This document shows positions 1-64,000 of a stretch of 64,000 nt of DNA, one piece after another; position 1 is the stretch's first letter, and every line of letters starts with the position of its first letter. The notes beneath the pieces are model-generated. The model was not told where the DNA came from and made no database searches. It saw only the letters and a program-made list of their open reading frames with translations. The position numbers were made by a program, and so were the translations under genes. Source of the DNA: Escherichia coli. GTDB lineage: Bacteria > Pseudomonadota > Gammaproteobacteria > Enterobacterales > Enterobacteriaceae. Location: the NCBI RefSeq assembly GCF_003018255.1, contig NZ_CP027440.1. One strand, given 5' to 3'.

Positions 1-107
1 TGCTCCTGACTTAAGCTGCGCACCGACGGCAATTTCTCCCCGTGACGATACAGCCCTTGCTCAATCCGCTCGGCAAGTAGAGTCGCCAGATGTTGATAAC
101 GCGTCAT
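1..107 (-). CDS. yjiR: GntR/MocR-family transcriptional regulator, N-terminal 35 codons only (gene continues beyond window start)
   Basis: Minus-strand ATG at 105-107 preceded by AAGGA; translation MTRYQHLATLLAERIEQGLYRHGEKLPSVRSLSQE looks like a GntR-type winged-HTH N-terminus; lies next to yjiS as in K-12. Confidence 0.55.
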   Translation of the reverse strand, partial: MTRYQHLATLLAERIEQGLYRHGEKLPSVRSLSQE

Positions 108-283
108 GCTGTATTCCTTATTTGGACCATACAGAGAGAAAAACCGGTACAGATGAGGCTAAAAAACCGGATGCAGATGCTGTTTTAACCTGTCTGTATG
201 TTAAATAAAACTAATATTTGCATCTGTATTGTGAACTGCCAGAAGACGGATGATGAAGCCTCTGAAAGATGAGGAGGCAGCAG

Positions 284-448
284 ATGGAATTTCACGAAAA
301 CAAAGCTAAAGCACCGTTTATTGGACTTGTGCAACTCTGGCAGGCAGTGAGGCGTTGGCGGCGGCAAATGCAGGCCCGGCGGGTGTTACAGCAGATGAGT
401 GATGAGCGGTTGAGGGATATTGGGTTACGCAGGGAGGATGTGGAGTGA
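284..448 (+). CDS. yjiS: DUF1127-family small protein (54 aa)
   Basis: ATG at 284 preceded by GAGGAGG; hand translation MEFHENKAKAPFIGLVQLWQAVRRWRRQMQARRVLQQMSDERLRDIGLRREDVE; below the 60-aa cut-off of the ORF track. Confidence 0.7.
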   Translation: MEFHENKAKAPFIGLVQLWQAVRRWRRQMQARRVLQQMSDERLRDIGLRREDVE

Positions 449-544
449 TGGGGCAGTTCGTCGCGGATAAACAGGATTTCTCTATAACCTCCACAAGGAA
501 GTGGTTATTATTGCGAAATCATCGCTTCACGGAAAGACGTCAGA

Positions 545-2638
545 ATGAAAGCTACAGAAGCCCGCCTACTCGATTTTTTAAAACGTTCGCAGCAGTTTGT
601 TATTCCCATTTATCAACGGACTTATTCATGGACAGAACAACAATGTCGGCAACTTTGGGACGACATCATTCGTGCCGGAAAGCGTGACGATATATCAGCG
701 CATTTTATCGGTTCGGTTGTTTATATAGAGCAGGGATTGTATCAGGTTTCTGGTATTTCTCCGTTGCTGGTCATTGATGGTCAACAGCGGCTGACGACCG
801 CAATGTTGCTGATTGAGGCTTTATCACGCCATCTTGGCGAAGACGAAGTTTTTGATGGCTTTTCAGCAATGAAATTGCGTAATTATTATTTACTCAATCC
901 TTATGAGTCCGGCGAGAAAGGATTTAAATTACTGCTGACCGAGACTGATAAAGACAGTTTGCTGGCGTTAATAAAACAAAGACCAATGCCAGAAAACTAT
1001 TCCCATCGAATAATGGAAAACTTTACTTTCTTTGATGAACAAATTGCCAAACTCGGTGATGACTTGATCCCCTTATGTCGTGGGTTAGCAAAGTTATTAA
1101 TTGTCGATGTGGCGCTTAATCGTGGTCAGGATAATCCGCAACTGATTTTTGAAAGTATGAACTCCACCGGTAAGGCGTTAAGTCAGGCCGATCTGGTGCG
1201 CAATTTTATTCTGATGGGCCTCGAACCAGAGCATCAAACCCGGTTGTATGAAGATCACTGGCGTCCAATGGAAGTCGCTTTTGGTCAGCAAGGTTACAGC
1301 GAATATTTTGACAGCTTTATGCGTCATTATCTGACGGTAAAAACGGGGGAGATCCCTCGGACAGATGAAGTCTATGAGGCATTTAAACTCCATGCCCGCA
1401 GCCAGAGTGTTGCTGAAAAAGGCGTAGATCGGCTGGTTGAAGATATTCACATCTACGCGGAGTATTACTGTGCAATGGCATTGGGAAAAGAAAGTGACAA
1501 ATCGCTTGCTACGGCTTTTCAGGATTTGCGCGAGTTAAAGGTCGATGTGGCATATCCTTTCTTACTGGCGCTTTATCATGACTATAAAAATGGCGATTTG
1601 CCTCACGAAGATTTCCTGAGCATAATTCGTTTAATTGAATCTTATGTTTTCCGCCGTGCAGTATGTGCGATTCCGACGAATTCTCTTAACAAGACGTTTG
1701 CCACTTTTTATAAAGTCATTAATAAAGAAAAATATCTGGAAAGTATTCAGGTACATTTTCTGAATCTGCCTTCATATCGTCGTTTCCCCAACGATGATGA
1801 ATTTAAACGGGAATTAAAAGTTCGCGATCTCTATAACTTCCGTAGTCGCAGCTACTGGTTACGACGACTGGAAAACGATAAACGCAGAGAGCGCGTGGAA
1901 GAGTTTACGATTGAGCATATTATGCCGCAGAACGAAAATCTGTCGGCTAAATGGCGCGAAGAGTTGGGAAGCGACTGGCAGCGTGTGCATAAAGAATTGT
2001 TACATACGTTGGGGAATCTCACTTTAACGCGCTATAACTCCCGCTACAGTGACAGACCTTTCGCGGAAAAACGCGATATTGAAGACGGCTTTAAGCATAG
2101 CCCGCTTTATTTGAATATCGGTCTTGGACAGTGCGAAAAATGGGATGAAGCCGCCATTCACGCCCGAGCCGATCGTCTGGCCGATCTTGCGGTTCAGGTT
2201 TGGCAAGCGCCTGCTCTTCCTGAAGAGGTTTTAGCTGTTTATCGGGCGCAGCCGGAGAACAAAACCAGTTACAGCCTGAGTGATTATCCTTTTCTTGCTG
2301 ATGGTTCGCATAGCCGGGTGTTATTTGATCATCTTCGCGATGAAGTTATGCGCCTGGACGCAGGGATCACGCAGGAAGTATTGAAGCTCTATATTGCGTT
2401 TAAAGCTGAAACGAATTTTGTTGATGTTGTGCCGCAAAAAAGCCGACTGCGATTGTCGCTTAATATGCAGTTTCATGAACTGGTCGATCCGAAAGGTATT
2501 GCCAAAGATGTGACAAATGTTGGGCGATGGGGCAATGGCGATGTGGAAATTGGTTTCAGTGACCTCGCACAACTTCCTTACATTATGGGATTAATTCGTC
2601 AGGCATTTGAAAAACAGATGGAGAACGCGTTGGTATAA
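545..2638 (+). CDS. GmrSD-like DUF262 (ParB/Srx-like NTPase) + DUF1524 (His-Me finger nuclease) protein; candidate modification-dependent type IV restriction endonuclease, 697 aa
   Basis: N-terminal motifs IPIYQRTYSW and DGQQRLTT typical of DUF262; C-terminal EHIMPQN...H...GNLTLT...N resembles a DUF1524 His-Me nuclease motif; sits where K-12 has yjiT-mcrCB. Confidence 0.75.
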   Translation: MKATEARLLDFLKRSQQFVIPIYQRTYSWTEQQCRQLWDDIIRAGKRDDISAHFIGSVVYIEQGLYQVSGISPLLVIDGQQRLTTAMLLIEALSRHLGEDEVFDGFSAMKLRNYYLLNPYESGEKGFKLLLTETDKDSLLALIKQRPMPENYSHRIMENFTFFDEQIAKLGDDLIPLCRGLAKLLIVDVALNRGQDNPQLIFESMNSTGKALSQADLVRNFILMGLEPEHQTRLYEDHWRPMEVAFGQQGYSEYFDSFMRHYLTVKTGEIPRTDEVYEAFKLHARSQSVAEKGVDRLVEDIHIYAEYYCAMALGKESDKSLATAFQDLRELKVDVAYPFLLALYHDYKNGDLPHEDFLSIIRLIESYVFRRAVCAIPTNSLNKTFATFYKVINKEKYLESIQVHFLNLPSYRRFPNDDEFKRELKVRDLYNFRSRSYWLRRLENDKRRERVEEFTIEHIMPQNENLSAKWREELGSDWQRVHKELLHTLGNLTLTRYNSRYSDRPFAEKRDIEDGFKHSPLYLNIGLGQCEKWDEAAIHARADRLADLAVQVWQAPALPEEVLAVYRAQPENKTSYSLSDYPFLADGSHSRVLFDHLRDEVMRLDAGITQEVLKLYIAFKAETNFVDVVPQKSRLRLSLNMQFHELVDPKGIAKDVTNVGRWGNGDVEIGFSDLAQLPYIMGLIRQAFEKQMENALV

Positions 2639-2684
2639 CGTGGCGAATAATACCCGGTAGCACTGGCGCTACCGGGTCAATGTA

Positions 2685-3026
2685 TCAGGCGACTTTCTGT
2701 TTACCCGCAATCACCCCAATAAATTCCCGCACCTGCTTTTGTTTACGCGCCGACAGCTTGCACACCTGGCGCAGCGACTGCATTAGCTCGCTCTCTTCGG
2801 GGGCGGGTGGTTGGGCGGTGAGGACAATACAGCCTTCCATCACTTTGACAGCTATCGCCGTGCCGGTGGCAAAACCGGCGGCTTCCAGCCACTGACCTTT
2901 CAGGGTGATGGCGGGAATACGGCTGTAATCCGGGTAGCGACTCGCATAACTCACGGTTAATTGACGGTTATTTGCCGGGGAGACTTCTGCTTCGAACGGT
3001 TGTGCAATAGAATGCGTGTCAGTCAT
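2685..3026 (-). CDS. symE: SymE SOS-induced toxin (type I toxin-antitoxin, AbrB-fold RNase-like), 113 aa
   Basis: Translation from ATG at 3024-3026 ([52 protein letters not shown]...) matches SymE; AAGGA Shine-Dalgarno; the ORF-track N-terminal extension is probably not translated. Confidence 0.85.
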
Positions 3027-3097
3027 AACTGCTATTCCTTGAAAATAGTGATTGTGATGAGCGGTGCGGGTGTGTTGGCGCACATCCGCACCGCGCT
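3020..3097 (+). ncRNA. symR: SymR-like cis-antisense sRNA covering the symE start codon and 5' UTR (approximate ends)
   Basis: Plus-strand -10 TAGAAT at 3008-3013 with weak -35 TTCTGC; the start would fall a few nt inside symE, as described for SymR; a 14-bp stem-loop at 3062-3095 could be the 3' end. Boundaries are inferred. Confidence 0.4.
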
Positions 3098-3104
3098 AAA
3101 TACC

Positions 3105-3120
3105 TGGATATATCATCAGT
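3105..3120 (-). promoter_or_regulatory. Candidate LexA box in the symE promoter
   Basis: Minus strand reads CTGATGATATATCCAG, i.e. CTG-N10-CAG with an AT-rich core, about 80 nt upstream of the symE ATG; symE is a known SOS gene. Confidence 0.35.
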
Positions 3121-3197
3121 AAATACAGGGAAAGTCCAGCTAAAAATTAATGAAAATAAGATAGAAGTTAGCGTGAAATATAATTTTTGGTGATGTG

Positions 3198-3234
3198 AAT
3201 AAAGCGGCTATTGAGCCGCTTTATTGGTTTTATG
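3198..3234. terminator. Hairpin terminator between hsdS and the symE promoter
   Basis: Perfect 11-bp stem AATAAAGCGGC/GCCGCTTTATT with 6-nt loop, followed by GGTTTTA on the plus strand; 13 nt downstream of the hsdS stop on the minus strand. Confidence 0.5.
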
Positions 3235-3246
3235 AGGGCGAGAAAA

Positions 3247-4983
3247 TTAGTTTATCGCCGCGTTAGTCAGTGCGTCTGCAAGGTGCAGTTGGGTTTGTTG
3301 GGCGGTTTTTATACGAGTTTTAAGCTTATCGCATAGTTCATGAAGTAAACCTACTTGTGAAAATATTCTATATTGTTCAGTTAATGGTGGGCATGGGAAT
3401 GAATACAACATTACACTATTTGCTGATAGGTTGGGTTGTGCTGAGCCATTATCAAAGCGGTAAATCTGTGAGCGCCCAAATGGACTGGTTAAATAATTAT
3501 AAATATACCCTCCCATTTCTGTGATAAATGGTCTAATGATCATTAGTGATGAGGCAATAGCTCCTGTTTCATAGGGGGTTACAAAGGCAGTTTTACCAAA
3601 AGTTGCTCCTCGTAGGCAATAAACCAAATCACCTTTTTGAATTTTCCCACTTCTTAATTCATTAAATTTTCCTTCGGTTATAAAATTCATTTCTGTAACC
3701 GTAAGTGTACCATTTTTTTCTATATGTCCAGTATTGATCCAAGGAATACCTTGAGAAACATACTCATTTTTATTGGGATAATTACTTCCACGATCGCCAT
3801 TTATAAACTCTGATGTTAAACCAAATTTACACCACTCCCACCCTTCCGGCAGTTCAAACGGTTTTTCCTCATTGCTAATTGGCGGTAGTGGTTTTTGTTT
3901 TTTTATTTTCCCTTCTTTCACCAGTTGAGCTTTTTCCTGCGCAATTCGTTTGAGCAGTTCAGAGGCGGGTTCGTCATTCGGATCCTGCGGCACAAGTTTA
4001 CCCATTACGGCCAGTTGAAGAATGGTCTGTTTTAACGCATCCACGCTGGCTTCGGTGGTAAATAGGGTGTCGAAATGCTCGCTAATACGCGCCCAGTTTT
4101 CAGCCAGTTCCTCGGCGTTTTGGCTGTCTGTAAGCGTTCCCAACAGGGTTTCAACCAGTTGCTGATGTGCGTCCAGACTGGTCAGGGATTGCTGTTCCAG
4201 TTGGTCGCAGAGAACTGTAAGTTCTCTGATTTTTCTGACAATTTGTTGTTGTTCATTTATAGGCGGTAAAGCGATTATCTGTTGTTCCATTTTTTCTTTA
4301 GTCATATGGAGCATTGCAATACCGTTACCTTGCGATTTTATTTTATCTGTAATGGATAAAAGAAAATCATGTATAAAATATTTGTTTGAGTACTCTTCTG
4401 CAAATAAATTTAATTTCCATATATGGTAGTGATAAATTACTTTTTCTCCTGTCCAAATGAATGGCCCAAAAGATGCGGACCAAGCGTATATTAAATCACC
4501 ATTATTTATATATTTGTTTTCGTCTAATTGGAGGTCAGAGTAATACCACTCATTTGATGTGAATAGATTACCAACACGCAGCAAAGGAGTGCCTGTTTGA
4601 AGCATTTCATGTTTTTTATATGCTCGACCGTTAATAACCTCCATGAGATCTGCAACCCGCACCCACTCCCATCCCTCCGGCAATTCAAACGGCTTCTCTT
4701 CCTCGCTAATTCCTGGCAGTGGTTTTTGCTTTTTAATTTTACCTTGCTTCACCAGCTCTGCTTTTTCCGCAGCAATACGCTTCAGCAGCTCCGACGCCGG
4801 TTCATCATTCGGATCCTGCGGCACCAGTTTACCGCGCACCGCCAGTTCCAGAATCAGCTCACGCAATTTCTTAATGCCATACAAATCAATTTTACCGGAA
4901 CTGCCGCGCCCGGCGGTGGAACGGGTTTGCAACGCCGAGGTCCAGGTTTCCATATGATCAACGATCAGCTTTTCCACACTCAT
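3247..4983 (-). CDS. hsdS: Type I restriction-modification specificity subunit HsdS (578 aa)
   Basis: Two AT-rich variable domains separated by duplicated conserved segments (KLVPQDPNDEPASELLKRIA...KPFELPEGWEW twice); start overlaps the hsdM stop (TGATG). Confidence 0.85.
   Translation of the reverse strand: MSVEKLIVDHMETWTSALQTRSTAGRGSSGKIDLYGIKKLRELILELAVRGKLVPQDPNDEPASELLKRIAAEKAELVKQGKIKKQKPLPGISEEEKPFELPEGWEWVRVADLMEVINGRAYKKHEMLQTGTPLLRVGNLFTSNEWYYSDLQLDENKYINNGDLIYAWSASFGPFIWTGEKVIYHYHIWKLNLFAEEYSNKYFIHDFLLSITDKIKSQGNGIAMLHMTKEKMEQQIIALPPINEQQQIVRKIRELTVLCDQLEQQSLTSLDAHQQLVETLLGTLTDSQNAEELAENWARISEHFDTLFTTEASVDALKQTILQLAVMGKLVPQDPNDEPASELLKRIAQEKAQLVKEGKIKKQKPLPPISNEEKPFELPEGWEWCKFGLTSEFINGDRGSNYPNKNEYVSQGIPWINTGHIEKNGTLTVTEMNFITEGKFNELRSGKIQKGDLVYCLRGATFGKTAFVTPYETGAIASSLMIIRPFITEMGGYIYNYLTSPFGRSQIYRFDNGSAQPNLSANSVMLYSFPCPPLTEQYRIFSQVGLLHELCDKLKTRIKTAQQTQLHLADALTNAAIN
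3829..4032. repeat. hsdS internal direct repeat, copy B (central conserved region)
   Basis: About 200 bp, roughly 80-85% identical by eye to 4660-4863; encodes the second GKLVPQDPNDEPASELLKRIA...PFELPEGWEW segment. Confidence 0.7.
4660..4863. repeat. hsdS internal direct repeat, copy A (N-terminal conserved region)
   Basis: Direct repeat partner of 3829-4032 within the same gene. Confidence 0.7.
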
Positions 4984-6452
4984 CAGTTAACCTCCTTGCC
5001 AGACAGCGCAGCGCCAAGAATATCGCGCAGTTGATTACGCAGCGTCTGGATCTCCGCCTGCTGTTTTGCATACTGCGCTAACAGTTCGTCCGGGTCATGG
5101 CTGACGGTTTCCGCCTGATGTGGGTTTTTAATATCCAGATTGAAGTTACGCGCAATCACGTCATCAATGCTGACTTTCCACGCTTGCTCATTCTCGATGC
5201 GGCTGGCAAAACCATCGGCCTCGTTACCCCACCAGTCAATCTCCGCCTGAAACTCTTCGAACTTCATCGGCTTGGTTTTACTGTAATTTTTCACGCCCGC
5301 CGGATACGGATGCTCATAGAACCAAATCTCTTTGGTTGGCTGACCTTTGGTAAAAAACAACAGGTTGGTTTTAATGCCGGTATAGGGGTTAAACACACCA
5401 TTCGGTAAACGCACGATGGTATGCAGATTGCACTCTTCGGTAAGCAGCTTTTTGATTTTGGTTTTAACGCCTTCGCCAAATAGCGTGCCATCCGGCAATA
5501 CCACCGCCGCGCGACCGTTTTTCGCCAGTACTTCCACAATCAGTTGCAGAAACAGATCCGCTGTTTCGCGGGTTTGCATCTCTGCCGGAAAGTTCTTCTC
5601 AATACCGTCTTCTTCCGTGCCACCAAACGGCGGGTTGGTAACAATGACATCCAGTTGCTCATCCCAGGAGGAAAGCGGTTTGTTCAGGGTGTTGTCGTGA
5701 CGAATTTGTACAGGCACTTCAATGCCGTGCAGCAGCATATTGGTGGTCGCCAGCAGGTGCGGAAGCTGTTTTTTCTCGACACCGTGGATCTGTTGTTGCA
5801 GCGTCTGATGATCGGCGACGCTCTTCACGTATTTGTTCTTTACATGATCGAACGCGCAGGCAAGAAAACCGCCCGTACCGCAGGCCGGGTCCATAATGGA
5901 TTCGCCGAGTTTCGGATCAACGCGATCCACCATAAAGCGAGTGACGGCGCGTGGCGTATAGAATTCGCCAGCATTGCCCGCAGATTGCAGATCTTTAAGG
6001 ATCTGTTCGTAAATATCACCAAACAGATGGCGTTCGCTGGCGCTGGTAAAGTCAATTTCGTTCAGCTTGTTGATCACCTGGCGCAGTAGCGTACCGTTTT
6101 TCATATAGTTATAGGCATCGCTGAACGCCTGCTTCACCACGTAGCCGCGTGGGTTTTTATCGATAGGCGCAGTGAGGTTTTTCAACGCCGGGAACAGATC
6201 ATCATTAACGAATTCCAGCAGGGAATCACCGGTAATGCCCTGAGCGTTTGCGGCCCAACTGCGCCATAAATAACGCTGTGGGATCGGATATTGATAGTTA
6301 TCCTGCTCCAGTTCCAGCGCCTCTTCCTGGGCATCGAAGATTTTCAAAAACAGCAGCCAGGAGAGCTGACCGAGACGCTGCGCATCGCCATCCACACCGG
6401 CATCTTTGCGCATAATATCTTGTAATGATTTGATTACTGAACTGATAGACAT
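4983..6452 (-). CDS. hsdM: Type I restriction-modification N6-adenine DNA methyltransferase HsdM
   Basis: SAM-binding motif DPACGTGGFL and catalytic NPPFGG present. Start chosen at ATG 6450-6452 (MSISSVIK...); in-frame alternative ATGs at 6464 and 6488 (longest ORF 4983-6488). Confidence 0.85.
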   Translation of the reverse strand: MSISSVIKSLQDIMRKDAGVDGDAQRLGQLSWLLFLKIFDAQEEALELEQDNYQYPIPQRYLWRSWAANAQGITGDSLLEFVNDDLFPALKNLTAPIDKNPRGYVVKQAFSDAYNYMKNGTLLRQVINKLNEIDFTSASERHLFGDIYEQILKDLQSAGNAGEFYTPRAVTRFMVDRVDPKLGESIMDPACGTGGFLACAFDHVKNKYVKSVADHQTLQQQIHGVEKKQLPHLLATTNMLLHGIEVPVQIRHDNTLNKPLSSWDEQLDVIVTNPPFGGTEEDGIEKNFPAEMQTRETADLFLQLIVEVLAKNGRAAVVLPDGTLFGEGVKTKIKKLLTEECNLHTIVRLPNGVFNPYTGIKTNLLFFTKGQPTKEIWFYEHPYPAGVKNYSKTKPMKFEEFQAEIDWWGNEADGFASRIENEQAWKVSIDDVIARNFNLDIKNPHQAETVSHDPDELLAQYAKQQAEIQTLRNQLRDILGAALSGKEVN

Positions 6453-6518
6453 GTTGTATTCCATGAAAAACAAGGCCTTCTGCAACATGATGGTTGCAGA
6501 AGGCGCAAAAGAGAGTTG

Positions 6519-8951
6519 TTAAGCAGAGCGGGGCGGTAATTGGTAGATTTCGTTTTCCAGCTCGCTGAGCGCCTGATTATACCCGTTACGGTCGCCAAAT
6601 CCGGTTTTAATAATCTCCGGTAAGGTGCCCATGCTGTCGAATGGTTTAAGTTTCAGCACCTGAATACTTTCGATCTCCTGTACGCCCGCATCGGCGTATT
6701 TATCCAGCAGATTATCGAGCACGGCTTGCGCTGCTTCAGAGTATTTTGTGAAGTAGTTCCGCTTGCGCACGTTCTCGGCGCGCTCTTTGCGGGTTAACGG
6801 CGGCTGACCATACACTACGTGGCAAAGCATGTCGAACGGGTCGAGATCTTTACCGACTTCTTCTGCCAGTACTTCCCAGATGATCCCCTGTTGTTCCAGC
6901 TCGTGAATGATCGCTTCTTTGCGATCGGCGTCCTGCCACTTGCGGGTAAAGTCATCCAGCGAGGCATATTCTTTGAGCAGTGTTTTGCGGGTGTAATCTT
7001 TAAAAGATTCGGTAACCAGTTTACCGTCGGCATCGTAATACTGAACACGCTGCGCAATAACGCCCACCGCTACACCGTTGACGTGAAACTTGCGGATTTT
7101 CTTCTCGTCTTCTTCCGGAAGTGGGCCGACATCATCGGTATCGGTAACCTGGTATGGTGGCGCAGGCGGTTCATCAACGCCTGTTACCTGTTCGTCGTCA
7201 TGTTCGCTGATTTCTTCGAGTTTCTCTTCAAAATCAGATTCTGGATCGGCGATATCCTCTGATGTGGTATCCATGACTTTTTCGGGAATGCCATCGAAAC
7301 GCTCATCGGCAAACAGTTCGGTGGCTTTTTTAAAGTCGAGGATGGTAAACCAGAGTTTGCCGTAACGTTCGTCGATGCGTGTACCACGACCGATAATTTG
7401 CTTGAATTTGGTCATCGACTGGATGTTCTGGTCCAGTACTACCAGTTTGCAGGTTTTAGCATCCACACCAGTGGTCATCAGCTCTGAAGTGGTCGCGATA
7501 ACCGGGTACGCTTTTTTCGGGTTGATGAAGTTATCCAACTGAGCTTTGCCAATTTCATCATCGCCGGTGATTTTCATGACGTATTTGTCGTTCTTTTTCA
7601 CCTGCTCCGGGTTGAGATTCACCAGGGCGCGGCGCATACGTTCTGCATGATCGATGTCGTTACAGAAGACGATGGTTTTATCCATCGGGTTGGTGCGCTT
7701 GAGGTAGTCGGTAATGGTTCTGGCAACCAGTTCTGTCCGTTCGTCGATTACCATCGTGCGATCGAAATCTTTCTGGTTATAGATACGATCGTCGATCACT
7801 TCGCCGTTTAAGTCAGTTTGCCCTTTGGTTGGGCGCCAGCCTTGCAGATCAACATCAATATCAACACGGACAACTTTATAAGGGGCGAGGAAGCCGTCTT
7901 CGATCCCTTCTTTTAGCGAGTAGACGTAAACCGGATCGCCGAAGTAATCCGTGCTGGAGACTTCATGCGTCTCTTTTGGCGTGGCGGTTAAGCCAATTTG
8001 GGTGGCGGAACTGAAATAATCAAGGATCTCTCGCCAGGCGCTGTCTTCGGATGCGCTGCCGCGATGGCATTCGTCGATCACGATCAGATCGAAGAAATCT
8101 GGTGCGACTTGTTTAAACGCTTTTTGGTCTTCCTCCGGGCCAGTTATAGCCTGATAGAGCGCGAGGTGAATTTCATAAGCGGGATCAATGGTGCGTCCGC
8201 TGACTTTGGTCATTGCCGTACCAAATGGCTGGAAATCATTATTTTTGGTTTGGTCGACCAGAATGTTGCGATCGGCAAGGAACAAAATGCGTTTTTTATT
8301 TTTTGATTTCCACAGGCGCCAGATGATCTGGAATGCGGTATAGGTTTTCCCTGTTCCGGTCGCCATGACCAGCAGAACGCGGTTTTGCCCGTTGGAGACG
8401 GCTTCAATGGTTTTGTTGATTGCCTGAAGCTGGTAATAACGAGGCGATTTGCCGCTGCCATCGTCGTAATAGTCCTGAGTAATCACCGGAAGCTGAGCTT
8501 GTGTGTATCCTTTCCAGAGGCAGAATTTTTGCCAGAGTTCAGCGGGGGAGGGGAAGTCATCCAGCGTTATTTGCTTTTCAAGGCATTCACCTTCAGCTGC
8601 GGTGGCATCGCGGAAGATAAAGCCATCACCGTTGGTGGCAAAAACAAAAGGAACGTCCAGCAGGCGCGCATATTCAATGCCCTGTTGCATCCCTTTGCCA
8701 ATTTCATGTTTGTTGGCTTTTGCTTCAATCACGGCTAAGGGAATGCCTGGTTTGTGATACAGCACGATGTCAGCAGATTTTACCGTTCTGCGTGCCGCAA
8801 CTTTACCACGTACGATGACTTTACCGTTCCGGAGTTTGACCTCCTGTCTGATTTGCGTTGTGTTGTCCCAGCCTGCATTGAGAATGGCTGGCATAACGCA
8901 TTTGGTAATGATGTCTGCTTCCGTCAGGTTACTTAGGTTCAGTTCCGCCAT
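6519..8951 (-). CDS. hsdR: Type I restriction endonuclease subunit HsdR, 810 aa (EcoAI-like / type IB size class)
   Basis: Helicase motifs [11 protein letters not shown] (Walker A) and VIDECHRG (DECH box); 810 aa is far shorter than EcoKI-type HsdR; gene order hsdR-hsdM-hsdS on the minus strand. Confidence 0.9.
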
Positions 8952-9091
8952 GGGGTGTTCTCATCTAAATGCGATGCGTAAATTCTACACAGAAAAATAG
9001 ATGAATTCATCTGTTCAAAGAGTATTATCAGCGTTAAGTCACTGTTTTAAAGGTATTCTTGAGTTTCATCAATAGCTGGATAAGGATTCAT

Positions 9092-10060
9092 ATGGAGAAT
9101 GTTCGGTTCTTGCAAGGAGTGAAACAATATTTTTGTACTAAGGCATTAGATGTCATTCTGCTAATTTATCTACTCCTTGGTTTTATACTTCTCCCTTATA
9201 AATATCTGTGGAAAGATATTATTTTATCTCTGTACTTTGTTGGTATTCTTCTTTATGCATTAGTGGAAGAAAATCGCATTGCAGAATATATGGGGTATTT
9301 TGTTAAGTTCAGTAATAAAAACAGGTTGAATAGTTGTGCTGCCTGGTGTTCACTTATTGCATGGTTTATATTTTTGTTTTTTGTGCTTTCAATTAATATT
9401 TTTCCAGTCAGTGCCTCTGTATATATTTTTAGTGCTTTTTCATTATTTGTTTTTCTGGGGGGTATTTTTATTATATTAGAGTTAGAGTTTAAAGAAAATA
9501 AAAAATTAATGATTATTAGGTCTGTGACTATAGCAGTCATGCCAATTATATATTTATTCACAAGTAGTTATGCTTCCAGTTTATTTTTAAGTTTGAGTAA
9601 TCTAAACATTACGCTAACTCCATGGGTTGAGTATTTCTGGAAAGGGATGGTTTTTATGTTGCTTTTCTTCATGTTAATGCAACTTATTATCTATTTTGCT
9701 TTTTTAACTCTGGGGACTAAATTAAGTGTGTATAGGTTGTTTATACTTGCCGGAGCATTTGTAGTATCTACTTTTTTAGTGGCTTTTGCTTTAAAAAATG
9801 TAGAAGGTATTTCGTACTACGTTTTAAAAAGCACCATAGATTTTGAATGGCGTAATCAGATTAAATGTGGCCAGTTGAATATTTCACGTTCGAATGAAAA
9901 GTATTTTGGGTTTAATACTGATAAATATACTGTATTTTATTCCGGCAGAGATGGTAAATGGGGCTTTGATGAGTTGAAATGTAAGAAAGGTTCTGACAGG
10001 AGAGATGCATATTCTATTGAGAATGTCTCAGAATATAACGTGCCTGGATGGCTGAAATAA
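9092..10060 (+). CDS. Hypothetical polytopic membrane protein (about 7 TM helices plus 80-aa hydrophilic C-terminal domain), very AT-rich gene
   Basis: Long ORF in AT-rich DNA; ATG at 9092 preceded by AAGGA (the ORF track begins at a TTG at 9059); hydrophobic segments throughout; lies where K-12 has mrr; I recognise no family. Confidence 0.55.
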   Translation: MENVRFLQGVKQYFCTKALDVILLIYLLLGFILLPYKYLWKDIILSLYFVGILLYALVEENRIAEYMGYFVKFSNKNRLNSCAAWCSLIAWFIFLFFVLSINIFPVSASVYIFSAFSLFVFLGGIFIILELEFKENKKLMIIRSVTIAVMPIIYLFTSSYASSLFLSLSNLNITLTPWVEYFWKGMVFMLLFFMLMQLIIYFAFLTLGTKLSVYRLFILAGAFVVSTFLVAFALKNVEGISYYVLKSTIDFEWRNQIKCGQLNISRSNEKYFGFNTDKYTVFYSGRDGKWGFDELKCKKGSDRRDAYSIENVSEYNVPGWLK

Positions 10061-10377
10061 GTCATCTTTATAAATTATATAGTAAAGGTTCTGGTCATAA
10101 ACGAGCATAGTTAAACATAAACGGGGCATACTCCACACACTTGATGTGCAGCAAGAAGTTGAACTCATGGCTTTGGTTAATAAATCTGACGAAGATATTG
10201 ATTACAGCGACATTCCTGCGTCTGGTAGCGAAGCATGGGCTGACGCCACACGCGGCAATTTTTTGCCAGATCCAGGTATTCACGCGCAATAAAACTTAGC
10301 GGAGGGGAGCACGTCGTTCTGTTTCCCCCTCACTGCTAAGTGGGGCATTGGGTTGCTTTACACTCAACCTTTTACGA

Positions 10378-11334
10378 TTATTTCCTCAACCCCGCAAACG
10401 CCGCCCGAATCTTATCCTCCGGCAGCTGAATCCCGATAAACACCATTGTGCTATGCGGTGTTTCATCGCCCCACGGGCGGTCCCAGTCGGCGCTGTAGAG
10501 GCGTTGGACGCCCTGGAACAGCAGGCGGCTAGGTTCGCCGTCAATCCACAGCATCCCTTTGTAACGCAGTAGTTTATCCGCCGATTCCAGCAGCAGGTTT
10601 TCCATCACGCGGGAAACTTCGCTGATATCTACCGGGTAATCCAGTTCCACCACAATCGACGAAATATCGTTTTGTTTATCCGCGATAAAGTGGAAACGCG
10701 GTTTGGTGCTGACGACGTTTTCTTCCAGCATAAAACCGTTGGTGTTGAACAACAGGCCCAGGTCGATGTCACCGTGGGTGACGGTGTAGACCGGTGCGCG
10801 GGCGTTGATGCGCGCCAGGCGTTCACGCAGTTTCTCTACTTCGCCTGCGACGTCGGTTTTAGTCAGCAGAATACGGTCAGCGTAGCCCACCTGGGACTGG
10901 GCGATGGTGAACTGGTTCATCTGCTCATCGGCATGTACCGCATCCACCAGCGCAATCACGCCATCCAGCAGGTAACGCTGGCATAAAATCTCATGGGAGA
11001 AAAAGGTCTGAATAATCGGGCCGGGATCGGCCATGCCGGTGCATTCAATGACCAGACGGTCGAACTGAATATTGCCCTTGTCGAGATTGTCCAGCAGGTC
11101 GAGTAGCGCGTCCTCCAGCTCGTTGGAGCGCGAACAGCAGATGCAGCCGTTGGTCAGCGTTTTGATCTGCGTGGCGCGGTCGCCAATCAGTTGATCATCA
11201 ACGGAGACTTCGCCGAATTCGTTTTCAATCACGGCAATTTTGTAGCCGTGCTGTTCATTAAGAATATGGCGCAGCAGGGTGGTTTTGCCCGCGCCTAAAA
11301 AACCGGTGAGTAGGGTAACTGCAATCGGGTTCAT
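10378..11334 (-). CDS. yjiA: CobW/P47K-family GTPase (zinc chaperone-like) YjiA
   Basis: MNPIAVTLLTGFLGAGKTTLLRHIL (P-loop) from ATG at 11332-11334; the ORF-track N-terminal extension is not used. Confidence 0.9.
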   Translation of the reverse strand: MNPIAVTLLTGFLGAGKTTLLRHILNEQHGYKIAVIENEFGEVSVDDQLIGDRATQIKTLTNGCICCSRSNELEDALLDLLDNLDKGNIQFDRLVIECTGMADPGPIIQTFFSHEILCQRYLLDGVIALVDAVHADEQMNQFTIAQSQVGYADRILLTKTDVAGEVEKLRERLARINARAPVYTVTHGDIDLGLLFNTNGFMLEENVVSTKPRFHFIADKQNDISSIVVELDYPVDISEVSRVMENLLLESADKLLRYKGMLWIDGEPSRLLFQGVQRLYSADWDRPWGDETPHSTMVFIGIQLPEDKIRAAFAGLRK

Positions 11335-11344
11335 GCTCTCTCCA

Positions 11345-11548
11345 TTAACAACAGCGCATACCGCCTTTACCATCGCCGCCGTAGCGCGCGTTCTGGCGTT
11401 CGCGGAAGAATTCTTCATAGCTCATGTACGGCTTGTCGGGATGGTTGGTCTTCATATGCTCGACGTAGTTGTCGTAGTCTGGAATGCCAATCAACATCTT
11501 CGCCGCCTGGCCGAGATATTTTTTTGCCTGTCCTAAGTTACCAAACAT
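11345..11548 (-). CDS. yjiX: DUF466 small protein YjiX
   Basis: 67-aa [51 protein letters not shown]..., conserved partner of btsT. Confidence 0.85.
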
Positions 11549-11597
11549 AGTTCACTCTGATAAGAACAAAGCCCCGCCGAAGCGGGGCTAAACACGG

Positions 11598-13748
11598 TTA
11601 GTGGTGCGAAGAGATCTTCACGCCGCCTTCCGGGATTGGAACGTACGGAGTTTCTTTGTCAGTACGTTTGTCGCTGTTACGCACCGCAAGCCAGGTTTTG
11701 AAACCGTAGAAGATGATGCTGTACACCACAATCAGGAACAGAATACTCAGACCCGCGTTAGTGTAGTTGTTCACAACGATGTGGTTCATGTTGGCAATCT
11801 GCTGTGCCGTCAGGTCAGTACCGTTAGCAATCTTCTCTTTGTACTGGCTTGCCATGTAGAAGAAGCCTTCCATCTGCGGGTTGGTGCTGAACAGTTTCAG
11901 GCCCAGCGCCCAGGTGGTGCAGATAAGCAGCCATACAGCCGGAACAACAGTTACCCAGATGTATTGGGTGCGCTTCATCTTAATCAGCACAACGGTGCCC
12001 AGTACCAGTGCTACGGCTGCCAGCATCTGGTTGGAAATACCGAACAGCGGCCACAGGCTCTTAACGCCGCCCAGCGGATCGACCACGCCCTGATACAGCA
12101 GGTAGCCCCACAGACCCACACAGCCCGCAGTACCGATGATACCAGCAACCAGAGAGTCGGTTTTTTTCAGGAACGGGATGAAGTTACCCAGCAGGTCTTG
12201 CAGCATAAAGCGGCCAGAACGGGTACCCGCATCCAGCGCGGTCAGGATGAACAGGGCTTCGAACAGAATACCGAAGTGATACCAGAAGCCCATGTCAGCC
12301 ATCGGCAGCACTTTGTGGAACACGTGCGCGATACCTACCGCCAGCGTCGGCGCACCACCTGCACGGTTCAGGACAGAAGGTTCACCAATGTCTTTCGCGG
12401 TTTGCAGGATCTGCTCTGGCGAAATCACGAAGCCCCAGGAGCTGACGGTCGCCGCCGCGTGTGCGGTAACGTCTTTCAACTGCGCCATGATGATCGGCGC
12501 GTTCTCGCCACCCATTTCATGCAGGTTAGGCATGGTGATGCCAAGGCCAGCAGGCGGGGTGTTCATCGCGAAGTAAAGACCCGGTTCGATGATGGACGCA
12601 GCAACCAGCGCCATAATCGCCACGAAGGACTCCATCAGCATTGCGCCGTAGCCAATGAAACGCGCGTCGGTTTCGTTAGCCAGCAGTTTCGGCGTCGTAC
12701 CGGAAGAGATCAGCGCGTGGAAGCCAGATACCGCACCACAGGCGATGGTGATGAACAGGAACGGGAACAGAGCGCCTTTCCACAGCGGGCCAGTACCGTC
12801 AATGTACTGGGTCATCGCAGGCATTTTCAGTTCCGGGTTCAGCACCACGATACCCAGCGCCAGGCCGACGATAACGCCGATTTTCAGGAAGGTTGCCAGA
12901 TAGTCGCGTGGTGCGAGGATCAGCCACACCGGCAGCAGCGCGGAAACAAACGCATAGCCAATCAGCGCGAAGGTAATGGTGGTGTCTTTAAAGGTCAGTG
13001 CCGGACCCCAGTACGGATCGTGAGCAATCACGCCACCGAAGTAGATAGAGGCAACCAGCAGCACGATACCAATGACAGAGACTTCACCCACACGCCCCGG
13101 ACGAATAAAGCGCATGTAGATACCCATAAACAGCGCAATCGGTACGGTTGAGCAAACGGTGAAGACACCCCACGGACTTTCGGCCAGGGCTTTAACCACA
13201 ATCAGCGCCAGGACGGCGAGGATGATGATCATGATTAAGAAACAGCCAAACAGCGCGATAGTCCCCGGTACTGGCCCCATCTCTTCTTTGATCATCTCAC
13301 CAAGAGATGCGCCATTACGGCGAGAGGAGATAAACAGCACCATAAAGTCCTGAACCGCACCGGCCAGCACGACCCCCGCCAGCAGCCACAGCGTGCCAGG
13401 CAGGTAGCCCATCTGCGCGGCGAGAACCGGACCCACCAGCGGACCTGCACCGGCGATAGCGGCGAAGTGGTGACCAAACAACACGTAACGGTTGGTCGGA
13501 ACGTAGTTCAGACCGTCGTTGTTAATAACCGCAGGCGTCGCGCGCGTGGGGTCGAGTTTCATCACCTTCTGGGCGATGTACAGACTGTAGTAGCGATAAG
13601 CCACCAGATACACCGACACAGAGGCGACCACGATCCACAGGGCGCTGACGTGCTCCCCCCGACGTAATGCAACTACCGCGAGGCAGAATGCACCGATGAT
13701 TCCGAGAATCACCCAGGGTATGTGCTTGAATATCTTTTTAGTATCCAT
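11598..13748 (-). CDS. btsT: CstA-family pyruvate/H+ symporter BtsT (YjiY), 716 aa
   Basis: MDTKKIFKHIPWVILGIIGAF... from ATG at 13746-13748; polytopic CstA-like protein. Confidence 0.9.
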   Translation of the reverse strand: MDTKKIFKHIPWVILGIIGAFCLAVVALRRGEHVSALWIVVASVSVYLVAYRYYSLYIAQKVMKLDPTRATPAVINNDGLNYVPTNRYVLFGHHFAAIAGAGPLVGPVLAAQMGYLPGTLWLLAGVVLAGAVQDFMVLFISSRRNGASLGEMIKEEMGPVPGTIALFGCFLIMIIILAVLALIVVKALAESPWGVFTVCSTVPIALFMGIYMRFIRPGRVGEVSVIGIVLLVASIYFGGVIAHDPYWGPALTFKDTTITFALIGYAFVSALLPVWLILAPRDYLATFLKIGVIVGLALGIVVLNPELKMPAMTQYIDGTGPLWKGALFPFLFITIACGAVSGFHALISSGTTPKLLANETDARFIGYGAMLMESFVAIMALVAASIIEPGLYFAMNTPPAGLGITMPNLHEMGGENAPIIMAQLKDVTAHAAATVSSWGFVISPEQILQTAKDIGEPSVLNRAGGAPTLAVGIAHVFHKVLPMADMGFWYHFGILFEALFILTALDAGTRSGRFMLQDLLGNFIPFLKKTDSLVAGIIGTAGCVGLWGYLLYQGVVDPLGGVKSLWPLFGISNQMLAAVALVLGTVVLIKMKRTQYIWVTVVPAVWLLICTTWALGLKLFSTNPQMEGFFYMASQYKEKIANGTDLTAQQIANMNHIVVNNYTNAGLSILFLIVVYSIIFYGFKTWLAVRNSDKRTDKETPYVPIPEGGVKISSHH

Positions 13749-13976
13749 AGTAAAACCTGGCATGTATTGATTAATAGTTGGCCGAAGCCGTTCTAGGTTT
13801 GCGTTGCGTTTGAGGAGGTAAATTGACCGCTATCCTGCAGTGATGTTGCCAGAGTTACGCGCGCGTAAAGTAAGGTAAATAACTGAGTGGTTATTTTAGG
13901 GACGTAAGCGGTCAGGAATGGCGGTGAGCGGTTGGGCAAGAATTATTCGTCGGGTGGATATGTGATTGAGATCACA

Positions 13977-14011
13977 ATAAAAATGCCCCTTCGATAATTA
14001 ACCGAAGGGGC
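13977..14011 (-). terminator. Rho-independent terminator after the D-serine-dehydratase-like gene
   Basis: 9-bp GC-rich stem GCCCCTTCG/CGAAGGGGC with 9-nt loop immediately after the stop at 14016, followed on the minus strand by a U-run (plus-strand A-run 13977-13983). Confidence 0.5.
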
Positions 14012-14015
14012 GTTC

Positions 14016-15236
14016 TTAGAAGAGAGTGTCTAATTCTGCCAGTACGTTGTAGTCGTCATCAGTCAATAACAACGTTTTCCATTTGTCGAAGGTCAGGCAC
14101 GGATGCGATGTGCCAAACACCAGAATATCCCCCACTTGCACGTCGCTATTAGCTGACAGTTGCAACATGCAGTGCTGATCCATAATACCTGTACTGCGAA
14201 TCGCCTGTGGATCAAATGCCAGTGATTTGCCGTTGCGGTAGTGGGCGACTGGTTGCGGCAGTCCGGCGTCGAAGGCGCAATCACGCTTACCAAAATTTAC
14301 CACCGCACGATCAGCTTCCGGCACCGATTGCACCATGGCGACCAGTTCCAGCGCAGATGTGAGATCGCCTGCCAGATCGCAGGCCACAGGATCACGGGCA
14401 AGCAACTGTTGTTGTGCCGCGTCGTAGATCCCGGTGTCGTGAGTGATGTAGCAGCCAGGGCGAATAACAATGCGGCAGTTATCAGGCTTTTCTGCCGCCA
14501 GCCAGATATTGCACACCACGTCATACCAGACCGTGCCTGCTCCGGTGAGAATAAACTCGCCATCAACCAGACTTGCCATATCACAGGCCAGTTGTGCGGC
14601 ATCCCGCAGCAGAGCTTCTACCTGCGGTTGTGGATCGTCACCGTGTAAAACGCCTTCATATAACTCAAGCCCCCGCAGGCGTAACCCCGGTAATTGGGCT
14701 GCCTGTTTAGCCAGTGTCAGTGCGGCATCCCTTGAGCGGCAACCACAGCGCCCGCCGGGGACACCCAACTCAATCATCACGTTCAGTGTCTGTTGCTGAC
14801 TGGCAAAAAAGGCAGACAAAGCGCGGGCGTTCTCAATGCTGTCGATACAGCAGATAAAATCGACCGTCGGGTAATGTCGTTGCAACTGGGCAATCAACTG
14901 CATATTCGCCTTGCCGACCAGCTGGTTAACCATCAGCACTCGCTGAATACCGCTCGCCATTGCCGCACCAGCCTGCCATGCGCTACCGACACCTATTGCC
15001 CAGGCGCCTGCCGCCTGCTGCGCCTGAAAAATCCACGGCGTCATGGTGGTTTTACCGTGCGGTGCCAGCGAAACGCCGCGCGCGTCAGCATAACGCTGCA
15101 TCCACGTAATGTTGTTCTCCAGGGCCTGCTTTTTAATGATCGCGGCAGGTAAACAGACATCTTCGGCAAGGAGATTTGCGGGCATTTGCATCAGGGCAGA
15201 TTTATGGGGAACCAGAGGTTCTGAGTGGTATTTCAT
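14016..15236 (-). CDS. PLP-dependent D-serine dehydratase-like enzyme (DSD1 / alanine-racemase-fold; D-Ser/D-Thr dehydratase or aldolase family), 406 aa
   Basis: N-terminal alanine-racemase-like domain with HGKT lysine motif (APHGKTTM), matching the HxKT signature of DSD1-type enzymes; accessory gene between btsT and tsr. Confidence 0.75.
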   Translation of the reverse strand: MKYHSEPLVPHKSALMQMPANLLAEDVCLPAAIIKKQALENNITWMQRYADARGVSLAPHGKTTMTPWIFQAQQAAGAWAIGVGSAWQAGAAMASGIQRVLMVNQLVGKANMQLIAQLQRHYPTVDFICCIDSIENARALSAFFASQQQTLNVMIELGVPGGRCGCRSRDAALTLAKQAAQLPGLRLRGLELYEGVLHGDDPQPQVEALLRDAAQLACDMASLVDGEFILTGAGTVWYDVVCNIWLAAEKPDNCRIVIRPGCYITHDTGIYDAAQQQLLARDPVACDLAGDLTSALELVAMVQSVPEADRAVVNFGKRDCAFDAGLPQPVAHYRNGKSLAFDPQAIRSTGIMDQHCMLQLSANSDVQVGDILVFGTSHPCLTFDKWKTLLLTDDDYNVLAELDTLF

Positions 15237-15436
15237 AACATTTACCTTTTAAGTTTTTCACCGTATCGGATGTGAGTATCACTTGTAACTAAATGAAATA
15301 TAAATATTTAGTTTATTTATCTTATTATTTATGAATAAAAGTATCATAAAATCATCTGGGTTTTGCGTAGTTTTCCACTGTTTTTCGTCCTTGTAAATGG
15401 TTAACTTGTCACCATTGCAGAAATGGAGTGACGAAC

Positions 15437-16879
15437 ATGCAGGTTGACTGGTTAATCAAAAATGTGACCGTTATCGACGGTAGCGGCGGCCCTGAATTTC
15501 GCGGTGACGTGGCAATAACAGGTGATCGGATTGTCGATATTGCCCCTGCGCTTAACGTTACGGCGCAGCAGGTCATTGACGGGGAAGGGCGGGTGCTGGC
15601 ACCCGGGTTTATCGACGTTCATACCCATGACGATATCAACGTTATTCGCATCCCGGAATATCTGCCAAAGATCAGCCAGGGGATCACTACGGTGATTGTC
15701 GGTAACTGCGGGATTAGTGCGGCGTCGGCGAAAATGAAAGGTGAAGTTCCTGACCCGATGAATCTGTTGGGGGAAGCAGAGCACTTTATTTATCCTACCG
15801 TTGAAAGCTATGCCCAGGCAGTGGAAGCAGCCAGGCCGTCACTGAACGTTGGCACGCTGATTGGTCATACGGCGCTGCGTAATAACCATATGGACGACCT
15901 GTTTCGCCCGGCGACGGTGGATGAAATTGCCGCTATGCGTGCCGACTTACGTCTGGCGTTGAGTCAGGGGGCGCTGGGGTTAAGTTCCGGGCTGGCCTAT
16001 GCAACGGCATTTCAGGCGACTACCGAAGAAGTCATGGCGCTGGCGGAAGAATTAGCCGGTGAGAAGGGCGTTTATACCACCCATCTGCGTTCTGAATTTG
16101 AACCGATTCTCGATGCCCTGGATGAGGCGTTTCGTATTGGGCGTCATGGCAAAGTGCCTGTCGTGGTTTCCCACCATAAATGTGCCGGGGCGAAAAACTG
16201 GGGGCGGACAAAAGAAACGTTGGCCTTTTTTGACCAAATGCGTCAACACCAGGAAATTGGCTGCGATGTCTACCCTTACTCAGCCAGCTCTTCAACGCTG
16301 GATCTCAAACAAGTCACCGACGAATTCGATATTGTGATCACCTGGTCACAAACACATCCGCAGCAGGCCGGGAAAACACTGGCGCAAATCGCCATCGACT
16401 GGCAGATGAGTATGCTGGAGGCCGCGAAGCTGCTAATGCCTGCCGGGGCTATCTATTACAACATGGACGAGCGCGACGTCCGCCGAGTGTTGAGTTATCC
16501 GGTCAGTATGATTGGCTCTGACGGCCTGCCCAATGATCCCATGCCGCATCCACGTTTATGGGGCGCCTTCCCTCGCGTGCTGGGCCACTATTGCCGTGAT
16601 GAAGGCTTATTCCCACTGACCACGGCTATCCACAAAATGACCGGGCTTTCTGCCAGCCGTTTTCGCCTGCCCCAGCGTGGACTGGTGAAAGTCGGTTATT
16701 TTGCGGACCTGGTGTTGTTCGATCCACAAACCATTCGTGATGTTGCCAGCTTTTCTGATCCCAAACGCCCGGCAGATGGCATTGAGGCGGTGATGGTGAA
16801 CGGCGTTATGAGCTATGGTCCCGATAAACATATTACAGGCCGTGCGGGACGCTTCCTGCGCCGGCAGACCTCACATTAA
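15437..16879 (+). CDS. N-acyl-D-amino-acid deacylase (D-aminoacylase) family amidohydrolase
   Basis: MQVDWLIKNVTVIDGSGGPEFRGDVAITGDRIVDIA...APGFIDVHTHDD (metal-binding HxH); ATG at 15437 with GGAG upstream (the ORF track starts at a GTG at 15428). Confidence 0.8.
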   Translation: MQVDWLIKNVTVIDGSGGPEFRGDVAITGDRIVDIAPALNVTAQQVIDGEGRVLAPGFIDVHTHDDINVIRIPEYLPKISQGITTVIVGNCGISAASAKMKGEVPDPMNLLGEAEHFIYPTVESYAQAVEAARPSLNVGTLIGHTALRNNHMDDLFRPATVDEIAAMRADLRLALSQGALGLSSGLAYATAFQATTEEVMALAEELAGEKGVYTTHLRSEFEPILDALDEAFRIGRHGKVPVVVSHHKCAGAKNWGRTKETLAFFDQMRQHQEIGCDVYPYSASSSTLDLKQVTDEFDIVITWSQTHPQQAGKTLAQIAIDWQMSMLEAAKLLMPAGAIYYNMDERDVRRVLSYPVSMIGSDGLPNDPMPHPRLWGAFPRVLGHYCRDEGLFPLTTAIHKMTGLSASRFRLPQRGLVKVGYFADLVLFDPQTIRDVASFSDPKRPADGIEAVMVNGVMSYGPDKHITGRAGRFLRRQTSH

Positions 16880-16888
16880 GGAGTGAAT

Positions 16889-17278
16889 ATGAGCATTAAA
16901 CGTTACGGTACGGAAGGTGGAACAGGCACTGGCGGGCAGCATTTGCCTTTTGCCAGGGCGGTTGAGGCGGGCGGCTGGCTGTACGTCTCCGGGCAAACAC
17001 CCATGAAAAACGGTGAAGTGGTAGAAGGCGGAATCGTTGAACAGTCACGACTGGCGATCCAAAACTGTGTCGACATCATGACTGAAGCCGGTTATAGCCT
17101 GGCGGATGTGGTTCACGTGAAAGTGATCCTGACCGACGCCCGCTATTTCCAGTCATTTAATAAAGTATTCAGAGAATTTTTTGGCGAGAATCCGCCTGCA
17201 CGTATTTGTTGTGTGGCTGATCTGGTTGTCGATTGTAAAGTCGAAGTCGATGTGACCTGTTATAACGCGACCCGCTAA
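16889..17278 (+). CDS. RidA/YjgF-family reactive enamine/imine deaminase
   Basis: 129-aa YjgF-like protein; strong TAAGGAG Shine-Dalgarno 5 nt before ATG at 16889; begins 10 nt after the aminoacylase stop. Confidence 0.8.
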   Translation: MSIKRYGTEGGTGTGGQHLPFARAVEAGGWLYVSGQTPMKNGEVVEGGIVEQSRLAIQNCVDIMTEAGYSLADVVHVKVILTDARYFQSFNKVFREFFGENPPARICCVADLVVDCKVEVDVTCYNATR

Positions 17279-17380
17279 TAAATTTAAGAATTAAAAAAAC
17301 AGACCGCAATTGAGTGCTGAATACATTCAGCACTCCGGGAACTCTTACATTAATTTCTCTCTACTGGCAGGATGTGAATT

Positions 17381-18850
17381 ATGAACAGTCATATCTTTTT
17401 AGTCGGCTTTATTATTTATGCCATCGCCATGATTTGGCTTGGTTGGTTTGTTTCTCGTAATCAGAAAAGCGGAGAAGATTTTCTGCTGGGCGGGCGTTCG
17501 CTGCCGCTGTTTCTGACGCTGGGGTCAACCGTTGCCACGATGGTTGGCACGGGTTCCAGTATGGGGGCAGTGGGCTTTGGCTACAGCAATGGCTGGGCCG
17601 GAATGCTTTATGGCGTCGGTGGAGCCGTAGGTATATTGCTGGTGGCGTGGCTGTTTGCACCGGTACGTAAATTACGTTTTATGACCATGAGTGAAGAACT
17701 CTCTTATTATACTGGCGGTAGTCATTTAATTAAAAATATTGTCGGCCTGATGATATTTATTGCCTCTATTGGCTGGCTGGGGGCGCATATATTAGGTGGA
17801 AGTATGTATCTTGCCTGGGCGACGGGTATTGATCTTACTGTGGCAAAATTAATTATCGCCTTAGCTTTTGCGATTTATGTTATTATCGGCGGTTATTCGG
17901 CGGTAGTGTGGACAGATACTATTCAGGCCCTAATTCTGTTCTTTGGCTTTATATTAATGGCTATTCTTGCCGTTGTTCACGTTGGCGGCTGGAGTGCGAT
18001 TGAGCAGGCGATGGACCCAAAAGCGATGAGCCTGTTTGCGATTGATAAAATGGGCGTGCTGCCTGCGCTTTCGCTGGCACTGGTTATTGGCGTAGGTGTG
18101 CTGGCAACACCGTCTTATCGCCAGCGTATTTACTCGGGTAAAGATGTTCCCTCTGTACGCCGTTCGTTTGTTATTACTGGGGTGTTATATCTGTTCTTCT
18201 CGATTTTGCCTGCCATTATCGGCATGGCGGCGTTCACCATGAACCCAAATCTGGAAAACAGCAACTACGCCTTCTTGTTCGCGACCAGTTTCTTACCTGC
18301 CATTCTTGGGCTGGTGGTGCTGATTGCCGGGCTTTCAGCCACCATGTCTTCTGCCAGCTCCGATGCCATCGCGGCGGTGGCGATTATGATGCGCGACGTC
18401 TACACCATGATTACCGGCAGAATGCCGCCGGAGGACAAGGCCATTACTTACTCACGCTGGATGTTGACCTTTGTTATTGGCCTGGCGCTGGTCTTTGCTC
18501 TGACCTCTAATGACATCATCAGCTACATTACCAAAATGATTTCGATGCTGATGTCCGGGCTGTTTATCTGCTCGATTCTCGGTCGCTTCTGGCTACGCTT
18601 TAACTGGCAGGGCGCGCTGGCGGTGTTAGTGAGCGGTATGGTGATGTCAATTGTGGTGCTGATGAATGCCGACTGGCTGGCTTACTGGGGTAACCCGTGT
18701 ATTCCGTCAGTGCTGGGCAGCCTGGTCGCTGGCGTACTGGTGACGTTGGTAACGCCAGCAAGTCAGGTCAGCCGGGAAGAAGCTTTGGCGATTATCACCA
18801 ATGAGCGTGAAAACCAGAGTGTCGTGATCACCAAACCTGAAGAAGCATAA
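17381..18850 (+). CDS. Sodium:solute symporter (SSS) family transporter, 489 aa
   Basis: Polytopic protein with SSS-like motifs (FLLGGRSL, GGYSAVVWTDTIQA); preceded by AGGA. Confidence 0.8.
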   Translation: MNSHIFLVGFIIYAIAMIWLGWFVSRNQKSGEDFLLGGRSLPLFLTLGSTVATMVGTGSSMGAVGFGYSNGWAGMLYGVGGAVGILLVAWLFAPVRKLRFMTMSEELSYYTGGSHLIKNIVGLMIFIASIGWLGAHILGGSMYLAWATGIDLTVAKLIIALAFAIYVIIGGYSAVVWTDTIQALILFFGFILMAILAVVHVGGWSAIEQAMDPKAMSLFAIDKMGVLPALSLALVIGVGVLATPSYRQRIYSGKDVPSVRRSFVITGVLYLFFSILPAIIGMAAFTMNPNLENSNYAFLFATSFLPAILGLVVLIAGLSATMSSASSDAIAAVAIMMRDVYTMITGRMPPEDKAITYSRWMLTFVIGLALVFALTSNDIISYITKMISMLMSGLFICSILGRFWLRFNWQGALAVLVSGMVMSIVVLMNADWLAYWGNPCIPSVLGSLVAGVLVTLVTPASQVSREEALAIITNERENQSVVITKPEEA

Positions 18851-18859
18851 CCAACAATG

Positions 18860-19765
18860 CTAATCGCCAAGTGGCTGGCGGTTAGCGCCCCCACGGTGGC
18901 TGTCTAACACCAGTTTTATCCGCCGCAGGCGATCTTTCGCCTGCGCTTTATTTGCCATTGCCAGTTCTGTTGCCAGTACATCGACCATGGCTAACATCGC
19001 GTAGCGGGAAGGGGTGGGCTTAAAGATGTAATCACTTTCCTGAACCAGTAACGGCAATACCAGATCCACCTGTTCCGCCAGCGGTGTTTGTGCTGGTGTA
19101 ATGGCAATAACACGCGCGCCATACTGACGGGCGATTGCCGCACTTTCGATGATTTCCGGTGTATAACCGCCCAGCGACAGTACAATCACCACATCCTGCG
19201 GCATCACTGCCGAGCACATCATTCTCATCATCAGGGCATCATTCTGACTGACCACCGGTAGCCCCAGACGGAATAAACGGTACTGAATCTCCTGTGAACA
19301 GATGGTGGAACCGCCGCCAGTTCCCAATGCAAGAATTTGCCGCGCCTGACTTAACCAGCTTACAGCCTGGCTGATGGCATTCATATCCAGCGAACGACGA
19401 TGCGTTTCCAGCACGCTAATAATCGCTTCGTAGATCCCCTGAACACCGTCAAGATCCGGTACATCGAGAATAAACCGCTGCCCGACAGCCAGTGACTGCG
19501 CCAGTTTGACTTTCAACTCGCGGACATCTTTGCACCCCAGTGCACGGGCAAAACGCGTCACCGACGCCTGACTGGTTTGCGTTAACCGCGCCAGCTCAGC
19601 AATGGGCAGTTCCACCGCGGCGGGGACATCATCAAGAATAAATTGTGCGATACGCTTTTCAGTGGCGGTTAACGCCATAAACCGTTCGGTAATACAGGAG
19701 ATGATATCGATGCTATAAGCCATAGGAGTATCACTGGTTCGAAGAAGATTGATACTTTGTACCAT
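18860..19765 (-). CDS. RpiR/MurR-family transcriptional regulator (N-terminal HTH + SIS sugar-phosphate-binding domain)
   Basis: LTATEKRIAQFILDD HTH region followed by a SIS-like domain; start uncertain (candidate ATGs at 19765, 19723, 19678). Confidence 0.75.
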   Translation of the reverse strand: MVQSINLLRTSDTPMAYSIDIISCITERFMALTATEKRIAQFILDDVPAAVELPIAELARLTQTSQASVTRFARALGCKDVRELKVKLAQSLAVGQRFILDVPDLDGVQGIYEAIISVLETHRRSLDMNAISQAVSWLSQARQILALGTGGGSTICSQEIQYRLFRLGLPVVSQNDALMMRMMCSAVMPQDVVIVLSLGGYTPEIIESAAIARQYGARVIAITPAQTPLAEQVDLVLPLLVQESDYIFKPTPSRYAMLAMVDVLATELAMANKAQAKDRLRRIKLVLDSHRGGANRQPLGD

Positions 19766-19846
19766 AAACTGCCGCTATAGAGTGTGACCCTCACAAAAAA
19801 CGCAAGTTTGCTGCAACAAAAGCAGTGCCGACGCTTTTCCACAGCA

Positions 19847-19873
19847 TAAAGTTTTCCACCACCAGGCCGACAA
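19847..19873 (+). promoter_or_regulatory. Sigma-28 (FliA) class III flagellar/chemotaxis promoter of tsr
   Basis: TAAAGTTT-N11-GCCGACAA matches the FliA consensus TAAAGTTT-N11-GCCGATAA; about 30 nt upstream of the tsr ATG. Confidence 0.55.
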
Positions 19874-19904
19874 CCAGTGTATCTGTCTAGTGGAAAGAGA
19901 AACC

Positions 19905-21569
19905 ATGTTAAAACGTATCAAGATCGTGACCAGCTTACTGCTGGTTTTGGCCGTTTTTGGCCTTTTACAACTGACATCAGGCGGTCTGTTCTTTAATGCC
20001 TTAAAGAATGACAAAGAAAATTTCACTGTTTTACAAACCATTCGCCAGCAGCAATCCACGCTGAATGGCAGCTGGGTTGCGTTGTTGCAGACGCGTAACA
20101 CCCTCAACCGCGCGGGTATCCGCTACATGATGGATCAGAATAATATTGGTAGCGGTTCAACCGTTGCTGAGCTGATGCAGAGTGCCAGTATTTCGCTGAA
20201 ACAGGCGGAAAAAAACTGGGCGGATTACGAAGCGTTGCCGCGTGACCCGCGTCAGAGCACCGCCGCAGCGTCAGAGATCAAACGTAATTACGATATTTAT
20301 CACAATGCGCTGGCGGAGCTGATCCAACTGTTAGGTGCAGGCAAAATCAACGAGTTCTTTGATCAACCGACCCAGGGATATCAGGACGGTTTCGAGAAGC
20401 AGTATGTGGCTTACATGGAGCAAAACGATCGGCTCTATGATATCGCCGTCAGCGATAACAATGCCTCCTACAGCCAGGCGATGTGGATTCTGGTAGGCGT
20501 GATGATCGTCGTACTGGCGGTCATCCTCGCCGTCTGGTTCGGTATTAAAGCCTCGCTGGTCGCGCCAATGAATCGCCTGATTGACAGCATTCGTCATATT
20601 GCAGGCGGCGATCTGGTGAAACCGATTGAGGTGGATGGCTCTAATGAGATGGGGCAACTGGCAGAGAGTTTGCGCCATATGCAGGGAGAGCTGATGCGTA
20701 CCGTCGGTGATGTGCGCAACGGGGCCAATGCCATCTATAGCGGTGCCAGCGAAATCGCCACCGGCAATAACGATCTCTCTTCGCGCACCGAGCAACAGGC
20801 CGCTTCGCTGGAAGAGACGGCAGCCAGCATGGAGCAACTGACCGCAACGGTGAAGCAGAACGCCGAAAATGCGCGTCAGGCCAGCCACCTGGCGTTAAGT
20901 GCTTCCGAAACGGCGCAACGCGGCGGCAAAGTGGTGGATAACGTGGTGCAGACTATGCGCGATATCTCCACCAGTTCGCAGAAAATCGCCGATATTATCA
21001 GCGTAATTGACGGTATTGCCTTCCAGACCAATATTCTGGCTTTGAACGCGGCGGTTGAAGCAGCGCGCGCGGGTGAGCAAGGGCGCGGTTTTGCGGTGGT
21101 TGCGGGAGAAGTGCGTAATCTGGCCCAGCGTAGCGCTCAGGCTGCTCGTGAAATTAAAAGCCTGATTGAAGACTCGGTGGGGAAAGTGGATGTTGGCTCT
21201 ACGCTGGTCGAAAGCGCCGGGGAAACAATGGCGGAGATTGTCAGTGCCGTGACCCGCGTGACGGACATTATGGGCGAAATTGCTTCTGCTTCTGATGAGC
21301 AGAGCCGTGGTATCGATCAGGTTGGCTTAGCGGTTGCTGAGATGGACCGGGTAACCCAACAAAACGCCGCGCTGGTGGAAGAATCTGCCGCTGCCGCCGC
21401 CGCGCTGGAAGAGCAGGCCAGTCGCCTGACCGAAGCAGTGGCAGTGTTCCGGATTCAGCAACAGCAGCAACAGCAGCGTGAAACATCGGCTGTAGTAAAA
21501 ACCGTGACGCCAGCTACGCCGCGTAAAATGGCCGTGGCAGATAGCGGCGAGAATTGGGAAACGTTTTAA
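19905..21569 (+). CDS. tsr: Methyl-accepting chemotaxis protein I, serine chemoreceptor Tsr (551 aa)
   Basis: [27 protein letters not shown]... with HAMP, methylation helices and C-terminal NWETF pentapeptide. Confidence 0.95.
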
Positions 21570-21574
21570 TCGCC

Positions 21575-21612
21575 ATAAAAATGCCCGATAAGCAAAATGT
21601 TATCGGGCATAG
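21575..21612. terminator. Hairpin terminator between convergent tsr and lgoT
   Basis: Perfect 11-bp stem ATGCCCGATAA/TTATCGGGCAT with 8-nt loop; A-run on plus side (U-run for minus-strand lgoT). Confidence 0.55.
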
Positions 21613-21617
21613 GGAGT

Positions 21618-22979
21618 TTAATCTTTACGCGGGTCGTTGATCGGCTGACGAACCAGGAAGATGTACGCCAGTGCCCCCGCTGCGGTGACGCAACCGCAGA
21701 TGATTAGTGCCAGACGGAATGAGTGGGTGGTATCAACAATAAAACCAGTAATGATCGGCGCGAAAGAGGCGCAGATGAAGCTGGCAAAGTTCTGGATACT
21801 GCCCACCGACGCCGTCATGCGAGAAGCAACTGCGACGTGGATCAAGCCCCAGCAGGATGTTCCGGCAAAGTGAATACAAAACAGTGCCATGCCAATCAGC
21901 AGAACCGCTGTCATGGATGTTGTCGCTTGCGGTACGACCAGCGTAAAGGCGGCAGAACAGAACATCCCGGCAATAATGCAGATCTTACGGCTTTTAATCG
22001 GAGCCATTCCCCCTTTGACCAGCCAGTCGGTAACGTAACCGTTGACCAGCATCCCGGCAGCCCCAAACAGGAAAGGGATAGCCGCCATCAACCCTGTGCT
22101 TTTTAAATCCAGGTTATAGGCTGTTTGCAGGTAACCAGGAAGCCAGGCCAGATACAGCCACGCAGTGTAGTTGATGCCACTGAATCCGATCATCATTCCC
22201 CACATTGTGCGGTTACGGAACAGGCTGCGCCATTCGGCAAAACTGAGCGGATCTCGGCGGGCATTGACGCTACCAGCATTGAGGTAAGCTTGTTCAACGG
22301 CAGTCAGTTCTACGTGCTCGCGGTTGCGATAGAGCATATACCAGCCAATGGCGAGAAAAATCCCCAGCACACCAATGGTAATAAACATCCCACGCCAGCC
22401 CATCACCAGCATCATCGCCGCCAGAATCGGTGGGCTTACGGCAACGCCAATAGTAGAAGCTGCGTTGAAGAAGCCCATCGGGCGTCCGCGCTCTTTGATG
22501 TTGAACCAGTCGTTAATGACTTTTACACCGCATGGGTTCATCGGCGCTTCACCAATCCCCATACCGATACGCACCAACACGAACTGCGTAAAGCTGTGCA
22601 CCATGCCAGACATGGCCTGGAACAGTGACCAGAAGAACATCCCCAGTCCCAGCATCAGGCGTGGGCCTTTACGATCCAATAGTGGGCCGCAAGGAAGTTG
22701 CGCAATCCCGTAAGCGAGTGAAAACACGGAGAGCAAAGCGCCGATTTCGGTAGCACTTAATCCCAATTCTTCACGAATCGTTAAATTTGCAACCGACAGC
22801 GAACTGCGGTCGAGATAATTGATTACCGCCGCAAAAAATAATAACAACATGGCGGTGGTTTGAATGCGTTTAATTCGGGTACTGCGTTGAACTAATCCAT
22901 CTGGTGGCACGGGAATATCTGCCGACGAAGATGGAGTAAATGAAGAACGCGGATCGAGGGTGATATTTTCTTTTTCCAC
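21618..22979 (-). CDS. lgoT: MFS transporter, L-galactonate:H+ symporter LgoT (YjiZ)
   Basis: 453-aa MFS protein; GTG start at 22977-22979 preceded by AGGAG. Confidence 0.9.
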   Translation of the reverse strand: MEKENITLDPRSSFTPSSSADIPVPPDGLVQRSTRIKRIQTTAMLLLFFAAVINYLDRSSLSVANLTIREELGLSATEIGALLSVFSLAYGIAQLPCGPLLDRKGPRLMLGLGMFFWSLFQAMSGMVHSFTQFVLVRIGMGIGEAPMNPCGVKVINDWFNIKERGRPMGFFNAASTIGVAVSPPILAAMMLVMGWRGMFITIGVLGIFLAIGWYMLYRNREHVELTAVEQAYLNAGSVNARRDPLSFAEWRSLFRNRTMWGMMIGFSGINYTAWLYLAWLPGYLQTAYNLDLKSTGLMAAIPFLFGAAGMLVNGYVTDWLVKGGMAPIKSRKICIIAGMFCSAAFTLVVPQATTSMTAVLLIGMALFCIHFAGTSCWGLIHVAVASRMTASVGSIQNFASFICASFAPIITGFIVDTTHSFRLALIICGCVTAAGALAYIFLVRQPINDPRKD

Positions 22980-23193
22980 GCCGGACTCCTGTATTTATAA
23001 TTTTAATTGTTTACGTAATTGTGCATTACGCAAGGTTGACATTAACGGCAGGTTAAAGTTTTAGGACTTTACTACCGCTCACAAAAACATTTTTAGTCGA
23101 CTGATTGTGAGCATAGGTAAGCGGGAATTTCCCGGTATTTATCTTTTGATAAAACCGTGCACCCGCTAATAGTTTGCTGTTTTTAATCCGTAC

Positions 23194-24108
23194 TTAATGA
23201 GCATAACGCGTGTTCTCATTAATGGATCGAATCATTGATTGTTTAGCTGAATTCAAATGGTTACGGAGCGCAAGGGTGGCATCAAGGTCACTGCGGCAAA
23301 TCAGAGCACTGAGAATGGTCATATGCTCATCGACGGCAATGATATTGCGCTGTTTAAGATCGCTTTCGTCCCATTGATAGTGAAAATGAAAGATGACTGA
23401 GATGATCTCAAGCGATTGATCAAAAAAGATATTGTCGGCAGCTGAAAGCAGTAAGGAGTGAAAATCTCTGTCAAGTTGCGAGAACATGCGAAAGCTATTG
23501 CCGATGTTGTCACGCAGTAGCCGATGACGTTCGAGCATGGTTTTCGCCTGCAGCCAGCGGGGATCATGATCAGGCAGGTTGAGAAAGTGCTGAAGTGAAT
23601 GTGTTTCGAGCATTTCGCGTAGCTCAAACAGCTGCTCGGCGTAGGATTGATCGAATTGCTTCATGCTCCACTGGCCGCGCTTTTCGCTTTGAATAAGATT
23701 ATAACGGCCGAATTTTAAAAGATATTCTCTTACAACCACCGGGCTGACACCCGCGGCCCGCGCCAGTTGCAGTTCAGAAAAAGTTTCCCCAGGGCGTAAC
23801 TGACGCTGGTTTATCATCGTGAAAAAAGCCTGCTCAAACACTTTGTTTTGTTCACTCATTGAAGCGGTAGTACAGGCGAAACCGTCATCATGGTCAGGTT
23901 TACGCGCAATAACATAGTCGTTTCCAACCTGCGTTAAGACGCCGCATTCGCGTAAGTGGCTGAGAATATGACGCACTGTAGTGCGGCTGATGTTGTACAT
24001 TTCCGCCAGCGCACTTTGCGATGGAAGTGGGGAAGGGATATGACCCCGCGCCATATCATCAATGACCTGGTTAATCACATTGTGGCGTAAATTTTGTGAA
24101 CGACTCAT
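23194..24108 (-). CDS. lgoR: GntR-family regulator of L-galactonate catabolism LgoR (YjjM)
   Basis: 304 aa with N-terminal HTH; ATG preceded by AAGGAGGA. Confidence 0.9.
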   Translation of the reverse strand: MSRSQNLRHNVINQVIDDMARGHIPSPLPSQSALAEMYNISRTTVRHILSHLRECGVLTQVGNDYVIARKPDHDDGFACTTASMSEQNKVFEQAFFTMINQRQLRPGETFSELQLARAAGVSPVVVREYLLKFGRYNLIQSEKRGQWSMKQFDQSYAEQLFELREMLETHSLQHFLNLPDHDPRWLQAKTMLERHRLLRDNIGNSFRMFSQLDRDFHSLLLSAADNIFFDQSLEIISVIFHFHYQWDESDLKQRNIIAVDEHMTILSALICRSDLDATLALRNHLNSAKQSMIRSINENTRYAH

Positions 24109-24246
24109 ATTTTCCTCCTTGTGAGTCCATTAAAACCCGATTTAAAACATTTTTATGCGTGTGTTTTCACAAAACAGATTTTCCGTTCCGCTGCCATTTT
24201 TCATTTTCATTGATATCTAAGGCAACAAAAAATGGAGAGCCGAATC

Positions 24247-25269
24247 ATGTCTACGATGAATGTTTTAATTTGCCAGCAGCCGAAAGAATTAGTCTGGAAA
24301 CAACGCGAGATACCTATTCCGGGTGACAATGAAGCATTAATAAAAATTAAGTCTGTCGGGATTTGCGGTACCGATATACATGCCTGGGGTGGAAATCAAC
24401 CATTTTTTAGTTATCCACGTGTTTTAGGCCATGAAATATGTGGGGAGATTGTTGGGCTGGGTAAAAATATTGCTGATCTTAAAAATGGTCAGCAAGTTGC
24501 TGTGATCCCTTATGTTGCCTGTCAGCAATGCCCTGCATGTAAAAGCGGTCGTACCAATTGCTGTGAAAAAATTTCAGTTATTGGCGTGCATCAGGATGGT
24601 GGTTTTAGTGAGTATTTGAGCGTGCCGGTGGAGAACATTTTGCCCGCAGACGGTATTGACCCGCAGGCGGCAGCATTGATTGAACCTTTCGCTATTAGCG
24701 CTCATGCGGTGCGTCGCGCAGCCATTGCTCCCGGCGAGCAGGTGCTGGTGGTCGGGGCGGGGCCAATCGGTCTGGGCGCGGCGGCAATCGCTAAAGCCGA
24801 TGGCGCACAGGTGGTAGTGGCGGATACCAGTCCGGCGCGCCGTGAACATGTGGCAACGCGTCTGGAATTACCTGTACTGGACCCGTCAGCCGAAGATTTT
24901 GACGCGCAGCTGCGGGCGCAGTTTGGTGGTTCGCTGGCGCAGAAAGTGATCGACGCGACAGGTAATCAACATGCGATGAATAACACCGTAAATCTGATTC
25001 GTCACGGCGGCACGGTGGTATTTGTCGGTCTGTTTAAAGGTGAGTTGCAGTTCTCCGATCCGGAATTCCATAAAAAAGAAACGACGATGATGGGCAGCCG
25101 CAACGCCACGCCGGAAGATTTCGCTAAAGTCGGTCGATTGATGGCGGAAGGGAAAATCACTGCCGACATGATGTTAACCCATCGCTACCCGTTCGCCACG
25201 CTGGCAGAAACCTACGAACGTGATGTGATTAACAATCGTGAGTTGATTAAGGGTGTAATTACTTTCTGA
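24247..25269 (+). CDS. lgoD: L-galactonate-5-dehydrogenase LgoD (YjjN), zinc-type alcohol dehydrogenase
   Basis: MSTMNVLICQQPKELVWKQREIPIPG...GICGTDIHAW; 340 aa from ATG at 24247 (an in-frame ATG at 24232 is also possible). Confidence 0.9.
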   Translation: MSTMNVLICQQPKELVWKQREIPIPGDNEALIKIKSVGICGTDIHAWGGNQPFFSYPRVLGHEICGEIVGLGKNIADLKNGQQVAVIPYVACQQCPACKSGRTNCCEKISVIGVHQDGGFSEYLSVPVENILPADGIDPQAAALIEPFAISAHAVRRAAIAPGEQVLVVGAGPIGLGAAAIAKADGAQVVVADTSPARREHVATRLELPVLDPSAEDFDAQLRAQFGGSLAQKVIDATGNQHAMNNTVNLIRHGGTVVFVGLFKGELQFSDPEFHKKETTMMGSRNATPEDFAKVGRLMAEGKITADMMLTHRYPFATLAETYERDVINNRELIKGVITF

Positions 25270-25296
25270 TAAGGCGAGATTATTAAAGTTGCCATG

Positions 25297-25331
25297 CAGC
25301 GTCCGGGGAAGTGTTGGGCGCTGTTTTTTTT
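25297..25331 (+). terminator. Rho-independent terminator after lgoD
   Basis: Stem CAGCG...CGCTG followed by T8. Confidence 0.6.
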
Positions 25332-25355
25332 GTTTCTTAATAGTGTGTTGTAAGC

Positions 25356-25395
25356 CGGAGAAGGCGTGTAGGCCGCACCTTATGCGACCTACACA
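25356..25395. repeat. REP-like palindromic unit(s)
   Basis: CCGGAGAAGGCGTGTAGGCCGCACCTTATGCGACCTACAC resembles REP palindromic units. Confidence 0.4.
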
Positions 25396-25406
25396 TCAGT
25401 CAGGAA

Positions 25407-27698
25407 TTACCCTTCACGTTCTACCACTTTAATCTCCACCATGCCGATCCCGAGCTTACGCGGCGAGTGTCCGAGGATATTCCCTTCGTTGGTTGAGACA
25501 GGTTCCGGCGGCACAATTACCAGCGTGTCGGCATCGGTTGGGTTATCGAAATGCAGCGTGGTGGTGGTCACTTCATTGCCCAGCACAAGAGTTTGTTCTT
25601 CATTGCCTACGCGTACCGGAATAGGACGGCTGGCGTTATTGCCGTATGCTTTGGCGGTAATCACCAGGTCAAATTTCTTCGGCAGCGGATGCTTGTACTC
25701 GATTTTTACTTCGTCGCCCAGTTGCGCGTTGGACCAGCGGCCCCACGACTCCGGACGGGAAATTCCGCTAAACTGTTTCACCTCTTCTGGCGCACCGGCG
25801 ACGTTAAAGATGAAACTGTCGGCTTTGTAGCGAATATCGTTATCAACAATCTTCAGCGTATCGACATTGCCTTTGTAACGCGCCATGTCGATGACCGTAT
25901 CTTTAAATGCCGTTTTGCCCTTCCATGTTGTTTTGTCAACATGCTGGACAATTTGCTGACCGCCAAGCTGCCCTTGCGAGACACACCAGTCGGTGGAAAG
26001 TGCCAGTTCCGGAGCCCAGAGTTGTGCCATCTTATAGCAACGGTCAACCCAGACGAAATTGTCGCGTGGAGCGAAATCGGCCAGCTGGAAACGCAGCGGT
26101 GCTGAGTATTCGCTTTCCGGCAGCGGTTCCACGCGTTTGTCTGAAACCCGCAACAGCAGCGGCAAACGGAAATGGCTACCCGAGAAGGCAATCATGTTTT
26201 TCTGCTGGTCGATGGTGAACTCTTTCATCTCTTTAGGGAATTTCCACAGGCGGATGATATCTGGCTTCCACGCCAATGTTTTCTCTTTGATATTGAGGAA
26301 GATTTCCGACATCGACTGCCCGGATAAACTGCTACGACCAAGTCCGAGATAGTTATCGCCACCGAGAATGTCCAGCACCGTCGCGCCGTTATCCATCGTG
26401 TTACGCTTCACTGCCAGCGTCTCTTGCTGCGGCTTGTCGCCACGGATGACAAAAAACAGGTTATTGCGATCCTGCTTATTGAGGTATTTCCACGCCGTGT
26501 TGTTCATCGCTAAATGGTCAGAAGAGACGACGATGACGGTATCTTTAAACCACGGTGACGCTTTGATTTTGTTGATAAACGTCGCGATATTCTCCTGACT
26601 GCAACTTACCGCGCTGAATGACTGATTCGGCTTACCGTCAAAATCATATTTTTTGCGGTTACAGGTACGCGAGATAAAACCATCCGGGTGATGGGTATCG
26701 ACTGTCAGGGTAAACAGTGAGAATCGCTGACCTGAGCGGGAAAGCTCTTCAAACTTTTTCCACGCTTCATCGAGAACGGTATCGTCGTAGAATCCCCAGT
26801 CGTTGCGATAGTGCGGGTCGGCCACCACGCTTTTCAGCTCTTCTGAGCCGTATAAGTTGTCGAAGCCGTGCGATTTCAGGAACACATCTTTACCGGCAAA
26901 ACGCAGATTCGCGCCCTGCACGAAATAGTTCTGATAACCCGAGTTTTTCAGGATATCGCCCAGACAGATGTTCTGCGGGAAGAAGCTGGAGACAGAGGCG
27001 GAGGCGTTGCCTTCAAAGGGGGCAAACAGCGGTATGCCACACTGAGAAGCCACCATGCCTGCAATCGTGTAATCCGTTCCCGGCAGCTGCTGCGTGTGGC
27101 TGAAATCCAGGCCTTCATTTTTCAACGCGCCCAGTTCAGGCGTGAGATCCGGGAAAGCTTCGTTATCAAAATAGGTCCGCTCGAGACTTTCGCCGTAGAT
27201 ATAAACCAGGTTGAGTTTCGGGTCAGGGATAGTTTTCGACGGCTCTTTATAATAAGCCGCAAAGTCCGGGTCGCCGTCGCGTGACTGGGATTTCACCAGT
27301 TCCGTTATCTGACGAAATGCCGGGCTGGCATCCACTGAACCCAGCGCCAGTAAGAGTGCCAGCAGGCTGTAACCAAAATGGTGCGGATGATGACGACGAC
27401 GGCGCAGGATCCAGCCCAGCGCACCGAACACTGCCGTCAGCCCCAGCACAATGCCGATACCAGGCAGGATGTATTTGCTGACACCAGCACCGGTCAGGCT
27501 GTTGGTTAAGGTATAGAGAACCGCGTCGTTAATACCATCGCCAGTAAAATAGTCGCTGGCAAACAGGGTGATATTTAAAACGACAAATAGCCCCAGTACC
27601 GTTAATGTGGCTGCAAACCACCAGGTGTTACGTCCCGCTTTCCATGCGTAAATCAGCACAGAGGCGAGAAAAAGGGCGAAAGAGAGTAGTTCTGACAA
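25407..27698 (-). CDS. opgB: Phosphoglycerol transferase I OpgB (MdoB), 763 aa
   Basis: [28 protein letters not shown]... sulfatase-like domain; TTG start at 27696-27698 preceded by GAGGA. Confidence 0.9.
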
Positions 27699-27951
27699 CG
27701 GGCGATCCTCACTAAACCGGGCCGTTTAGCCAACGTTTAAGCTTTTTGAGAAGCACAATGTAATGGCGTCGCCATATTGCTGCAATTCTAGTGTCAAAAA
27801 AATGCGATGTTGTTAGGAATTAGTTTATAAACAGACTTTTTTGATTACGGTCGCTTCCCGTGTAACAGGGGGAAAACCGTCCAGGAGCAGGGAAAAGGGC
27901 AGGAGAGAGCCGCGTCAGCCGGGTAACAGCTAAAACGCGGCATTTCGCGGT

Positions 27952-28449
27952 TCAGGAAATGAAGTTCAGCCCCTGCTTTAACACCAGATCGCAGGCTTTG
28001 GTTTTCACCTTTTCTGCCAGCGGAGTCGTTCCAATATTATCCAGATTGAGTTGCTGACCATCTTTGGTTTTCAGCAAACCCTGAATGCCATCCAGATAGT
28101 TGGTGTCTTCTTTTTGCTCTTCACTGTTCAGGCCCAGTTTTTCCAGTACCTGATTCTTGATGTTTTCGACATCGGTTACCGAAGCCAGCTTTTGCTTCGC
28201 GCAGTATTGCAGAATGCCTGCGGCATTGTTCATGTTATCTGCGCTTAAGGCCTGGTTTCCGCTGCTAAGCAAGTTAGTTAATGACGCGAGCGACCAACCG
28301 CCTTCCTGTGTCGTGCTGTTTTGGTTGCCAAGTTCGCTGGCGGCGCTGGAGAGCGCATCTTTCCAGGACGCAGCATGCACCCCGGTGGAAATTAATGCGC
28401 TGGCGGCAATGGCACAGCACAGAAGATGTTTAATAGTTTTCATCATCAT
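27952..28449 (-). CDS. yjjA: DUF2501 secreted protein YjjA
   Basis: Signal-peptide-like N-terminus MMMKTIKHLLCCAIAASALISTGVHA; conserved position upstream of dnaC. Confidence 0.8.
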   Translation of the reverse strand: MMMKTIKHLLCCAIAASALISTGVHAASWKDALSSAASELGNQNSTTQEGGWSLASLTNLLSSGNQALSADNMNNAAGILQYCAKQKLASVTDVENIKNQVLEKLGLNSEEQKEDTNYLDGIQGLLKTKDGQQLNLDNIGTTPLAEKVKTKACDLVLKQGLNFIS

Positions 28450-28494
28450 TACTCAAGGTGGAATTGTGTCGCAGTATACCGCCAGAAACGGGGA

Positions 28495-29232
28495 TTAATA
28501 CTCTTTACCCGTTACCCGGCTACGGTAGCTATCCCAGTTGAAGATCACCCACAAACTGTTACCCAGGCGCATACGGTCCATCACGCGTTCGCCCAGCAAC
28601 TTGGTCATCTCTTCCATATTACTGTTGGTCAGCATCCCGGTTGGGCGTTTGGAAGAAGAGCGGCGATCGACGATCTGGTTGATGATCACTTTTTCGTATT
28701 TCGATTCGGTCTGCACGCCGATCTCATCGATCACCAGCAGATCAACGTTGCTCAGATCGTTAAGCAGTTGTTCTTCGCTGGTACCGCTATTCCTGAAGGT
28801 ATCTTTCATCGCCGACATAATATCGGCCACGGTGATGATCAATACGGATTTACCGCGTAGCAGCAGCTCGTTGCAGATTGCCGCCGCCAGATGGTTTTTG
28901 CCGGTTCCGGGCTTGCCAGAAAAGATGAAGCTGGCGATGTTGCCGTCAAACTCTTCGACATACTGGCGCGCTTTGCTTAACGCATTCATCTGCCCTTCAC
29001 ACTCAACGCGATAGTTCTCAAAGGAGCAGTTCTGATGCAGTGGACGAATACCGGAGCGGTTAAAGGTGCGCTGCATTTTCATCGCCCGATTTTCACGTTC
29101 GAGAGCGGCGGAGCGGATCGCTCCTTGTTCTTTCTGCCAGGCCAGTAGTTCTTCACCCGTTTTGAACGCAGGTTTGATATGGGCAGGCATCATTTTTTGC
29201 AGGCGTTGCATCAGGTCGCCAACGTTTTTCAT
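28495..29232 (-). CDS. dnaC: DNA replication helicase loader DnaC
   Basis: 245 aa, AAA+ Walker A GKPGTGKNHLAAAI. Confidence 0.95.
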   Translation of the reverse strand: MKNVGDLMQRLQKMMPAHIKPAFKTGEELLAWQKEQGAIRSAALERENRAMKMQRTFNRSGIRPLHQNCSFENYRVECEGQMNALSKARQYVEEFDGNIASFIFSGKPGTGKNHLAAAICNELLLRGKSVLIITVADIMSAMKDTFRNSGTSEEQLLNDLSNVDLLVIDEIGVQTESKYEKVIINQIVDRRSSSKRPTGMLTNSNMEEMTKLLGERVMDRMRLGNSLWVIFNWDSYRSRVTGKEY

Positions 29233-29234
29233 CG

Positions 29235-29774
29235 TTACCCTCTGAATCCTGGTGGAATTTGGCTGTCAGGTTCGCTGACCGTATTCACATCTCGTTTCGG
29301 CAGTCCGCCGTTGCTGGCACGGCCGATTTGCAGGCTGCGCGCCAGTTTTTGTTGCCACTGTACATGGTGAAAGACTTTACCTTCCGCCTGCCAGTAGGCA
29401 ATGAATGAGGCCAGTTCTTCGGTGGTCACCGGCTCTCTTAGCGCCACGCCCCATAGCGCCGCCAGGCGGATAAAGTCGGCATCGGGTTGCCAGTCCGGAT
29501 ACATGGCGAATTTCCCCATGGGTACAGCAACGGGAGCGGCTTGCGGTTCCTGATAGAGTTGATCGTCCAGAGCGACATCGCTTCCCGGACGCGCCAGCTT
29601 TTCTTCCAGCGCCAGCAGTTCAGCCAGGCGTGCAGGCGTGACGGCATAAAACGCCGGGGCGTTGTTGTCAAATACGGCAACCACACCGCCTTCAGCTTTT
29701 GCCAGAACGGTTTGGTGATCGTGTACCAGGGCGTCAATACCAACGACGTCCGGGGTCAAAACTCTGGAAGACAT
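29235..29774 (-). CDS. dnaT: Primosomal protein DnaT
   Basis: [32 protein letters not shown]... 179 aa from ATG at 29772-29774. Confidence 0.9.
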
Positions 29775-29881
29775 ACTGTTTCTCAAATATGGAACGATGA
29801 ACGAGAAGGGAGATAACTTTTATAGTAACACACGGAGGAGAGGAGGCTGTCTCTCATCCGCGTGCTTTAAGTGAGGCAATT

Positions 29882-30355
29882 TTATACGCGAGGGCGCTTG
29901 CGGTACAACCATAATCCAGGAATGGAAAGACCGATGGATAACGCACCAACAATTGATGAAGCTGTAAGAAAGTTGGTTAACAGGGTAATCATCAACGGTT
30001 CGCTGTAACCTAGCTGGCTGATTTTTACCGCCGAAATCATTGCGGTATAAGCCGATATGCCAGGGAACATAGGAATAACAGCCGCCACGGTAAACACTTT
30101 CGGATGCGCCAGATACCAGCGCGACCATTGAATACCAATGGTGCCGACCAGCATAGAAGCCATAAAAGTTGACCACTCAATATTCAGCCCGCTGGTCATT
30201 AAGATCATTCGGGAACCATGACCTATCGAGCCAAGCAGCGCACACCAGCGTAACGCCCGCACGGGAACGTTGAACACCATCGCAAAGCCGACCGCAGGAA
30301 TGGCGGCGAGGATCATATCCTGCGCCAACGCTAACAGAAATTCGATCACACCCAT
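29882..30355 (-). CDS. yjjB: ThrE-family (DUF3815) inner membrane protein YjjB
   Basis: [24 protein letters not shown]... 157 aa; overlaps the yjjP stop by 10 nt. Confidence 0.8.
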
Positions 30356-31116
30356 CCGCGTAGCCCCCAAATCGTCAGTGCCATCACCACGCCGACGCAG
30401 GTAGCCAGTGTCAGCAGACTGGCGATCGCCCAGCGTGCCAGTCCGGTATTGATGTGGCCTTTAAACATATCGGCGACGGCATTAATCAACGGAAAACCCG
30501 GCACCAGCAGCAGAACGCTGGCGGCCATCGCGATAGTGGGTGTATTGCTGAAAGTGGGAAGTTGCAAAAGCAAACCGGAAATGGTGGTGGCGGCGAAAGC
30601 GGTGAGGCAAAAGTTGATCTGTGGATGAAGATGACGTTGTGCCAGCAGCTGGCGGATATACATCGCGACCGTACTGGCAAAGAAGGTGATGACGGCACCA
30701 TCCCAGCCACCTTTATTGAGTTTACAGAAACAGGCGCAAGAAAGGCCGACCATTAAGGCTACCAGCCATCTCGGGTAACGTAATGGCTGAATTTGGCTAA
30801 ATCGTTTCTCTACACCTTTGTAATCCAGCAGATGATGCTCCGCCAGAATCACAATGTGCTGGACTTCAGTCACCACATGCATATTAATGCCGCGATCGTG
30901 ATTTTTTCGTGTCGATGTCAGGCATTGCCCATCTTTAATGGTTGTCAGCACTATGGCGTTCGAAGAGATAGAACTTTCGACGCTGTCCATTCCCAACGCC
31001 CGACCCAGTCGTGAGGAAAGCTCATCAACCAACGCGCTTTCCGCACCATGTTGCAAAAGAAATAATCCACACTGGATACAAAGCCGTGTTACGGCTCGCT
31101 GTTGCTCAGTTTGCAT
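30346..31116 (-). CDS. yjjP: ThrE-family (DUF1212) inner membrane protein YjjP
   Basis: [30 protein letters not shown]... 256 aa. Confidence 0.8.
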
Positions 31117-31734
31117 AACTCGCCCTTTGTCATAGACGTGCTGCGTATTGTTCAGATAATGAGAATCCATTTGTATCATGAAGCACGGTTGTTTTGCGGC
31201 AGGTTAAGATCAAAATTGCGCTGATTAATCCTGGTTATCGGGAGAAGCTCGGTGTTAAAAAGCGAATTATCTCTCGTCGCAAACAAATTATCGCATGAAT
31301 ATTATCACTATAATGAATTTATTGTTTAGCCCTTACGAATCAGGATAAAAGATAACTGGGCGCGTTTTTTAATTTTTACAAGTTAAAACTATCAGATTTT
31401 ATTGAATAAATATTGATTGTGTGATTTTGCATTCTGCTGGAAGGGATATCAGTTAATTATAAATTAAATGAATGAGAATTCTGTTTTTCATTAAGTATTT
31501 CTAACAACTTAATGTAGATATTTTAAATGTCTCCAGGCTATTTCACCAGGTTATCATTTGATGCTAACCTTCTGACACATGCAGTGGAGTTGTTGTGCAG
31601 CAGGAGTATGCTGATATGAAAGTGAATGCTAAGGATAATTTATTCGCTTAATCTATTAATTTGCTGGAAACATTTAAGGAATGAATATCCTGAATAAACC
31701 ATCATGATTTTTAGACAGTGGATGTGGAGGAAAT

Positions 31735-32460
31735 ATGTTGCCAGGATGCTGCAAAAATGGAATTGTTATCAGTAAAATACCTGTTATGCAAGCAGGGTTA
31801 AAAGAGGTCATGAGGACTCACTTCCCTGAATATGAAATAATATCCAGCGCCTCTGCGGAGGACCTTACCTTATTACAATTACGTCGTTCCGGATTAGTCA
31901 TTGCTGATTTAGCCGGTGAAAGTGAAGATCCACGTTCTGTTTGTGAACATTATTATTCTTTAATCTCACAATATCGGGAAATTCACTGGGTTTTCATGGT
32001 GTCACGCTCCTGGTATTCCCAGGCAGTAGAACTGCTTATGTGCCCTACGGCGACGTTATTGTCTGATGTTGAACCCATTGAGAATCTGGTCAAGACCGTA
32101 CGTTCCGGCAATACGCACGCAGAGCGTATCAGCGCCATGCTGACCTCTCCGGCAATGACTGAAACTCATGATTTTAGCTATCGCTCCGTCATTCTCACTC
32201 TTTCAGAGCGCAAGGTACTGCGGCTATTAGGTAAAGGATGGGGCATCAACCAGATAGCTTCATTGCTTAAGAAAAGTAATAAAACTATCAGCGCCCAAAA
32301 AAACAGTGCGATGCGTCGACTGGCAATTCACAGCAACGCTGAAATGTATGCATGGATAAATAGCGCGCAGGGTGCAAGAGAACTTAACTTGCCTTCTGTT
32401 TATGGAGATGCCGCAGAATGGAACACAGCCGAATTAAGAAGAGAAATGTCGCACTCATAG
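31735..32460 (+). CDS. yjjQ: LuxR/FixJ-type transcriptional regulator YjjQ
   Basis: 241 aa with C-terminal LuxR HTH; GGAGG Shine-Dalgarno; preceded by a roughly 620-bp AT-rich intergenic region. Confidence 0.85.
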
Positions 32461-33095
32461 AAAAATGCGTCATGAGCAGTATCGGTATTGAGAGTTTATT
32501 CAGAAAGTTTGCGGGTAACCCTTATAAGCTCCATACCTATACCAGTCAGGAGTCATTTCAGGATGCCATGTCGCGGATCTCGTTTGCGGCGGTCATTTTT
32601 TCTTTTTCTGCCATGAGAAGTGAGCGCAGAGAGGGATTATCTTGCCTGACTGAACTGGCGATTAAGTTTCCGCGTACCCGGCGTTTAGTTATTGCGGATG
32701 ATGATATTGAAGCTCGGCTGATTGGTTCATTGTCGCCATCACCGTTGGACGGTGTATTAAGTAAAGCGTCAACGCTGGAGATTTTTCATCAGGAACTCTT
32801 TTTGTCATTAAATGGTGTACGTCAGGCGACCGACCGACTGAACAATCAGTGGTACATTAATCAAAGCCGAACGCTAAGCCCGACGGAGAGAGAAATATTG
32901 CGCTTTATGTCGCGTGGCTACTCAATGACACAAATTGCCGAGCAGCTTAAACGCAATATCAAAACGATCCGTGCACATAAATTTAATGTGATGTCGAAAC
33001 TGGGCGTCAGTTCTGATGCAGGGTTGTTGGAGGCCGCAGATATTCTGTTATGTATGCGGCATTGCGAAGCAAGTAATGTGTTGCATCCCTATTAA
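32418..33095 (+). CDS. bglJ: LuxR/FixJ-type transcriptional activator BglJ
   Basis: [31 protein letters not shown]... 225 aa; overlaps yjjQ by 43 nt. Confidence 0.9.
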
Positions 33096-33131
33096 TCCAC
33101 ATGATGCCGGGTTTACTTCCCCGGCAGTGCT

Positions 33132-33920
33132 TCATTTCAGCGTACAATCGCCACATTGCTGCACATCCGGTAAGCGATAACGCTGGCAGCAAGTGCGGCG
33201 CACCAGCAGGCCGTCGCGCAGTACCACGGTACGCCAGAGTGGATTATCTTCACCGTTCGTGAGCATTTTCTCAAAAAAGAGGGCATGGCGCAGCGATTCA
33301 ACCGTCGCCTCGCCAAGCAGCTGTTTCATCTCAGTCAGATACCAGTTGATCAAATAACCGGTATTGCTCCAGATAAGTTTGCCGTTGATCTCTCCCGTCG
33401 CTTCTAATGCCTGCACTACCGGAACAAGCGCCTGGCTGATTAACGTTTCCATTCGCTGCTGCGGCGAATGTAGTGTTGCGTTTTTATCTTCACACACATC
33501 GACCCAGAAACAGGCGGCGCGTCCGGTTTCGTGAAACTCAACGTGGAAATGTTCCGGCGACACATCTAATGCTTTTTCCTGCGTCAGCAGCGCCAACATT
33601 AATGGTGGCACCATCAGGCCGATATACCATTGTGCCCATAGTGAGATCAGCGGTTTGTTCTCGCGGATCATCAAGGGTTGGTTGCGGTAGATATGATCGG
33701 AATAGACCGCCAGTTGAGAACTTAGCGTATTCGGTGATGACCATTGCGCCAGCGTCATGGCACGGAGCGGTGCGGGTTCATCCAGACGGATAAACTCCAG
33801 CAAATGTTCACGATGTTCGGCGATCGTCGCCCGTACGGCTTGTGCAAGCCCAGCATCCTGCGGCTGGAGATGCGTTCGCCAGATAACATCTTCATAGAGC
33901 GGTGCGGAACGATAGGCCAT
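33132..33920 (-). CDS. fhuF: Ferric-siderophore reductase FhuF (2Fe-2S, C-terminal CC-x10-C-x2-C)
   Basis: 262 aa ending ...RRTCCQRYRLPDVQQCGDCTLK. Confidence 0.9.
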   Translation of the reverse strand: MAYRSAPLYEDVIWRTHLQPQDAGLAQAVRATIAEHREHLLEFIRLDEPAPLRAMTLAQWSSPNTLSSQLAVYSDHIYRNQPLMIRENKPLISLWAQWYIGLMVPPLMLALLTQEKALDVSPEHFHVEFHETGRAACFWVDVCEDKNATLHSPQQRMETLISQALVPVVQALEATGEINGKLIWSNTGYLINWYLTEMKQLLGEATVESLRHALFFEKMLTNGEDNPLWRTVVLRDGLLVRRTCCQRYRLPDVQQCGDCTLK

Positions 33921-33924
33921 AATC

Positions 33925-33958
33925 GTGATAGTAATCTAAATGATAATGATTGCTAATC
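33925..33958. promoter_or_regulatory. Candidate Fur box in the fhuF promoter
   Basis: GTGATAGTAATCTAAATGATAATGATTGCTAATC contains GATAAT-type hexamer repeats immediately upstream of fhuF. Confidence 0.45.
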
Positions 33959-34060
33959 CTAGCGATAGGTTTACCCGATAGCAAGGGATTTCTCTGGCTT
34001 GCAAATGATAAAGATTATCATATGATATTGGTTATCATTATCAATGAAAGAGATGAAACC

Positions 34061-34297
34061 ATGTTGCAACGTACGCTGGGCAGTGGCTGGGGAGTGTTGC
34101 TGCCGGGATTGCTGATTGCAGGGCTGATGTATGCGGATTTATCGCCGGATCAATGGCGGATTATCATTCTGATGGGATTAGTATTGACGCCGGCGATGCT
34201 GTATCACAAACAGTTGCGGCATTACGTTTTGCTGCCATCGTGCCTGGCGCTTATTGCTGGCATCATGCTGATGATAATGAATTTGAAGCAGGGATGA
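34061..34297 (+). CDS. yjjZ: Small inner-membrane protein YjjZ (78 aa)
   Basis: MLQRTLGSGWGVLLPGLLIAGLMYADLSPDQWRIIILMGL... from ATG at 34061; the ORF-track upstream extension is not used. Confidence 0.7.
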   Translation: MLQRTLGSGWGVLLPGLLIAGLMYADLSPDQWRIIILMGLVLTPAMLYHKQLRHYVLLPSCLALIAGIMLMIMNLKQG

Positions 34298-34335
34298 TAA
34301 AACAGGGAAGAAACAAGAAAGGAAGTAAAGATAAT

Positions 34336-34422
34336 TGGTGCGAGGGGGGGGACTTGAACCCCCACGTCCGTAAGGACACTAACACCTGAAGCTAGCGCGT
34401 CTACCAATTCCGCCACCTTCGC
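34336..34422 (-). tRNA. leuV: tRNA-Leu (anticodon CAG), third gene of the leuQPV operon
   Basis: Reverse complement reads GCGAAGGTGGCGGAATTGGTAGACGCGCTAGCTTCAGGTGTTAGTGTCCTTACGGACGTGGGGGTTCAAGTCCCCCCCCTCGCACCA (87 nt, encoded CCA). Confidence 0.95.
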
Positions 34423-34456
34423 ACAGTCATCTTACTTTTTTTGATATTGCCTCGTT

Positions 34457-34543
34457 TGGTGCGAGGGGGGGGACTTGAACCCCCACGTCCGTAAGAACAC
34501 TAACACCTGAAGCTAGCGCGTCTACCAATTCCGCCACCTTCGC
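34457..34543 (-). tRNA. leuP: tRNA-Leu (anticodon CAG), middle copy; variable-arm C-to-T variant relative to the flanking copies
   Basis: Same 87-nt sequence except plus-strand A at 34496 (tRNA sense GTGTTCTTAC instead of GTGTCCTTAC). Confidence 0.95.
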
Positions 34544-34571
34544 CCAGTGCGAGCAATATCAACGTGGTTTT

Positions 34572-34658
34572 TGGTGCGAGGGGGGGGACTTGAACCCCCA
34601 CGTCCGTAAGGACACTAACACCTGAAGCTAGCGCGTCTACCAATTCCGCCACCTTCGC
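34572..34658 (-). tRNA. leuQ: tRNA-Leu (anticodon CAG), promoter-proximal copy
   Basis: Identical 87-nt tRNA-Leu sequence. Confidence 0.95.
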
Positions 34659-34692
34659 ATACCGTCAATTCTTAAAAAGAATTGCTACCACG

Positions 34693-34727
34693 GAGGCGCA
34701 TTCTAGTGGTTTTCAGCTTTTCGTCAA
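34693..34727 (-). promoter_or_regulatory. Sigma-70 promoter of the leuQPV tRNA operon with GC-rich discriminator
   Basis: Minus strand: -35 TTGACG (34722-34727), 16-nt spacer, -10 TAGAAT (34700-34705), then GCGCCTCC discriminator; AT-rich UP-like sequence upstream. Confidence 0.5.
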
Positions 34728-34802
34728 TAGTTAATTATCGACAGAGGTGTAATTGCTGGAAAAATGTCCATCAGCGGATTGTGGATAATTCGTTTGTCGG
34801 TC

Positions 34803-34842
34803 AGATAAGGCGTGTACGCCGCATCCGACACGGTATGCGGCG
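34803..34842. repeat. REP element
   Basis: GATAAGGCGTGTACGCCGCATCCGACACGGTATGCGGCG palindromic unit between rsmC and leuQ. Confidence 0.5.
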
Positions 34843-34857
34843 ATATATATCAGATAC

Positions 34858-35889
34858 TCAACCTTTCTTCGCCTGGCGGGTCATAATGGCGCGATACACC
34901 TTGAAGCGCCCGGTTTGCGCGATCACTTCGTGGAAGCCAAATGTCTCATCCAGCACGTCCGGATAAGGCAGGAAGGCGTTCGCTACAATTCGCAGCTCGC
35001 CGCCGCTATTAAGATGACGCACCGCGCCGCGAATCAGCGTTTGCGCGGCATCCAGGCTGGTTTGCATCCCATCGTGGAACGGCGGGTTGGAGATGATCAT
35101 ATCAAAACGACCTTTCACCTCGGAAAAGACGTTACTGGCAAAGACTTCACCTTCAACACCGTTGGCCGCAAGTGTTGCGCGGCTGGCTTCTACCGCTGGT
35201 GCAGAGACATCGCACAGAGTGAGACGAATTTTCGGCGAATGGCGCGCAAAGGCAACCGAAAGTACGCCCGCGCCACAGCCGACATCCAGCACTTTACCTT
35301 TCGTGTGCGGGGTTAACGTCGAGAGCAGCAACTGGCTACCGACATCCAGACCGTCGCGGCTAAACACGCCAGGCAGCGTTTTGACCGTCAGGCCATCGAC
35401 GCTGTATTCGCCCCAGAATTTATCGGCATCAAATACTGGCTGTTTTTCCAGACGACCAAAATAGAGGCCACAGCGACGAGCGCTGTCCATTTTATTCAAC
35501 GGCGCATAATCTGACAGCATCTGCTCGGCGCTGCGCACGCCGCTGCGGTTCTCGCCAACGACAAAAATATCCGTGCCCACTGGCAGCAGAGAAAGTAAAT
35601 TCATCAACTGGAACTGGGCTTCCGGTTTGTTCTTCGGCCAGTAGTAAATCAGCGTATCGCAATCTGCGACATCATCCGCCGTGGCGACCAGACTAAAACG
35701 GGCGTTATCCCCCATCTGGCGGCTTAACACCTGCCAGTGGTGGAATTGCTGGGTATGAGCACGGCTGGCCGCGGTATCTAAACGCGCGGGCAGGTCATCC
35801 TGTAAGTCTCCGGCAAAAAGAATACGGCTTTGTTCGAAATCATCACTGTGACGCAGCAAGACTTCACTTGCCGGGGTAAATGCAGACAT
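34858..35889 (-). CDS. rsmC: 16S rRNA (guanine1207-N2)-methyltransferase RsmC
   Basis: 343 aa, SAM-MTase motifs [11 protein letters not shown] and NPPFH. Confidence 0.9.
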
Positions 35890-35991
35890 GGAATGCTCCT
35901 CAATTAATACTGGCGGCGATTATAGCCATATGTTGGCGCGGTATCGACGAATTTGCTATATTTGCGCCCCTGACAACAGGAGCGATTCGCT

Positions 35992-36405
35992 ATGACATCC
36001 CGACGAGACTGGCAGTTACAGCAACTGGGCATTACCCAGTGGTCGCTGCGTCGCCCTGGCGCGTTGCAGGGGGAGATTGCCATTGCGATCCCGGCACACG
36101 TCCGTCTGGTGATGGTGGCAAACGATCTTCCCGCCCTGACCGATCCTATAGTGAGCGATGTTCTGCGCGCGTTAACCGTCAGCCCCGATCAAGTGCTGCA
36201 ACTGACGCCAGAAAAAATCGCGATGCTGCCGCAAGGCAGTCGCTGCAACAGCTGGCGGTTGGGTACTGACGAACCGCTATCACTGGAAGGCGCTCAGGTG
36301 GCATCACCGGCGCTCACCGAATTACGGGCAAACCCAACGGCACGCGCCGCGTTATGGCAACAAATTTGCACATATGAACACGATTTCTTCCCTCGAAACG
36401 ACTGA
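35992..36405 (+). CDS. holD: DNA polymerase III psi subunit HolD
   Basis: MTSRRDWQLQQLGITQWSLRRPGALQGEIAIAIPAHVRLVMVANDLPAL... 137 aa. Confidence 0.9.
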   Translation: MTSRRDWQLQQLGITQWSLRRPGALQGEIAIAIPAHVRLVMVANDLPALTDPIVSDVLRALTVSPDQVLQLTPEKIAMLPQGSRCNSWRLGTDEPLSLEGAQVASPALTELRANPTARAALWQQICTYEHDFFPRND

Positions 36406-36820
36406 TTTACCAGCGGCTTACCACATTGAACAACGCGCCCACGCCTTTCCGTGGAGTGAAAAAACCTTTGCCAGCAACCAGGGCGAGCGTTATCTCAACT
36501 TTCAGTTAACGCAAAACGGCAAAATGGCGGCGTTTGCGATTACGCAAGTGGTGCTGGATGAAGCTACATTGTTCAATATTGCGGTCGATCCTGACTATCA
36601 GCGTCAGGGATTGGGAAGGGCGCTGCTGGAACATCTGATCGACGAACTGGAAAAACGCGGCGTGGCGACGCTATGGCTGGAAGTCCGTGCTTCAAACGCT
36701 GCCGCCATTGCCCTGTACGAAAGTTTAGGCTTTAACGAGGCGACAATTCGCCGCAATTACTACCCCACCACGGACGGTCGCGAAGACGCCATCATCATGG
36801 CGTTGCCAATCAGTATGTAA
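36374..36820 (+). CDS. rimI: Ribosomal protein S18 alanine N-acetyltransferase RimI
   Basis: 148-aa GNAT protein ([14 protein letters not shown]); overlaps holD by 32 nt. Confidence 0.9.
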
Positions 36821-36834
36821 GACAAGGTGGAATA

Positions 36835-37512
36835 ATGAAGTGGGACTGGATTTTCTTTGATGCCGATGAAACGCTGTTTACCTTTGACTCATTCACCGGC
36901 TTGCAGCGGATGTTTCTTGATTACAGCGTCACCTTTACCGCTGAAGATTTTCAGGACTATCAGGCCGTTAACAAGCCACTGTGGGTGGATTATCAAAACG
37001 GCGCGATCACTTCATTACAGCTTCAGCACGGGCGGTTTGAGAGCTGGGCCGAACGGCTGAACGTCGAGCCGGGTAAACTCAACGAAGCCTTTATTAATGC
37101 GATGGCGGAAATCTGTACGCCACTGCCGGGCGCGGTTTCTCTGCTTAACGCCATTCGTGGCAACGCTAAAATTGGCATCATCACCAACGGCTTTAGCGCC
37201 TTGCAGCAAGTGCGTCTGGAACGCACGGGCCTGCGTGATTATTTCGATTTGCTGGTGATTTCCGAAGAAGTTGGCGTTGCCAAACCGAATAAGAAAATTT
37301 TCGATTATGCGCTGGAACAGGCAGGCAATCCTGACCGTTCACGTGTGCTGATGGTTGGCGACACAGCTGAGTCCGATATTCTCGGTGGCATCAACGCCGG
37401 GCTTGCGACCTGCTGGCTGAATGCGCACAATCGCGAGCAACCAGAAGGCATCGCGCCCACCTGGACCGTTTCTTCGTTGCACGAACTGGAGCAGCTCCTG
37501 TGTAAACACTGA
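36835..37512 (+). CDS. yjjG: HAD-superfamily pyrimidine 5'-nucleotidase YjjG
   Basis: [15 protein letters not shown] (HAD motif I DxDxT); 225 aa. Confidence 0.9.
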
Positions 37513-37602
37513 TTGCCTCCCCCCCGTTGATGGGTAAAATAGCCGCAATTTTTCGTTTTCAACAAGCGCGGCGCGATGCCGCTTACTCAAGAAGAAAGAA
37601 TT

Positions 37603-39192
37603 ATGACGTTGTCTCCTTATTTGCAAGAGGTGGCGAAGCGCCGCACTTTTGCCATTATTTCTCACCCGGACGCCGGTAAGACTACCATCACCGAGAAGGT
37701 GCTGCTGTTCGGACAGGCCATTCAGACCGCCGGTACAGTAAAAGGCCGTGGTTCCAACCAGCACGCTAAGTCGGACTGGATGGAGATGGAAAAGCAGCGT
37801 GGGATCTCCATTACTACGTCTGTGATGCAGTTTCCGTATCACGATTGCCTGGTTAACCTGCTCGACACCCCGGGGCACGAAGACTTCTCGGAAGATACCT
37901 ATCGTACCCTGACGGCGGTGGACTGCTGCCTGATGGTTATCGACGCCGCAAAAGGTGTTGAAGATCGTACCCGTAAGCTGATGGAAGTTACCCGTCTGCG
38001 CGACACGCCGATCCTCACCTTTATGAACAAACTTGACCGTGATATCCGCGACCCGATGGAGCTGCTCGATGAAGTTGAGAACGAGCTGAAAATCGGCTGC
38101 GCACCGATCACCTGGCCGATTGGCTGCGGCAAGCTGTTTAAAGGCGTTTACCACCTTTATAAAGATGAAACCTATCTCTATCAGAGCGGTAAAGGCCACA
38201 CGATTCAGGAAGTCCGCATTGTTAAAGGGCTGAATAACCCGGATCTCGACGCTGCGGTTGGTGAAGATCTGGCACAGCAGCTACGTGACGAACTGGAGCT
38301 GGTGAAAGGCGCGTCTAACGAGTTCGACAAAGAGCTGTTCCTTGCGGGCGAAATCACTCCGGTATTCTTCGGTACTGCGCTGGGTAACTTCGGCGTTGAT
38401 CATATGCTGGATGGCCTGGTGGAGTGGGCTCCTGCGCCGATGCCGCGTCAGACTGATACCCGTACCGTAGAGGCGAGCGAAGACAAATTTACCGGCTTCG
38501 TATTTAAAATTCAGGCCAACATGGACCCGAAACACCGCGACCGCGTGGCGTTTATGCGTGTGGTGTCCGGTAAATATGAAAAAGGCATGAAGCTGCGCCA
38601 GGTGCGTACTGCGAAAGATGTGGTGATCTCCGACGCGCTGACCTTTATGGCGGGTGACCGTTCGCACGTTGAAGAAGCGTATCCTGGCGATATCCTTGGT
38701 CTGCACAACCACGGCACCATTCAGATCGGCGACACCTTTACCCAGGGTGAGATGATGAAGTTCACCGGTATTCCGAACTTCGCGCCAGAACTGTTCCGTC
38801 GTATCCGCCTGAAAGATCCGCTGAAGCAAAAACAGCTGCTTAAAGGGCTGGTACAGCTTTCCGAAGAGGGCGCGGTGCAGGTGTTCCGTCCGATCTCCAA
38901 CAACGATCTGATCGTTGGTGCGGTTGGTGTGCTGCAGTTTGATGTGGTGGTAGCGCGTCTGAAGAGCGAATACAACGTTGAAGCAGTGTATGAGTCAGTC
39001 AACGTTGCCACTGCCCGCTGGGTAGAATGTGCGGACGCGAAGAAATTCGAAGAGTTCAAGCGTAAGAACGAAAGCCAACTGGCGCTTGATGGCGGCGATA
39101 ACCTCGCTTACATCGCTACCAGCATGGTCAACCTGCGCCTGGCGCAGGAACGTTATCCAGACGTTCAGTTCCACCAGACCCGCGAGCATTAA
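37603..39192 (+). CDS. prfC: Peptide chain release factor 3 (RF3)
   Basis: [41 protein letters not shown]... translational GTPase; ATG at 37603. Confidence 0.95.
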
Positions 39193-39202
39193 TTCTTGCC
39201 TC

Positions 39203-39236
39203 CAGGGCGCGGTAGCCGCTGCGCCCTGTCAATTTC
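39203..39236 (+). terminator. Hairpin terminator after prfC
   Basis: 8-bp GC stem CAGGGCGC/GCGCCCTG with 10-nt loop, followed by a weak T-tract. Confidence 0.45.
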
Positions 39237-39584
39237 CCTTCCTTATTAGCCGCTTACGGAATGTTCTTAAAACATTCACTTTTGCTTATGTTTTCGCTGA
39301 TATCCCGAGCGGTTTCAAAATTGTGATCTATATTTAACAAAGTAATGACATTTCTGACGGCGTTAAATACCGTTCAATGCGTAGATATCAGTATCTAAAG
39401 CCGTCGATTGTCATTCTACCGATATTAATAACTGATTCAGAGGCTGTAATGGTCGTTATTCATCACCCATCGCTTTTGTGATGGCGGCCATTGACTTCTG
39501 TAGAGGGTGAAGTCTCTCCCTATTCAGCAATGCAACCTCGTGTTGCCAGGCTCAAATTACGAGCAAACATACAGGAATAAATCG

Positions 39585-40191
39585 ATGACTATGACAAGAC
39601 TGAAGATTTCGAAAACTCTGCTGGCTGTAATGTTGACCTCTGCCGTCGCGACCGGCTCTGCCTACGCGGAAAACAACGCACAGACTACCAATGAAAGCGC
39701 AGGGCAAAAAGTCGATAGCTCTATGAATAAAGTCGGTAATTTCATGGATGACAGCGCCATCACCGCGAAAGTGAAGGCGGCGCTGGTGGATCATGACAAC
39801 ATCAAGAGCACCGATATCTCTGTCAAAACCGATCAAAAAGTCGTGACCCTGAGCGGTTTCGTTGAAAGCCAGGCTCAGGCCGAAGAGGCAGTGAAAGTGG
39901 CGAAAGGCGTTGAAGGGGTGACCTCTGTCAGCGACAAACTGCACGTTCGCGACGCTAAAGAAGGCTCGGTGAAGGGCTACGCGGGTGACACCGCCACCAC
40001 CAGTGAAATCAAAGCCAAACATGCTGGCGGACGATATCGTCCCTTCCCGTCATGTGAAAGTTGAAACCACCGACGGCGTGGTTCAGCTCTCCGGTACCGT
40101 CGATTCCCAGGCACAGAGCGACCGTGCTGAAAGTATCGCCAAAGCGGTAGATGGTGTGAAAAGCGTTAAAAATGATCTGAAAACTAAGTAA
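39585..40191 (+). pseudogene. osmY: osmY (periplasmic BON-domain osmotic-stress protein) disrupted by a +1 frameshift near 40020-40021
   Basis: Frame 1 (39585-40064) gives signal peptide and first BON domain, then terminates early (...[20 protein letters not shown]); the second BON domain (...[52 protein letters not shown]) continues in the +1 frame to 40191; one extra A in AAAC-A-TGCTGGCGGAC. Confidence 0.7.
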
Positions 40192-40317
40192 TTCGTCGTA
40201 ATTCGTCCTCCCGAACTTTGTCGGGAGGCGCGATGTGCACCACACTAAAAATATCGCATTGAGTGATTTTCACGCTCATATCAAGCGGTGACATTAACTA
40301 TGGTAAAGGAGACGCTT

Positions 40318-40479
40318 ATGTTTCGTTGGGGCATCATATTTCTGGTTATCGCGTTAATCGCCGCCGCACTTGGGTTTGGTGGTCTGGCCGGTACCGCTGC
40401 AGGCGCAGCTAAAATTGTCTTTGTCGTCGGGATTATTCTGTTCCTGGTGAGTTTGTTCATGGGCCGAAAACGACCCTAG
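40318..40479 (+). CDS. ytjA: Small membrane protein YtjA (DUF1328), 53 aa
   Basis: [53 protein letters not shown]. Confidence 0.75.
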
Positions 40480-40600
40480 ATTTCAGACCATTAAGAAAAT
40501 TTTATCCAAAGCCAGTCCAGCGGACTGGCTTTTGCGGTTTTAGCGAATAATAAATTGCGTTACTTTGTCATTCTTTCACAACAAAAACAGGAAGGCAGAG

Positions 40601-41674
40601 GTGGGGCAGCGAATACCTGTAACGCTTGGTAATATTGCGCCGTTGTCGCTAAGGCCGTTCCAGCCTGGACGAATAGCTCTGGTGTGCGAAGGCGGCGGAC
40701 AGCGTGGAATTTTCACGGCTGGCGTGCTGGATGAGTTTATGCGCGCGCAGTTTAATCCTTTCGATCTTTATCTCGGCACATCTGCCGGGGCGCAGAACCT
40801 CTCGGCGTATATCTGCAATCAGCCCGGTTACGCGCGCAAAGTCATCATGCGCTATACCACAAAACGCGAATTTTTCGATCCATTGCGCTTTGTCCGTGGA
40901 GGAAATCTTATCGATCTCGACTGGCTGGTGGAGGCCACTGCAAGCCAGATGCCGTTGCAAATGGATACCGCCGCGCGGTTGTTTGACAGCGGCAAATCGT
41001 TTTATATGTGCGCCTGTCGTCAGGATGACTATGCGCCGAATTACTTTTTACCAACCAAACAAAACTGGCTGGATGTGATTCGCGCCTCCAGTGCGATACC
41101 TGGCTTTTATCGTAGCGGAGTGTCGCTGGAAGGCATTAACTACCTGGATGGCGGGATCAGTGATGCGATTCCGGTTAAAGAGGCGGCAAGGCAGGGAGCA
41201 AAAACCTTGGTCGTCATCCGCACCGTGCCGTCGCAAATGTACTACACGCCGCAGTGGTTCAAACGCATGGAACGCTGGCTGGGTGACAGTAGCCTGCAGC
41301 CGCTGGTCAATCTGGTGCAGCATCATGAAACCAGCTATCGTGACATTCAGCAATTTATTGAGAAACCACCGGGCCAGCTGCGGATATTCGAAATTTATCC
41401 GCCGAAGCCGTTGCATAGTATCGCGCTTGGCAGTCGGATTCCGGCGCTGCGTGAAGACTATAAACTTGGGCGTTTATGCGGTCGTTATTTTCTGGCAACG
41501 GTCGGTAAGTTATTGACTGAAAAAGCGCCGCTTACCCGCCATCTGGTGCCGGTGGTGACGCCGGAATCGATTGTCATTCCGCCTGCGCCAGTCGCCAACG
41601 ATACGCTGGTTGCCGAAGTGATCGACGCTCCGCAGGCGAACGACCCGACATTTAACAATGAGGATCTGGCTTGA
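40601..41674 (+). CDS. yjjU: Patatin-like phospholipase YjjU
   Basis: GxGxxG (CEGGGQRG) and GTSAG serine-hydrolase motif; GTG start at 40601. Confidence 0.85.
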   Translation: MGQRIPVTLGNIAPLSLRPFQPGRIALVCEGGGQRGIFTAGVLDEFMRAQFNPFDLYLGTSAGAQNLSAYICNQPGYARKVIMRYTTKREFFDPLRFVRGGNLIDLDWLVEATASQMPLQMDTAARLFDSGKSFYMCACRQDDYAPNYFLPTKQNWLDVIRASSAIPGFYRSGVSLEGINYLDGGISDAIPVKEAARQGAKTLVVIRTVPSQMYYTPQWFKRMERWLGDSSLQPLVNLVQHHETSYRDIQQFIEKPPGQLRIFEIYPPKPLHSIALGSRIPALREDYKLGRLCGRYFLATVGKLLTEKAPLTRHLVPVVTPESIVIPPAPVANDTLVAEVIDAPQANDPTFNNEDLA

Positions 41675-42450
41675 TTTGCCGTTTTATCGACACCCACTGC
41701 CATTTTGATTTCCCGCCTTTTAGTGGTGATGAAGAGGCCAGCCTGCAACGCGCGGCACAAGCGGGCGTAGGCAAGATCATTGTTCCGGCGACAGAGGCGG
41801 AAAATTTTGCCCGCGTGCAGGCGTTAGCGGAAAAATATCAACCGCTGTATGCCGCATTGGGCTTGCATCCTGGTATGTTGAAAAAACATAGCGATGTGTC
41901 TCTTGATCAGCTACAGCAGGCGCTGGAAAGGCGTCCGGCGAAGGTGGTGGCGGTGGGGGAGATCGGTCTGGATCTCTTCGGCGACGATCCGCAATTTGAG
42001 AGGCAGCAGTGGTTACTCGACGAACAACTGAAACTGGCGAAACGCTACGATCTGCCGGTGATCCTGCATTCACGGCGCACACACGACAAACTGGCGATGC
42101 ATCTTAAACGCCACGATTTGCCACGCACTGGCGTGGTTCACGGTTTTTCCGGCAGCCTGCAACAGGCCGAAAGGTTTGTACTGCTGGGCTACAAAATCGG
42201 CGTAGGCGGTACTATCACCTATCCACGCGCCAGTAAAACCCGCGATGTCATCGCAAAATTACCGCTGGCATCGTTGTTGCTGGAAACCGACGCGCCGGAT
42301 ATGCCGCTCAACGGCTTTCAGGGGCAGCCTAACCGCCCGGAACAGGCTGCGCGGGTGTTTGACGTACTTTGCGAGTTACGCCCGGAACCAGAAGATGAGA
42401 TTGCCGAAGTGTTGCTAAATAATACGTATACGTTGTTTAACGTGCCGTAG
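41671..42450 (+). CDS. yjjV: TatD-family metal-dependent hydrolase/DNase YjjV
   Basis: (M)ICRFIDTHCHFDFPPF... TatD motifs; TTG start overlapping the yjjU stop. Confidence 0.85.
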   Translation: MICRFIDTHCHFDFPPFSGDEEASLQRAAQAGVGKIIVPATEAENFARVQALAEKYQPLYAALGLHPGMLKKHSDVSLDQLQQALERRPAKVVAVGEIGLDLFGDDPQFERQQWLLDEQLKLAKRYDLPVILHSRRTHDKLAMHLKRHDLPRTGVVHGFSGSLQQAERFVLLGYKIGVGGTITYPRASKTRDVIAKLPLASLLLETDAPDMPLNGFQGQPNRPEQAARVFDVLCELRPEPEDEIAEVLLNNTYTLFNVP

Positions 42451-42667
42451 GCCGGATAAGGCGTTCACGCCGCATCCGGCAGTTGGCGCACAATGCCTGA
42501 TGCGACGCTTGACGCGTCTTATCATGCCTACAAGTCTGTGCCGAACCGTAGGCCGGATAAGGCGTTCACGCCGCATCCGGCAGCTGGCGCACAATGCCTG
42601 ATGCGACGCTTGACGCATCTTATCATGCCTACAGGTCTGTGCCGATCCGTAGGCCGTATCCGGCATG
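42447..42667. repeat. BIME-type tandem array: two ~100-bp units (each carrying two REP palindromes) plus a partial third unit
   Basis: Units 42447-42547 and 42548-42645 are near-identical (GTAGGCCGGATAAGGCGTTCACGCCGCATCCGGCAG...TGCCTGATGCGACGCTTGACGC...) followed by GTAGGCCGTATCCGGCATG. Confidence 0.65.
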
Positions 42668-43531
42668 TCACAAATATAGCGCCGGAAATATTAACCGGCT
42701 CACCCCGCGCTCCCATAACGCATCAGCCAGTTGTTCCACATCCTCCGGCGTGGCGCTCGGCCAGCTTTGCGCCTCGCCATACACGCCGTGGGCATGAAAC
42801 GCGTTCAGGCGTACCGGAACATCGCCAAGTCCCTTGATTAACGCCGCCAGTTCTTCGATGTGTTGCAAATAATCCACCTGGCCAGGGATTACCAGCAAAC
42901 GCAGTTCCGCCAGCTTACCGCGCTCTGCCAGCAAACAGATGCTGCGCTTGATCTGCTGATTATCGCGTCCGGTTAATTGCTGATGACATTCGCTCCCCCA
43001 CGCTTTGAGATCGAGCATTGCGCCGTCGCACACCGGAAGCAATTTTTCCCAGCCGGTTTCGCTCAACATGCCATTACTGTCCACCAGACAGGTGAGGTGG
43101 CGCAGTTGCGGATCGTTTTTGATAGCAGTAAACAGCGCCACCACAAACGGTAGCTGGGTCGTGGCTTCGCCGCCGCTTACCGTTATCCCTTCGATAAACA
43201 GCACTGCTTTGCGGATATGGCTAAGCACCTCATCCACGCTCATGGACTGCGCCATTGGCGTGGCATGTTGCGGACACATCTTCAGGCAGGTATCACATTG
43301 CTCGCAGACCACAGCGTTCCACACCACTTTGCCGTCGACAATCTGCAACGCCTGATGCGGACACTGCGGCACGCACTCTCCGCAATCATTACAGCGCCCC
43401 ATCGTCCACGGATTGTGACAGTTTTTGCAGCGCAGATTGCAGCCCTGCAAAAACAGAGCCAGACGACTGCCTGGCCCGTCAACGCAGGAGAAGGGGATAA
43501 TCTTACTGACTAAAGCGCATCTGCTGTTCAT
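42668..43531 (-). CDS. yjjW: Glycyl-radical-enzyme activating enzyme (radical SAM) YjjW
   Basis: CxxxCxxC cluster motif ([12 protein letters not shown]) plus additional Cys-rich ferredoxin-like motifs; 287 aa. Confidence 0.85.
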
Positions 43532-45053
43532 GGCTTATCACGCGCGGCTGGCGTTCCAGAATACGAGTGTTGCGTGCGGCTTCTTCTCCCAGCCAGGTGG
43601 TGTTGGTGCGTGAACCTTCGGCGCGATATTTTTCTAAATCCGACAAACGCACCATATAACCGGTAACGCGAACCAGATCGTTACCGCTGACATTGGCGGT
43701 AAATTCACGCATTCCGGCTTTAAAGGCACCGAGGCAAAGCTGTACCAGCGCCTGCGGATTACGTTTGATGGTTTCGTCGAGCGTCAGAATGTCGCTGATG
43801 CCGGAATAATAATAAGCATGATGCGGGGCGACAGTTTGCAGATGGGTAATCGGATCTGGCTCATCACCATACGGCAAGCGTGCGCCAGGCGTGGTGCCGA
43901 TATCGGAACTGATCCCCGACTGTGCGTGTAGCATGGCGCGTTTTTGCCAGCCATATTTCACGGGGGTATTGGCGACAAACTCCGCCAGTTGTGCGCTGAT
44001 GCGATAACCCACTTCATTTGCGGCGGCTTCTTTACCGTAGCGCGCGGCAATCCCTTCTTTCTCACACAGCAAGTTAACTGCTTCCGCCAATCCGTACATG
44101 CCAAACATTGGCACAAAACGTTCAGGGTTAATCAGCCCTTCTTTCACCAGGAAGCTATTCTCAAAGAAGTGTGATTGTTGATAGAGGAATTCACACCGCG
44201 CATCGATGATGGCGATCTGCTGCTGGCAGTAGTGCGGTAGAGTGCGTGTAAAGAAGTCATCCAGCGATTCACTGCGCTCGGCAATGGCTTTCAGGTTAAG
44301 GCGTACCAGCGTGCTGCCACCACCCGCCAGCGGCAGTGAGTTGTAACAGCTCACAATCCCGTAGCCCCCTTTTGTGAAAATTTTATCATGCACCGGACCG
44401 TTGGCGATGTGCGGTTTGCTACATTCACAGAGGTTCTTCGCCACTTCCAGCAGTAGGTCATCAGGGGTGATTTCAGGATCGTAGATAAAGGTCAGGTTCG
44501 GTGAAACCTGCTTCAACTCTGCGTCTGCACGTAAGATCGCGCGGGTAATGGGCGAATCAGACGGGCCGATATTGGCGTGCATAAAGGCGTCTGGCAGGGT
44601 TCTGTCGAGGTAACGCCAGAAACGTTTTATTCGAATATCGATCTCGTCTTGTGTTAGAATTCTAACATACGGTTGCAACAACGCATCCAGTTGCCCCAGG
44701 TAGACCGGCATCGATGTGACCGATGGTACGTGGTGGTAAAGAATGGTCAGCAGAGAGAGTGCATCATCAAGATCTTTCGCGCCTTCCAGCTCCAGCCATT
44801 CGGAACCGTTCGCCAGAAAACGGGCGTAATCGGGTAAGACATAGCGCGGTTTGTACGGCGCATGACCTTCAAACATATCGCAGATTACACCTTCATCCAG
44901 CGCGCGGCGGGCTTCGGCAGGAAGCTGTGGGTAAGGCAGATTGTTTTCTGCTTCCAGTGCCAGAAAATGGCGCTTCTGCTCCGGGCTAAGTACCGGGCTG
45001 GTGACAATTTGCTGGCAACGTTGTTGCAGTGCATTTTCATGAGAAGTGGGCAT
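43503..45053 (-). CDS. yjjI: Glycyl radical enzyme-like protein YjjI (DUF3029)
   Basis: 516 aa with C-terminal glycyl-radical-like motif (VRVTGYMV); overlaps yjjW by 29 nt. Confidence 0.85.
44373..44388. promoter_or_regulatory. Candidate DeoR operator O_E (degenerate)
   Basis: TGTGAAAATTTTATCA, a degenerate palindrome 279 bp upstream of O1, matching the reported O_E-O1 spacing. Confidence 0.4.
44652..44667. promoter_or_regulatory. DeoR operator O1 (deoP1), embedded in the yjjI coding sequence
   Basis: Perfect palindrome TGTTAGAATTCTAACA; 599 bp upstream of O2, matching the reported deoP1-deoP2 spacing. Confidence 0.6.
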
Positions 45054-45250
45054 CTTCTTTTCCTTTTATGCCGAAGGTGATGCGCCATTGTAAGAAGTTT
45101 CGTGATGTTCACTTTGATCCTGATGCGTTTGCCACCACTGACGCATTCATTTGAAAGTGAATTATTTGAACCAGATCGCATTACAGTGATGCAAACTTGT
45201 AAGTAGATTTCCTTAATTGTGATGTATATCGAAGTGTGTTGCGGAGTAGA

Positions 45251-45266
45251 TGTTAGAATACTAACA
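45251..45266. promoter_or_regulatory. DeoR operator O2 (deoP2; CRP/CytR-dependent promoter region lies in 45150-45240)
   Basis: TGTTAGAATACTAACA 45 nt upstream of the deoC ATG; upstream TGTGA-like CRP half-sites at about 45158 and 45218. Confidence 0.6.
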
Positions 45267-45310
45267 AACTCGCAAGGTGAATTTTATTGGCGACAAGCCA
45301 GGAGAATGAA

Positions 45311-46090
45311 ATGACTGATCTGAAAGCAAGCAGCCTGCGTGCACTGAAATTGATGGACCTGACCACCCTGAATGACGACGACACCGACGAGAAAGTAATT
45401 GCTCTGTGTCATCAGGCCAAAACTCCGGTCGGCAATACCGCCGCTATCTGTATCTATCCTCGCTTTATCCCAATTGCTCGCAAAACGCTGAAAGAGCAGG
45501 GTACCCCGGAAATCCGTATCGCTACGGTAACCAACTTCCCACACGGTAACGACGACATCGAAATCGCGCTGGCAGAAACCCGTGCGGCAATCGCCTACGG
45601 TGCTGATGAAGTTGACGTTGTGTTCCCGTACCGCGCGCTGATGGCGGGTAACGAGCAGGTTGGTTTTGACCTGGTGAAAGCCTGTAAAGAGGCTTGCGCG
45701 GCAGCGAATGTACTGCTGAAAGTGATCATCGAAACCGGCGAACTAAAAGACGAAGCGCTGATCCGTAAAGCGTCTGAAATCTCCATCAAAGCGGGTGCGG
45801 ACTTCATCAAAACCTCTACCGGTAAAGTGGCTGTGAACGCGACGCCGGAAAGCGCGCGCATCATGATGGAAGTGATCCGTGATATGGGCGTAGAAAAAAC
45901 CGTTGGTTTCAAACCGGCGGGCGGCGTGCGTACTGCGGAAGATGCGCAGAAATATCTCGCCATCGCCGATGAACTGTTCGGTGCTGACTGGGCTGATGCG
46001 CGTCACTACCGCTTTGGTGCTTCCAGCCTGCTGGCAAGCCTGCTGAAAGCTCTGGGCCACGGCGACGGTAAGAGCGCCAGCAGCTACTAA
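45311..46090 (+). CDS. deoC: Deoxyribose-phosphate aldolase
   Basis: [33 protein letters not shown]... 259 aa; AGGAG Shine-Dalgarno. Confidence 0.95.
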
Positions 46091-46167
46091 GGCTTGATTT
46101 GCCGGATGATGCAGCGATGCTCATCCGGTTCCCCGATTACCTCGTCTCTTTTCCACGGGAGGTTACC

Positions 46168-47490
46168 TTGTTTCTCGCACAAGAAATTATTCGTAAAAAA
46201 CGTGATGGTCATGCGCTGAGCGATGAAGAAATTCGTTTCTTTATCAACGGTATTCGCGACAACACTATCTCCGAAGGGCAGATTGCCGCCCTCGCGATGA
46301 CCATTTTCTTCCACGATATGACAATGCCTGAGCGTGTCTCGCTGACCATGGCTATGCGAGATTCAGGAACCGTTCTCGACTGGAAAAGCCTGCATCTGAA
46401 TGGCCCGATTGTTGATAAACACTCGACCGGCGGCGTCGGCGATGTCACTTCGCTGATGTTGGGGCCGATGGTCGCAGCCTGCGGCGGCTATATTCCGATG
46501 ATCTCCGGTCGCGGCCTCGGTCATACTGGCGGTACGCTCGACAAACTGGAATCCATCCCTGGCTTCGACATTTTCCCGGATGACAACCGTTTCCGCGAAA
46601 TTATTAAAGACGTCGGCGTGGCGATTATCGGCCAGACCAGCTCACTGGCTCCGGCGGATAAACGTTTCTACGCGACCCGTGATATTACCGCAACCGTGGA
46701 CTCCATCCCGCTGATCACTGCCTCTATTCTGGCGAAGAAACTGGCGGAAGGTCTGGACGCGCTGGTGATGGACGTGAAAGTAGGTAGCGGCGCGTTTATG
46801 CCGACCTACGAACTCTCTGAAGCCCTTGCCGAAGCGATTGTTGGCGTGGCTAACGGCGCTGGCGTGCGCACCACCGCGCTGCTCACCGATATGAATCAGG
46901 TACTGGCCTCCAGTGCAGGTAACGCGGTTGAAGTTCGTGAAGCGGTGCAGTTCCTGACGGGTGAATATCGTAACCCGCGTCTGTTTGATGTCACGATGGC
47001 ACTGTGCGTGGAGATGCTGATCTCCGGCAAACTGGCGAAAAATGACGCCGAAGCGCGCGCGAAATTGCAGGCGGTGCTGGACAACGGTAAAGCGGCAGAA
47101 GTCTTTGGTCGTATGGTCGCGGCACAAAAAGGCCCGACCGACTTCGTTGAGAACTACGCGAAGTATCTGCCGACAGCGATGCTGACGAAAGCAGTCTATG
47201 CTGATACCGAAGGGTTTGTCAGTGAAATGGATACCCGCGCACTGGGGATGGCAGTGGTTGCAATGGGCGGCGGACGCCGTCAGGCATCTGACACCATCGA
47301 TTACAGCGTCGGCTTTACTGATATGGCGCGTCTGGGCGACCAGGTAGACGGTCAGCGTCCGCTGGCAGTTATCCACGCGAAAGACGAAAACAGCTGGCAG
47401 GAAGCGGCGAAAGCGGTGAAAGCGGCAATTAAACTTGCCGATAAAGCACCGGAAAGCACACCAACTGTCTATCGCCGTATCAGCGAATAA
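46168..47490 (+). CDS. deoA: Thymidine phosphorylase
   Basis: (M)[31 protein letters not shown]... 440 aa; TTG start at 46168 preceded by GGGAGG. Confidence 0.9.
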
Positions 47491-47520
47491 CGGTATACTG
47501 ATCTGATCATTTAAATTTGA

Positions 47521-48765
<1,245 letters not shown>

Positions 48766-48821
48766 TGGATTTGGGCGGAGCAGTGACTCCGCCTTTAATA
48801 TGTCACAAAAAGGATAAAACG

Positions 48822-49541
48822 ATGGCTACTCCACACATTAATGCAGAAATGGGCGATTTTGCTGACGTAGTTTTGATGCCAGGCGACCCGCTGCGTGCGA
48901 AGTATATTGCTGAAACTTTCCTTGAAGATGCCCGTGAAGTGAACAACGTTCGCGGTATGCTGGGCTTCACCGGTACTTATAAAGGCCGCAAAATTTCCGT
49001 AATGGGTCACGGTATGGGTATCCCGTCCTGCTCCATCTACACCAAAGAACTGATCACCGATTTCGGCGTGAAGAAAATTATCCGCGTAGGTTCCTGTGGT
49101 GCTGTTCTGCCGCACGTAAAACTGCGTGACGTCGTTATCGGTATGGGTGCCTGCACCGATTCCAAAGTTAACCGCATCCGTTTTAAAGACCATGACTTTG
49201 CCGCTATCGCTGACTTCGACATGGTGCGTAACGCGGTAGACGCGGCAAAAGCACTGGGCGTTGATGCTCGCGTTGGTAACCTGTTCTCCGCTGACCTGTT
49301 CTACTCTCCGGACGGCGAAATGTTCGACGTGATGGAAAAATACGGCATCCTCGGCGTGGAAATGGAAGCGGCTGGTATCTACGGCGTCGCTGCAGAATTT
49401 GGCGCGAAAGCCCTGACCATCTGCACCGTGTCTGACCACATCCGCACTCACGAGCAGACCACTGCCGCTGAGCGTCAGACCACCTTCAACGACATGATCA
49501 AAATCGCGCTGGAATCCGTTCTGCTGGGCGATAAAGAGTAA
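48822..49541 (+). CDS. deoD: Purine nucleoside phosphorylase DeoD-type
   Basis: [33 protein letters not shown]... 239 aa from ATG at 48822. Confidence 0.95.
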
Positions 49542-49573
49542 TTGTGTTTTGCTGAAAGGCGATTGTCGTGTGA

Positions 49574-49603
49574 AGCCGGAGTGGGAGACTGCTCCGGCTT
49601 TTT
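49574..49603 (+). terminator. Rho-independent terminator of the deo operon
   Basis: 8-bp stem AGCCGGAG/CTCCGGCT with 10-nt loop, followed by TTTTT. Confidence 0.7.
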
Positions 49604-49701
49604 AGTATTTATTCATCAATAGCAACTGATTTATAGATTTACTATTATTTTTCATATGGATAGAAAATAAAATCCATTCAAGTATCTATTCACGAATCTA
49701 T

Positions 49702-49965
49702 TCATTTATGTTCAGCCGTCATCCAGGAAGGGCATATCAGCAACTCTGGTGGACAACCATAAATTCCTGCCATTTTGCTTTTGATGTTTGAACTAAGCCG
49801 TTCCGTCTTTTCGATCTGTTTTAGAGAATTAATGGAGATACCTAACATTTTACTTACTTCAGCAAGTGATAGTTTATGCCTGATACGCACGGCGGTTAGC
49901 CAGGATATACCCTGGCTGAACATTAAATTGATAATCTCCCGTTCCTGGTTTTCCAGATCGATCAT
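49702..49965 (-). CDS. Small XRE-type helix-turn-helix protein (87 aa), hypothetical
   Basis: ATG at 49963-49965 preceded by GGAAGGA; HTH-like segment KLSLAEVSKMLGISINSLKQIEKTER; AT-rich DNA; lies where K-12 has yjjJ. Confidence 0.5.
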   Translation of the reverse strand: MIDLENQEREIINLMFSQGISWLTAVRIRHKLSLAEVSKMLGISINSLKQIEKTERLSSNIKSKMAGIYGCPPELLICPSWMTAEHK

Positions 49966-49996
49966 ATTTCCTTCCCTGGATATTTTAATCAGCGAG

Positions 49997-51013
49997 TTAC
50001 CTTACCGCCCCTGCCATCCACGCTGACAACTCCCGTAGCTCTTTTTCCTGTTCCGGGAAGTCAACCAGCAGCGCTTCGCACTCCTGTTGCAGCATATCCG
50101 CGCGGTACAGACAGCCTTGCAGTCGCCCGGCGAGGGCTTCCAGCGGCGCGGGGTTGAGACTGTCGGTAAACACCTGGGCGCGGGTGATATGGCCTTTTTC
50201 AACGTCGAAATGCAGTTCCACGCCGCCCCAGGTAAAGCGTTCATCCAGCAGATGCGAGAATGCCGGAGCCTGACCGAAGTTCCATTCCCAGCTACTCTGG
50301 CGGGCAAAGGTTTCGGCGAAGTTTGGCAAGTCTGGCGTTTTGTCCGGGGAGATGATTTCCGCTTCCACGCGCTCGCCATAATGGGCGAAAAAGGCCTCGG
50401 TTATGGCCTCGCAAACCTGCTCATGGGTGATCCCCGGTAGCAATTCGGTCAGATTGGTCACGCGGGAACGCACTGAGGTAATGCCTTTCGCCGCCAGTTT
50501 CTTTTTATCCGGATTGAGATAGTTTGCCAGGCGGCTAAGGTCGGAATTGAGCAGCAAAGTGCCGTGGTGGAAGCCACGATCTTTGGTTTCGCGATAGGCC
50601 GAGCCTGAGACTTTGCGATCGCCTTCGGCGGTTTTCACCACCAGATCGTTACGCCCGGAAGCTTCGGCGCTGACGCCGAGCGCGTTCAGCGCATTGAGCA
50701 CAATCGACGTGGAGATGGTTTTATCGTACTCCGGCTTGCCAGCCATAAAGGTAAAACAGGTATTGCCGAGATCGTGGAACACTGCGCCGCCACCGCTACT
50801 GCGCCGCGCCAGGCGGACGTTATCTTCTTCCATCCGCCGGGTATTACACTCTTTCCACGGGTTCTGCGCGCGACCAATCACTACCGTGTCGGCATTGCGC
50901 CAGAGAAACAGAACGCGCTGCGTAGCCGGCATCTGGCGAAAAATACACTCCTCTACCGCCAGGTTAAACCACGGGTCGTAAGAGTCAGAGATGAGCAGGC
51001 GTAATGTGGACAT
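49997..51013 (-). CDS. lplA: Lipoate-protein ligase A
   Basis: [57 protein letters not shown]... 338 aa. Confidence 0.95.
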
Positions 51014-51040
51014 AACGATTTCCTTTCTTGTAGTAATGGG

Positions 51041-51685
51041 TCACTCTTTTTTCTCGCTTTCTTCCTCTTCCGGCACCGGTTTACTGGCGGTTAACAGGAA
51101 GGGCGATTGCTGCCAGCGGGTGCGTTTACCCTGTAGCAGCGTGCGGGTCAGCACTACGCCGATTGCCAGTGAGAGCAGCAACATCAGGCGTAAAATGTTA
51201 GTGGTGTTATCCACCTGTTGGGCTTCGGTGGCGAGCGTATGGGTGTCGAGCGTAAGGCGCAGATAGCCGAGCGGTCCGTTTTTCCCGGCAATAGGTTCGA
51301 CAATCTGCTGGTTAAAATAGCCGCCCGCTTTTTTGCCGTCGAGCGCCAACCGGTCGCGCACTTCGACGCTTTCGCCAGAACGGGCGATAAGATCGCCTTG
51401 TTCGTCATACACGCCCGCGTCGAGGATACGGCCTTCATCCGTTAACTGATCAAGGATCGCCTGAATGCGTTTTTCATCCGGTGAGTCGGTACGCATCAGC
51501 GGTGCAACGTTCAGCGTCACCTGACGCGCCAGGGTGCGGGCCAGTTCTTCCAGCTGTGGATTACGCTGTCGCTGGTGGTTTTGACTAAACCATGACGCTC
51601 CCTGCATCAGCGCCACTAACAAGGCAAGACAGAACAGGACAATCACTGCCCGATGCAGCCGGAATTTCAGTTTTGTGCGAGCCAT
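51041..51685 (-). CDS. ytjB: Inner membrane protein YtjB (Smp)
   Basis: 214 aa with N-terminal TM helix; conserved position between lplA and serB. Confidence 0.85.
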   Translation of the reverse strand: MARTKLKFRLHRAVIVLFCLALLVALMQGASWFSQNHQRQRNPQLEELARTLARQVTLNVAPLMRTDSPDEKRIQAILDQLTDEGRILDAGVYDEQGDLIARSGESVEVRDRLALDGKKAGGYFNQQIVEPIAGKNGPLGYLRLTLDTHTLATEAQQVDNTTNILRLMLLLSLAIGVVLTRTLLQGKRTRWQQSPFLLTASKPVPEEEESEKKE

Positions 51686-51790
51686 CTTCCACCCTTTGAA
51701 AATTTGAGACTTAATGTTGCCAGAAGCAATGGATACAAGGTAGCCTCATGCGTTATTTTCCCTGCTTCGAACGATTTTACAGGAGCCTTA

Positions 51791-52759
51791 ATGCCTAACA
51801 TTACCTGGTGCGACCTGCCTGAAGATGTCTCTTTATGGCCGGGTCTGCCTCTTTCATTAAGTGGTGATGAAGTGATGCCACTGGATTACCACGCAGGTCG
51901 TAGCGGCTGGCTGCTGTATGGTCGTGGACTGGATAAACAACGTCTGACCCAATACCAGAGCAAACTGGGCGCGGCGATGGTGATTGTTGCCGCCTGGTGC
52001 GTGGAAGATTATCAGGTGATTCGTCTGGCAGGTTCACTCACCGCGCGGGCTACGCGCCTGGCCCACGAAGCGCAGCTGGATGTCGCGCCGCTGGGGAAAA
52101 TCCCGCACCTGCGCACGCCGGGTTTGCTGGTGATGGACATGGATTCCACCGCCATCCAGATTGAATGTATTGATGAAATTGCCAAACTGGCCGGAACGGG
52201 CGAGAGGGTGGCGGAGGTAACCGAACGGGCGATGCGCGGCGAACTCGATTTTACCGCCAGCCTGCGCAGCCGCGTGGCGACGCTGAAAGGCGCTGACGCC
52301 AATATTCTGCAACAGGTGCGTGAAAATCTGCCGCTGATGCCAGGCTTAACGCAGCTGGTACTCAAGCTGGAAACGCTGGGCTGGAAAGTGGCGATTGCCT
52401 CCGGCGGCTTTACTTTCTTTGCTGAATACCTGCGCGACAAGCTGCGCCTGACAGCAGTGGTAGCCAATGAACTGGAGATCATGGACGGTAAATTTACCGG
52501 CAATGTGATCGGCGACATCGTTGACGCGCAATATAAAGCGAAAACCCTGACCCGCCTCGCGCAGGAGTATGAAATCCCGCTGGCGCAGACCGTGGCGATT
52601 GGCGATGGAGCCAATGACCTGCCGATGATCAAAGCGGCAGGGCTGGGGATTGCCTACCATGCCAAGCCAAAAGTGAATGAAAAGACGGAAGTCACCATCC
52701 GTCACGCTGACCTGATGGGGGTATTCTGCATCCTCTCTGGCAGCCTGAATCAGAAGTAA
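51791..52759 (+). CDS. serB: Phosphoserine phosphatase
   Basis: MPNITWCDLPEDVSLWPGLPLSLSGDEVMPLDYHAGRSGWLLYGRGLDKQ...; HAD motif DMDST; AGGAG Shine-Dalgarno. Confidence 0.95.
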   Translation: MPNITWCDLPEDVSLWPGLPLSLSGDEVMPLDYHAGRSGWLLYGRGLDKQRLTQYQSKLGAAMVIVAAWCVEDYQVIRLAGSLTARATRLAHEAQLDVAPLGKIPHLRTPGLLVMDMDSTAIQIECIDEIAKLAGTGERVAEVTERAMRGELDFTASLRSRVATLKGADANILQQVRENLPLMPGLTQLVLKLETLGWKVAIASGGFTFFAEYLRDKLRLTAVVANELEIMDGKFTGNVIGDIVDAQYKAKTLTRLAQEYEIPLAQTVAIGDGANDLPMIKAAGLGIAYHAKPKVNEKTEVTIRHADLMGVFCILSGSLNQK

Positions 52760-52807
52760 TTGCCTGCCCGTCATCCTGCGGGCGGCACAGCATTAACGAG
52801 GTACACC

Positions 52808-54190
52808 GTGGCAAAAGCTCCAAAACGCGCCTTTGTTTGTAATGAATGCGGGGCCGATTATCCGCGCTGGCAGGGGCAGTGCAGCGCCTGTCATGCCTGG
52901 AACACCATCACCGAGGTGCGTCTTGCTGCGTCGCCAACGGTGGCGCGTAACGAGCGTCTCAGTGGCTATGCCGGTAGCGCCGGAGTGGCAAAAGTCCAGA
53001 AACTTTCCGACATCAGCCTTGAGGAGCTGCCGCGTTTTTCCACCGGATTTAAAGAGTTCGACCGCGTATTAGGCGGCGGGGTGGTGCCGGGAAGCGCCAT
53101 TCTGATTGGCGGTAACCCAGGTGCGGGGAAATCCACGCTGTTGCTGCAAACGCTGTGCAAACTGGCGCAGCAGATGAAAACGCTGTATGTCACTGGCGAA
53201 GAGTCGCTGCAACAGGTGGCAATGCGCGCTCATCGCCTTGGCCTGCCGACTGACAATCTTAATATGCTGTCGGAAACCAGCATCGAGCAGATCTGCCTGA
53301 TTGCCGAAGAAGAGCAACCGAAGCTGATGGTAATTGACTCCATCCAGGTGATGCATATGGCGGATGTTCAGTCATCGCCTGGCAGCGTGGCGCAGGTGCG
53401 TGAAACGGCGGCTTATCTGACGCGCTTCGCCAAAACGCGCGGCGTGGCGATTGTCATGGTTGGGCACGTAACCAAAGATGGCTCGCTGGCTGGCCCTAAA
53501 GTGCTGGAACACTGTATCGACTGTTCGGTGCTTCTGGATGGCGATGCCGACTCTCGTTTTCGCACCTTACGCAGCCATAAAAACCGCTTCGGCGCGGTGA
53601 ATGAGCTGGGCGTCTTCGCGATGACCGAACAGGGGCTGCGTGAAGTTAGCAACCCTTCCGCCATCTTTTTAAGCCGCGGTGATGAAGTGACCTCCGGTAG
53701 CTCAGTGATGGTAGTGTGGGAAGGAACGCGTCCACTGTTGGTGGAGATCCAGGCGCTGGTCGATCACTCGATGATGGCGAACCCACGCCGCGTCGCAGTA
53801 GGGCTGGAGCAAAACCGTCTGGCAATCCTGCTGGCGGTGCTGCACCGTCACGGTGGGTTGCAAATGGCCGATCAGGATGTATTTGTTAACGTGGTCGGCG
53901 GCGTGAAGGTAACGGAAACCAGCGCCGACTTAGCGTTACTGCTGGCGATGGTTTCCAGCCTGCGCGACAGACCGCTGCCGCAGGATCTGGTGGTGTTTGG
54001 TGAAGTCGGGCTGGCAGGGGAGATCCGCCCGGTGCCCAGCGGCCAGGAACGAATTTCTGAAGCGGCGAAACACGGTTTTCGCCGGGCGATTGTTCCGGCG
54101 GCTAACGTGCCGAAAAAAGCGCCGGAAGGGATGCAGATTTTTGGCGTTAAAAAACTCTCCGACGCGCTTAGCGTGTTCGACGACTTATAA
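52808..54190 (+). CDS. radA: DNA repair protein RadA (Sms)
   Basis: (M)AKAPKRAFVCNECGADYPRWQGQCSACHAWNTI (zinc finger), Walker A GNPGAGKST, Lon-like C-terminus; GTG start at 52808. Confidence 0.95.
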   Translation: MAKAPKRAFVCNECGADYPRWQGQCSACHAWNTITEVRLAASPTVARNERLSGYAGSAGVAKVQKLSDISLEELPRFSTGFKEFDRVLGGGVVPGSAILIGGNPGAGKSTLLLQTLCKLAQQMKTLYVTGEESLQQVAMRAHRLGLPTDNLNMLSETSIEQICLIAEEEQPKLMVIDSIQVMHMADVQSSPGSVAQVRETAAYLTRFAKTRGVAIVMVGHVTKDGSLAGPKVLEHCIDCSVLLDGDADSRFRTLRSHKNRFGAVNELGVFAMTEQGLREVSNPSAIFLSRGDEVTSGSSVMVVWEGTRPLLVEIQALVDHSMMANPRRVAVGLEQNRLAILLAVLHRHGGLQMADQDVFVNVVGGVKVTETSADLALLLAMVSSLRDRPLPQDLVVFGEVGLAGEIRPVPSGQERISEAAKHGFRRAIVPAANVPKKAPEGMQIFGVKKLSDALSVFDDL

Positions 54191-54210
54191 TGAGAGATAC
54201 GGAGGGAGAT

Positions 54211-55443
54211 ATGTCGTCATTTGATTACCTGAAAACTGCCATCAAGCAACAGGGCTGCACGCTACAGCAGGTCGCTGATGCCAGCGGTATGACCAAAGGG
54301 TATTTAAGCCAGTTACTGAATGCCAAAATTAAAAGCCCCAGCGCGCAAAAGCTGGAGGCGTTGCACCGTTTTTTGGGGCTTGAATTTCCCCGACAGAAGA
54401 AAACCATTGGTGTCGTATTCGGTAAGTTCTACCCGCTGCATACCGGACATATCTACCTTATCCAGCGCGCCTGTAGCCAGGTTGACGAGCTGCATATCAT
54501 TATGGGCTTTGACGATACCCGCGACCGCGCGTTGTTCGAAGACAGCGCCATGTCGCAGCAGCCCACGGTGCCGGATCGTCTGCGCTGGTTATTGCAAACC
54601 TTTAAATATCAGAAAAATATCCGTATTCATGCTTTCAATGAAGAGGGCATGGAGCCATATCCGCACGGCTGGGATGTATGGAGCAACGGCATCAAAAAGT
54701 TTATGGCTGAAAAGGGGATCCAGCCGGACCTGATCTACACCTCGGAAGAAGCCGATGCGCCACAGTATATGGAACATCTGGGGATCGAAACGGTGCTGGT
54801 CGATCCGAAACGCACCTTTATGAGTATCAGCGGTGCGCAGATCCGCGAAAACCCGTTCCGCTACTGGGAATATATCCCCACTGAAGTGAAGCCGTTTTTT
54901 GTGCGTACCGTGGCGATCCTTGGCGGCGAGTCGAGCGGTAAATCCACCCTGGTAAACAAACTTGCCAATATCTTCAATACCACCAGTGCGTGGGAATATG
55001 GTCGCGATTATGTCTTTTCACACCTCGGCGGTGATGAGATCGCATTGCAGTATTCCGACTACGATAAAATCGCGCTGGGACACGCACAATACATTGATTT
55101 TGCAGTGAAATATGCCAATAAAGTGGCGTTTATCGACACTGATTTTGTCACTACCCAGGCGTTCTGCAAAAAGTACGAAGGGCGGGAGCATCCGTTCGTG
55201 CAGGCGCTGATCGATGAATACCGTTTTGATCTGGTTATCTTGCTGGAGAACAACACCCCTTGGGTGGCGGATGGTTTACGCAGCCTCGGCAGTTCGGTGG
55301 ATCGCAAAGAGTTCCAGAACTTGCTGGTGGAGATGCTGGAAGAGAACAATATCGAATTTGTGCGGGTTGAAGAAGACGATTATGACAGCCGTTTCCTGCG
55401 CTGCGTGGAGCTGGTGCGGGAGATGATGGGGGAGCAAAGATAA
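54211..55443 (+). CDS. nadR: Trifunctional NAD biosynthesis/regulator protein NadR
   Basis: MSSFDYLKTAIKQQGCTLQQVADASGMTKGYLSQLLN (HTH), NMN adenylyltransferase domain (GKFYPLHTGH) and kinase P-loop (GGESSGKST). Confidence 0.95.
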   Translation: MSSFDYLKTAIKQQGCTLQQVADASGMTKGYLSQLLNAKIKSPSAQKLEALHRFLGLEFPRQKKTIGVVFGKFYPLHTGHIYLIQRACSQVDELHIIMGFDDTRDRALFEDSAMSQQPTVPDRLRWLLQTFKYQKNIRIHAFNEEGMEPYPHGWDVWSNGIKKFMAEKGIQPDLIYTSEEADAPQYMEHLGIETVLVDPKRTFMSISGAQIRENPFRYWEYIPTEVKPFFVRTVAILGGESSGKSTLVNKLANIFNTTSAWEYGRDYVFSHLGGDEIALQYSDYDKIALGHAQYIDFAVKYANKVAFIDTDFVTTQAFCKKYEGREHPFVQALIDEYRFDLVILLENNTPWVADGLRSLGSSVDRKEFQNLLVEMLEENNIEFVRVEEDDYDSRFLRCVELVREMMGEQR

Positions 55444-55485
55444 TCATCTTTATAAGATGTTGAGTGGGATTACTGATTCAAAAGT

Positions 55486-55518
55486 GTACTTAGTACTCCA
55501 TTTTGGTGTACAATGTAC
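55486..55518. promoter_or_regulatory. Two palindromic operator-like sites overlapping the putative toxin-antitoxin promoter
   Basis: GTACTTAGTAC (55486-55496) and GTACAATGTAC (55508-55518), perfect 5-1-5 inverted repeats 22 bp apart centre to centre; TACAAT (55509-55514) is a candidate -10. Confidence 0.4.
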
Positions 55519-55534
55519 CTTCCAGGGAGGGGTA

Positions 55535-55867
55535 ATGGGTAAGGCGATAATATTTATAGAGACGCCAATGTTTACGCGTCAGATCAAGCAGATTGCAACC
55601 GATGATGAATTAAAGGAATTACAAAAAGAACTCATCGGAACTCCCGATAAAGGTGATCTCATTCAGCAGACTGGTGGATTGCGTAAAGTCCGAATGGCTG
55701 CGGGTTCACAGGGAAAAAGTGGCAGTGTCAGAATAATTTACTTTCTGGCGACGGAAGAGATTATTTATTTGATTATGGCCTATCCGAAAAATGCCAAAGA
55801 TAGTCTGACAGATACGGAAAAAGCTCAACTAAAGAAGTTGACGAAACTGCTCAAAGGCGAGATATAA
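55535..55867 (+). CDS. RelE/ParE-superfamily toxin (HigB-/Gp49-like 'addiction module killer'), 110 aa
   Basis: ATG at 55535 preceded by GGGAGGGG; MGKAIIFIETPMFTRQIKQI...GGLRKVRMAAGSQGKSGSVRIIYFLATEEIIYLIMAYPKNAKDSL resembles RelE/HigB-type toxins; toxin-first gene order. Confidence 0.6.
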   Translation: MGKAIIFIETPMFTRQIKQIATDDELKELQKELIGTPDKGDLIQQTGGLRKVRMAAGSQGKSGSVRIIYFLATEEIIYLIMAYPKNAKDSLTDTEKAQLKKLTKLLKGEI

Positions 55868-55868
55868 A

Positions 55869-56153
55869 ATGAGTTTTTTTGATGAGTTGAAAACCTCTCT
55901 GGAAGAGGCTGTCGAGATTAAACAAGGTTTAAAAGAACCTGCACGGGTGACCCGCTACGAAATTGCGGATGTTAAAGCTATTCGTGAGCAACTCAACGTT
56001 TCGCAAAGTGAGATGGCAAAAGCTCTGGGAACCAGTGTGGATACCATTAAAAGCTGGGAATCGAAGCGAAGAAATCCTACGGGATTGGCTGCAAAAGTAC
56101 TTGCCACAATTAAAGAAAATCCTGACTTTTTCCGGGAACTTGCCTCCCATTAA
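55869..56153 (+). CDS. XRE-family HTH antitoxin (HigA-like), 94 aa
   Basis: ATG 1 nt after the toxin stop; HTH segment QSEMAKALGTSVDTIKSWESKRRNP. Confidence 0.6.
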   Translation: MSFFDELKTSLEEAVEIKQGLKEPARVTRYEIADVKAIREQLNVSQSEMAKALGTSVDTIKSWESKRRNPTGLAAKVLATIKENPDFFRELASH

Positions 56154-56166
56154 TCATTTAACTAAT

Positions 56167-56196
56167 ACCGGATGCGATGCTGGCGCGCCGCATCCG
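56167..56196. repeat. REP element
   Basis: CCGGATGCGATGCTGGCGCGCCGCATCCGG palindrome between the antitoxin gene and the ettA 3' end. Confidence 0.5.
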
Positions 56197-56208
56197 GCAT
56201 TTTACGCA

Positions 56209-57876
56209 TTACTTCGCAATACGCTTGTACTTGATACGCTTCGGCTCCAGCGCGTCTGCGCCCAGCGTGCGTTTCTTGTACTCTTCGTACTCGGTAAAGT
56301 TACCTTCGAAGAACTCAACTTTACCCTCATCCTGGTAATCCAGGATGTGCGTGGCGATACGGTCGAGGAACCAACGGTCGTGCGAGATAACCATCGCGCA
56401 GCCCGGGAACTCCAGCAGGGCGTTTTCCAGCGCGCGCAGGGTTTCGATATCCAGGTCGTTGGTTGGTTCGTCGAGCAGCAGCATGTTGCCGCCAACTTGC
56501 AGCAACTTCGCCAGATGCAGACGACCGCGCTCACCGCCGGAGAGTTCGCCAACGCGTTTACCCTGATCAACCCCTTTAAAGTTAAAGCGGCCAACGTAGG
56601 CGCGGCTTGGCATCTCGGTGTTGCCGATTTTCATGATATCCAGCCCGCCGGAAACTTCTTCCCAAACGGTTTTGCTGTTATCCATTGAGTCACGGAACTG
56701 ATCAACCGATGCCAGTTTCACCGTTTCACCCAAAGTGATGGTGCCGCTGTCCGGCTGTTCCTGACCAGAGATCATACGGAACAGCGTCGATTTACCCGCA
56801 CCGTTCGGACCGATGATCCCGACGATCGCCCCTTTCGGGATCGAGAAACTCAGGGAGTCAATCAGCAGACGATCGCCATAGGATTTACGCAGATTGCTGA
56901 CTTCCAGCACTTTGTCGCCCAGACGCGGTCCAGGTGGAATAAACAGTTCGTTGGTTTCGTTACGTTTCTGATATTCGGTGCTGTTCAGTTCTTCAAAGCG
57001 CGCCAGACGTGCTTTACCTTTCGACTGACGGCCTTTAGTACCTTGACGTACCCACTCCAGCTCTTTCTCAATCGACTTACGACGCGCAGCTTCTTGTGAA
57101 GCTTCCTGCGCCAGACGCTGATCTTTCTGCTCCAGCCAGGAGGAGTAGTTACCTTCCCACGGAATACCTTCACCGCGGTCCAGTTCGAGGATCCAGCCCG
57201 CAACGTTATCGAGGAAGTAACGGTCGTGGGTAATCGCCACAACGGTGCCTTCGAAGTCGTGCAGGAAGCGTTCCAGCCAGGCCACGGATTCGGCATCCAG
57301 GTGGTTGGTCGGTTCGTCGAGCAGCAGCATGTCTGGTTTTTCCAGCAGCAGGCGGCACAACGCCACGCGACGACGCTCACCACCGGAGAGGTTAGCGATT
57401 TTCGCGTCCCAATCCGGCAGACGCAGCGCATCCGCCGCACGCTCCAGCTGAACGTTCAGGTTGTGACCGTCGTGAGCCTGAATGATCTCTTCCAGACGGC
57501 CCTGTTCAGCGGCCAGTTTGTCAAAATCGGCATCCGGATCGGCGTACAGTGCATACACTTCATCCAGGCGTTTCAGGGCGTTAACCACTTCAGAAACCGC
57601 TTCTTCAATGGACTCACGCACGGTGTGTTCCGGGTTCAACTGCGGTTCCTGCGGCAGATAACCAATCTTGATATCCGGTTGCGGACGCGCTTCGCCTTCG
57701 ATGTCTTTATCAATGCCCGCCATAATGCGCAGCAGGGTGGACTTACCCGCGCCGTTCAGACCCAGGACACCAATTTTTGCCCCAGGGAAGAAACTCAGAG
57801 AGATGTTTTTCAAAATATGACGTTTCGGCGGAACAACTTTGCCGACACGATGCATGGTATAAACGAATTGAGCCAC
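56209..57876 (-). CDS. ettA: Energy-dependent translational throttle protein EttA (YjjK), ABC-F ATPase
   Basis: 555 aa with two ABC cassettes (GLNGAGKST, GPNGAGKST); GTG start preceded by GAGG. Confidence 0.95.
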   Translation of the reverse strand: MAQFVYTMHRVGKVVPPKRHILKNISLSFFPGAKIGVLGLNGAGKSTLLRIMAGIDKDIEGEARPQPDIKIGYLPQEPQLNPEHTVRESIEEAVSEVVNALKRLDEVYALYADPDADFDKLAAEQGRLEEIIQAHDGHNLNVQLERAADALRLPDWDAKIANLSGGERRRVALCRLLLEKPDMLLLDEPTNHLDAESVAWLERFLHDFEGTVVAITHDRYFLDNVAGWILELDRGEGIPWEGNYSSWLEQKDQRLAQEASQEAARRKSIEKELEWVRQGTKGRQSKGKARLARFEELNSTEYQKRNETNELFIPPGPRLGDKVLEVSNLRKSYGDRLLIDSLSFSIPKGAIVGIIGPNGAGKSTLFRMISGQEQPDSGTITLGETVKLASVDQFRDSMDNSKTVWEEVSGGLDIMKIGNTEMPSRAYVGRFNFKGVDQGKRVGELSGGERGRLHLAKLLQVGGNMLLLDEPTNDLDIETLRALENALLEFPGCAMVISHDRWFLDRIATHILDYQDEGKVEFFEGNFTEYEEYKKRTLGADALEPKRIKYKRIAK

Positions 57877-57965
57877 GTTGGACTTCGCCTCTATGTTTAT
57901 CGTGATGATGAGTTTTCAAAGGCGAAGTGTAGCCTGTTTCCTTATCTAATCCCAGCCGGTCGATC

Positions 57966-58075
57966 ACCCTCGCAGTATACTCGTCATACTTCAAGTTGCA
58001 TGTGCTGCGCTTACGCTCGCTCACCCCAGTCACTTACTTCTGTAAGCTCCTGGGGACTCACTCACTTATCGCCTT
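57966..58075 (-). repeat. ERIC (IRU) element
   Basis: Reverse complement contains GTGAGTCCCCAGGAGCTTACAGAAGTAAGTGACTGGGGTGAGCGAGCG, matching the ERIC core inverted repeats. Confidence 0.55.
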
Positions 58076-58211
58076 CCTGCAACTCGAATTATTTAGAGTA
58101 TAAAAGTAAAAAAGTGTCCGTAACGTGGCGTAAACGGCAATGACTGGTTAGCATAAATCTATTACGCGGCATGACGCTGCATTGATGTATTTACACTTAG
58201 AGGATGCGCTT

Positions 58212-60149
58212 GTGGAAAAAGCCAAACAAGTTACCTGGCGGCTGTTGGCTGCCGGTGTCTGTCTGCTGACGGTCAGCAGCGTGGCGCGAGCCGACTCACT
58301 GGATGAGCAGCGTAGCCGCTACGCCCAAATCAAGCAGGCCTGGGATAATCGACAAATGGATGTGGTCGAACAAATGATGCCTGGACTGAAAGATTATCCG
58401 CTTTATCCCTACCTGGAATACCGTCAGATCACCGATGACCTGATGAATCAACCGGCGGTGACGGTCACTAACTTTGTTCGCGCTAACCCCACGCTTCCTC
58501 CCGCTCGCACGCTGCAATCTCGTTTCGTCAATGAACTGGCGCGGCGTGAAGACTGGCGTGGCTTGTTAGCCTTTAGCCCGGAAAAGCCCGGAACTACCGA
58601 AGCGCAATGTAATTACTACTATGCGAAATGGAACACCGGGCAGAGTGAAGAAGCCTGGCAAGGGGCGAAAGAGCTGTGGCTAACCGGCAAGAGCCAGCCT
58701 AACGCCTGTGACAAGTTATTTAGCGTCTGGCGTGCGTCAGGTAAACAAGATCCGCTGGCGTATTTAGAGCGTATCCGTCTGGCGATGAAAGCGGGTAACA
58801 CTGGACTCGTAACAGTGCTGGCAGGGCAGATGCCTGCCGATTACCAGACTATCGCCTCGGCAATCATTTCACTGGCGAACAACCCTAATACGGTACTGAC
58901 CTTCGCGCGTACAACCGGAGCGACCGATTTTACCCGTCAAATGGCGGCGGTGGCGTTTGCCAGTGTGGCGCGGCAGGATGCTGAAAATGCACGGCTGATG
59001 ATCCCGTCGCTTGCCCAGGCGCAGCAGCTTAATGAAGATCAGATTCAGGAGCTGCGCGATATCGTCGCCTGGCGTTTGATGGGCAATGATGTCACCGATG
59101 AGCAGGCGAAATGGCGCGATGACGCCATTATGCGTTCGCAATCTACTTCGCTTATTGAACGGCGCGTGCGAATGGCGCTTGGCACCGGCGATCGTCGCGG
59201 CCTGAATACCTGGCTGGCGCGTTTGCCGATGGAGGCGAAAGAGAAAGATGAATGGCGTTACTGGCAGGCGGATTTACTGCTGGAACGCGGACGTGAAGCT
59301 GAAGCAAAAGAGATTTTGCATCAACTCATGCAACAGCGTGGTTTCTACCCGATGGTTGCAGCACAACGCATCGGTGAAGAGTATGAGCTGAAGATTGATA
59401 AAGCGCCGCAGAATGTTGACAGCGCCCTGACTCAGGGGCCGGAGATGGCGCGCGTGCGCGAGTTGATGTACTGGAATCTCGATAATACCGCGCGTAGCGA
59501 GTGGGCCAATCTGGTGAAGAGCAAGTCAAAAACAGAGCAGGCGCAACTGGCTCGGTATGCTTTCAATAACCAATGGTGGGAACTTAGCGTTCAGGCAACG
59601 ATCGCCGGGAAGCTTTGGGATCATCTGGAAGAGAGATTCCCGCTGGCCTACAACGATCTTTTCAAACGTTACACCAGTGGGAAGGAGATCCCGCAAAGCT
59701 ATGCGATGGCGATTGCCCGTCAGGAGAGCGCCTGGAATCCGAAAGTGAAATCACCGGTAGGGGCCAGCGGCCTGATGCAGATTATGCCGGGCACGGCGAC
59801 CCATACGGTGAAGATGTTCTCTATTCCTGGTTATAGCAGCCCTGGGCAATTGCTGGATCCGGAAACGAACATCAACATTGGCACCAGTTACCTGCAATAT
59901 GTTTATCAGCAGTTTGGCAATAACCGTATTTTCTCCTCAGCAGCTTATAACGCCGGACCTGGACGGGTGCGAACCTGGCTTGGCAACAGCGCCGGGCGTA
60001 TCGACGCTGTGGCATTTGTCGAGAGTATTCCGTTCTCCGAGACGCGCGGTTATGTGAAGAACGTGCTGGCTTATGACGCTTACTACCGCTATTTCATGGG
60101 GGATAAACCGACGTTGATGAGCGCCACGGAATGGGGACGTCGTTACTGA
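58212..60149 (+). CDS. slt: Soluble lytic murein transglycosylase Slt70
   Basis: (M)EKAKQVTWRLLAAGVCLLTVSSVARA signal peptide, superhelical domain, C-terminal lysozyme-like ES-GLMQ motif; GTG start at 58212. Confidence 0.9.
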   Translation: MEKAKQVTWRLLAAGVCLLTVSSVARADSLDEQRSRYAQIKQAWDNRQMDVVEQMMPGLKDYPLYPYLEYRQITDDLMNQPAVTVTNFVRANPTLPPARTLQSRFVNELARREDWRGLLAFSPEKPGTTEAQCNYYYAKWNTGQSEEAWQGAKELWLTGKSQPNACDKLFSVWRASGKQDPLAYLERIRLAMKAGNTGLVTVLAGQMPADYQTIASAIISLANNPNTVLTFARTTGATDFTRQMAAVAFASVARQDAENARLMIPSLAQAQQLNEDQIQELRDIVAWRLMGNDVTDEQAKWRDDAIMRSQSTSLIERRVRMALGTGDRRGLNTWLARLPMEAKEKDEWRYWQADLLLERGREAEAKEILHQLMQQRGFYPMVAAQRIGEEYELKIDKAPQNVDSALTQGPEMARVRELMYWNLDNTARSEWANLVKSKSKTEQAQLARYAFNNQWWELSVQATIAGKLWDHLEERFPLAYNDLFKRYTSGKEIPQSYAMAIARQESAWNPKVKSPVGASGLMQIMPGTATHTVKMFSIPGYSSPGQLLDPETNINIGTSYLQYVYQQFGNNRIFSSAAYNAGPGRVRTWLGNSAGRIDAVAFVESIPFSETRGYVKNVLAYDAYYRYFMGDKPTLMSATEWGRRY

Positions 60150-60173
60150 TCCGCACGTTTATGATATGCTATC

Positions 60174-60191
60174 GTACTCTTTAGCGAGTAC
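60174..60191. promoter_or_regulatory. TrpR operator in the trpR promoter (autoregulation)
   Basis: Palindrome GTACTCTTTAGCGAGTAC about 50 nt upstream of the trpR ATG. Confidence 0.6.
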
Positions 60192-60223
60192 AACCGGGGG
60201 AGGCATTTTGCTTCCCCCGCTAA

Positions 60224-60565
<342 letters not shown>

Positions 60566-60570
60566 TTTTG

Positions 60571-61177
<607 letters not shown>

Positions 61178-61216
61178 TCAGAAAATTAACGTTACAGCAG
61201 TATACGGAAAAAAAGC

Positions 61217-61864
61217 ATGTTACAGGTATACCTAGTCCGCCACGGTGAAACGCAGTGGAACGCCGAGCGACGTATTCAGGGCCAGTCTGACAGCCCGCTG
61301 ACAGCCAAAGGTGAGCAACAGGCGATGCAGGTGGCAACCCGTGCCAAAGAGCTTGGCATTACGCATATCATCAGTAGCGATTTAGGACGGACCCGGCGCA
61401 CGGCGGAAATCATCGCCCAGGCCTGCGGCTGTGACATCATCTTTGATTCTCGCCTGCGTGAATTAAATATGGGTGTACTGGAAACAAGAAATATCGATTC
61501 ACTCACCGAAGAAGAAGAGAACTGGCGTCGGCAACTGGTCAATGGCACCGTTGACGGGCGTATTCCTGAAGGCGAGTCAATGCAGGAGCTCAGCGATCGC
61601 GTTAATGCGGCACTGGAATCTTGCCGGGACTTACCGCAGGGAAGCCGACCGCTACTGGTGAGCCATGGTATTGCACTGGGATGCCTGGTGAGTACGATTC
61701 TCGGATTACCAGCATGGGCAGAGCGCCGCTTACGTCTGCGTAACTGTTCTATTTCGCGCGTGGATTATCAGGAAAGCTTGTGGCTGGCGTCTGGCTGGGT
61801 GGTTGAAACCGCAGGGGACATCTCGCATCTGGACGCCCCTGCATTAGATGAGCTGCAGCGTTAA
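61217..61864 (+). CDS. gpmB: Probable phosphoglycerate mutase GpmB (YtjC), histidine phosphatase family
   Basis: MLQVYLVRHGETQWNAERRIQGQSDSPLT (RHGE catalytic motif); 215 aa. Confidence 0.9.
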   Translation: MLQVYLVRHGETQWNAERRIQGQSDSPLTAKGEQQAMQVATRAKELGITHIISSDLGRTRRTAEIIAQACGCDIIFDSRLRELNMGVLETRNIDSLTEEEENWRRQLVNGTVDGRIPEGESMQELSDRVNAALESCRDLPQGSRPLLVSHGIALGCLVSTILGLPAWAERRLRLRNCSISRVDYQESLWLASGWVVETAGDISHLDAPALDELQR

Positions 61865-62730
61865 CGACGGATCGGAATCAGCAGTTCACAGCGCAGATTA
61901 ATTGGGCGATCTCCCGCTTTGGCATCTTCTGCCGGGTAGTATCGCTCAATATCCTGACCTTTACGGCGCGTCAAGTTAAGCATTGGCATGCACGTTCCGT
62001 ATACCGTCAGGATAAACTCCTGCACGCCGGTTCCCAGACCTTCATAGGTAAACATCACATATTCGCCGCCCTGCAACATCACCGGATGCCCAGTCAGTAC
62101 ATAGCCATCTGCCTGATCCTGAGCTAACGCGGTGGTGTAGAACACCTCTTGTTCGTCGTCTTTATCCTGGCTCGGACGTGTTTCGTTCAAACCGTAAAGC
62201 ACTGGTGGAATGGTTGGCGAGTTGCCGAGAAAATCGTGCCAGAACTGGTAGCGCATTTCATGGCGGAAATCAGAGATTTGCTCCAGCGAACAGGAGTAGC
62301 TCTGGGTAACACCAATCAGCGGCGTATCTTCCAGGGTGACAAATTTGTGCTCTGGCATAGTGAATTCACCCAGACGCAGCGGCGGGCGAATACCAAAGGC
62401 GCTCCATTCAGGAGAACGGCGGTAAAGTGCAGGAGTCTGGGCAAACTGCTTCTTGAAAGCGCGGGTAAATGTCTGTTGAGAGTCGAAGCGGTATTGCAGC
62501 GCGATGTCCAGAATCGGACGCGCAGTCAGGCGTAGTGCGACCGCCGATTTCGACAAACGACGAGCACGAATATACGCGCCAATAGCATGGCCAGTGACAT
62601 CTTTAAACATTCTCTGTAAGTGCCACTTGGAATAACCTGCTTTCGCCGCTACATTGTCGAGCGACAGGGGCTGATCCAGATGACCTTCCAGCCAGATTAA
62701 AAGGTCGCGAATAATGCCGGCCTGATCCAT
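61861..62730 (-). CDS. rob: AraC/XylS-family right-origin-binding protein Rob
   Basis: MDQAGIIRDLLIWLEGHLDQPLSLDNVAAKAGYSKWHLQRMFKDVTGHAIGAYIRARRL... 289 aa; overlaps the gpmB stop. Confidence 0.95.
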   Translation of the reverse strand: MDQAGIIRDLLIWLEGHLDQPLSLDNVAAKAGYSKWHLQRMFKDVTGHAIGAYIRARRLSKSAVALRLTARPILDIALQYRFDSQQTFTRAFKKQFAQTPALYRRSPEWSAFGIRPPLRLGEFTMPEHKFVTLEDTPLIGVTQSYSCSLEQISDFRHEMRYQFWHDFLGNSPTIPPVLYGLNETRPSQDKDDEQEVFYTTALAQDQADGYVLTGHPVMLQGGEYVMFTYEGLGTGVQEFILTVYGTCMPMLNLTRRKGQDIERYYPAEDAKAGDRPINLRCELLIPIRR

Positions 62731-62940
62731 AAAATATCCTCATCCTTTCAACAACGAGCACCTGACATCAGGTAATTGGATAATAGCATTTTTTGCTGTT
62801 TTAGCATTCAGTGTTTTTTTCTTAGTAGAGTATGTTTTAGGGCTTGACGGAAATAAAAGTATTGAGATTTTGTTCTTAATCAATATGTTATTTACCGTGA
62901 CGAACTAATTGCTCGTGTAATAGATAAAAATGGTAACAAT

Positions 62941-63414
62941 ATGAAATACAAGCATTTGATCCTGTCTTTAAGCCTGATAATGCTGGGGCCATTGGCTCAT
63001 GCAGAAGAGATTGGTTCGGTCGACACCGTATTTAAAATGATCGGCCCGGATCACAAAATTGTTGTGGAAGCCTTTGACGATCCCGATGTGAAAAATGTCA
63101 CCTGTTATGTGAGTCGGGCGAAAACCGGTGGTATTAAAGGGGGATTGGGCCTGGCAGAAGATACCTCCGATGCGGCCATTTCTTGTCAACAAGTCGGGCC
63201 GATTGAACTGTCGGATCGTATTAAAAACGGCAAAGCTCAGGGCGAGGTAGTATTCAAAAAACGCACGTCCCTGGTCTTTAAGTCGTTACAGGTCGTGCGC
63301 TTTTATGACGCTAAACGCAACGCGCTCGCTTATCTGGCTTACTCCGACAAAGTTGTAGAAGGTTCGCCGAAAAACGCGATTAGCGCGGTTCCTGTCATGC
63401 CGTGGCGGCAATAA
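62941..63414 (+). CDS. creA: Periplasmic protein CreA
   Basis: [50 protein letters not shown]... 157 aa with signal peptide. Confidence 0.9.
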
Positions 63415-63426
63415 CAGAGGCGATTT

Positions 63427-64000
63427 ATGCAACGGGAAACGGTCTGGTTAGTCGAAGACGAGCAAGGGATAGCCGATACGCTGGTCTACATGTTGCAACA
63501 GGAAGGTTTTGACGTCGAGGTCTTTGAGCGAGGCTTGCCAGTGCTGGATAAAGCTCGCCAGCAGGTTCCCGATGTCATGATTCTCGATGTTGGTTTGCCT
63601 GATATCAGCGGCTTTGAATTGTGCCGCCAGTTACTGGCGCTCCATCCGGCGTTACCTGTACTGTTCCTGACGGCCCGAAGTGAAGAGGTCGATCGCCTGC
63701 TTGGGCTGGAAATTGGCGCTGACGACTACGTGGCTAAACCGTTTTCACCTCGCGAAGTGTGCGCCAGAGTGCGCACCTTACTGCGTCGGGTGAAGAAGTT
63801 CTCGACGCCGTCTCCCGTTATCCGTATTGGTCATTTTGAATTGAATGAACCTGCGGCGCAGATCAGCTGGTTTGACACGCCATTAACGCTGACGCGGTAT
63901 GAGTTTTTATTGCTGAAGACGTTACTCAAGTCGCCGGGCCGCGTCTGGTCCCGCCAGCAACTGATGGATAGCGTGTGGGAAGATGCGCAGGACACCTACG
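63427..64000 (+). CDS. creB: Two-component response regulator CreB (partial; 3' end beyond window)
   Basis: ATG at 63427; hand translation MQRETVWLVEDEQGIADTLVYMLQQEGFDVEVFERGLPVLDKARQQVPDVMILDVGLPDISGFELCRQL... (receiver domain); no stop before the window end. Confidence 0.9.
   Translation, partial: MQRETVWLVEDEQGIADTLVYMLQQEGFDVEVFERGLPVLDKARQQVPDVMILDVGLPDISGFELCRQLLALHPALPVLFLTARSEEVDRLLGLEIGADDYVAKPFSPREVCARVRTLLRRVKKFSTPSPVIRIGHFELNEPAAQISWFDTPLTLTRYEFLLLKTLLKSPGRVWSRQQLMDSVWEDAQDTY

Follow-up and report, generated by a model that had tools for sequence, protein, structure and literature searches.

Among the described members of the GmrSD superfamily, Eco94GmrSD and BrxU are stimulated by NTP to cleave DNA with modified cytosines and need their (D/E)H residues to do so (PMC4437046, PMC8565348), and DndI is a phosphorothioate-sensing nickase and ATPase (Tang et al., 2024; PMC11662687). 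According to the preprint that describes it, HEC-06 defends E. coli K-12 delta-RM alone and requires its DGQQR and EH residues to do so (bioRxiv 10.1101/2024.01.29.577857). The gene considered here has also been reported before. [quoted passage not shown] Furthermore, by the account of a 2025 screen, CLS_001 is the commonest enterobacterial GmrSD cluster, and of 15 groups of enterobacterial GmrSD, 8 gave restriction of T-even phages, the active ones including five new groups, with the CLS_001 representative among those assayed (Silas et al.; PMC12373910). Going by the supplement to that report, our gene belongs to CLS_001: the O157:H7 copy beside yjiS is so labelled there, under the coordinates of a frameshifted copy. 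Gene, family and ICR location are thus all previously in the literature, and the finding as such is already known. A literature search by locus tag (APECO1_2080, UTI89_C5048 and others) returned the 2015 paper alone and no experiment on the protein described below.

The window, by which we mean the whole stretch of E. coli DNA analysed (64,000 nucleotides), carries this gene as an intact open reading frame in the following setting.

269-448, plus strand: yjiS (DUF1127), the conserved left anchor
449-2684, no strand assigned: variable cassette of 2.2 kb filling the yjiS-symE interval, delimited by pairwise alignments with K-12 MG1655
545-2638, plus strand: GmrSD-family ORF of 697 aa (79 kDa), ATG at 545, TAA at 2636-2638, no internal stops
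2652-2677: GC-rich hairpin with a perfect 10-bp stem, between the convergent stops of the nuclease gene and symE
2685-3026, minus strand: symE, the conserved right anchor (NCBIfam NF010128, 2.4e-67)
3021-3097, plus strand: symR, the sRNA antisense to symE (Rfam RF01809, 91.7 bits)

An in-frame stop upstream ends at 487, which rules out a start codon much further 5', and the 697-aa sequence is present as an exact match in public collections under the name 'DUF262 domain-containing protein'. A promoter scan upstream of the gene gave no signal above chance. The hairpin beyond its stop codon folds with an energy of -23.3 kcal/mol (z -1.9) and is a possible bidirectional transcript end, although a clear U-tract is absent and the terminator scan left it uncalled. 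The gene is convergent to an hsd operon, with symE in between, and the neighbours at the locus are yjiS, symE and the hsdSMR genes of a type IB system; neither linkage to dndBCDE or sspABCD nor any BREX gene was found there.

Homology to K-12 MG1655 stops at about 449, just past the yjiS stop, and restarts at about 2685, just past the symE stop. Between these points K-12 has a 7.6-kb segment containing yjiT, the yjiV' pseudogene, mcrC and mcrB, whereas the cassette in the window, with a GC content of 0.42-0.48, contains the nuclease gene as its sole gene and no partner gene. The preliminary description had placed the ORF between yjiS and symE in the slot of K-12 yjiT-mcrC-mcrB, and the alignments bear this out, the McrBC cassette having been exchanged exactly. 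It had further proposed that one type IV system was swapped for another; the exchange itself holds, and the 'type IV' label is drawn from family membership. K-12 yjiT was considered as a truncated homologue of the nuclease gene and was ruled out, similarity being absent.

The protein is composed of the following parts, all encoded on the plus strand.

569-1210, plus strand: GmrSD_N/DUF262 (ParB/Srx-like NTPase) domain, aa 9-222 (PF03235, E 9.4e-35)
602-619, plus strand: IPIYQR motif of GmrSD_N, aa 20-25
776-790, plus strand: DGQQR motif of GmrSD_N, aa 78-82
1148-1171, plus strand: FESMNSTG motif of GmrSD_N
1211-1786, plus strand: all-helical linker, aa 223-414 (AlphaFold2)
1787-2185, plus strand: GmrSD_C/DUF1524 His-Me finger nuclease domain, aa 415-547 (PF07510, 1.6e-26)
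1913-1927, plus strand: EHIMP of the nuclease domain, aa 457-461 (EHIMPQN is aa 457-463)
2012-2029, plus strand: GNLTLT of the nuclease domain, aa 490-495
2186-2635, plus strand: C-terminal region, aa 548-697
2315-2614, plus strand: DUF5655 (PF18899), aa 591-690, E 3.4e-13

A single-chain DUF262/DUF1524 architecture had been claimed from the motifs, with a Pfam search named beforehand as its check. Both Pfam models match strongly within one uninterrupted ORF, and every quoted motif (IPIYQR, DGQQR, EHIMPQN, H, GNLTLT and N) is present exactly as given, the further His-Me residues being H487 and N498. Across 30 homologues, D78, G79, Q80, Q81, R82, F202, E203, N206 and G209 of GmrSD_N are invariant, as are P461, N491, L492, T493 and L494 of the nuclease domain, in which E457, H458 and N498 are nearly so. 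The AlphaFold2 model of the whole protein has a pLDDT of 88, and the helices of the linker (228-406) are mostly above 85. This linker joins the two GmrSD domains on one chain and aligns continuously with the PADLOC Orf5 profile, a single alignment along 543 profile positions (PDLC02693, 3.8e-223, aa 10-553). The PADLOC HEC-06 model also matches along its whole length (2e-67, aa 8-555), and an NCBIfam search returned no model matching the protein.

The preliminary description had also noted about 150 residues after the nuclease motif with no recognizable family. The residues are indeed there, but they do have a family, namely DUF5655, and the region is modelled as a YdhG/YjbR/frataxin-like alpha-beta sandwich. 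DUF5655 occurs in 1464 protein cluster representatives at E <= 0.001. In some metagenomic sequences it is fused directly to HsdS-like proteins; an HsdM-GmrSD_C-DUF5655 fusion is also seen among the cluster representatives, as is fusion to a SLOG (nucleotide-sensor-like) domain, and DUF5655 occurs in the PADLOC candidate PDC-S18. A literature search for 'DUF5655' returned one genome note, unrelated to the present subject.

Among complete E. coli genomes, the nuclease gene has matches in 1480 of 5426, about a quarter; about 1360 E. coli copies are close to full length, and the homologues number more than 8000 in all. Furthermore, and newly described here, relatives with at least 70% identity are found in distant phyla, often within type I R-M operons. 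In a survey of the neighbourhoods of such relatives at 12 different loci, a type I R-M operon contains or ends with the relative at five (L004, L005, L014, L015 and L017), with start and stop codons overlapping both hsd neighbours at three of them (L004, L015 and L017). At one of the 12 the relative closes a BREX-like operon, and one distant relative comes after a BrxL gene; at one locus hsdR lies within 5 kb, and at the remaining three loci reported the relatives adjoin other defence-type genes; some relatives are without any type I neighbour nearby. Such conservation between phyla, with identity of at least 70%, is unusual in an enzyme presumed to face phage inhibitors in an arms race. Against an E. 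coli allele of 76% identity, overall dN/dS is about 0.055 and dN is 0.09-0.20 in every domain, DUF5655 included; as per-domain dS is saturated, and undefined for the N-terminal domain, only dN and the overall ratio are quoted. The gene is therefore under strong purifying selection.

On balance, we think it probable that the ORF encodes a working, self-sufficient defence nuclease from a DndI/HEC-06-like branch of the GmrSD superfamily, acquired as an ICR cassette. Most likely it would act alone as an NTP-driven, modification-dependent His-Me nuclease. Nuclease activity, dependence on NTP and on modification, and the role of DUF5655 are all features that we infer, with the mechanism drawn from characterized relatives. 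The ParB/Srx-like N-terminal domain, through DGQQR, would bind and hydrolyse NTP and so drive a conformational or oligomeric cycle permitting the nicking or cleavage of DNA by the C-terminal His-Me finger (E457-H458 ... N491/N498). Host DNA, in which the only marks are the usual ones of the Dam, Dcm and type I methyltransferases, would be spared, and the target would be incoming DNA modified in a way foreign to the host, the most plausible candidates being the hypermodified bases of phages. In this way the nuclease could cover phages that escape the adjoining type I R-M system. DUF5655 probably provides a further contact with DNA or a ligand and may aid target discrimination. In weighing this explanation we counted in its favour the complete domains and motifs, the PADLOC matches, the activities described for HEC-06, Eco94GmrSD and BrxU, the T-even restriction by other GmrSD groups, the purifying selection, the defence neighbourhoods of relatives, the placing of one allele beside different type I systems, and the fact that the gene is far commoner in E. 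coli than phosphorothioate systems (PMC12707154 Table 3), and against it the closeness of DndI and SspE, the conservation across phyla and the absence of a promoter signal.

An additional point that is new here is that the closest solved relative of the protein is the phosphorothioate-sensing DndI, and neither BrxU nor a modified-cytosine enzyme. In a phmmer search against solved relatives, DndI scored 5.9e-13, SspE 3e-6 and BrxU not significantly; with Foldseek the values were 7e-16, 4e-14 and 7e-5, respectively. DndI (PDB 9JFL) has the same DUF262-linker-DUF1524 layout (TM 0.5-0.56), but its identity to the window protein is just 17-18% and it has no DUF5655. The PADLOC name 'Orf5' is common to both proteins, DndI mapping to PDLC02701 at 4.5e-148. 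SspE models match the window protein over the first ~100 residues only.

These similarities raise the possibility of a nuclease that senses a self mark in the manner of DndI or SspE, attacking DNA that lacks the host mark, with the mark on self DNA bringing about hydrolysis of NTP and release. This mark could be phosphorothioate, or N6-methyladenine from the adjacent type I methyltransferase. Such a nuclease would agree with DndI being the best solved match in both sequence and fold, with the shared Orf5 name and with the many relatives embedded between hsdS and hsdR. The phosphorothioate-sensing Y25 of DndI also aligns with Y23 of IPIYQR (PMC11662687), in a motif that is common to the whole superfamily. 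However, the window protein scores just 1.6e-28 with the DndI model but 3.8e-223 with its own sub-model. DndI is cotranscribed with dndFGH, requires dndBCDE and is toxic in the absence of phosphorothioate, whereas the window locus is without dnd or ssp genes. Furthermore, no phosphorothioate system was recorded in 9,040 ICR loci and Dnd accounts for 2% of the neighbouring hotspot (PMC12707154), whereas roughly one E. coli genome in four carries this gene. One allele stands beside differing type I systems, and type I genes are missing from the vicinity of some relatives. We therefore regard self-mark sensing as unlikely.

Two further readings centre on DUF5655. In the first, DUF5655 would be a new kind of sensor in a highly conserved three-domain subfamily embedded in type I R-M operons, and the protein would fall outside the classical type IV enzymes directed at modified cytosine. 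The sensor would read a DNA mark or else the state of the type I R-M complex, and in the latter case the nuclease would serve as a back-up to type I restriction or as its read-out; we consider this reading doubtful. In the second, the protein would resemble PrrC, being an accessory effector, or a back-up, physically tied to the type I R-M complex, with DUF5655 docking on HsdM/HsdS and the nuclease being freed when phage anti-restriction disables the type I enzyme. The relatives embedded in operons with overlapping start and stop codons, and the direct DUF5655-HsdS-like fusions of some metagenomic sequences, fit such an effector. However, the HsdS and HsdM fusions count for little as evidence of coupling, since each is seen in a single cluster representative and may have arisen by deletion. 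In the window the nuclease gene and the hsd operon converge, with symE between, several relatives lack a type I neighbour altogether, and the related HEC-06 is, by the preprint's account, active alone in a restriction-free host. A PrrC-style role is thus quite improbable.

An equally poor prospect is a nuclease that acts independently of modification and causes abortive infection, triggered by a phage protein or a nucleotide signal. The DUF5655-SLOG fusion and the presence of DUF5655 in PDC-S18 are in keeping with a trigger of this kind, and the high sequence conservation would suit a conserved one, but the characterized members of the GmrSD superfamily all read DNA modification and none is infection-triggered.

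Finally, as presently annotated in RefSeq, the intact gene is concealed, being recorded as a pseudogene and a fragment. In the O157:H7 lineage a 1-nt deletion does split the gene, and RefSeq labels the 5' part a pseudogene even in intact copies; we report here that this split apparently copies the frameshifted O157:H7 allele. It is an annotation artefact, because the DNA concerned matches the intact ORF at 100% identity. That the window strain holds a decaying or inactive remnant, as the O157:H7 deletion and the pseudogene label might suggest, is therefore very improbable, given an uninterrupted copy that keeps all invariant catalytic residues and is under strongly purifying selection.

The gene is among the commonest predicted restriction genes of E. 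coli, many pathogenic lineages included, and knowledge of its target would aid the prediction of phage host range and of barriers to DNA uptake. As a discovery the present analysis adds little; its interest is modest and lies in the substrate, the role of DUF5655, and the conservation of the subfamily and its embedding in type I R-M operons.

In summary, the stand-alone defence nuclease that we favour can be set beside several known systems. It shares with McrBC of K-12 the chromosomal slot and, as predicted, NTP dependence and an aim at modified DNA, but McrBC is an unrelated two-gene system of an AAA+ GTPase and a PD-(D/E)xK nuclease. The type IV enzymes Eco94GmrSD, EcoCT596GmrSD and BrxU (hmC, glc-hmC, 5mC) resemble it in their two Pfam domains, DGQQR, (D/E)HxxP and single chain, but they are very distant from it, Eco94GmrSD having 24% identity to the APEC O1 copy, and they are prophage-borne or BREX-embedded and without DUF5655. 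HEC-06, as described in the preprint, has DGQQR and EHxxP similarly placed (Q79/R80 and E471/H472, compared with Q80/R82 and E457/H458 here), but is ~560 aa long, lacks DUF5655 and was found embedded in Hma systems (Payne et al., 2024). APECO1_2080 is the same gene, of equal length and in the same place beside symE and a type I R-M system, with 690 of 697 residues identical (99%); the seven differences include P21T within IPIYQR of APEC O1. Its neighbours there are K-12-like hsdR-hsdM-hsdS plus mrr, whereas those in the window strain are type IB, and, although many relatives are found within type I operons, the occurrence of a 99%-identical allele beside different type I systems argues against reliance on one partner.

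The GmrSD-like gene between yjiS and symE is a single 697-codon ORF that begins with ATG and ends with TAA. Its start cannot be placed much further upstream, because the first in-frame stop in that direction ends at 487. All of the DUF262 and DUF1524 motifs quoted in the preliminary description occur together in the 697-aa protein, and Pfam matches both GmrSD domains. The last ~150 residues, which had been taken to fit no recognised family, instead fall in the catalogued domain DUF5655 and thus are not unclassified. Compared with its homologues, the window copy retains all invariant residues.

Features of the locus (window positions) and of the protein (aa)
269-448: yjiS, flanking the GmrSD-like gene
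545-2638, plus strand: the GmrSD-like ORF
2685-3026, minus strand: symE (NCBIfam, 2.4e-67)
3021-3097: symR, antisense RNA
3247-8951: hsdS, hsdM and EcoAI-family hsdR, downstream
aa 9-222: GmrSD_N (PF03235), Pfam E 9.4e-35
aa 20-25: IPIYQR motif
aa 78-82: DGQQR motif
aa 415-547: GmrSD_C (PF07510), Pfam E 1.6e-26
aa 457-463: EHIMPQN motif
H487: His of the nuclease motif
aa 490-495: GNLTLT motif
N498: Asn of the nuclease motif
aa 591-690: DUF5655 (PF18899), Pfam E 3.4e-13

Between yjiS and symE, K-12 MG1655 carries yjiT, a yjiV pseudogene, mcrC and mcrB. In a pairwise alignment, homology to K-12 was lost directly after the yjiS stop codon and regained directly after that of symE. Thus, a 2.2-kb cassette here replaces the 7.6-kb cassette of K-12, bearing out the proposed exchange for yjiT-mcrC-mcrB. 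The gene, with a GC content of 0.42-0.48, is not an extended yjiT, since K-12 YjiT has no similarity to the window protein. Within the variable cassette, a perfect 10-bp GC-rich hairpin without a clear U-tract (window 2652-2677) separates the convergent GmrSD-like and symE stop codons. The type I R-M system next door (3247-8951) is an EcoAI-family (type IB) hsdS-hsdM-hsdR set, where K-12 instead has EcoKI (type IA), and its long hsdS (578 aa) contains the repeated segment 'LVPQDPNDEPASELLKRIA...KIKKQKPLP...EEKPFELPEGWEW'. Where K-12 has mrr, a very AT-rich stretch (window 9059-10292; GC ~0.30) encodes an unannotated, predicted multi-pass membrane protein of ~320-330 aa and a small ORF.

[quoted passage not shown] He et al. 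(PMC4437046) drew attention to APECO1_2080, a protein with 24% identity to Eco94GmrSD, whose gene has as neighbours hsdS, hsdM, hsdR, mrr and genes for an endoribonuclease and a GTPase. In the APEC O1 locus, the product of the gene adjoining symE matches the window protein at 690/697 residues. In this allele (L013 12614-14704), Thr replaces the nearly invariant Pro21 of the IPIYQR motif, which may alter activity. A 2025 EcoSal Plus review (PMC12707154) places GmrSD in 12% of 9,040 ICR loci. In Silas et al. 2025 (PMC12373910), enterobacterial GmrSD proteins are clustered, and the largest cluster, CLS_001, labels two gene fragments directly downstream of O157:H7 yjiS, whose coordinates and lengths agree with the O157:H7 copy examined here (L008). 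That study describes synthesis of one representative per group and trials on T-even phages, with five new groups active.

By megablast, the gene was matched in 1480/5426 complete E. coli genomes, with at least 80% of its length covered in 1360 of the 1480, mostly at 95-99% identity. Public collections include the identical protein (697 aa) under the name 'DUF262 domain-containing protein', and clustering at 90% identity groups it among 3852 members. A second E. coli allele (699 aa, 76% aa identity; L003 9001-11100) occupies the same chromosomal region of other strains, which lack symE there. This allele points away from a type I R-M operon of another kind, and Fic and BrnA genes come after the allele. 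Between the two alleles dN is 0.16 (0.09-0.20 per domain) and dS ~2.9, which is saturated, giving a dN/dS of ~0.055.

In the O157:H7 lineage, loss of one G from a GGGGG run at codon 267 (equivalent to window 1345) breaks the gene in two: the protein is truncated at 293 aa, and the downstream fragment of 387 aa has its own annotation. RefSeq/PGAP presents even the intact ORF as a 5' 'DUF262' pseudogene and a separate 387-aa 'GmrSD' CDS starting at internal Met311, both at L001 12001-14094 and at L013 12614-14707 (each equivalent to window 545-2638). This split, present even on DNA 100% identical to the window, is an annotation artefact and not a property of the sequence; the O157:H7 fragment is its probable source, apparently carried over as annotation evidence. 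The 697-aa protein is present in GenBank submissions.

With aa 548-697 as the query, 1464 proteins were obtained at E <= 0.001 from a set of 1.84 billion cluster representatives, most of them the same family or its fragments. Further DUF5655 proteins carry tandem copies matching PADLOC candidate PDC-S18, or fusions to a SLOG domain, a radical-SAM fragment or HsdS-like sequences; one fusion type joins an HsdM N-terminus to a GmrSD_C fragment. Some of these representatives (P0244, P0199, P0209, P0272 and P0268, public genome and metagenome proteins with HsdS-like, HsdM, SLOG or tandem settings) may be deletion products. Against the 76% allele, DUF5655 and the nuclease domain have similarly low dN, and strongly conserved positions of DUF5655 include K620, T623-N624-F625, D627, P630-Q631, N640, D648-P649 and G663-N664-G665. 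The modelled fold is YdhG/YjbR-like, and a 'double-wing' DNA-binding shape resembling that of MotA has been described for YjbR, which is a lead only. The simplest reading of this domain is a putative contact with DNA or with a ligand.

The three-domain, ~700-aa architecture recurs at >=70% identity in Citrobacter, Halomonas, Oceanimonas, Nitrincola, Salinivibrio and Polycyclovorans, and also in Kiritimatiella glycovorans (Kiritimatiellota), which is unusually conservative for a defence gene. Among ten relatives inspected, the gene lay between hsdS and hsdR in four, three with overlapping start and stop codons (L004, L015, L017) and one among further embedded genes (L014). One relative directly follows hsdR, one has hsdR ~5 kb away, one is preceded by a BrxL gene and, around the remaining three, other defence-type genes are present and no type I system is seen. 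In the four hsdS-hsdR arrangements, found in other phyla, Abi_C, Fic, Abi_2 or AAA_13 genes sometimes accompany the orthologue, so the type I operons there carry several embedded defence genes.

The observation and interpretation of the preliminary description were correct, although the finding was not new. Among possible mechanisms, the evidence best supports a His-Me nuclease that acts alone in an NTP-driven cycle and would spare normally methylated host DNA and attack DNA with foreign modification; we hold this with only moderate confidence, because modification dependence itself is something we infer. A type I system is adjacent or within 5 kb in 8/12 loci (the ten relatives and two E. coli arrangements), which fits the known pattern of a modification-dependent enzyme that covers for one blocked by modification, BrxU in BREX being an example. 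The same adjacency leaves room for a functional link, and a back-up effector coupled to type I keeps some weight; a specific link is disfavoured, since the neighbour of this allele is a type IB system here, and that of the 99%-identical copy in APEC O1 is a K-12-like hsdR-hsdM-hsdS-mrr set. An infection-triggered nuclease also retains some weight. Interest still attaches to the substrate, to the conserved DUF5655 domain and to how tightly this highly conserved subfamily is embedded in type I operons.

Some weight likewise goes to an enzyme that senses a self mark, as DndI does. DndI (PDB 9JFL) is a phosphorothioate (PT)-sensing ATPase/nickase that works with dndBCDE and harms cells lacking PT modification (PMC11662687). 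Its sensing residue Y25 aligns with Y23 of the window protein, but this does not discriminate, because the tyrosine belongs to the superfamily-wide PxYQR motif. The window enzyme probably does not need PT: a DndI-like enzyme is toxic without its modification, and the locus contains neither dnd nor ssp genes. Furthermore, the EcoSal Plus review found no PT systems in the ICR, and Dnd in just 2% of the neighbouring hotspot (PMC12707154); roughly one in four E. coli genomes has the gene described here. HEC-06, a GmrSD-like protein, is also active in a host without a PT system; it alone protects E. coli K-12 delta-RM, and activity is lost on mutating DGQQR (Q79, R80) or EH (E471, H472) (bioRxiv 10.1101/2024.01.29.577857).

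PADLOC Orf5 model PDLC02693 aligns with the window protein end to end (aa 10-553; 3.8e-223), followed by other 'Orf5' models and HEC-06 (2e-67); scores against the SspE and type IV models are much poorer. A partial DndI sequence matches PDLC02701 (4.5e-148, with agreeing residue numbers), and thus 'Orf5' is the PADLOC label for DndI-like proteins. Among solved structures, 9JFL is the best sequence match (5.9e-13), then SspE (3e-6), with BrxU not significant; Foldseek with the full-length AlphaFold2 model (pLDDT 88.3) gave the same order (9JFL 7e-16, TM 0.5-0.56; SspE 4e-14; BrxU 7e-5). From the order of these matches, the window protein is on the DndI/HEC-06 side of the superfamily and not on the BrxU/CT596 side, although it shares just 17-18% identity with DndI.

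Follow-up and report, generated by a model that had tools for sequence, protein, structure and literature searches.

A conserved stem-loop marking the convergent ends of symE and a GmrSD-like gene in Escherichia coli

At the ends of Rho-dependent transcripts, stable stem-loops without a U-rich sequence mark and protect the RNA (Dar and Sorek 2018, PMC6061677), and stem-loops are also known to position bidirectional termination between convergent genes (Ju, Wang and Liu, by SEnd-seq; bioRxiv 10.1101/2022.10.23.513370). Together with the intrinsic terminators of E. coli and the hairpin that follows symE in strain K-12, these are the systems closest to a perfect inverted repeat located between two convergent genes, symE and a GmrSD-like gene, in the E. 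coli DNA analysed here (64,000 nucleotides of contig NZ_CP027440.1, assembly GCF_003018255.1; the whole stretch is called the window, and the strand as presented the plus strand). The founding paper on symE, Kawano 2007 (PMC1891008), makes no mention of a terminator. The repeat is a conserved stem-loop that marks the ends of both genes, in other words an ordinary terminator-type hairpin and not a new kind of element.

The likeness to the intrinsic terminators of E. coli lies in a GC-rich stem of 8–10 bp, a 6-nt loop, a position at the end of a transcription unit, a few nucleotides past the stop codon, and a tail rich in U on the symE strand; in the O157:H7 allele, this tail is a U5 run flagged by a terminator scan. 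The window allele differs in that its U-tract is interrupted (UAUUAUUCG) and falls short of five U in eight after the full stem, in that its plus strand has no U-tract, and in that its relatives in other genera have no U tails. With the Rho-dependent protective stem-loops (PMC6061677), it has in common a stable stem-loop without a U-rich tail and, immediately downstream, an untranslated antisense RNA that is C-rich and G-poor; however, the symE-strand tail is more U-rich than is typical, and the part played here by Rho and exonucleases is a putative one. Overlapping bidirectional terminators (bioRxiv 10.1101/2022.10.23.513370) likewise consist of a single stem-loop, used on both strands, in a short convergent gap, but the flanking A-tract/U-tract symmetry of the classic bidirectional intrinsic terminators is missing from the window hairpin, symE is normally repressed, and the hairpin persists beside a co-directional neighbour. 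The K-12 hairpin is compared below, with the other variants of the region.

The locus and its stem-loop

The window includes the immigration-control region, with the gene order yjiS, GmrSD-like gene, hairpin, symE/symR, hsdS, hsdM and hsdR. The GmrSD-like gene (545–2638, plus strand) is an intact type IV restriction ORF of 697 aa with the Pfam domains GmrSD_N, GmrSD_C and DUF5655. On the minus strand, symE (2685–3026) encodes an SOS-induced type I toxin, an endoribonuclease, of 113 aa, according to the RefSeq annotation of identical DNA and to a Pfam SymE_toxin match (E = 2.4e-21). The antisense RNA symR lies at the 5′ end of symE (3021–3097, plus strand; Rfam RF01809, 91.7 bits, E = 1.9e-17), and this match anchors the symE unit in both identity and orientation. 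Since the symE stop codon occupies 2685–2687 (minus strand) and the GmrSD-like ORF ends at 2638, the convergent gap measures 46 bp (2639–2684). In strain 2014C-3338, 261 bp around the hairpin are 100% identical to the window by BLAST, and its record is annotated with yjiR, yjiS, a GmrSD-type gene, symE, hsdS, hsdM and hsdR (a type I restriction system).

Beyond the hairpin, the first 8.8 kb of the window differ from 2014C-3338 by 12 substitutions, all of them at or past 6725 (6725–8595, hsdR region), with 1–6724 identical. The 697-aa GmrSD-like ORF is intact and the same in 2014C-3338 (4006–6099 of locus L001) as in the window (545–2638), and its RefSeq annotation splits it into a ‘partial DUF262’ pseudogene and a 387-aa CDS; in O157:H7 EDL933 (1007–3099 of locus L003), the gene has a genuine frameshift past about residue 270. 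The C-terminal half of the GmrSD-like protein (1445–2635, plus strand) is about 60% identical to the products of plasmid-borne genes of cyanobacteria (Nostoc, Planktothrix, Picosynechococcus) and alphaproteobacteria, and protein similarity of this kind suggests a wide horizontal spread of the gene. The homologues on plasmids comprise E. coli records (two at about 98% and one at 47% identity) and distant ones in cyanobacteria, alphaproteobacteria and others, at no more than about 60% amino acid identity; those outside E. coli are too distant to show whether the hairpin travels with the GmrSD-like gene.

The two arms of the repeat (2652–2661, ACCCGGTAGC; 2668–2677, GCTACCGGGT) are 100% complementary around the loop ACTGGC, as established by reading of the sequence and by a repeat finder, and the perfect 10-bp inverted repeat (2652–2677) that the original prediction had placed in the 46-bp gap between the convergent stops is thus borne out. 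The same RNA hairpin forms from either strand, beginning 7 nt past the symE stop and 13 nt past the GmrSD-like stop, each on its own strand. With ten perfect pairs, seven of them G–C, and a 6-nt loop, it lies within the limits applied to the stem-loops of intrinsic terminators (stem of at least 5 bp, loop of 3–8 nt). RNA folding, proposed earlier as a check, returned the expected hairpin for the 26-mer, at −19.1 kcal/mol on either strand (z-scores −4.45 and −4.88), and none of 200 shuffles folded as well.

Perfect inverted repeats of at least 10 bp with loops of 3–10 nt number six distinct instances in the window, versus a mean of 0.69 in 100 dinucleotide shuffles. The pattern of this particular repeat, with up to three mismatches allowed, was matched in no shuffle and has no second copy within the window. 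An Rfam search of 2640–2690 gave no match even at E values up to 1, and symR is the only family to pass the threshold in the window.

Across genera, the hairpin is linked to symE

Within the species, 1287 of 5426 complete E. coli genomes contain the 73 bp around the hairpin, each of them a single time, and the site is in every case flanked by the GmrSD-like gene and symE; E. coli 536 and APEC O1 match the window over these 73 bp at 100% identity. One copy at a fixed locus makes it a single-copy, locus-specific element and not a dispersed repeat; a REP/BIME or other dispersed palindromic repeat was rejected on this count (one place per genome in the 1287 genomes) and on the lack of any copy in the window at three or fewer mismatches. 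Alignment of nine E. coli alleles on the symE strand revealed an 8-bp core, CCCGGTAG/CTACCGGG, invariant in all nine, with changes confined to the loop, the terminal pairs and the tail. The G34A allele has its stem lengthened to 11 bp and its loop shortened to 4 nt. In the O157:H7-type allele, the two terminal pairs are missing on the symE strand, and CAUUUUUCG replaces UAUUAUUCG as the tail. Two contigs labelled ‘MAG: Bacillota bacterium’ (L017 and L018) carry an E. coli-type symE (91–93% identity) followed by the same hairpin, L018 also having a GmrSD-like gene of 99% identity; both are probably mis-binned Escherichia DNA.

In K-12, where the neighbour of symE is mcrB and co-directional with it, BLAST homology to the window ends at the symE stop codon. 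This strain nevertheless has a hairpin of its own 10 nt past the symE stop and upstream of mcrB, CTCCCGGT-TAACC-ACCGGGAG. It resembles the window hairpin in its distance from the stop (7–10 nt in the two cases), in its CCCGGT/ACCGGG core and in being GC-rich with no real U-tract, whereas the outer stem, the loop and the direction of the downstream gene are different. Read on the plus strand of the K-12 locus (L002, 3968–3988), its sequence is CTCCCGGTggttAACCGGGAG, which looks like a hybrid of the main families CTCCCG.. and ..CCCGGT, and it is located where homology between the cassette variants breaks. A GC hairpin immediately 3′ of symE is likewise seen in further variants of this region in E. 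coli.

A scan with the SymE protein, limited to one genome per species, yielded 56 loci, in 52 of which the gene is intact. Of these 52, 47 have a hairpin of −14 kcal/mol or lower within 70 nt past the symE stop, mostly beginning within about 20 nt of the stop; by the same measure, 55% of the 47 long ORFs of the window are followed by a hairpin. Tails with at least five T in eight nucleotides occur at only 3 of the 47 symE-homologue hairpins, and an A-rich head, equivalent to a U-tail for the opposite strand, at 10 of the 47.

The type seen in the window, CCCGG[T/C]AG ... CT[A/G]CCGGG, was found 3′ of symE in four further loci with diverse neighbours. In Klebsiella spallanzanii (L045), the neighbour is a GmrSD homologue, 83% identical and convergent with symE; in Citrobacter sp. 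(L034), it encodes a 488-aa protein with no Pfam match, again convergent; in Kluyvera ascorbata (L036), it is a NucS_C/DUF5655 protein gene, co-directional with symE; and in an Enterobacteriaceae bacterium (L037), the co-directional neighbour is a homologue of the Kluyvera one by a weak BLAST match only. Raoultella ornithinolytica (L051), in which a co-directional AAA_5 ATPase gene lies next to symE, has a less regular hairpin of this type, with an imperfect stem, 3′ of symE. Across genera, the flanks of these hairpins are unalignable and the stem is alignable, and the hairpin is linked to symE rather than to the GmrSD-like neighbour. The relatives in other genera have no U-rich tail (0–3 T in eight), and therefore what is conserved is a hairpin and not a canonical terminator.

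As to the other symE 3′ hairpins of Enterobacterales, they fall into few classes (L016, L023–L025, L029, L031–L033, L035, L043, L048 and L067; L019, L020, L026, L028, L030, L039, L042 and L066): a CCGCTCCCGAC..GTCGGGAGCGG family, often with an upstream A-tract that amounts to a U-tail for the convergent gene, REP-type palindromes in Citrobacter, Pseudocitrobacter and Kluyvera, and canonical AAAGGCGCC..GGCGCCTTTTT terminators.

Covariation was examined in an alignment of eight sequences on the symE strand, Raoultella L051 being left out. Paired cells amount to 93.8%, against 20–45% when the 3′ partners are slid; two pairs are changed on both sides (U–A to C–G in four of the eight sequences, A–U to G–C in two), a covariation score attained by 3 of 500 shuffles, and RNAalifold independently gives the same 9-bp stem. 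Such covariation, perhaps reflecting two evolutionary events only, is modest evidence; as read from the alignment, it speaks for a structure under selection rather than for a protein site defined by sequence. Concerning the strand, pairing in the reverse-complement alignment is 95.0% versus 93.8% on the symE strand, and wobble asymmetry is uninformative, with internal G·U wobbles in three non-E. coli loci favouring the symE strand and the terminal wobbles of O157:H7 the opposite one. A first comparison of folding energies at the 47 loci (p = 0.0045 for the symE strand) was discarded as biased, the hairpin having been picked on that strand; in an unbiased comparison, the hairpin is more stable on the symE strand at 23 loci versus 17 for the other strand (p = 0.077).

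Tails, downstream composition and transcript ends

In the terminator scan, a U-tract was defined as at least five T in eight nucleotides, beginning 0–2 nt past the stem. The plus-strand tail, CAAUGUAU, has three U in eight and falls below this value (CAATGTAT, three T), so that there is truly no U-tract on that strand. On the minus (symE) strand, the tail after the 10-bp stem (2644–2651) is 5′-AUUAUUCG-3′, with four U in eight, and if the outer A–U pair is open, it becomes UAUUAUUC, with five U in eight, which is U-rich but interrupted. The window allele, with its interrupted U-tract UAUUAUUCG on the symE strand, was not flagged by the scan. The O157:H7 allele, on the other hand, was flagged on the symE strand (CCCGGTAGCGCCAGGACTACCGGG CATTTTTCGC), with the tail CAUUUUUC that is typical of such alleles and attains the U-tract value. 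It had been claimed that no U-tract follows on either strand, which holds for the plus strand and not for the U-rich, if interrupted, tail of the symE strand (AUUAUUCG). The further claim that the element is not an intrinsic terminator is right insofar as it is not of the textbook type, but for the symE strand the dismissal was premature: the tail is U-rich, and since the U5 run in other E. coli alleles scores as a terminator, an intrinsic-terminator role for symE cannot be dismissed.

Viewed against the other described types, the locus gives a mixed picture. A single stem-loop between convergent stops that folds on both strands is what characterizes a bidirectional terminator of a convergent pair. 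The sequence signature of such a terminator (A-tract upstream and U-tract downstream, giving a U tail on both strands) is absent here, only the minus strand being U-rich. A stable stem-loop with no U-rich sequence after it, as in protective hairpins, is clearly present on the plus strand and only partly so on the minus strand, and the C-rich, G-poor, rut-like untranslated RNA expected of such hairpins is found just downstream. The first 80 nt past the hairpin on the plus strand (2678–2757, 27 C and 13 G) have a C/G ratio of 2.08, compared with a 95th percentile of 1.78 for the window, and are untranslated because they are antisense to the 3′ end of symE; this stretch is a candidate Rho loading region. 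Past the hairpin on the minus strand, the ratio is 1.58 in the first 80 nt and 2.2–2.4 at 81–180 nt. The suggestion of a Rho-dependent pause site is thus upheld only in part, Rho being plausible for the plus strand, where the hairpin has no U-tail and is followed by 80 nt with this C/G ratio of 2.08.

On balance, we favour the reading in which the hairpin is the 3′-terminal stem-loop of the symE transcription unit, acting as a leaky, non-canonical intrinsic terminator, and in which the same stem-loop ends the GmrSD-like mRNA, where its palindromic sequence and its place in the 46-bp convergent gap allow it to form as well. For symE, the hairpin and its interrupted U-rich tail (UAUUAUUCG) would bring about leaky, weak intrinsic termination, stronger in U5 alleles. 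Transcripts reading through would run antisense into the GmrSD-like gene, untranslated, to be finished by Rho and then trimmed back by 3′–5′ exonucleases to the foot of the stem. The GmrSD-strand hairpin, which lacks a U-tail, probably does not terminate by itself; it would mark a stable or protected 3′ end once Rho has stopped transcription in the C-rich region that adjoins it downstream, and collisions with polymerases coming from symE may help. Termination or 3′-end protection at the hairpin, as well as the share of each mechanism, is something we infer from these features.

The Term-seq supplement for K-12 (PMC7815308) lists a strong symR 3′ end and does not list symE, which is expected of a LexA-repressed gene. 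SymR (3021–3097, plus strand) ends 3 nt past a GC-rich hairpin (3061–3074/3081–3094) followed by GCTAAATACC, with no U-tract; its strong primary 3′ end in K-12 (PMC7815308) sets a precedent, within the locus itself, for transcripts that end at hairpins lacking a U-tract. The interval from the hsdS stop to the symE promoter region contains a perfect 12-bp inverted repeat (3198–3225, AATAAAGCGGCT/AGCCGCTTTATT) that has a T-tract on the plus strand and, judged from these letters, looks like a terminator halting plus-strand read-through from symR or the GmrSD-like gene. Elsewhere in the window, the layout of the symE/GmrSD-like hairpin is repeated at two convergent pairs with one palindromic hairpin each: at 21581–21610, in a 49-bp gap, with a U-tail on the minus strand only, and at 33105–33126, in a 37-bp gap, with a U-tail on neither strand.

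Alternative readings and significance

[quoted passage not shown] It would account for a hairpin kept across genera without any U-rich tail and for the rarity of such tails, with at least five T in eight nucleotides at just 3 of the 47 symE-homologue hairpins; C exceeds G downstream on both strands, the anatomy matches that given by Dar and Sorek (PMC6061677), and SymR, encoded in this locus, has its end just past a hairpin that lacks a U-tract. It does not fit the E. coli alleles in which the symE-strand tail is U-rich (UAUUAUU) or a U5 run, the latter form scoring as a terminator.

Convergent transcription itself could be the driving force: the hairpin would fix the site of head-on collision between polymerases transcribing symE and those transcribing the GmrSD-like gene, with trailing polymerases completing release. 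The mechanism has been described (bioRxiv 10.1101/2022.10.23.513370), and one palindromic hairpin in a 46-bp convergent gap, together with two further convergent pairs in the window (37–49 bp gaps), each having a single palindromic hairpin, speaks for it. We nevertheless regard it as unlikely, given that symE is LexA-repressed, making head-on traffic rare outside the SOS response, and that a hairpin of this type is kept beside a co-directional gene in Kluyvera, with an analogous one in K-12, so that convergence is not required. Because the hairpin persists beside co-directional neighbours, head-on collision cannot explain its retention.

About equally improbable is that the hairpin is a dedicated module tied to symE and not a generic terminator, setting the stability or insulation of the symE mRNA or marking the recombination edge of the cassette. 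The idea is based on a mostly U-less 3′ stem-loop that stays with symE in Enterobacterales even as the defence genes beside it change, on the presence of a covarying hairpin beside four different neighbours, and on the break of cassette-variant homology within a few bases of the hairpin. In the first of these roles, it would add a further layer of control on a tightly repressed toxin.

It is very unlikely that the palindrome has no function, arose by chance or is an RNase III site. In favour of such readings are the frequency of U-less hairpins 3′ of genes in this genome and the lack of any Rfam match, but chance is contradicted by the enrichment of inverted repeats over shuffles (6 versus 0.69, with no matches to the pattern) and by a core that is invariant in E. 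coli and covaries across genera between unalignable flanks. RNase III normally needs double-stranded RNA of roughly two helical turns, and a 10-bp stem is well below this and too short for a standard substrate. Moreover, deletion of rnc leaves SymE protein levels unchanged, according to a review (PMC4147584), and the earlier proposal of an RNase III target finds no support.

Least probable of all is a DNA-level site, be it a palindrome bound by a dimeric protein as its operator, or else a cruciform or a recombination junction bordering the variable cassette of the immigration-control region, for although K-12-type and GmrSD-type homology breaks at the symE stop, adjoining the hairpin, and differing cassette variants each have a hairpin at the same position, the loop sequence is variable (4 nt in the G34A allele), compensating changes in the arms preserve pairing and not base identity, no second copy lies at the other cassette border or elsewhere in the window, and the location is the 3′ ends of two genes and not a promoter, all of which leaves the protein-binding site of the original prediction unsupported.

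The hairpin is a previously undescribed instance of a very familiar type, namely the 3′-end stem-loop or terminator hairpin common to convergent genes, and in this respect it is routine: comparable hairpins end more than half of the genes of the window, and a shared one is found at other convergent pairs too. For the biology of the immigration-control region, it means that the symE toxin gene gains a defined 3′ boundary, of which the founding paper (PMC1891008) describes none. Transcript ends are predicted at about 2643–2651 for symE and at about 2678–2680 for the GmrSD-like gene, and the arrangement suggests how two convergent defence and stress genes may avoid running into each other.

Follow-up and report, generated by a model that had tools for sequence, protein, structure and literature searches.

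An intact symE/symR locus between GmrSD-family and type IB restriction cassettes of an Escherichia coli ICR

In Escherichia coli, the symE/symR locus is generally counted among the type I toxin-antitoxin pairs, and tisB/istR-1 is the other SOS-controlled pair of this type. The two systems are alike in that a LexA-repressed toxin gene is accompanied by a constitutive small RNA that blocks its translation; however, TisB is a 29-aa membrane peptide, whereas SymE is a soluble protein of 113 aa with an AbrB fold, and IstR-1 is encoded beside its target without overlapping it, whereas SymR is a true cis-antisense RNA. SymR also resembles the antisense RNAs of hok/Sok and CopA/CopT, all of which form stable hairpins, are fully complementary to the 5' portion of the mRNA, and occlude translation initiation. 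In hok/Sok and CopA/CopT, RNase III cuts the duplexes, and the antisense RNA is the less stable of the two molecules; in contrast, RNase III is dispensable for SymR, which in K-12 is present in approximately 10-fold excess over the symE mRNA (PMC1891008). SymR of K-12 represses symE both in cis and in trans, mainly by stopping translation, with the symE mRNA reduced about threefold, and this repression is independent of Hfq as well as of RNase III (PMC1891008). The K-12 symE operator is a documented LexA site with SOS induction of the gene, and SymE itself is under the control of Lon (PMC1891008). The symER region was aligned by Kawano 2007 for K-12, O157:H7, CFT073, UTI89, Shigella, and Salmonella, and the same study reported the association of SymE genes with restriction-modification (R-M) systems and proposed that they are selfish elements (PMC1891008). 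[quoted passage not shown] Restriction types IA, IB, and ID, GmrSD, and symE-symR were described as standard ICR content in a 2025 EcoSal review (PMC12707154), and a GmrSD homolog, an "endoribonuclease", and genes in the order hsdSMR were depicted for some E. coli ICRs in Fig. 8 of He et al. 2015 (PMC4437046).

Here, we compared these systems with a segment of the window, that is, the whole stretch of 64,000 nucleotides of E. coli DNA that was analyzed. The identity, integrity, position, and conservation of each sequence element were addressed directly, and the coordinates are collected in table 1. When aligned with the K-12 symE/symR locus, as had been suggested along with an earlier sequence-only reading, the symE region showed 93% nucleotide identity over 469 bp, and 2965-3037, which spans the -10 element, the SymR 5' end, and the symE start codon, was identical to K-12; this base-by-base match, which includes 19 of the 20 bases of the LexA operator, identifies the segment. 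In particular, the window and K-12 (yjiW/ryjC) share the gene order, the overlap of the two genes, a 113-aa SymE (93% identical), a 77-nt SymR, the -10 element, the SymR 5' end, the 3' hairpin, and the place of the LexA box, and in both chromosomes the locus occupies the slot between hsdS and a left-hand type IV cassette. They differ in six consecutive substitutions in the SymR loop, in a single base at 3064 (G in the window, A in K-12), in one operator half-site (CTGG in the window, CTGT in K-12), in eight amino acids of SymE including D59A, and in the neighbours on both sides. The O157:H7-type ICR shares with the window the cassette combination, the junctions, the intergenic terminator, and an identical LexA 20-mer, with approximately 96.7% nucleotide identity over 1-3323; however, its SymR loop reads CCTATA rather than CTTGAA, and the hsdS specificity regions differ, so that 3323-4658 could be aligned only in part. 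In addition, the first 12 kb of the window aligned without gaps with strain 2014C-3338 at 99.5% identity, with 607 bases around symE identical, and this identical sequence bears a symE annotation in that strain.

Table 1. Features of the symE/symR locus and its flanking cassettes in the window
Feature	Position	Strand	Basis or remark
GmrSD-family type IV restriction gene, 697 aa, intact	545..2638	+	Left flank; GmrSD_N, GmrSD_C, and DUF5655 domains
symE coding sequence	2685..3026	-	ORF, Pfam, NCBIfam equivalog, K-12 identity, 2014C-3338 annotation
symR promoter -10, TAGAAT	3008..3013	+	Inside the symE ORF; identical to K-12
SymR antisense RNA, 77 nt	3021..3097	+	RF01809; antisense to codons 1-2, the Shine-Dalgarno, and the 5' UTR of symE
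symE Shine-Dalgarno, AAGGAA	3035..3040	-	Direct sequence reading; 8 nt 5' of the ATG
Hypervariable six-base stretch (apical loop, SymR 5' hairpin)	3038..3043	+	Overlaps the Shine-Dalgarno plus the adjoining 5' bases (symE strand)
SymR 3' hairpin	3061..3094	+	MFE structure and Rfam consensus structure
LexA operator (predicted), TACTGATGATATATCCAGGT on the symE strand	3102..3121		19/20 as the K-12 box; CTG-N10-CAG core 3104-3119
Near-invariant stretch of 20 nt on the upstream side of the LexA box	3128..3147	-	Presumed -35 region of the symE promoter; right edge of the conserved module
Palindromic terminator-like hairpin, hsdS-symE intergene	3198..3225		12 pairs, then GGTTTTAT
hsdS (3247-4983), hsdM (4983-6488), hsdR (6519-8951)	3247..8951	-	Right flank; EcoAI/type IB family

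The symE gene of the window is an ATG-started ORF (ATG at 3024-3026) of 113 aa, the stop codon being counted in its coordinates, and it is full length, with neither a premature stop nor a frameshift, in agreement with the intact gene recognized in the sequence-only reading. Its product matched the Pfam SymE_toxin family (PF08845, E 2.4e-21) and the NCBIfam SymE equivalog NF010128, on which it scored 224.6 bits against a cutoff of 132 bits, with residues 1-112 of 113 covered; K-12 SymE reached 227.6 bits on the same model, and the two proteins are thus within 3 bits of each other. The window protein is accordingly a full-length member of the AbrB/MazE-like SymE toxin family. A PDB sequence search with the window SymE returned nothing, even at E <=10; thus, the AbrB/MazE relationship rests on Pfam and the literature. 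The toxicity of SymE was first ascribed to RNA cleavage; according to the summary in PMC11894785, Thompson et al. 2022 detected no endoribonuclease activity and described non-specific DNA binding and nucleoid compaction instead. The "endoribonuclease" label of SymE is disputed, its biochemical activity being contested in the literature (PMC11894785), and the product name "endoribonuclease SymE", which leans on this contested activity, should be read accordingly. The window SymE carries a rare change, D59A, which occurred in none of the 14 other sampled alleles.

On the opposite strand, SymR was identified by a full-length match to positions 1-77 of the Rfam family RF01809, which scored 91.7 bits (gathering score 61). 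The first 6 nt of the RNA overlap symE codons 1-2, such that its 5' end (3021) is located three bases beyond the ATG, inside symE, where an antisense start a few nucleotides within the gene had been anticipated. SymR spans both the ATG and the Shine-Dalgarno sequence and is thus a cis-antisense RNA to symE. The predicted fold consists of two hairpins with a free energy of -39.3 kcal/mol (z = -6.1), and none of 200 shuffled sequences was as stable. Among six SymR alleles, standard pairs were observed in 98.3% of the pair cells, compared with 25-55% when the register was slid; no compensatory double changes were observed among these six alleles within E. coli, whose divergence is too small for covariation to be informative. 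The 3' hairpin has a 15-bp stem, formed by 3061-3075 with 3080-3094, and a 4-nt loop, and, as in K-12, the stem is not followed by a U-run; the G at 3064 replaces an A/C mismatch of K-12 with a G-C pair. The sequence-only reading had rightly proposed a stem-loop here, but had placed it as 14 bp at 3062-3095, a register that lies one base too high and does not pair. In an ST131 allele, the loop of this 3' hairpin is inverted. Rfam matches to IS128 (26.6 bits, gathering score 80) and sraL (23.4 bits, gathering score 39) within 3052-3237 were rejected as sub-threshold chance matches; they arise from the two hairpins, and both vanish at gathering thresholds.

The plus-strand TAGAAT proposed as the -10 element of symR was recovered inside the symE ORF, where it ends 7 nt ahead of the SymR 5' end. 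The hexamer is the same as that of K-12 and was unchanged in all 16 sampled alleles, and it is the one mutated by Kawano 2007, in whose experiments a change of CATTCT to CACTCC on the symE strand abolished SymR in K-12 (PMC1891008). A generic promoter scan of 2600-3300 detected no consensus promoter. However, such a scan misses the experimentally proven symR promoter because its -35 element is poor, and the result is therefore no argument against the symE/SymR finding. Taken together, the protein and RNA family models and the K-12 alignment agree on the symE-SymR type I toxin-antitoxin module that had been read from the letters, and we consider it very probable that the segment is the canonical E. 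coli symE/symR locus in a common type IB/GmrSD ICR allele.

If the module operates as in K-12, SymR would be transcribed constitutively from the TAGAAT promoter within the symE ORF and, being perfectly complementary, would pair with the symE 5' UTR, the Shine-Dalgarno sequence, and the start codon; this pairing would block translation and modestly cut the mRNA level, with neither Hfq nor RNase III being required. LexA bound at 3102-3121 would silence symE until DNA damage occurred, the SymE protein, predicted to have an AbrB/MazE fold, would be toxic upon over-production, and whatever SymE was made would be degraded by Lon. By the same analogy, expression of the module, LexA binding, and toxicity would be expected in the window strain.

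Next to the locus, K-12 homology within the first 12 kb of the window was restricted to three blocks, 1-453, 2689-3157, and 10378-11440; thus, the flanking restriction genes differ from those of K-12, as had been noted from the sequence. The first block ends at the 3' end of yjiS, and the third is yjiA, such that the variable cassettes lie between K-12-shared yjiS (left) and yjiA (right) segments, which is the location of the ICR. In the left-flank ORF, GmrSD_N (residues 9-222) and GmrSD_C (residues 415-547) are fused in one 697-aa protein, a DUF262/GmrS plus DUF1524/HNH/GmrD arrangement that points to the GmrSD family. This gene, which stands where K-12 holds mcrBC, matched the PADLOC Orf5 model PDLC02693 with an E value of 3.8e-223 and the HEC-06 and mREase_IV models far more weakly. 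The window copy is intact; in O157:H7, loss of 1 bp from a G-run has split the homolog. PGAP also splits the homolog of strain 2014C-3338, although its sequence is identical to that of the window. On the right flank, the hsd genes carry the Pfam domains Methylase_S, N6_Mtase, ResIII, and EcoEI_R_C, and HsdR scored 1191.8 on the NCBIfam EcoAI equivalog NF046051 (cutoff 550) and only 216.6 on the EcoKI-type model NF008521, under its cutoff of 729. These scores assign the right-hand cassette to type IB (the EcoAI family), in agreement with the PGAP annotation of the near-identical strain 2014C-3338. Hence, the EcoKI type IA hsdSMR of K-12 is replaced in the window by an EcoAI-family type IB system, and mrr of K-12 is replaced by an unannotated 333-aa ORF. 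The terminator-like hairpin between hsdS and symE was observed in IB-linked alleles (the window and O157:H7), and K-12 and ST131 lack it. The hairpin is part of the type IB hsd cassette and lies outside the conserved module. It probably serves as the hsdS terminator, which would insulate symE from read-through.

Among 5,426 complete genomes, the symE-hsdS(IB) junction was found in 967 and the GmrSD-symE junction in 1,286. Complete genomes positive for symE numbered 2,872. The layout of the window is a standing, common ICR allele, which is also found in O157:H7. The sequence-only reading had described a conserved module in a "remodelled" restriction island; conservation of the module relative to K-12 was upheld, but with an allele this common the word "remodelled" proved overstated. 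In the K-12 alignment, homology runs from 2689, which is 4 nt inside the stop-codon end of symE, to 3157. The 16 sampled alleles all remain in agreement as far as 3147 and diverge from 3148 into groups that correspond to the right-hand cassette, and in the ST131-type symE the homology begins within the last eight codons, with a different C-terminus. The cassette pairs observed were GmrSD with IB (the window and O157), GmrSD with IA (WP8), mcrBC with IA (K-12), no left cassette with a third hsd type (ST131), and IS1 with IA (LST200A). In LST200A, IS1 has removed most of symE, which orphaned SymR and the operator. Polymorphisms inside the module, at 3126-3127 and 3027-3031, were linked to neither flank. 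From this pattern we infer that the symE block acts as one homology island for cassette exchange in the ICR, beside its toxin-antitoxin function.

It could further be proposed that the block of approximately 470 bp is kept mainly as an anchor of homology for cassette exchange, or as a selfish hitch-hiker, and that its toxin-antitoxin activity is incidental. The module edges, the independent assortment of left and right cassettes in five combinations, the unlinked internal polymorphisms, and the proposal that SymE modules are selfish elements co-locating with R-M systems (Kawano 2007; PMC1891008) are all consistent with this idea. However, TAGAAT, the CTG and CAG of the LexA core, and the SymR stems vary little or not at all, against a module diversity of 5%, and the symE ORF was intact in all 15 full alleles sampled; regulatory elements conserved far beyond neutral drift, together with a retained ORF, argue for selection on function. 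We therefore regard the proposal as rather unlikely as a full account, and as one that supplements the canonical symE/symR explanation without replacing it.

The LexA operator was evaluated by comparison with K-12 over its full length, because the bare CTG-N10-CAG pattern is not distinctive (26 matches in the window versus 14 expected). The 20-mer differed from the K-12 yjiW/symE operator at one position out of 20, a degree of agreement with 0.00 occurrences expected by chance, and we thus predict a LexA site at this position; the LexA-like box reported upstream of symE was real, although its core is at 3104-3119 and not at 3105-3120. The single difference changes ACAG of K-12 to CCAG (…ATATACAGGT in K-12 versus …ATATCCAGGT in the window), and the CTG and CAG of the core were invariant in 16 alleles. 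The window version of the operator 31-mer was present in 1,974 complete E. coli genomes and the K-12 version in 437; the minority LexA-box allele thus belongs to K-12 and not to the window strain. The fourth position departs from CTGT in both half-sites (CTGA and CTGG), so LexA may repress this gene less tightly than it does at strong SOS boxes. In O157:H7 EDL933, symE was increased 2.5-fold after ciprofloxacin and was listed among the SOS genes (PMC11125564), and this rise from an operator identical to that of the window is indirect evidence that the allele still answers DNA damage. Upstream of the box, 3128-3147 contained only 1 variable site in 20 among 16 alleles. A candidate symE promoter would comprise a -35 element TGGACT (3138-3133) and a -10 element TGATAT (3115-3110), with a start near 3103; the operator would then cover -10 to +1, and SymR would be complementary to nearly the whole leader. 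The near-invariance of 3128-3147 supports a functional element at that site, as far as can be read from the alignment.

These operator and protein variants also bear on whether the module has decayed, with a LexA operator that has lost strength, or a SymE disabled by D59A, leaving a relic retained only owing to its place between restriction cassettes under selection. The CTGG and CTGA half-sites and the D59A change, seen in 0 of the 14 other alleles, would fit such decay, as would the rarity of the exact window allele (7 records at at least 99% identity) and the precedent of LST200A, where most of symE was lost to IS1. However, the symE ORF is full length, with an equivalog score that differs from that of K-12 by no more than 3 bits, the CTGG form of the operator is the commoner one, symE with this operator was induced in EDL933 (PMC11125564), and the -10 element, the start codon, the Shine-Dalgarno core, and the SymR stems have all been preserved; decay is thus very improbable. 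Finally, the notion that TAGAAT, the GC hairpin, and CTG-N10-CAG are chance motifs 5' of an unrelated small ORF, to which the 26 copies of the bare LexA pattern and the empty promoter scan might seem to lend weight, has a negligible probability and is excluded by curated RNA and protein models well over their thresholds (RF01809 and NF010128), the K-12 alignment of 93% over 469 bp, and the 20-mer match.

Within the canonical symE/symR locus, the region around the Shine-Dalgarno sequence showed the greatest variation. According to its legend, Fig. 1A of Kawano 2007 marks a Shine-Dalgarno sequence ahead of the symE start codon (PMC1891008); in the window it sits within the SymR-complementary region, and its GGA or GGG core was retained in all 15 sampled alleles. 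The apical loop of the SymR 5' hairpin, which overlaps it, had a diversity of 0.50 per site, ten times the value of 0.050 for the module, and ranked first among 6-nt windows, with 7 distinct hexamers in 15 alleles drawn from a rank-spread list. All six positions differ between the window (CTTGAA) and K-12 (TCCAGG), and TCCGAT is a further hexamer among SymR alleles. By analogy with the loops of plasmid antisense RNAs, this loop might be under diversifying selection that generates allele-specific antisense recognition groups, a proposal that we consider a long shot; the hypervariability is accounted for equally well by weaker constraint on a loop that is unpaired or by adjustment of translation strength.

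The symE/SymR locus described here is real but ordinary and already known, and little is added, since earlier publications cover the locus, the way it is regulated, and its position in a variable restriction island. The annotation of the window can carry symE, SymR, and the LexA operator with corrected coordinates, and two small leads emerged, namely, the hypervariable SymR loop over the Shine-Dalgarno sequence and the rare D59A allele. If diversifying selection on the loop did prove true, a symE allele brought in with a foreign ICR cassette would partly evade the SymR already present, and the symE/SymR module would constitute a compatibility gate on cassette exchange.

Alignment with K-12 placed six adjacent differences, every one a transition, in the apical loop of the SymR 5' hairpin, where the window reads CTTGAA and K-12 reads TCCAGG; on the opposite strand the same bases overlap the symE Shine-Dalgarno sequence and the positions just 5' of it. 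Among the 15 sampled alleles, seven distinct versions of this hexamer were observed, and its per-site diversity was 0.50 compared with 0.050 for the module. Despite this variation, the Shine-Dalgarno core (GGA or GGG) was retained in every one of the 15 alleles.

The SymE protein of the window also carries unusual residues. Codon 59 specifies Ala, whereas Asp was found in 14 of 14 other sampled E. coli alleles; Pro76 was present only in the window, and Arg100 was shared only with the sampled loci L010 and L011. The exact allele is rare, with seven records at 99% identity or higher.

Two sampled loci showed altered forms of the module. In ST131 MB1159 (L004), the SymR 3' hairpin had its loop and closing pair inverted (TTGGCG to CGCCAA), with the stem kept and an Rfam score of 83.1 bits, above threshold; this inversion was found in 1 of 16 sampled alleles. 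In LST200A (L003), an IS1A insertion or deletion took out symE past its first ~34 nt and also removed sequence upstream of the symR -10, leaving an orphan SymR (93.1 bits) and the LexA box adjoining a type IA hsdS.

A perfect 12-bp palindromic terminator lies between hsdS and symE in the window and goes with the type IB cassette; the allele comparison did not find it in K-12 or ST131. Since the 3' hairpin of SymR has no U-run, the palindrome is the first canonical terminator beyond SymR in the plus-strand direction. On the left flank, the type IV restriction gene of the GmrSD family forms a single unbroken ORF of 697 aa, whereas in O157:H7 a G5 run has lost 1 bp, which breaks the gene into two pieces. 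In the byte-identical sequence of strain 2014C-3338, PGAP divides the gene between a pseudogene and a CDS of 387 aa, apparently an artefact of annotation. Farther right, K-12 has mrr at the slot where the window instead encodes a 333-aa ORF, for which no match to NCBIfam or PADLOC models was found. The 58 differences from 2014C-3338 lie mostly in this ORF and yjiA. A naRNA4 pair and a tRNA-Leu(CAG) triplet, the latter consistent with the leuVPQ cluster, are ordinary E. coli content.

Coordinates of the features in the window and in the sampled loci
Feature	Window position or equivalent	Position in locus	Strand	Remark
GmrSD-family gene	545-2638
G5 run deleted in O157:H7	~1345-1349 (equivalent)
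symE codon 59	2850-2852
IS1A-affected symE/SymR locus	2993-3157 (equivalent)	L003 5288-6165
Variable hexamer	3038-3043
Inverted SymR 3' hairpin loop	3075-3080 (equivalent)	L004 6313-6389
LexA-box base	3107
Terminator	3198-3225
333-aa ORF	9059-10060		+	TTG start; hypothetical protein in 2014C-3338
Clustered differences from 2014C-3338	9379-10963
tRNA-Leu(CAG)	34336-34658			three tandem genes
naRNA4 (RF02564)	42450-42629			two tandem matches

The LexA box upstream of symE differs from that of K-12 at one base, where T in K-12 reads ACAG on the symE strand. Among E. coli complete genomes, the G of the window was present in 1,974 and the T of K-12 in 437, the latter including many laboratory K-12 derivatives. 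The LexA-box base of K-12 is thus the minority allele in E. coli.

Follow-up and report, generated by a model that had tools for sequence, protein, structure and literature searches.

Restriction-modification (R-M) systems of types IA and IB are well known, at textbook level, to be alternative alleles at the hsd locus of Escherichia coli. Type IB occupies its allelic site within the immigration control region, which is bounded by yjiS and yjiA (PMC3874165), and the prototype of the family is EcoAI from E. coli 15T-, which recognizes GAG N7 GTCA. Members of one family are expected to share more than 90% identity in their restriction (R) and methylation (M) subunits, against inter-family ranges of 17-26% and 25-33% (PMC2481252). 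The specificity subunit (HsdS) of type IB is defined by a long N-terminal and a short C-terminal conserved region, with a direct repeat starting at around amino acids 50 and 325 (PMC3874165, PMC2481252), and its domains follow the order D2-S1-D1-S2 (PMC3874165). The bipartite site of a type IB enzyme is expected to have its two methylated adenines at a distance of 9 bp. EcoAO83I (Eco377I) of E. coli A0 34/86, which recognizes GGA N8 ATGC, is a type IB system that proved functional in experiments, complements EcoAI and was tested with anti-EcoAI antibodies; it shares 99% (R) and 98% (M) identity with EcoAI, and the systems of CFT073 and O157 are 99% identical to EcoAO83I (PMC2481252). EcoGIV, found in O104:H4 C227-11 and in 55989, has the site CCAC N8 TGAY, in which the methyl interval is 9 and the printed orientation is arbitrary (PMC3874165 Table 1). 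The orientation of CfrAI, GCA N8 GTGG, is known, and it is the C-terminal target recognition domain (C-TRD) that specifies GTGG (PMC3874165).

The stretch of E. coli DNA that we analyzed, referred to here as the window, is 64,000 nucleotides long and contains three co-directional open reading frames (ORFs) on the minus strand in the order hsdR-hsdM-hsdS, the gene order that the initial annotation had given. We are highly confident that they form an intact chromosomal type IB (EcoAI-family) R-M system that occupies the immigration control region as an allele alternative to the K-12 EcoKI genes and has a hybrid HsdS, the N-terminal domain of which probably reads RTCA. The gene content and its intactness, the sequence-based family membership, the domain layout, the locus and the distribution were all observed directly, whereas activity, subunit stoichiometry, mechanism and the half-site assignment are predictions. 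The PADLOC models REase_I, MTase_I and Specificity_I fit HsdR, HsdM and HsdS from end to end, and the nuclease residues D61, E76 and K78, the GTGKT, DECH and NPPF motifs, the two target recognition domains (TRDs) in the S subunit and the Pfam domains place the set among type I R-M systems in general. RefSeq labels the locus as EcoAI/FtnUII family.

The restriction and translocase subunit, hsdR (6519-8951, minus strand), encodes 810 amino acids, and the observation that this is far below the K-12 size (1170 amino acids) holds. It scores 1191.8 bits against the NCBIfam equivalog NF046051, “EcoAI/FtnUII family” (cut-off 550), over amino acids 9-804, whereas it falls below the cut-off of the EcoKI-type model NF008521 (216.6 bits against 729). 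Its Pfam domains are HSDR_N (9-120), ResIII (169-326), Helicase_C (412-526) and EcoEI_R_C (648-803; E 1.7e-36), and its motifs are intact, namely D61...E76-x-K78, QGIEY at 90-94, GTGKT at 199 and DECH at 293. The protein is 99.4% identical to HsdR of CFT073 and 99.5% identical to that of O157:H7 Sakai, with a range of 99.4-99.8% across CFT073, Sakai and the O26-type allele, but only 26.6% identical to EcoKI HsdR.

The N6-adenine methyltransferase subunit, hsdM (4983-6452, minus strand), shows the same pattern, with 99.6% identity to CFT073, 99.4% to Sakai (99.4-99.6% when the O26-type is included) and 28.6% to EcoKI. It contains HsdM_N (4-130) and N6_Mtase (140-452; E 1.3e-93), with DPACGTGGF (motif I) at 188 and NPPF (motif IV) at 273. 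Its length had been given as 489-501 amino acids and unlike that of K-12, where HsdM has 529. Both starts do exist, the RefSeq ATG at 6452 giving 489 amino acids and an alternative ATG at 6488 giving an ORF at 4983-6488 of 501, but the 489-residue protein is the likelier product because the ATG at 6488 falls within a hairpin loop, and the hairpin is stable. Both subunits thus share more than 90% identity with type IB systems (99.4/99.6% with CFT073 and 99.5/99.4% with Sakai for R/M), although the likeness to EcoAI itself, of around 99%, is drawn in two steps through CFT073 and O157 and from the NCBIfam model. Likewise, EcoAO83I shares the locus with the window, and its R and M proteins can be compared with those of the window through CFT073/O157: they are 99% identical to the CFT073/O157 proteins, which in turn share about 99% identity with those of the window. 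Its recognition domains are different.

The position of the operon between yjiS (284-448) and yjiA (10378-11334, minus strand; NCBIfam NF008578, 679.2 bits), which lie on opposite sides of it, matches that in CFT073, Sakai and C227-11. Relative to K-12, the hsd genes have been replaced, since homology breaks at 3147 and resumes at 10378; allelic replacement, as first suggested, is therefore supported. More precisely, K-12 DNA aligns with an island at 2689-3147 around symE (93.5% identity) and then again from exactly 10378 onwards (98%), the right boundary of the variable region being yjiA, and the only DNA homology between the K-12 hsd genes and the window consists of two short stretches of 177 and 108 bp with 68-69% identity. 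The flanking symE and yjiA had been described as kept, and both are indeed present according to NCBIfam models, but this picture of the flanks was incomplete: the place of mcrBC is taken by a GmrSD-type gene of 697 amino acids (545-2638) and that of mrr by a low-GC ORF of 322 amino acids (9092-10060). The entire immigration control region is therefore unlike that of K-12, with only symE (2685-3026, minus strand; NF010128, 223.9 bits; coordinates adopted from the RefSeq CDS) and the antisense small RNA symR (3021-3097, plus strand; Rfam RF01809, 91.7 bits, gathering score 61) in common. EcoKI and the window system share the slot beside symE, the three-subunit logic and a 1-nt overlap of hsdM and hsdS, but differ in HsdR and HsdM, in the domain order of HsdS and in their neighbors, which for EcoKI are mcrBC and mrr.

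The specificity gene, hsdS (3247-4983, minus strand), starts with an ATG that overlaps the hsdM stop by 1 nt (TGATG) and encodes 578 amino acids, a length that had been reported correctly as unlike K-12 (464 amino acids). The ORF, two Pfam Methylase_S domains (102-269 and 396-549) and a score of 886.7 bits against PADLOC Specificity_I PDLC03179 support its identification. A four-allele alignment divides it, from the N-terminus, into an invariant conserved region of amino acids 1-108 (4660-4983; GC 0.52; 96.6-97.5% DNA identity to other IB alleles), TRD1 at 109-255 (4219-4659; GC 0.33), an invariant central region at 256-385 (3829-4218; GC 0.50; 96-97% identity to other alleles), TRD2 at 386-550 (3334-3828; GC 0.35) and a short C-terminal conserved region at 551-578 (3247-3333) with the tail QTQLHLADALT.AA.N. 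A direct repeat of 192 bp occurs in two copies that are 80% identical and 831 nt apart, the first at 4663-4854 (amino acids ~44-107) and the second at 3832-4023 (~321-384). Both the alignment and the repeat search thus fit the type IB order D2-S1-D1-S2 with its internal repeat.

The two TRDs come from different known alleles. TRD1 is 100% identical in both DNA and protein to that of hsdS from O104:H4 C227-11 and 55989, that is, EcoGIV, and is present at 99% identity or above in 59 of 5426 complete E. coli genomes. At the DNA level, TRD2 shares 99.6% identity with the O26/O111:H11-type hsdS, and sequence comparison with the alleles of CFT073, Sakai and C227-11 gave no match for it. By sequence, HsdS is a natural hybrid of an EcoGIV N-terminal domain and an O26/O111:H11-type C-terminal domain. 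The exact gene was found in only seven of the 5426 genomes, and the carriers sequenced with PacBio include 2014C-3338 (CP027452), SCU-171 (CP054363), CP076709 and AP027254. The TRDs have a GC content of 33-35% and are 99.6-100% identical between lineages, whereas in the conserved regions around them GC is close to 50% and identity drops to 96-97%.

EcoAI has the same gene order, chromosomal locus, HsdR family model and HsdS domain order with internal repeat as the system in the window, but both TRDs are different, HsdS of the window being 53% identical overall to the EcoAI-like HsdS of CFT073 with neither TRD matching in DNA, and for this reason the recognition sequence should be unlike that of EcoAI. 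EcoGIV shares the locus and the operon, with 98.6% DNA identity over 3829-8962, and the N-terminal region, TRD1 and central region of HsdS; its C-terminal TRD, however, is unrelated and aligns only weakly over amino acids 386-550, so one half-site must differ from that of EcoGIV. The gap between hsdR and yjiA also differs, as it holds a 551-aa DUF262 protein in the EcoGIV locus and the 322-aa ORF in the window. In the O26:H11/O111:H11-type locus (for instance, 01_3327, HsdS WP_000110079), TRD2 and the flanks, including the 322-aa ORF (92% identical), are the same, but TRD1 is unrelated and HsdS has 589 rather than 578 amino acids.

According to the initial annotation, the DNA does not reveal the recognition sequence, and aligning the HsdS variable domains to domains of known specificity was proposed. 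The statement was too pessimistic: given the complete identity of TRD1 to the TRD1 of EcoGIV, the site of which is published, one half-site can be inferred. As for which half of the EcoGIV site belongs to TRD1, the C-TRD of EcoGIV is 92.6% identical to that of a type IB HsdS from Citrobacter freundii ATCC 8090, while the N-TRDs differ. This likeness fits CfrAI (GCA N8 GTGG) and EcoGIV (written as RTCA N8 GTGG) sharing GTGG through their C-TRDs, so that TRD1 probably reads RTCA, an assignment that hinges on the C. freundii protein being CfrAI-like. This protein, obtained with a full-length query, was named CfrAI in no source that we searched, and the EcoGIV C-TRD used alone as a query retrieved nothing but short fragments and proteins from metagenomes. 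Alleles of the P0197 type combine an EcoAI-like N-TRD with the EcoGIV C-TRD. Solved structures were also considered as a guide to specificity, but the best HsdS match, the EcoKI N-TRD, has 26% identity and is too distant.

The alternative that survives best is that TRD1 reads CCAC, which would give a site of the form CCAC-N(x)-[second half]. The arbitrary orientation in which CCAC N8 TGAY is printed leaves room for this, and CCAC fits the xxAx pattern of most type IB half-sites. Nevertheless, the known orientation of CfrAI, with GTGG assigned to its C-TRD, the C. freundii HsdS with a closely similar C-TRD and a different N-TRD, and the equal spacing of RTCA N8 GTGG and GCA N8 GTGG all speak against it, and we regard CCAC as the less favored possibility, to which we give perhaps one chance in a few. 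With RTCA as the half-site read by TRD1, the predicted site is RTCA-N(7-8)-[3-4 bp from TRD2], in which a distance of 9 bp would separate the methylated adenines. It is conceivable, but on balance doubtful, that this hybrid, arising by natural exchange of TRD cassettes across the central repeat, gives a type IB site of the form RTCA-N(7-8)-[second half] that has so far lacked a formal description. REBASE probably already has the motif from carriers sequenced with PacBio, such as 2014C-3338. Methylome papers on O111:H-, O145:H28, ST131, ST101 and MRE600 contained no motif for the present hsdS or the O26-type C-TRD, literature searches with carrier strain names and the HsdS WP accession returned only unrelated papers and no methylome, and a pattern search for RTCA N8 or N8 TGAY matched the Loenen review alone.

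A second alternative concerns activity, namely, that this strain does not express the operon or that its products do not function, as a decaying remnant or as a methyltransferase only. A hairpin with a 12-bp stem followed by a T-run (6475-6504, minus strand) separates the end of hsdR from the start of hsdM; it is terminator-like and folds as RNA at -22 kcal/mol (z = -5.1). It may attenuate transcription between hsdR and hsdMS, in which case an internal hsdMS promoter would be needed, and a scan for consensus promoters showed no enrichment over shuffled sequence. In addition, some published E. coli methylomes (O111:H-, O145) have no type I motif at all. However, all three ORFs are full length, with the same lengths as many database relatives, and each catalytic motif that we checked is intact, which led us to reject a pseudogene or decay. 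Furthermore, the conservation of HsdR and HsdM above 99% in distant lineages argues for purifying selection, and the closely related EcoGIV, built on the same R/M backbone, is an active methyltransferase at its own site in O104:H4. We thus consider a silent operon quite improbable. Another hairpin, at 3198-3225 between hsdS and symE/symR, was found by a terminator scan and is terminator-like on the plus strand, its role being putative.

[quoted passage not shown] The EcoAI-like assignment of the initial annotation is supported, and the best hits, which might have gone to type IA or ID, came out for type IB.

Apart from the rare pairing of its TRDs, this type IB operon is ordinary, an already known allele with a frequency similar to that of the K-12 type. 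In fact, an IB-type hsdR was found in 975 of the 5426 complete E. coli genomes and an EcoKI-type in 936, and the exact protein sequences of HsdR, HsdM and HsdS are all already in public collections.

From the resemblance to EcoAI, we infer how the system would work. One HsdS and two HsdM would form a methyltransferase that uses S-adenosylmethionine to N6-methylate one adenine in each half of the bipartite site, and the addition of two HsdR would turn it into an ATP-dependent endonuclease. On an unmethylated site, this endonuclease would remain bound, reel in the flanking DNA and cut far away, and incoming phage and plasmid DNA would thereby be restricted. For genetic work on the strain, this means that DNA from K-12 hosts would be subject to restriction, so that removal of sites from plasmids or their pre-methylation may be needed. 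Knowing that the system belongs to the EcoAI family rather than being EcoKI also aids the reading of m6A methylomes. The significance beyond a correct annotation is small, and if the hybrid site is formally undescribed, only the specificity would be new, as the family and its mechanism are well known. Nevertheless, the hybrid HsdS provides another natural case in which type I specificity diversifies by swaps of AT-rich TRD cassettes.

[quoted passage not shown] The restriction subunit, HsdR, scores 1191.8 bits over residues 9-804 against the NCBIfam equivalog NF046051 ('EcoAI/FtnUII family type I restriction enzyme subunit R'; cut-off 550), and it falls below the threshold of the EcoKI-type model NF008521 (216.6 bits vs. 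a cut-off of 729). Its Pfam domains are HSDR_N, ResIII/DEAD, Helicase_C, and, at residues 648-803, EcoEI_R_C, the name of which derives from a type IB enzyme. The modification subunit, HsdM, contains HsdM_N and N6_Mtase, the specificity subunit, HsdS, contains two Methylase_S domains, and the PADLOC type I models extend over the full length of HsdR and HsdS and over residues 1-480 of the 489 of HsdM. The catalytic motifs of HsdR (D61...E76-A-K78, QGIEY, GTGKT, and DECH) and HsdM (DPACGTGGF and NPPF) are intact, and the closest solved structures are a Vibrio vulnificus HsdR fragment (3H1T, E 1e-157) and, for HsdM, 3UFB.

The CFT073 and O157:H7 Sakai loci served as family references; the EcoAI prototype is reached from them only via a chain through EcoAO83I. 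HsdR and HsdM are 99.4% and 99.6% identical to their CFT073 counterparts and 99.5% and 99.4% identical to those of Sakai, vs. 26.6% and 28.6% for EcoKI, the type IA enzyme of K-12. The R and M subunits of the CFT073 and O157 systems have been reported to be 99% identical to those of EcoAO83I, which shares 99% (R) and 98% (M) identity with EcoAI and was placed in type IB through complementation and antibody cross-reaction (PMC2481252). Given that the same work sets R/M identity at >90% within a family and at 17-26% and 25-33% between families, the window proteins fall, by sequence, inside IB and outside IA. When aligned to three other IB alleles, HsdS presents an invariant region at aa 1-108, a variable one at 109-255, a second invariant one at 256-385, a second variable one at 386-550, and a short conserved tail (551-578), which matches the D2-S1-D1-S2 order of type IB (PMC3874165). 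A 192-bp direct repeat in hsdS (3832-4023 and 4663-4854, copies 80% identical) encodes aa 44-107 and 321-384.

The ORF list places the three genes in the same direction on the minus strand, with hsdR at 6519-8951 (810 aa), hsdM at 4983-6488 (501 aa, or 489 aa from the RefSeq start at 6452), and hsdS at 3247-4983 (578 aa). These coordinates agree with those annotated initially, as does the size contrast with K-12, whose counterparts have 1170, 529, and 464 aa. One base is common to the stop codon of hsdM and the start codon of hsdS (TGATG at 4983), an arrangement shared with EcoKI (PMC3510504). Within the 66-nt hsdR-hsdM gap, RNA folding returned a minus-strand hairpin at 6475-6504 (-22 kcal/mol, z = -5.1), consisting of a perfect 12-bp stem and then CTTGTTTTTC. 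Because the upstream hsdM ATG (6488, 501-aa version) sits in its loop, we took the 489-aa protein as the HsdM product. The hairpin could terminate or attenuate read-through out of hsdR, and its combination with a T-run suggests that hsdMS may have a separate promoter within the 3' end of hsdR; a consensus promoter scan showed no enrichment over shuffled sequence.

Judging from its segments, HsdS is a hybrid that combines two cassettes already known. The N-terminal target recognition domain (TRD1, 4219-4659) is 100% identical, in both DNA and protein, to that of hsdS from O104:H4 C227-11 and 55989, strains that have the operon in common with the window. The C-terminal domain (TRD2, 3334-3828) matches the O26/O111:H11-type allele (WP_000110079) at 99.6% identity and is absent from the hsdS of C227-11, CFT073, and Sakai. 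Between lineages, the TRD segments (33-35% GC) are 99.6-100% identical and the conserved parts (about 50% GC) 96-97% identical, a pattern that fits TRD cassette exchange through recombination in the conserved regions, with the low-GC, near-identical segments as a signature of lateral transfer of cassettes. Only 7 of 5426 complete E. coli genomes contain this exact hsdS, while the protein is found in 569 contigs of a large collection, and near-identical HsdS proteins of 578 aa with the same two TRDs are annotated from Shigella. Other natural combinations also occur, among them P0197, which joins an EcoAI-like N-TRD to the EcoGIV C-TRD.

EcoGIV, the type I enzyme of C227-11, recognizes CCAC N8 TGAY with a methyl interval of 9 (PMC3874165, Table 1), and we took as its source the corresponding hsd locus, the one type I locus examined in that strain. 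For CfrAI, an IB enzyme of known orientation, the site is GCA N8 GTGG, and it is the C-TRD that reads the GTGG half (PMC3874165). Reversed, the EcoGIV site becomes RTCA N8 GTGG, with the same spacing as CfrAI, and the IB HsdS of Citrobacter freundii ATCC 8090 has a C-TRD 92.6% identical to that of EcoGIV and a different N-TRD. On these grounds, we predict with reasonable confidence that the N-TRD in the window reads RTCA. A literature search found no motif for the C-TRD half-site, and the domain pairing points to a probable specificity of the form RTCA-N(7-8)-[second half-site]. EcoAI-type methyltransferases act de novo, in contrast to EcoKI. Homology with EcoAI and further type I enzymes (PMC3874165) predicts that M2S methylates both half-sites and that R2M2S translocates DNA from unmethylated sites with ATP, cutting at a distance.

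The operon is already known and annotated in public records, where PGAP labels the region 'EcoAI/FtnUII family', and only its recognition-domain pairing is mildly new. The 9-kb region reaches coverage of at least 80% in 400 of the 5426 genomes. In all, 975 genomes carry an IB-type hsdR (near full length in 945), which is always a single copy and is chromosomal in all but one, and 936 carry an EcoKI-type hsdR; thus, the IB allele is as common as the K-12 type. That IA and IB are allelic has been known for decades (PMC3874165, PMC2481252).

The operon is flanked by yjiS (284-448) and yjiA, an interval that is by definition the immigration control region (PMC3874165). Since K-12 homology is limited to symE/symR (2689-3147, 93.5%; symR backed by Rfam) and to everything from 10378 on (98%), the allelic replacement initially proposed at hsd holds and extends beyond the hsd genes. 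The flanks had also been described as kept, which is true of symE and yjiA and fails elsewhere, as mcrBC and mrr are both replaced. The symE/symR segment is the sole island of K-12 homology inside the variable region and is clearly more diverged than the core flanks. The mcrBC slot holds an intact 697-aa gene (545-2638, plus strand; GmrSD_N/GmrSD_C/DUF5655) for a type IV restriction-like enzyme (PADLOC Orf5/HEC-06/mREase_IV). The RefSeq annotation of strain 2014C-3338 divides it between a 'pseudogene' and a 387-aa CDS, which looks like an annotation artefact because the DNA is 100% identical to the uninterrupted ORF.

At 10101-10292 (plus strand), relatives have an annotated 63-aa 'antitoxin'/hypothetical gene, the start of which may have been lost in the window, where the first codon is not a start (translation opens with T) and a start at the first Met would give a product of only about 41 aa. 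The mrr slot, between hsdR and yjiA, contains a 322-aa ORF (9092-10060, plus strand, 31% GC) with no match in NCBIfam, PADLOC, or Pfam, labeled 'hypothetical' or 'membrane domain protein' in the sources. It is also found, 92% identical, in the O26-type locus, whereas its place in CFT073, Sakai, and C227-11 is taken by a DUF262 protein. We regard this ORF as an uncharacterised gene within a defence hotspot.

Follow-up and report, generated by a model that had tools for sequence, protein, structure and literature searches.

The window, i.e., the whole 64,000-nucleotide stretch of Escherichia coli DNA that was analyzed, carries on its minus strand a type I restriction-modification operon composed of hsdR (6519-8951), hsdM (4983-6488) and hsdS (3247-4983). 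HsdR is an 810-aa protein with the Pfam domains ResIII and EcoEI_R_C (6e-37), the latter typical of type IB; HsdM is a 501-aa N6-adenine methyltransferase subunit (Pfam N6_Mtase, 1.1e-93, and HsdM_N), and the 578-aa ORF of hsdS was assigned by Pfam, PDB, AlphaFold and Foldseek to the specificity subunits of the EcoAI (type IB) family. Two Methylase_S target-recognition stretches were found in HsdS (Pfam PF01420, E = 1.7e-33), and in a PDB sequence search both of its halves aligned to solved HsdS chains, including that of EcoKI. The start codon of hsdS shares one nucleotide with the stop codon of hsdM (TGATG), and the motif AAGGAGG is located a few bases upstream.

An hsdS gene 100% identical to that of the window is carried by E. 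coli 2014C-3338, in which the gene order is yjiA, hsdR, hsdM, hsdS, symE and a GmrSD gene, and in which RefSeq names the hsdR product 'EcoAI/FtnUII family' type I restriction enzyme subunit R. The EcoEI_R_C domain of HsdR, this product name and the arrangement yjiA-hsdR-hsdM-hsdS-symE together identify the locus as the E. coli immigration control region with a type IB (EcoAI-family) hsdRMS allele. Systems of this type are recognized by an HsdR of ~810 aa with EcoEI_R_C, a short HsdM and a long HsdS (570-595 aa), and the lengths of the window subunits (810, 501 and 578 aa, respectively) fit this description; subunit complementation, antibody cross-reaction, DNA hybridization with EcoAI and an interval of 9 between methylated adenines are further criteria for the type. 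According to the accounts of Kannan et al. (1989) and Weiserova et al. (2008; PMC2481252), type IB HsdS proteins also bear a direct repeat whose copies start near aa 50 and 325, with EcoAI, EcoEI, CfrAI, StySKI and EcoAO83I among the bearers; in the window HsdS the core of the repeat lies at aa 51-107 and 328-384.

The direct repeat in hsdS

A repeat search returned one long direct-repeat family in hsdS, with two copies of 192 nt (4663-4854, R1, and 3832-4023, R2) that are 80% identical and spaced 831 nt, i.e., 277 codons, and hence in frame. The best in-register core spans 171 nt at 81% identity (4663-4833 vs. 3832-4002). Counted from codons 51-107, it comprises 29 identical codons, 23 synonymous and five non-synonymous differences, with 52 of the 57 amino acids the same. 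Copy 1 was compared with all 189-nt segments of either strand of the 64-kb window, and its score against copy 2 (0.794) far exceeded the next best one (0.43) and the background (0.25 ± 0.033); these values, together with the E = 1e-45 of the repeat in a self-blastn of hsdS, indicate that the repeat is not due to chance. The intragenic repeat reported in the initial annotation is therefore real, and a self-comparison of the gene, the check proposed there, revealed a significant internal match. The identity of 80-85% estimated by eye for 4660-4863 and 3829-4032 was slightly generous, being 76% at the DNA level when measured; in protein, 57 of 68 residues are alike over that longer interval.

The variable domains had been described as AT-rich and as bracketed by the copies. 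The former is correct, since the two variable cassettes have 33.8% (TRD1) and 34.5% (TRD2) GC as compared to 47-53% in the conserved parts of the gene and 51% in the window; the latter applies to TRD1 plus the central helix, but not to TRD2, which lies downstream of copy 2. Each copy is rather located directly N-terminal to one TRD. From its start, which overlaps the hsdM stop, the gene consists of an N-terminal region conserved across nine alleles (aa 1-43, 4855-4983), R1 (aa 44-107, ..LILELAVRGKLVPQDPNDEPASELLKRIAAEKAELVKQGKIKKQKPLPGISEEEKPFELPEGWEW, 4663-4854), the TRD1 cassette (gene nt 322-774, 4210-4662), a central region (4024-4209) that according to the alleles and the structural model holds the conserved part of the coiled-coil helix D1 and extra helices at aa 290-320, R2 (aa 321-384, ..TILQLAVMGKLVPQDPNDEPASELLKRIAQEKAQLVKEGKIKKQKPLPPISNEEKPFELPEGWEW, 3832-4023), the TRD2 cassette (gene nt 1153-1680, 3304-3831) and the conserved end of the coiled-coil helix D2 (..SAQQTQLHLADALTNAAIN, 3247-3303), all on the minus strand. 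Both repeat copies, hereafter also called x, were delimited by repeat search, codon alignment and model.

Type I hsdS genes are the classic targets of phase-variable switches (PMC4190663), and the repeats could be imagined as targets of a site-specific recombinase in a shufflon, as in pneumococcal and mycoplasmal type I systems. The copies are however direct and not inverted, scanning of both strands of the 64-kb window detected neither an additional repeat copy nor a silent hsdS cassette, no recombinase gene is present in the locus, and the gene is devoid of tandem repeats (none found by TRF in 3200-5000), so that we assign this reading a negligible probability. The type IC-style repeat that alters spacer length is likewise placed inside hsdS, and its recombination also changes specificity; it differs in consisting of short tandem units in helix D1, while the window copies are 831 nt apart and not tandem.

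Predicted fold and origin of the repeat

An AlphaFold model of HsdS, built from 131 aligned family members (pLDDT 94.8), predicts two 44-residue helices of the HsdS coiled-coil kind (242-285 and 534-577), the first of which (D1) would begin inside the TRD1 cassette. In the model the two repeat copies are built of equivalent elements: the end of a short helix (the helix spanning residues 35-49 at copy 1 and 311-326 at copy 2), a loop (KLVPQDPNDEPA), a helix of 17 residues (63-79 and 340-356), an extended linker (80-105 and 357-382) and the strand with which the TRD opens (106-109 and 383-386). In each copy the linker is Lys/Pro/Glu-rich and the helix that precedes it amphipathic. The top Foldseek matches of the model were the HsdS structures 7vru, 1yf2, 3okg, 5ybb and 2y7c (E down to 1.6e-17), and no structure of a type IB complex was present among the PDB sequence matches or the Foldseek matches.

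A weak alignment of the repeat was obtained with each of the two helix ends of EcoKI HsdS (aa 193-229 and the C-terminal tail at aa 406-452), which fits a circular permutation between type IA and type IB (PMC3874165). The circular-permutation, or symmetrical, model of HsdS goes back to Kneale (1994) and Janscak and Bickle (1998), as reviewed in PMC3874165, and in its terms the two repeat copies are equivalent points of the two HsdS halves. The same review reports that EcoAI HsdS tolerates breaks of the chain at residues 91 and 380 (cp91 and cp380; Janscak and Bickle); judged by residue number alone, both appear to fall in the linkers modelled here (80-105 and 357-382).

A different origin can be derived from Roberts et al. 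(2012; PMC3510504), whose account describes extra-long conserved regions in type IB HsdS and proposes that the extra type IB inserts come from the C-terminal tail of HsdM, so that the repeated peptide would be a captured and duplicated HsdM tail. The shorter HsdM of the window (501 aa vs. 529 aa in EcoKI) agrees with such a transfer. In BLASTP, however, the repeat regions matched EcoKI HsdM only through a chance 7-mer (E = 0.48), while the same query aligned to the two EcoKI HsdS helix ends mentioned above (E = 6e-4 and 7e-3, the search space being very small), and we consider the HsdM origin unlikely. It concerns the origin of the peptide only and is compatible with an internally duplicated HsdS.

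Divergence and constraint between the copies

An identity of 80% over 192 nt seems high at first, and could be read as a tandem-type duplication of young age, or as a gene-conversion tract formed too recently to have diverged. The analysis of synonymous sites refuted this possibility: third codon positions account for 24 of the 32 base differences in the core, and between R1 and R2 the synonymous divergence is close to saturation (dS = 1.52, pS 0.65) with a dN of only 0.082 (Nei-Gojobori), as compared to a dS of 0.18-0.21 for the same copy between alleles. Moreover, the position-specific residues AVRG in copy 1 and AVMG in copy 2 are kept from Enterobacterales to Vibrio and Methylococcales, and the repeat occurs in at least 583 loci of GTDB species genomes from many phyla. 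A recent event has thus next to no probability.

Among the eight E. coli alleles in which the repeats are intact, identity was 94-98% between R1 copies, 93-99% between R2 copies and 77-80% between R1 and R2 (the ninth allele, IAI39, diverges inside the repeats and was left out), and no sign of concerted evolution of the two copies was observed among the E. coli alleles compared. The saturated dS, the position-specific signatures and the similarity of copies at the same position imply that the duplication is ancient and that the copies are not homogenizing in E. coli. The codon comparison indicates that the DNA similarity of the copies is a by-product of purifying selection at the protein level, the 80% identity arising because ~90% of the codons must keep their residue while the synonymous sites are randomized.

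We therefore read the two segments as the direct repeat of type IB HsdS, one copy being N-terminal and one central, both kept by the internal pseudo-dimer of the subunit and without mutual recombination in E. coli, a reading to which we assign a probability of roughly 0.88. In this reading HsdS arose long ago by internal duplication of a half-subunit composed of x repeat, TRD and coiled-coil helix, and the type IB chain is circularly permuted relative to EcoKI, so that one x lies close to the N-terminus and the other within the conserved centre. Each x provides the helix end, loop, 17-residue helix and linker that lead into the first TRD strand. The constraint on the repeat may arise from the contact of the two HsdS halves with two identical HsdM subunits: the copies would remain alike since the surface that each half offers to its HsdM in the M2S1 core must be the same. 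The internally duplicated, pseudo-symmetric structure (PMC2481252, PMC3874165, PMC3510504), the main cause of the repeat, was missing from the initial interpretation, which considered the repeat as a substrate for recombination.

Recombination between the copies in E. coli

Unequal crossing-over between the repeats had been suggested as a source of new specificities at this locus, in line with the domain movement (DoMo) concept of Furuta et al.; R1 and R2 would recombine in E. coli to give single-TRD or three-TRD hsdS genes. The arrangement x-TRD-y-x-TRD-y, giving rise to products with one TRD or three TRDs, has been documented for Helicobacter pylori and Streptococcus pyogenes (PMC3077401), where, as in the window hsdS, TRDs are flanked by direct repeats. 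The 831-nt offset being in frame, a hypothetical R1/R2 crossover would leave an intact ORF of 301 aa with one TRD, and TRDs present at both positions and a case of gene conversion between the copies, both found in the wider family (see below), also speak in favor of such exchange. Several observations in E. coli nevertheless oppose it. Besides the saturated dS, the longest exact run shared by R1 and R2 was 9-20 nt across nine alleles, 20 nt being the longest identical run in the window gene. For efficient RecA-dependent recombination in E. coli, a need for roughly 23-27 bp of identity is usually quoted, more than these runs offer. A y repeat downstream of the TRDs was not detected at the DNA level in the window hsdS, where self-blastn returned x alone; only x is thus repeated at this level, and its copies are 20% diverged, at variance with the DoMo systems, whose repeats in H. 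pylori are short (14-53 bp; PMC3077401).

The products of such crossing-over were searched in 5,426 complete E. coli genomes, a survey that detects variants fixed in finished assemblies and not rare subpopulations. A synthetic query in which the N-terminal region was fused directly to the C-terminus and symE, and which would match in a single place only in case of an R1/R2 deletion, gave no such match in any of the 2,882 matching genomes, normal loci responding in two separate places. Duplications were likewise not found, each of 972 genomes having a single match to the central-region query. A partial match in RCAD0514, starting inside R2, was considered as a possible deletion hybrid and rejected, as it is a truncation by IS1; IS1 and IS5 also account for the truncated hsdS of AR_0118 and MSI001, and every truncated hsdS inspected was interrupted by one of these two elements and not by repeat crossover. 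Finally, no TRD1 was more than 29% identical to any TRD2 among the nine fetched alleles and the 120 closest database proteins, a sample composed mostly of E. coli and Shigella. One-TRD variants, three-TRD variants and position swaps, the hallmarks of DoMo, were in sum not seen in the E. coli samples. Crossing-over of R1 with R2 inside the same gene does not operate as a route in E. coli. The proposal of unequal crossing-over at the window locus, given the dS of ~1.5, the runs of at most 20 nt, the lack of concerted evolution and the zero deletions and duplications in 5,426 genomes, did not find confirmation; we judge it very improbable.

Exchange of TRD cassettes between alleles

The type IB hsdS gene was present in 982 of the 5,426 complete E. 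coli genomes, and most of these share with the window only the conserved parts. In the alignment of nine alleles, the N-terminus, the centre and the C-terminus were conserved and separated by two unrelated variable cassettes, with edges at gene nt 312/774 and 1156/1680; the upstream edges correspond to the 3' ends of R1 and R2, while in some alleles (IAI39, P0113 and P0115) divergence starts already inside the repeat. Over gene nt 273-776, which include TRD1, the window gene and the O104:H4 allele are free of mismatches, and over gene nt 1135-1679, which include TRD2, two mismatches separate the window gene from an O26:H11 allele. The window allele is a natural mosaic in which an O104:H4-type TRD1 is joined to an O26-type TRD2, i.e., the kind of recombinant domain combination that the initial annotation had proposed to look for in related strains. 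Its view of the repeats as substrates for domain shuffling can consequently be retained in part, as cassettes are exchanged between alleles with edges at the repeat ends, and not as crossing-over between the two copies of one gene.

The repeats may serve in this exchange as homology arms at the same position, R1 pairing with R1 and R2 with R2 of another allele; the D1 helix and the C-terminal/symE flank would act as the opposite arms, and whole TRD cassettes would be replaced. New specificities by recombination between alleles in conserved regions are known from natural and engineered TRD hybrids, namely StySQ/StySJ (type IA) and StySKI/EcoAI (type IB), and the window allele is alike. It shares with the known type IB direct repeat the family, the locus, the position and the layout of conserved and variable parts, and differs from known type IB alleles only in its combination of TRDs; in particular, the repeats of the experimentally typed EcoAO83I (strain A0 34/86) have 94-95% DNA identity to the window repeats at the same position. 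A literature search for the recognition sequence of the window allele returned only second-hand O104:H4 motifs, such as CCACN8TGA(T/C)/TCAN8GTGG as quoted in PMC11963381, which is not assigned to the window system.

The literature on type I restriction already covers the repeat and its position as well as the notion of shuffled TRDs. What is added here are numbers on the absence of exchange between R1 and R2 in E. coli and on the evident exchange between alleles at the same position. For annotation purposes, a repeat of this kind should be taken as a marker of type IB hsdS and not as a sign of instability.

TRD movement in the wider type IB family

When 1.84 billion representative proteins were searched with a profile, 17,761 relatives were obtained at E ≤ 1e-30. 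In a set of 258 full-length proteins, composed of family representatives, closest matches and fetched alleles, identities between the TRD1 of one protein and the TRD2 of another reached 96% (P0159 and P0183, respectively), the TRDs of P0196 and P0218 occurred in reciprocal order, and the window TRD1 was 73% identical to the TRD2 of P0232. A further pair, TRD1 of L055 and TRD2 of L071, reached 92%. Such position swaps appeared only when diverse representatives were included, and not in the sample dominated by E. coli. The DNA unit shared in these cases runs from x to a second repeat located after the TRD (y), which was found in 37 of 75 related loci. Between P0159 (nt 133-818) and P0183 (nt 1000-1685) this unit is 83% identical, about as much as the flanks, which indicates that the swap is old.

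The frequency of TRD sharing at ≥50% identity was estimated from 80 loci in named GTDB genomes, out of the at least 583 relatives. Sharing across positions concerned 43 of ~7,060 ordered pairs (best 92-96%) and sharing at the same position 81 and 75 of ~3,490 pairs, the former being thus about a quarter as frequent as the latter. This movement of TRDs in the family is in agreement with the DoMo model that Furuta et al. put forward (2011; PMC3077401), acting here on long time scales. The x repeats and the weaker y repeats could be the crossover points for these moves in the whole proteobacterial type IB family, with rare R1 x R2 events also in E. coli, an extension that we hold to be rather improbable. 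If true, such events would produce either alleles with swapped TRD positions or, by deletion, a half-HsdS of 301 aa, possibly able to homodimerize and to recognize a palindromic site; the marked divergence of the copies at synonymous sites might in that case be retained because this deletion, harmful as a rule, is thereby suppressed.

As for the repeats themselves, the median identity between R1 and R2 in 75 loci was 73% at the amino acid and 70% at the nucleotide level (pS 0.75), and clear gene conversion was found in one locus only, that of a Methylomonas koyamae MAG (L050), whose copies are 91-95% identical at the nucleotide level with an exact run of 50 nt, and whose R1 bears the R2 signature AVMG. 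Within one protein the likeness of R1 and R2 (mean 0.63) was slightly higher than between different proteins (0.58; 131 proteins, i.e., 130 representatives and the window allele), an observation that counts against a complete lack of exchange between the copies. Together with the conversion in L050 it indicates that some exchange does occur. Over long times and in other lineages, R1 and R2 do exchange occasionally, both as gene conversion and as movement of TRDs between positions. No three-TRD form was found among the best 150 family representatives, a list for which one-TRD forms would score too low; the longest of these proteins owe their size to other additions, with an unrelated C-terminal extension in those of 759-787 aa and an in-frame insert in those of 675-687 aa.

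Sequence Divergence and Exchange in hsdS

The conserved segments of hsdS, which correspond to the two copies of the direct repeat in this gene (the x repeat; copy 1 at 4663-4854 and copy 2 at 3832-4023), showed a synonymous divergence of 0.18-0.21 between the window and other E. coli alleles. Typical E. coli core genes have a synonymous divergence far below this range, and the values found in hsdS fit the persistence of long-lived allelic lineages at the locus.

Exchange between the two repeat copies was considered across 75 loci, among which L050 (59-1819), from a Methylomonas koyamae MAG, was the only one with copies this alike: they were 91-95% identical in DNA and shared an exact run of 50 nt, and copy 1 carried AVMG, the residue signature of copy 2. 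This locus offers evidence of gene conversion between its x copies.

Insertions and Losses in the HsdS Family

Among the family representatives, two distant type IB-like HsdS proteins contain an in-frame insert with GIY-YIG-like sequence, located inside copy 2 of the x repeat in P0189 (aa ~340-470) and inside copy 1 in P0261 (aa ~60-165); the insert of P0189 is moreover flanked by short duplicated strings (..AGRTRQAGLPA..). The insert resembles a mobile element that has entered in frame, with the x repeat as its apparent target. Four other HsdS proteins (P0181, P0200, P0211, and P0256), of 759-787 aa, possess an additional C-terminal domain of ~210 aa beyond the usual C-terminus, and the first target recognition domain of P0200 is a close relative of that of the window.

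Insertion sequences have also affected the locus within E. coli, as hsdS was repeatedly disrupted by IS1 or IS5, with loss of hsdR/hsdM, in strains AR_0118 (L009), MSI001 (L011), and RCAD0514 (L013). In AR_0118 a chloramphenicol acetyltransferase gene adjoins IS1.

Other Genes and RNAs in the Window

Directly downstream of hsdS, within 2685-3097, lie the toxin gene symE on the minus strand and, on the plus strand at 3021-3097, the antisense RNA SymR that serves as its antitoxin (Rfam, 91.7 bits). An intact ORF of 697 aa (545-2638, plus strand) encodes a GmrSD-type type IV restriction protein with DUF262, GmrSD_C, and DUF5655 domains; the closest RefSeq genome differs from the window at 58 of the 10,983 compared bases, and in its annotation the span of this ORF is split into a 1,164-nt CDS and a 'partial' DUF262 pseudogene. 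Between hsdR and yjiA, an AT-rich ORF of 333 aa (9059-10060, plus strand; about 34% GC), labeled only as hypothetical in RefSeq, encodes many hydrophobic residues and may possibly be a membrane protein; it looks like a horizontally gained passenger of the immigration control region. Farther along, three tandem tRNA genes of 84 nt each were detected with equal scores at 34339-34658 (minus strand), and two REP-derived naRNA4 elements lie side by side at 42450-42629 (plus strand).
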